NCBI RefSeq assembly: GCF_001194135.2 | Contig: NC_068982.1 | Coordinates: forward strand, 170,581,812-170,645,726 | DNA from: Octopus bimaculoides | Lineage: Eukaryota | DNA: 63,915 nucleotides | Direction of reading: 5' to 3' | Shown: positions 1 to 63,915 of the stretch, piece by piece | Numbering within the stretch: the stretch's first letter is position 1 | Layout of the letters: the number at the start of each line of letters is the position of its first letter | The notes under the pieces: generated by a model | Database searches by the model: none | What the model was told of the DNA's origin: nothing | The model's input: only the letters and a program-made list of their open reading frames with translations | Program-made: the position numbers and the translations under genes

Positions 1-52770: not shown

Positions 52771-55477
52771 TAGGTCTGGGATAAAATAAAATAATTATTT
52801 TCATTTTTTAGAATCAAAGTTTATAACGATTTTTTTAATATAAAGTTAAGGCCACTCACTTTGAGGAAGGGCTACAATTCGATTAGATCAACCCAAACCC
52901 AAGAAAATTCTAAAGACAAAGTTGAATCTGGAAGGATTTGAATTCAAAATATAAAGGGATAGGAACTAGATACAAATTATCGTTTTCTCTTCCTATTACT
53001 CAATATAAAAAAGCAAAAAATATTGCTGCTCTTCAATTTGTTGCATAAGAGTTTAATTATCGAAAATATTTCGTTGAATATGTAAATTGGAAAAGAAATA
53101 TATGTATCGATAAGCACTCTCCACTATTTTTTCAACTGAAGCAGAAATGATTCAAAATAACCAATTCTTACTAGATGAAAGTACAAAATATAAGGTACGT
53201 CACAACAAGAGATCCTGTACGCGATTGCTACATGTGCTACAAATAGCAGCCAGAGTATCTTTTTATAAAATCTTATCGCCTTAAATAAGGAAACGACAGT
53301 GTTTCTAATTAAAAACAGACTTTAGAGATGCCTGGGATGCGCTTGATCATAGGATTAATCATTTAGGCCTGAAATTGGTCTCTGAAGAACATAACAAATA
53401 TGTAGTCCAAATGTAAATTAGTTTCTATGTTTCGTTGAGCAGTCAATACTAATACCTTGAGAGATTACAGGTTAACACTTTTCACTTAGATTTCTATACA
53501 TGTAACAAAGCTAAATTATCTGAGAATCAAAGAGGAACATGGTTCAATTATTCTCTCTGAGTAAAACGAAATAGATCGATGGTAAGATCGAAAAAACCTG
53601 TCAGAATCATAATGAAGGTAAAGTATGAAAGATAAATTTGATGAAATTAATGTCAAAATAATCTTTATTCAAATTGCAATTCTGATGGTGTTTGAGGTGT
53701 ATAAGTATTTCATTGTTGACCAAAATACGCACAAACGAATATAGTTTTGAAAATTTATTTAGATATATAAAGTATGTTGAAATTTTCGATAATCCATGAA
53801 TACGTTTCATGTAGATTTGTGTAAAATATTCCCATTGCTAACAAGAAAAATTACTTCTGCTTTTTTATTTTAAAGGGTTTTTAATTATTTTCATGGGGCC
53901 TGAGTTGTCATTCATGTATGCTTTTCCCATTTATTTTATACATTTTTCATCTCCTTGTTTTCTATGGATAATTTTCTTCCATATTTCAAAATTGAAATAC
54001 ACATATTTACATTCAGCTCATAATCTTTCAGAATTTCATGAAGTAGATTGTTATTCATAAACCTATGATCTTAAGCTTAAGTAAATATCAAAATGAGAAA
54101 ATTGACAGCTCTGATGAAGATAAATATTCTATTGTCTATGCAACTATATTCGTTATGGCAAATTTTTTTATCTTGCCTATTCGCACCTATATTTTGTCAT
54201 TTTCAACGTATTTCCCACTCTTAGAATTGTTTATTAATCACTTTACACTTATGTCTTAATTATCATCGAGGTTTGTGTTTTTTGTTATGACTTCACTTCC
54301 AATTTGTCGTCAATGACATTCTTCTATTACTTGTGGCTTATATTGGTCATTTTGTTTTATGTATGTTGGTGCTACTGATGTTAAATTACATTACTATGTA
54401 CTTTATAAGTTATTTATTTTATTTATACACGTTTTAAAAAAAAACCCAAAAACCCATCATTTATTATCGTTGTTGTCATTTGGAGATTACATTAGATTAT
54501 GATTAGTTTGATATTTCTGTTTTTGCTATTATTTACTTTGCCGTAGTGGTTGTTAATTAATTTAATAACAAAACACCTTCTACTTCATAAAAAGAATAAA
54601 AAGAAAACCTACAGCGATTACAAAGGCTTCAGCGTTAATAGAGCAACAATATCAGTAGCAGCAACTTCAGTAATTAAGGCTATAACAACAAGAGCAAAAA
54701 ATAAAAACAAGAAGTACAACGGTAAAAACAACAGCTACAACGACACTATTATTCATCTGACGTTAGCAATTCAATTTGAGGAACATTAGAATAATTCCCA
54801 TGGTTTCATACTACTGCAATAGTCACCTCTGATTCCTCTACATAGAAATCGGTATTAACAACGATCCTTGCATGAAAGGATTAATTAATTCGCCAAAGAA
54901 AATTGAATAAATTTTTCAAGAAAATTTAATTTTTTCTCCTCGTGCTTTCTTTATTGTTTTGTTTACTTTTCTCTATGCAAAGACCCTAATTTCAATGTAA
55001 TATCGTGCAATAAGTTACATGAACCCAACGTGTGTCTCGATTTCTTCTCGTAATTGACAGTAAAGCTATTATCACTCAAAGACTACGTGTTCATTTCAGG
55101 AAGAGGACGTAGTTTTTTGATATTCTACAATCTCATGCAAGCATTGCATTGTACATGTGTGCATATAAGAATTTATTACAGCTTTAGGATTCCGTCGTTC
55201 AAACAATGATGATATGGCTGGTTTACTGGCAGGGAGAAGGAGAGAAACACGAAGAGAAAGAAAACAAGAAATAGAGAGAGTATGAACATGTGAGAATAGG
55301 ATGGAAACACAGAAAGAGAAAAAAGAGAAAGGAAAGAAAAAGTGATAAAGAGAGGCAAGGAAATTGAATTGTTTTACAGACGCACTAAATTTTGCCACGT
55401 AGAAGAAAAGTTAAGATGCTAAACTATTAATGCTATTAAACGATTATGAAACAGATATCTTAAATATTTCGAAGATG

Positions 55478-55479
<2 letters not shown>

Positions 55480-55524
<45 letters not shown>
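55480..55524. repeat. (CTA)n microsatellite
   Basis: Read directly from the sequence. Confidence 0.98.
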
Positions 55525-55974
55525 GGTACTTACAAAGTAATTAATACTAACAATAGCCATCCTGGTTATAGCTTCTACTTAAATTAGGTGGCGGATAAAA
55601 ATCAGTTCAGAATATATTCGAATCTGTCCACAAGAAACAGCTCCTGTGTGCAACAGACAGGATTTAGAAAGGTAGGATGGGATTAGAGAAGGTAACTGGC
55701 GAACCAATATGGATCGATTGACTGAGGTTTGGTTACGGGTTCGTTTTTTAAAACATTATGACTGACAGGTAACATAAATAGAATAATCTTAAACGAAACT
55801 AGAAATGATTCTGTTTGTGTCAAAGTTGTTTAGATATACAAAAAAAGGTTGGAAATACATAGTCCATAGATACGTTTCTCAATTTTATGTGCACATTGGC
55901 ACGTACACAATTATAAACGAACACGTAATCTTTGTTTTAATCGAATGAATCTACTCCAATACTTATTTCTTTTG

Positions 55975-56531
55975 TTATGCCAGGTACTTATTATATCGGA
56001 CTCTTGTGCCGAACCGTTAAGTTAACGGAACGTAAACACACCAGCAGGGGTTGTCTAGCGGTGTTGGAAGACAAACATAGACAGAAACACAAGAACACAC
56101 ACACACAAGTATATATATATATATATNNNNNNNNNNNNNNNNNNNNNNNNNNNNNNNNNNNNNNNNNNNNNNNNNNNNNNNNNNNNNNNNNNNNNNNNNN
56201 NNNNNNNNNNNNNNNNNNNNNNNNNNNNNNNNNNNNNNNNNNNNNNNNNNNNNNNNNNNNNNNNNNNNNNNNNNNNNNNNNNNNNNNNNNNNNNNNNNNN
56301 NNNATATATATATACATATATATATATACACATACATACATACATACATACATACATACATACATACACACATATGACGGTCTTCTTTCAGTTTCTGTCA
56401 ACTAAATATTCCCTTACAAGGCTTTGGTGGGCCCGAAACTATAATCTAAGACAGCTGCCCAAGGTGCCACGCAGTGGGGCTGAACTCGGAACCACATGTT
56501 TGGGAAGCAAGTTTCTTACTAGACAGCCACG
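55975..56531 (-). mobile_element. tRNA-derived SINE family 2 with internal microsatellite (spans a gap)
   Basis: tRNA-like head at 56440-56531 (minus: ggctgtctagtaagaaacttgcttcccaaacatgtggttccgagttcagcc), internal (TA)/(CATA)n, and a 3' body matching 5045-5250 and 40700-40930. Confidence 0.8.
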
Positions 56532-56589
56532 CCAGAGAGTTGGAGCTGTGCTGGGGGCAACACTGTTAGTGTTGCTACACCTTCACTAC

Positions 56590-57400
56590 TGAAAACATCC
56601 TTTGATGTGTGGTATTTGGTGAGAGAAGGAGTTTGATGTTTCTGCCCTCATCGTCGTTTCCTGATGCGGATAGTTTCATCCGGAATTCTTTACAGAAAGA
56701 GACCTAATATTGTTTTGAATCCACCTACATCCACCCCATATAGGACTCTCAGGCTTTTGGGGAAGATGCTAAAGCTGTTTCAGTATCTGGTCTTGTAAAT
56801 TGATGGATATGTTGGGATCCTTCGTACTGATTTTCCATATCTTTCGCTCTTTCGTTTCAGGGATTAGAAACTTAGGTTTTTCAGCTTCTCCCAATAGCTG
56901 TTATGTCGTATTGAGGAAAATTTCTTTGTACAGCTTCGATGGATTCCATCGAGTTCCACTGTTCATTTCAAACTGTATGGTGACCATAGTTGAGAGCAGT
57001 TATCTAAACGGCTGAGGACAAGTGTCATCCAGGAAACCATCATGCTTTCCTGTTCCCTCGCTTTGAAAGTACTTAGGTGGAATGCGGTCAGCATTTTATT
57101 GCCAACTAAGTAATATGTACCTGGGAAGATACCTCATTACTCATGGCCAATGGCCAGGTCACGTGCCGGTTTTGATTTGGGGATAGCAATCAATCATAGG
57201 CCAGTGTATCGTGTCTGCATTTCATTCAGCTTTGAAAGCTGGTAACGCAGAGATTGAAACTTTACAGCATTAAGCAGCCTGTTGTTCTCTTCAGGCTACC
57301 TGTATATTGCTCCTAGCTCCTGTTACAAGTGTGCAATGCCTCCAGGGTCCTATATGCTCTGAGAGGCTTCATATTTGGTGGATGAAATTGATCTCGGAAA
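56590..57400 (-). mobile_element. Decayed CR1/L2-group LINE, RT C-terminal portion
   Basis: Minus translation TFKAREQESMMVSWMTLVLSRLDNCSQLWSPYS...HRSCTKKFSSIRHNSYWEKLKNL...FPKSLRVLYGVDVGGFKTIL matches the LVxxxLDYCSxxWSP / SYxERLxxL motifs. Confidence 0.8.
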
Positions 57401-57477
57401 TCACTAAATAATTAAATAATTATCCAAAATTCTGACAACCTCCTTTAACATATAAAATCTGTACAAATAATCTACAC

Positions 57478-57526
<49 letters not shown>

Positions 57527-58387
57527 CATAGGTACTAACACGCACGGGCTGACGCACATACAGACACACATACAGACAAGCGATATAAAACTACACGGAA
57601 TCTTGGGCCTCCATCAGACCGCCCGTGACACCCTTAAAACCGGGAACATTTCTGCACACTCTTGTATCATGAGTTTGGTATTTGTTTTAAGTACCTACGA
57701 TGCCAATGTAGCCGCGAGCAGAAGTAGACGCCTTGTCGACTCTTCACCTCTTGAATCAACACACCTGGAGTGAAAGCAAACTTCATCGACTGTGTAAAGC
57801 GGTACGAGCATCAATCGTTCCTTGAATCGAACCCATGATCTAGACCTCAATGCAACAACCACAAGTCTACTACGTGTCAATGTATTTTTTTTTGTATTAC
57901 CATTCCAGGATAAGGTATTTGTATTTGATGTCGTGAACGACATCTCTAATACATCTGCGTACAATCTCTTTTCGCTATGTTGTGGTATGCGTGAGTGTTT
58001 TCTCACCAAGATATCTTTCATTCTTATTTCTGATCAAAGGTATTGAGATTTTTTTTCTACGTAAATAAGGAAGAAAAGAAACAGAAGAAGCAAATGAAAA
58101 AACGTGATTACATACATGCTGATTAGTTGAAGCAATACTCAAATTGGTATAAGTTTCTTCTAGTTCCATTAGAGCTTTTCTCTTCTGCATCCATATATAA
58201 ACGTATAGGCGCATATCAATGAACATATACAAATTCCATACAAATATCTAATACGTGGTAATAAGTATATACACATCAGGTCGTTATAATACACACAAAT
58301 ATGCAATTTTAAACATAAAATATACATTTAACGACATAGATTATTACATGAACATGCACATGCCCACACACTGACGCACATACACAT

Positions 58388-58449
<62 letters not shown>

Positions 58450-58620
58450 GAGGTACACACTCAAAGACGCGGATATATATAGCAGATAGCCTTGTAAATA
58501 TTCTTTGCATCTATGATATACTTCAGGAGAAGGTAGTATTTCGTACATATTTGGAGGCAGTCACTAACGATATATATGATATCCTCCACGCAGATACAAA
58601 TTTTATATAAATAAAATTTT

Positions 58621-59213
58621 ATATATACACGGCGAATATTGCTGAAACTGACGCATCAGTTTTAAGAATTCTCAACCGGCACTTTTCGGATGATAATGGT
58701 CCCTATTAGTGCATAATGTCTTCCTTCATGTACGTTAACTACAACATTAGAAAGGTTCAGCTCTTATTTCCAGCAATGTATCTGCTTTCTAACATTCTAG
58801 TAACGTGTAGTAGCACTTGTAATTCTCCTTTTTTTTTGTAAACATTACAAATTGGTGTTTATATCAATTTTTTATATACACATTAGCGAGTCGCTAAGTC
58901 ATCCAATAATTTGGATGACAAAAACATAAAAACTAATGGCGAAGTGAGTCCGGAAAGAGTTGAACAAACGAGCGCTCTTAACTGATGAGGCAACGGATAT
59001 TGCTGAAACTGACGTCAGTATTAAGAATTCTCAGTCGGTACTTTTCGGACGATTATGGTCCCTGTTAGTGTATATGTTTTCATTCACGTGCATTAACTAC
59101 AGCATTAGAACGATTTAGCCCTTATTTCTTGCAATGTAGGTGTTTTCTAACACCCTAGTCACATTTAGTGAGAATCACAAATCTCCTTTTTTGGTGAAAC
59201 ATTGCAAACTGGT
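58621..59213 (+). mobile_element. Tandem ~359-bp non-coding HHR-bearing repeat (retrozyme-like, family A), about 1.6 monomers
   Basis: gctgaaactgac recurs at 58641 and 59002, followed by about 200 bp of alignable sequence. Equivalent cleavage positions are after 58661 and after 59020. No ORF. Ends in (TG)n. Confidence 0.75.
58976..59026 (+). ncRNA. Type I hammerhead ribozyme, family A (complete core, loop-less palindromic helix III)
   Basis: tcttaa-CTGATGA-ggcaa cggata ttgct-GAAA-ctgac gtcag-TA|ttaaga. Stem I is 6 bp and perfect, stem II is 5 bp with one G-U, helix III is the palindrome CTGACGTCAG, cleavage triplet GUA (cut after 59020). Confidence 0.9.
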
Positions 59214-59595
59214 GTGTATGTGTGTGTATGTGTGTGTGTGTGTGTGTATGTGTGTGTGTGTGTGTATGTGTGTGTGTGTGTGTGTGCGTGCGGGTGTGTG
59301 TGTATTGTATATGTATGTACTCTATGTGTAAGAACTAAATGCGTATGTTTGTGACGATATTGGTAAGTAGACTTGCTGCCAGGTACCTTAGTTATTAACA
59401 GGGCGTTATAGAACCATTTTATACCGAAGTGACCACACCCAAAAATTCCATTTCTTTGTTATTGATCTACTTAATTCTTCTTCCTTTTTGCGCGCGTGTG
59501 TGTGTATGTACAATTATATGTGTCTTTGTGTTTCTCTGCGTGTATGTATGTGTATGGACCTATGCTTTTGAGTATATGTTTATGTGTGTGTACGT

Positions 59596-59630
<35 letters not shown>

Positions 59631-59642
59631 CACATGCACCCC

Positions 59643-59685
<43 letters not shown>

Positions 59686-59697
59686 CACATGCACCCC

Positions 59698-59732
<35 letters not shown>

Positions 59733-60235
59733 TTTATGTATGGGTCTATGTATATGGATTTTGTTTGTCGGGATGTTAGTGTTTGTATGTATGATGTATG
59801 TTTGTACTTAAACGCTCGCTATTTACACAGAGAATAACACACTCAAAACTATCAGTTTGAAAACAGCTTTGAAGCAGGAAACTCCTAACAGGGACACCTT
59901 TTCTAGACTTATAAACATATAATTATTAAAGTAGGAAAAATTATCAGAAAAGCCATTTCTATTCATTTTTTCAATTATATAACACTGTACCAAGAAATTT
60001 CTATTTCATATTGTACTATATATATACATGCATATATATATAAATCTCAATATATATACATGTACAAATGCATATATGCGTACATACATACGTACACATA
60101 GACACACATACGCACATATGTACGCACATACCGCTTTTGATCTTACTGCGTGGAAATTTATGCATGTGCCTTTTATATTAATATCGATTTGAGTGATAAC
60201 TTTCGTCGAAAGAAAGCGTATATGACATAGCCTTA

Positions 60236-60275
<40 letters not shown>

Positions 60276-60479
60276 TTACTCTCTCTATTTCTCTACATCT
60301 GTTTGTCTCTGTCTATATATAGTGGGTAGTTTAGCATAACTCGTATAGCACTCAGTGTCCGGGAGGTGCCGATTCGAGTCCCATGGTTGTCTACTGACAA
60401 CATTTTCCGTCATGTATGAATAAAATACATCATTCTTTCTGCAGTTTTCACAGCTATACTGTATTCGAAATATTACTTG

Positions 60480-60620
60480 TAGGTGCAGGTAAGAAGTATG
60501 GTAAGAAGCTTCCATCCCACCCACATAGTACCGAGTTCAGTCCTACTATAGCCTCGAGCCGACCAAAGCCTTGTGAGTGGATTTGGTAGACGGAAACCGA
60601 AAGAAGCATCTCGTATATAT
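60480..60620 (+). mobile_element. SINE family 2 5' part (internally deleted), abutting the family B HHR module at its (TA)n
   Basis: ggtaagaagctt..gagttcagtcctactatagcctcgagccgaccaaagccttgtgagtggatttggtagacggaaac. Confidence 0.75.
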
Positions 60621-60813
60621 ATGTTAGAGGTAATACTTGATAATTGTAAGCACCTGTGTATGCCAGATCGTGGCCGGGGTGAAAGAATAAATTGGAAACG
60701 TAAAAATAAAAACAAAACACAACGGATTCTGCGGTACACGTGTTTCAAGCTTTATAGTTGTTGCATCATTATTGGTATATAATTGATAGTATAAAGCTAT
60801 CTTCAGCCGCAAA
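60621..60813 (-). mobile_element. Family B HHR-bearing Penelope-type terminal module
   Basis: HHR followed on the minus strand by a U-rich tract and ending at (TA)n. About 165 bp are shared with 14419-14582. Confidence 0.55.
60728..60813 (-). ncRNA. Type I hammerhead ribozyme motif, family B
   Basis: Minus strand reads tttgcgg-CTGAAGA-t agctttata...tataaagct t-GAAA-cacgtg-TA|ccgcaga. Stem I is 7 bp, stem II is 9 bp, helix III is the palindrome CACGTG, triplet GUA; the first stem II position is U/U. Confidence 0.75.
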
Positions 60814-62573
60814 TATATTCTTTCCCAAGAATTATATCACAAAGAAGAAATTAAAAGAGGGAGAAACATGAGAGATAAAAGGCGAGAGTCCACTTGGTAT
60901 TGTCCATTGTACTATACCTTATAGAATGTTTAATTTGATATATTTACATAAAAGTTCATCGGTACTCCGAAATCTGTCCATATTGTGCCACAATTCAGTG
61001 TAGTGTGAATGCTAAATAAACAATACTAGCTTATATGAGCTAGAAGGAGAGCGTCAAAACAGGGAAGAAGTTGATGGTTAAAACAATATATAAAAAAAAT
61101 AAATAAATAAAATAAAAGATATAAAATACTAAGAATAAAAATACACAGATATTCATACAACAATAATAGATTTGACTTTGATTTGAAGAAACCTAGCCTG
61201 GTACGTATTCGATCGGGTTACCTCTGTTCCATACTAAGGTATGGCGACGTAACCAAGCTAAAGGAGATTTTCAAGCAGATATAACTACATAGTCGCAAGC
61301 GCTTTTATGTATATGTACACATTTGTACGCGCGCGTACACATATGGAGGCATTACTGGACGCACAATATAACTGGCTAGGGAATAAAGAAGATTGAGTGT
61401 ACTATTTATAATTTTTAAAGCTCTACGAAAGAAAAACATTTCATATGAAAGGTGTAGCTATATGTGATTTACCACAGGCAAAACACAAACCGAATTGAAA
61501 CTCATGTATCACACGAAAAGAAGTTAAAAAATACTCCACTGATATCATGAGATCTGCCCGGTCTTATCCATTACATAATTGTAAACCCTGCGTTAACAAC
61601 TCACCGCAATACATGCGGACTAAATGACATTATAACTCTTGAACAAGAATTTGTGAAGCGTCAGCTTAAAGTATTAATGAATGCTATTGTTCCAAATGAA
61701 ACACAAAGGCGCTAATAAGGAATTATAGAAAATCCTCAATAAAAAACATCAAACTGAAACATAATTGCATTTTCTGAAATGTAACGGTTAAAAGCAAAAC
61801 TGTTGCTTTGTTACACGCACACACACACAAACATCCACACACACATCTACATATTTACATACAAACACACAGCCATACACGTATGAGTAGGTATGTATAT
61901 GTGTGCGTGCTTATTAGTATGGCTTGCTTAGTGTAAAGAAAAAACGGTGTTAGTTATGGTAGAAGTATAAATATTTAAGCTGTATTCTACTCCTATCCAT
62001 ATTTCTTTATGAATATACATAGAATACGTAGTGTTTAGTCCCACACGTGTTTCAATAGATATGTATACAAATAATAAGCATATAAGACTGTAGTAAAGTC
62101 TGAGACCGATATCATAAACTAAATACGGAATACAATCTAAGAAATGAATAAGTAAATGAAACAGTAAAATGAAAACAGTAGGTGAAGGGACGTGGTTTAG
62201 TAATTATGGGTATGTGGCTCTATATGGGCATTTCGATTTCGTGAAATAAAGCAAGACGCTTTATTTTACATTGCTTCAGTTCACTCAATTGGCAAACATT
62301 TGTAGTAGCTGTAATTCAAAGGGACCAGCATTGTCACTTTCTGTATCACATTCAATCTCCCTGAGATCTACAATAAAGGTGCACGTGTCTGTAGAGTTCT
62401 CAACTGCTTGCACGTTAATTTCAAGGGCAGGCTTTTCCGTTGAATTGGCACATAAGTACACATACACGGTCATTCACATATACATCCATATACATACAAA
62501 AGCTCGGATACATACACAGAGAGAGACACACCCCATATATGCACATACTCACATACGAGTATGTGGGTATGTG

Positions 62574-62614
<41 letters not shown>

Positions 62615-62819
62615 GATTGGACAAACGTCAGCTGTTAGTAAATCAAAACCATTTAATTCCAAGATTTATTTATGTCTAACAACCGAAAGAATTTAATAAA
62701 AACATCTAAATATAAAATGTCATGAAAATTGTTCAAACTGATGTCCTTCTTCAGTGACTTCCATTCAAGTCGATACAGAATTACAGATAGTATTTATTGA
62801 ATTTACTGATTTACTGTCG

Positions 62820-63130
62820 GGTGACTTTTGGCCAACCTGGAATTAATGACATTTTCAGCTGAAATAGGCATGGAATTCGGCCAAAAGAAATGTTCATATT
62901 TGCTTATAGAGCGAGGAAATTCCGTCCCTAAAACTCAAAACTTGTGCATCATCGGTGACTCTATCTTCCTCATTCCACACATAGAATGTTAAAAGTGCCT
63001 AGATTTTGGTAGTAAATGCTTAAAGGAGAATCTGGATAAACAGGAATTTTCAGAAAAAAGAATTAACCGGTTGATTCGTACATTACCTGTCAAATCTGTG
63101 AGTGGAACAGTAAAAAAATATGCGAGGCTT
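62820..63130 (+). mobile_element. R4/Dong-like RT fragment
   Basis: From 62846: MTFSAEIGMEFGQKKCSYLLIERG, matching the FSxDIGMEFGxxKC motif of this clade. Confidence 0.7.
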
Positions 63131-63260
63131 TTGTCAAGTTCGAAATGTGAATTTGTCTGTGTTAACTACATCCCGAAGATGGAGCCGTGTATTTTTGTTG
63201 GAAACCGGCTCCATCCTCAGTGAAAGATATATAACAATAAAAAAAAAATAGAAGAGGCAC

Positions 63261-63324
63261 CCATCCATCCATCCATCCATCCATCCATCCATCCATCCAT
63301 CCATCCATCCATCCATCCATCCAT
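63261..63324. repeat. (CCAT)n microsatellite
   Basis: Read directly from the sequence. Confidence 0.98.
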
Positions 63325-63331
63325 CAATCCA

Positions 63332-63378
<47 letters not shown>

Positions 63379-63582
63379 TACTGTTCTGTGATGGTAAGAC
63401 CAACGAAGAATGTACTTCATCTGGTGAGAGCATGTCAAACAGTGTTTTCAACACGTCTAGCGTCTTTGCACAATCGTCAGAAATTGCTCAAGACATCAGA
63501 TGTGTTAAAAACAACATAGTATGGCATACTCGTGGCACATGGAACTAATACTAGCACATAAAACTCATGTTTTGTCTATTAA

Positions 63583-63623
<41 letters not shown>

Positions 63624-63915
63624 CCTATCTATCTACCTATCTATCTATCTATCTATCTATCTATCTCTTCTCACGGACGTGCTGTCACATCGGCTGCGAA
63701 GGTAAACGTTTATTTGACCTTTTACTGTCCACATTTTGTTGGAATTTTTAAATAATTTTGTTGCGAAGCACCTAGGCTTCATTTGTGTGTATTTTCAAGG
63801 GCAGGAATTGACCCCCAGGGGCAGTTTCGGCCCTAGCAAAATACAAAAATTTCCTTCTTGACATTTGCAAAATGTCGAGAAACATAATTTTGGAACGCTT
63901 GTCTTGTTCTTTTGA

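What the first reader, a model, noticed from the sequence alone, without database searches (positions are those of the whole stretch)
58621..59213. Retrozyme-like tandem repeat: ~359-nt non-coding monomer with an obligate-dimer type I hammerhead
Seen: a complete HHR (58976-59026) whose helix III is a loop-less palindrome (CTGAC/GTCAG), repeated with about 360-bp period in ORF-free sequence. The monomer carries further hairpins (ttagcga-g-tcgctaa; gtcatccaa-taat-ttggatgac). Established: minimal type I HHRs with palindromic helix III cleave as dimers, and tandem monomers of a few hundred nt with one type I HHR each define metazoan non-LTR retrozymes, which are processed to circRNAs and thought to be mobilised by Penelope-like elements. 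Inference: this is a cephalopod retrozyme family; a multimeric transcript would release a ~359-nt monomer that could circularise. Novelty in this taxon is unverified.
Basis: partly seen in the sequence, partly recalled or inferred. Interest (0 to 1): 0.92.

Follow-up and report, generated by a model that had tools for sequence, protein, structure and literature searches.

The report
Decayed hammerhead-ribozyme retroelement copies in octopus
This is an old, partly duplicated copy of a small non-coding mobile element that carries a self-cutting "hammerhead" RNA motif; such elements (retrozymes) are already known from many invertebrates, including mussels, so this is an ordinary new example, not a new kind of thing.

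Summary
The hammerhead ribozyme (HHR) motif at 58976-59026 is real. The full catalytic core is present, helix I has 6 bp, helix II has 5 bp, and the predicted cut falls after 59020. The ~359-nt period is also real.

The locus is not a tandem array. It holds about 1.6 units (58631-59213) at ~80% identity, with one complete ribozyme plus an upstream 3' half-site.

A second, independent copy lies on the minus strand (28232-27664). It has the same 1.6-unit layout and unrelated flanks, and like the first it is followed by (TG)n. Between the two loci, helix I shows two compensatory changes. The HHR core is 93% identical against ~60-75% for the rest of the unit, so the ribozyme was under selection in the family.

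The "loop-less palindromic, obligate-dimer" helix III comes from a 2-nt deletion private to this one copy. The two other family copies have a 5-bp stem with a 4-nt loop.

There is no PLE (Penelope-like element) reading frame in the window. Rfam's hammerhead models do not reach threshold. No further copies could be retrieved.

Best reading: these are relic insertions of a retrozyme-like element, probably PLE-mobilised, in an octopod genome. It is a new member of a known kind and of modest interest.

The parts
58594..58630 (+). Tentative 37-nt fragment matching monomer positions 185-220 (the 3'-terminal or 'tail' segment). It ends in TATATACAC directly upstream of the insertion.
   Evidence: Local alignment against the monomer, p=0.005 from 200 shuffles, but the sequence is AT-rich. 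A 16-nt direct repeat (D12) links 58615-58630 to 58866-58881.
58631..58661 (+). 5'-truncated HHR 3' half. It contains the helix II 3' strand UUGCU (58639-58643), GAAA, the helix III hairpin ACUGA-CGCA-UCAGU (58647-58660) and U17 (58661). It has no CUGAUGA core.
58662..59020 (+). One complete 359-nt unit, running from the predicted cleavage site to the next predicted cleavage site. GC is 35.7%.
   Evidence: MFE -85.2 kcal/mol with z = -2.35; the 5' end pairs with the helix I 5' strand.
58883..58919 (+). Two adjacent hairpins, TTAGCGA-G-TCGCTAA and GTCATCCAA-TAAT-TTGGATGAC. Both are kept at the second locus, with one-sided and two-sided changes.
   Evidence: helices 10 and 11.
58976..59026 (+). 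The only complete type I hammerhead motif at this locus. The predicted cut is between 59020 and 59021.
   Evidence: The active fold scores -6.6 kcal/mol against -12.3 for an alternative inactive fold.
59021..59213 (+). Partial second unit (193 nt), 79.6% identical to the first. It ends at ...AAACTGGTGTGTAT, where it merges into (TG)n.
59214..59300 (+). (TG)n microsatellite directly after the 3' end of the element.
27664..28232 (-). Second, independent copy of the same family, 569 nt and ~1.6 units. It consists of a helix III 3' strand remnant plus cleavage site (28232-28226), a full 345-nt unit (28225-27881) and a partial unit (27880-27664). (TG)n lies on both sides and the flanks are unrelated to those of locus 1.
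27875..27927 (-). Complete type I hammerhead of the second locus: UCCUUA-CUGAUGA-GGCAA-CGGAAA-UUGCC-GAAA-CUGA-CUGG-UCAG-U-A|UAGGAA. It has the canonical G10.1-C11.1 pair and a 5-bp helix III with a 4-nt loop.
   Evidence: The best Rfam hammerhead-clan hit is 30.2 bits, E=2.7e-5 in an 86-nt search, below the gathering score.

Best explanation
The region is an old, neutrally decaying insertion of a small (~350 nt per unit) non-coding retroelement that carries a type I hammerhead ribozyme. It belongs to a retrozyme-like family, probably derived from and mobilised by Penelope-like elements (PLEs), in an octopod genome.

Shown:
- The window holds two independent insertions.
- Each is a partial dimer of ~1.6 units (583 and 569 nt) and contains one complete ribozyme core plus an upstream remnant that still carries a cleavage site.
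- Both are followed by (TG)n. One insertion's 3' end and the fragment lying upstream of the other insertion end at the same monomer position (TATACA).

Inferred:
- In active family members, a transcript longer than one unit is cut by the ribozyme at successive sites. This gives a ~345-360-nt RNA with 5'-OH and 2',3'-cyclic phosphate ends, which a host tRNA ligase can circularise.
- A PLE reverse transcriptase copies such RNA into nicked microsatellite DNA, starting at a fixed internal site. That would explain the partial-tandem, fixed-3'-end, 5'-truncated copies.
- Even a 1.6-unit transcript could release a unit-length RNA. The single enzyme core could dock either on its own downstream substrate strand or, across the folded unit, on the upstream substrate strand.
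- The copy at 58631-59213 is most likely a relic, not a working gene.
For: HHR motif:
- Complete core and three helices at both loci, against 0.05 hits per shuffle.
- Helix I covaries between the loci. UUAAGA/UCUUAA becomes UAGGGA/UCCUUA, with 2 double changes, 1 G-U change and 100% pairing.
- Helix II changes from G.U to G-C.
- The HHR core is 38/41 identical between the loci, against 60.5% in the spacer and 75.5% in the body. Fisher p=8e-4.

Family and mobility:
- The two loci are 63-77% identical to each other and have unrelated flanks.
- They share the same 1.6-unit architecture.
- (TG)n follows the 3' end of both.
- Locus 2, and the 37-nt fragment upstream of locus 1, both end at the same TATACA(C).

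Fit to the literature:
- Retrozyme units are 150-450 bp, low GC, one type I HHR each, from dimers to multimers, and occur in mussels (PMC7229834).
- Retrozymes appear to be derivatives of the PLE pLTR, the pseudo-LTR formed by partial tandem copies (10.64898/2026.07.22.740005).
- PLEs form partial tandems and insert preferentially into microsatellites (PMC8557442).
- PLE reverse transcription starts at fixed internal sites, which leaves an optional 30-40 bp tail (PMC11167929).

One core, two sites: constrained folds put the core-on-upstream-substrate conformation level with the cis conformation. The values are -98.2 vs -97.6 kcal/mol at locus 1 and -75.8 vs -77.3 at locus 2.

Age: within-locus repeats differ by 20% (JC ~0.24).
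Against: - Only two family loci could be examined, so the end positions, the covariation and the 'tail' all rest on n=2.
- Rfam Hammerhead_1 does not match. Gathering threshold gives 0 hits. At E<=10 there is nothing, or a misaligned 11.8-bit hit.
- The active HHR fold is not the minimum-energy fold. It scores -6.6 vs -12.3 kcal/mol in isolation, and lies 5-12 kcal/mol above the unconstrained MFE in locus-length transcripts.
- The locus 1 HHR has G10.1.U11.1 and a 2-nt deletion in loop 3.
- No PLE RT/EN remnant is in the window, so a PLE link is not shown here.
- No further copies turned up in 41 kb of Octopus sinensis or 78 kb of unidentified ENA contigs. Pattern scans of the metagenome, viral and prokaryote collections gave none either.
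- No target-site duplication is recognisable.
- The second unit's fold is no better than shuffles (z = -0.40).
Confidence: 0.7

Rival explanations
1. The repeats are not an independent retrozyme. They are ORF-less terminal pieces (pLTR-pLTR partial tandems) left by an autonomous Penelope-like element whose pLTR carries this HHR.
For: PLE pLTRs carry HHRs. PLEs insert as partial tandems with a fixed 3' end or 'tail' and favour microsatellites (PMC8557442, PMC11167929, PMC4209133). Both loci show these features.
Against: tblastn with the Poseidon_Ac protein finds no RT/EN remnant in the 64-kb window. No RT or GIY-YIG motifs appear in stop-free segments. Two independent loci have the same ORF-less layout. 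Helix sizes (I 6 bp, II 5 bp, III 5 bp) are canonical, unlike the minimal HHRs typical of metazoan PLEs (PMC4209133). The distinction is partly semantic, because a 2026 preprint argues that retrozymes are pLTR derivatives.
Confidence: 0.2
2. It is a fragment of a satellite-type long tandem array with hammerheads, like newt satellite 2, that was truncated or collapsed in a draft assembly.
For: The window is a draft with 5186 N. HHR-bearing satellites exist (PMC7229834).
Against: Both loci have clean junctions to non-homologous sequence and microsatellites, with no adjacent N runs. The two units per locus differ by 20% and so would not collapse in assembly. The two loci share the same 1.6-unit extent.
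Confidence: 0.04
3. The HHR at this locus has been co-opted by the host, for example to process a host transcript, and is maintained by selection in place.
For: The HHR core is better conserved between the loci than the within-locus decay rate predicts (P(<=3/41 differences | p=0.20)=0.024).
Against: The upstream half-site at the same locus has decayed like the body. This copy carries G.U at 10.1-11.1 and a loop deletion. No gene context was identified. The excess conservation is equally explained by selection in the source elements before insertion.
Confidence: 0.04
4. The hammerhead-like motif is a chance match in AT-rich repeat DNA.
For: Rfam models do not reach threshold. The active fold is not the MFE.
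Against: A 31-nt core pattern occurs twice in the window against 0 in 100 shuffles. The full descriptor gives 0.05 hits per shuffle. Helix I has compensatory changes, and the core is the best-conserved part of a 27%-diverged repeat.
Confidence: 0.01

Closest known systems
Metazoan non-LTR retrozymes (Cervera & de la Pena 2020, PMC7229834), for example the ~350-390-bp Mytilus galloprovincialis repeats
   Same: The unit is ~345-359 nt, non-coding and 36-39% GC. It carries one type I HHR with canonical-size helices. Units lie head to tail. The unit is predicted to fold so that its ends pair, which forms helix I. The host is a mollusc.
   Different: There are only ~1.6 units per locus, with one complete ribozyme. 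The copies are old (20% internal divergence). No expression or circle data exist. No sequence similarity to a published retrozyme could be tested. A literature search for this HHR sequence found nothing relevant.
Penelope-like element pLTRs and their HHRs (PMC4209133, PMC8557442, PMC11167929)
   Same: Partial-tandem insertion architecture, microsatellite at the insertion site, a shared 3' end with a possible short 'tail', and an HHR in the repeated part.
   Different: There is no RT/GIY-YIG reading frame or remnant. The HHR is not the minimal type: metazoan PLE HHRs have a long helix II, a 4-5 bp helix I, and little or no helix III.
Dimer-dependent type I hammerheads (newt satellite 2, axolotl retrozymes, PLE min-HHRs)
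   Same: Helix III is (near-)palindromic in all three family copies. The predicted intermolecular helix III duplexes are strong (-13.5 to -20.8 kcal/mol) and the hairpins are weak (-1.8 to -2.8).
   Different: Those ribozymes have a 1-2 bp helix III. Here the family has 5 bp plus a 4-nt loop, which can close within one molecule. The loop-less version is a private 2-nt deletion.

Membership tests
Hammerhead ribozyme, type I | Conserved catalytic core: C3 U4 G5 A6 N7 G8 A9, G12 A13 A14, A15.1-U16.1, H17 | tested here: met
   All positions are present at 58982-59020 (+) and 27921-27881 (-).
Hammerhead ribozyme, type I | Helices I (open), II and III (closed) in type I order, supported by covariation | tested here: met
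   Helix sizes at the two loci are I 6/6 bp, II 5/5 bp and III 4-6/5 bp. Helix I has 2 compensatory changes and 1 wobble change between the loci, and helix II has a G.U/G-C change. Only two sequences were available.
Hammerhead ribozyme, type I | Match to the curated Rfam model (RF00163 or another hammerhead-clan model) at the gathering score | tested here: not met
   There are 0 hits at gathering threshold. Locus 1 gives 11.8 bits, misaligned, against a gathering score of 34. Locus 2 gives 30.2 bits to Hammerhead_3 against a gathering score of 48.5.
Hammerhead ribozyme, type I | Active fold is energetically accessible | tested here: inconclusive
   The active fold scores -6.6 kcal/mol against -12.3 for an alternative CUGAUG:CGUCAG pairing. 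It lies 5.7 kcal/mol above the MFE in the locus transcript. Nearest-neighbour models ignore tertiary contacts.
Hammerhead ribozyme, type I | Self-cleavage at the predicted site | not testable with these tools
   Needs in vitro transcription and a cleavage assay.
Metazoan non-LTR retrozyme | Repeat unit of ~150-450 bp, non-coding, low GC (<45-50%), without LTR/PBS/PPT | tested here: met
   Units are 359 and 345 nt with GC 35.7-39.1%, and the longest stop-free stretch is 56 aa. There is no tRNA-like sequence.
Metazoan non-LTR retrozyme | Head-to-tail tandem copies (dimer or more), each flanked by complete HHRs | tested here: inconclusive
   Each locus has 1.6 units, one complete HHR, and an upstream substrate-side remnant. 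This falls short of a full dimer.
Metazoan non-LTR retrozyme | Multi-copy and dispersed in the genome | tested here: inconclusive
   There are two loci with unrelated flanks in 64 kb. None was found in 41 kb of O. sinensis or 78 kb of other fetched loci. No cephalopod genome could be searched by DNA.
Metazoan non-LTR retrozyme | Expressed as unit-length linear and circular RNA | not testable with these tools
   No transcriptome access.
Penelope-like element (autonomous) | ORF with telomerase-like RT and a GIY-YIG endonuclease | tested here: not met
   tblastn of Poseidon_Ac against the window gives a best E of 6.7. Pfam and motif scans of stop-free segments were negative.
Dimer-obligate minimal type I HHR | Helix III absent or 1-2 bp with a small palindromic loop, so that only a double hammerhead is stable | tested here: not met
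   Two of the three family copies have 5 bp plus a 4-nt loop. This copy can form 4 bp plus an ACGU loop. Dimerisation remains possible but is not shown to be required.

The most novel reading that the evidence does not exclude
Octopus genomes may carry a still-active retrozyme family whose transposition-competent unit is a partial dimer, with one ribozyme core and two cleavage sites. The core would cut its own site in cis. It would also cut the upstream site in a Haseloff-Gerlach-like arrangement across the folded unit. That would release a ~350-nt RNA that circularises. The shared 3' end next to (TG)n would be the footprint of PLE-type internal initiation of reverse transcription. This would be the first cephalopod retrozyme, and it would give genomic evidence that PLE machinery mobilises retrozymes.
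Probability: 0.2. Interest if true: 0.5.

Novelty: new member of a known kind. Interest (0 to 1): 0.3.

Why it matters
If confirmed genome-wide, it would add cephalopods to the animals known to carry hammerhead-bearing retrozymes. I found no open-access paper that links the two. The consistent 1.6-unit copies with a shared 3' end would also bear on how such elements are copied, either by PLE-style internal priming or by rolling-circle reverse transcription. As it stands, it is a routine repeat annotation. The kind of element, its ribozyme type and its occurrence in molluscs are all already published.

Tried and rejected
- Rfam at the gathering score on the whole window, and at E<=10 on 1 kb and on 86-nt pieces, gave no valid Hammerhead_1 call.
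- I searched for more copies with exact-pattern scans of metagenome contigs (two patterns), viral contigs and prokaryote genomes. They gave nothing, or 3 chance hits that lack GAAA.
- A profile of the spurious reading frames across the HHR, searched against 5.8 billion proteins, gave nothing.
- I sampled 41 kb of Octopus sinensis and 78 kb of ENA contigs through transposase look-ups. They held no family copy and no HHR.
- An exact look-up of a window ORF was not on record.
- An inverted copy, or a longer upstream copy, next to locus 1 was rejected except for a 37-nt AT-rich match.
- A tRNA-derived SINE was rejected: ARAGORN found no tRNA-like sequence.
- A permuted hammerhead with helix II open scored 7 kcal/mol worse than the cis form. 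I replaced it with the enzyme-on-upstream-substrate model.
- The third HHR-like motif at 33945-34003 shows no homology to the family outside the motif.
- The mir-297 hit at 59272-59338 lies in (TG)n and is an artefact.

Full report
**1. What is at the coordinates**

- 58976 UCUUAA, the helix I 5' strand.
- CUGAUGA at 58982-58988.
- GGCAA-CGGAUA-UUGCU, helix II, 5 bp, with a G.U pair closing at 10.1-11.1.
- GAA, then ACUGAC/GUCAGU, which is helix III running from A15.1 = 59008 to U16.1 = 59019.
- A17 at 59020.
- UUAAGA at 59021-59026, the helix I 3' strand.

All invariant core positions are present, and the predicted cut after 59020 is numbered correctly.

A 31-nt degenerate pattern of the core occurs twice in the window and never in 100 dinucleotide shuffles. 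A full structural descriptor (core plus three helices) finds three sites in the window, against a mean of 0.05 per shuffled window.

The two hairpins lie at 58883-58897 and 58898-58919. The region has no reading frame longer than 56 codons.

**2. The repeat is a partial dimer, not an array**

Alignment and repeat finding give a 358-361-nt period. Homology runs only from 58631 to about 59213.
- A 5'-truncated piece (58631-58661) starts inside the helix II loop.
- One full 359-nt unit follows (58662-59020).
- Then come 193 nt of a second unit, which run into a (TG)n microsatellite.

The two bodies are 79.6% identical. The locus therefore has one complete ribozyme. Upstream there is only the 3' half: the helix II 3' strand, GAAA, helix III, the cleavage site and the helix I 3' strand.

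**3. A second locus changes the picture**

BLASTN of the unit against the window finds a related locus on the minus strand, 28232-27664. It is 63-77% identical to locus 1.

It has the same layout:
- a remnant of the helix III 3' strand plus the cleavage site;
- one full 345-nt unit;
- a complete hammerhead at 27927-27875;
- a 217-nt partial unit.

(TG)n lies on both sides. The flanks of the two loci are unrelated except for microsatellites and other repeats. These are therefore independent insertions of a mobile family of ~570-580-nt "1.6-mers".

Locus 2 ends at ...TATACA. At locus 1, a 37-nt stretch immediately upstream of the insertion (58594-58630) aligns to unit positions 185-220 and ends at the same ...TATACAC. 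This alignment has p=0.005 but is AT-rich and remains tentative.

**4. Evidence that the ribozyme mattered to the family**

Between the two loci, helix I changed from UUAAGA/UCUUAA to UAGGGA/UCCUUA. That is two double (compensatory) changes and one A-U to G-U change, with all six pairs kept. Helix II changed G.U to G-C.

The 41-nt core stretch is 92.7% identical. The spacer is 60.5% identical and the body 75.5%; Fisher p=8e-4.

A long-range pairing of the unit's 5' part with the region upstream of the ribozyme also shows two double changes. That structure was predicted from these same two sequences, so it is weak evidence.

The predicted fold of unit 1 is somewhat better than shuffles (z = -2.35). 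The fold of unit 2 is not (z = -0.40).

**5. The "obligate dimer" claim**

The three helix III versions in the family are:
- ACUGA-CGCA-UCAGU, the locus 1 upstream half;
- ACUGA-CUGG-UCAGU, locus 2;
- ACUGAC--GUCAGU, the complete HHR of locus 1.

By comparison with the other two, the loop-less palindrome is a 2-nt deletion private to this one decayed copy. The family state is a 5-bp stem with a 4-nt loop.

That is larger than the 1-2 bp helix III which makes newt, axolotl and PLE hammerheads dimer-dependent (PMC4209133, PMC7229834). Cervera and de la Pena also report that most invertebrate retrozyme HHRs cleave efficiently on their own.

Even so, all three versions are near-palindromic. The predicted hairpins are weak (-1.8 to -2.8 kcal/mol) and the intermolecular duplexes are strong (-13.5 to -20.8). 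An inactive alternative pairing, CUGAUG:CGUCAG, beats the active fold in isolation (-12.3 vs -6.6).

Dimer-assisted cleavage is therefore possible. "Obligate" is not supported, and the question cannot be settled by computation.

**6. Can this locus release a unit-length RNA?**

With one catalytic core, simple double self-cleavage is not available. However, each locus keeps two substrate strands (helix III 3' strand, cleavage site, helix I 3' strand). The single enzyme part (helix I 5' strand, CUGAUGA, helix II, GAAA, helix III 5' strand) could in principle bind either one.

Constrained folding puts the two conformations level:
- Locus 1: -98.2 kcal/mol (upstream site) vs -97.6 (own site).
- Locus 2: -75.8 vs -77.3.

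Both lie above the unconstrained minimum of -103.3 and -89.7. A variant with helix II open is worse, at -90.5.

This is an inference, not a result. Given ~20% divergence between the two repeats of each locus (JC ~0.24), these particular copies are most likely relics.

**7. Link to Penelope-like elements**

The literature supplies a fitting mechanism.
- PLEs insert as partial tandems (pLTRs) and prefer microsatellites (PMC8557442).
- Their reverse transcriptase starts at fixed internal RNA sites, leaving a defined 3' end and an optional 30-40-bp "tail" (PMC11167929).

The observed features agree with this: 1.6-mers, (TG)n after the 3' end, ends within ~20-40 nt of each other, and 5' truncation. 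They come from two copies only.

No PLE coding remnant is present in the window. tblastn with the Poseidon_Ac protein taken from that paper's supplement gave a best E of 6.7. Pfam and motif checks were also negative.

**8. Host and novelty**

A mariner-type transposase remnant in the window has its best hits in Octopus sinensis (75% and 67% identity). Two O. sinensis loci share the window's transposons at 83-91% DNA identity. An octopod origin is therefore supported.

I could not search any cephalopod genome by DNA. The 41 kb of O. sinensis and 78 kb of ENA contigs that I could fetch contain no copy and no HHR. Scans of the metagenome, viral and prokaryote collections gave only chance matches.

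Full-text searches found no paper that connects retrozymes or hammerheads with cephalopods beyond a passing mention of PLEs, and none that contains this HHR sequence. However, the 2020 survey scanned RefSeq invertebrate genomes and states that such repeats occur in many invertebrate phyla, molluscs included.

**9. Verdict**

The region is a 1.6-unit relic with one complete ribozyme, not a tandem array, and the dimer-only feature is a private mutation.

The interpretation as a retrozyme-like element is reasonable and is my best explanation (confidence ~0.7). The main rival is the closely related idea that these are ORF-less PLE termini.

It is a new member of a known kind, and its interest is modest.

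Noticed in passing
window 33945-34003 (+): A third sequence fits the type I hammerhead descriptor: UUCUA-CUGAUGA-...GCAAUUCUUAUUGC...-GAAA-UCUUGAGAU-A-UAGAA. Its helix II is interrupted by a 4x4 internal loop. Its surroundings show no homology to the family. It could be a relic of another HHR element or a chance match.
   Followed up: partly
window 20906-21763 (+), 22339-22821 (+), 23417-23779 (-), 29187-29453 (+), 25836-25994 (-): Mariner/Mos1-type transposase remnants. The first has Pfam HTH_48 and Transposase_1 matches; the others are called from how they read. The best protein hits for the 21359-21763 ORF are 'SETMAR-like' models of Octopus sinensis, and its DNA is 83-88% identical to two O. 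sinensis loci.
   Followed up: partly
window 60618-60793 vs 14416-14586; window 19642-19947 and 60543-60622 vs L001/L002: Short interspersed repeats unrelated to the HHR family. One is shared within the window at 86% identity. Others recur several times in the Octopus sinensis loci at 80-91%. They look like SINE-type elements.
   Followed up: no
L003 12630-14573 (ENA ERZ22157276, ctg12001l): A 647-aa gene aligns to the Poseidon_Ac Penelope-like element protein (33.6% identity over 497 aa, E=2e-68). My descriptor found no hammerhead anywhere in the locus. The organism is unknown.
   Followed up: partly
window 59272-59338 (+): A weak Rfam mir-297 match (24 bits, gathering score 90) lies entirely within the (TG)n microsatellite. 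It is a low-complexity artefact.
   Followed up: yes
whole window: The assembly is draft quality. There are 5186 N in many gaps, GC is 32.6%, and (AC)n, (TA)n, (AG)n and (TCTA)n microsatellites are very dense (for example (TCTA)56 at 24647-24871).
   Followed up: no
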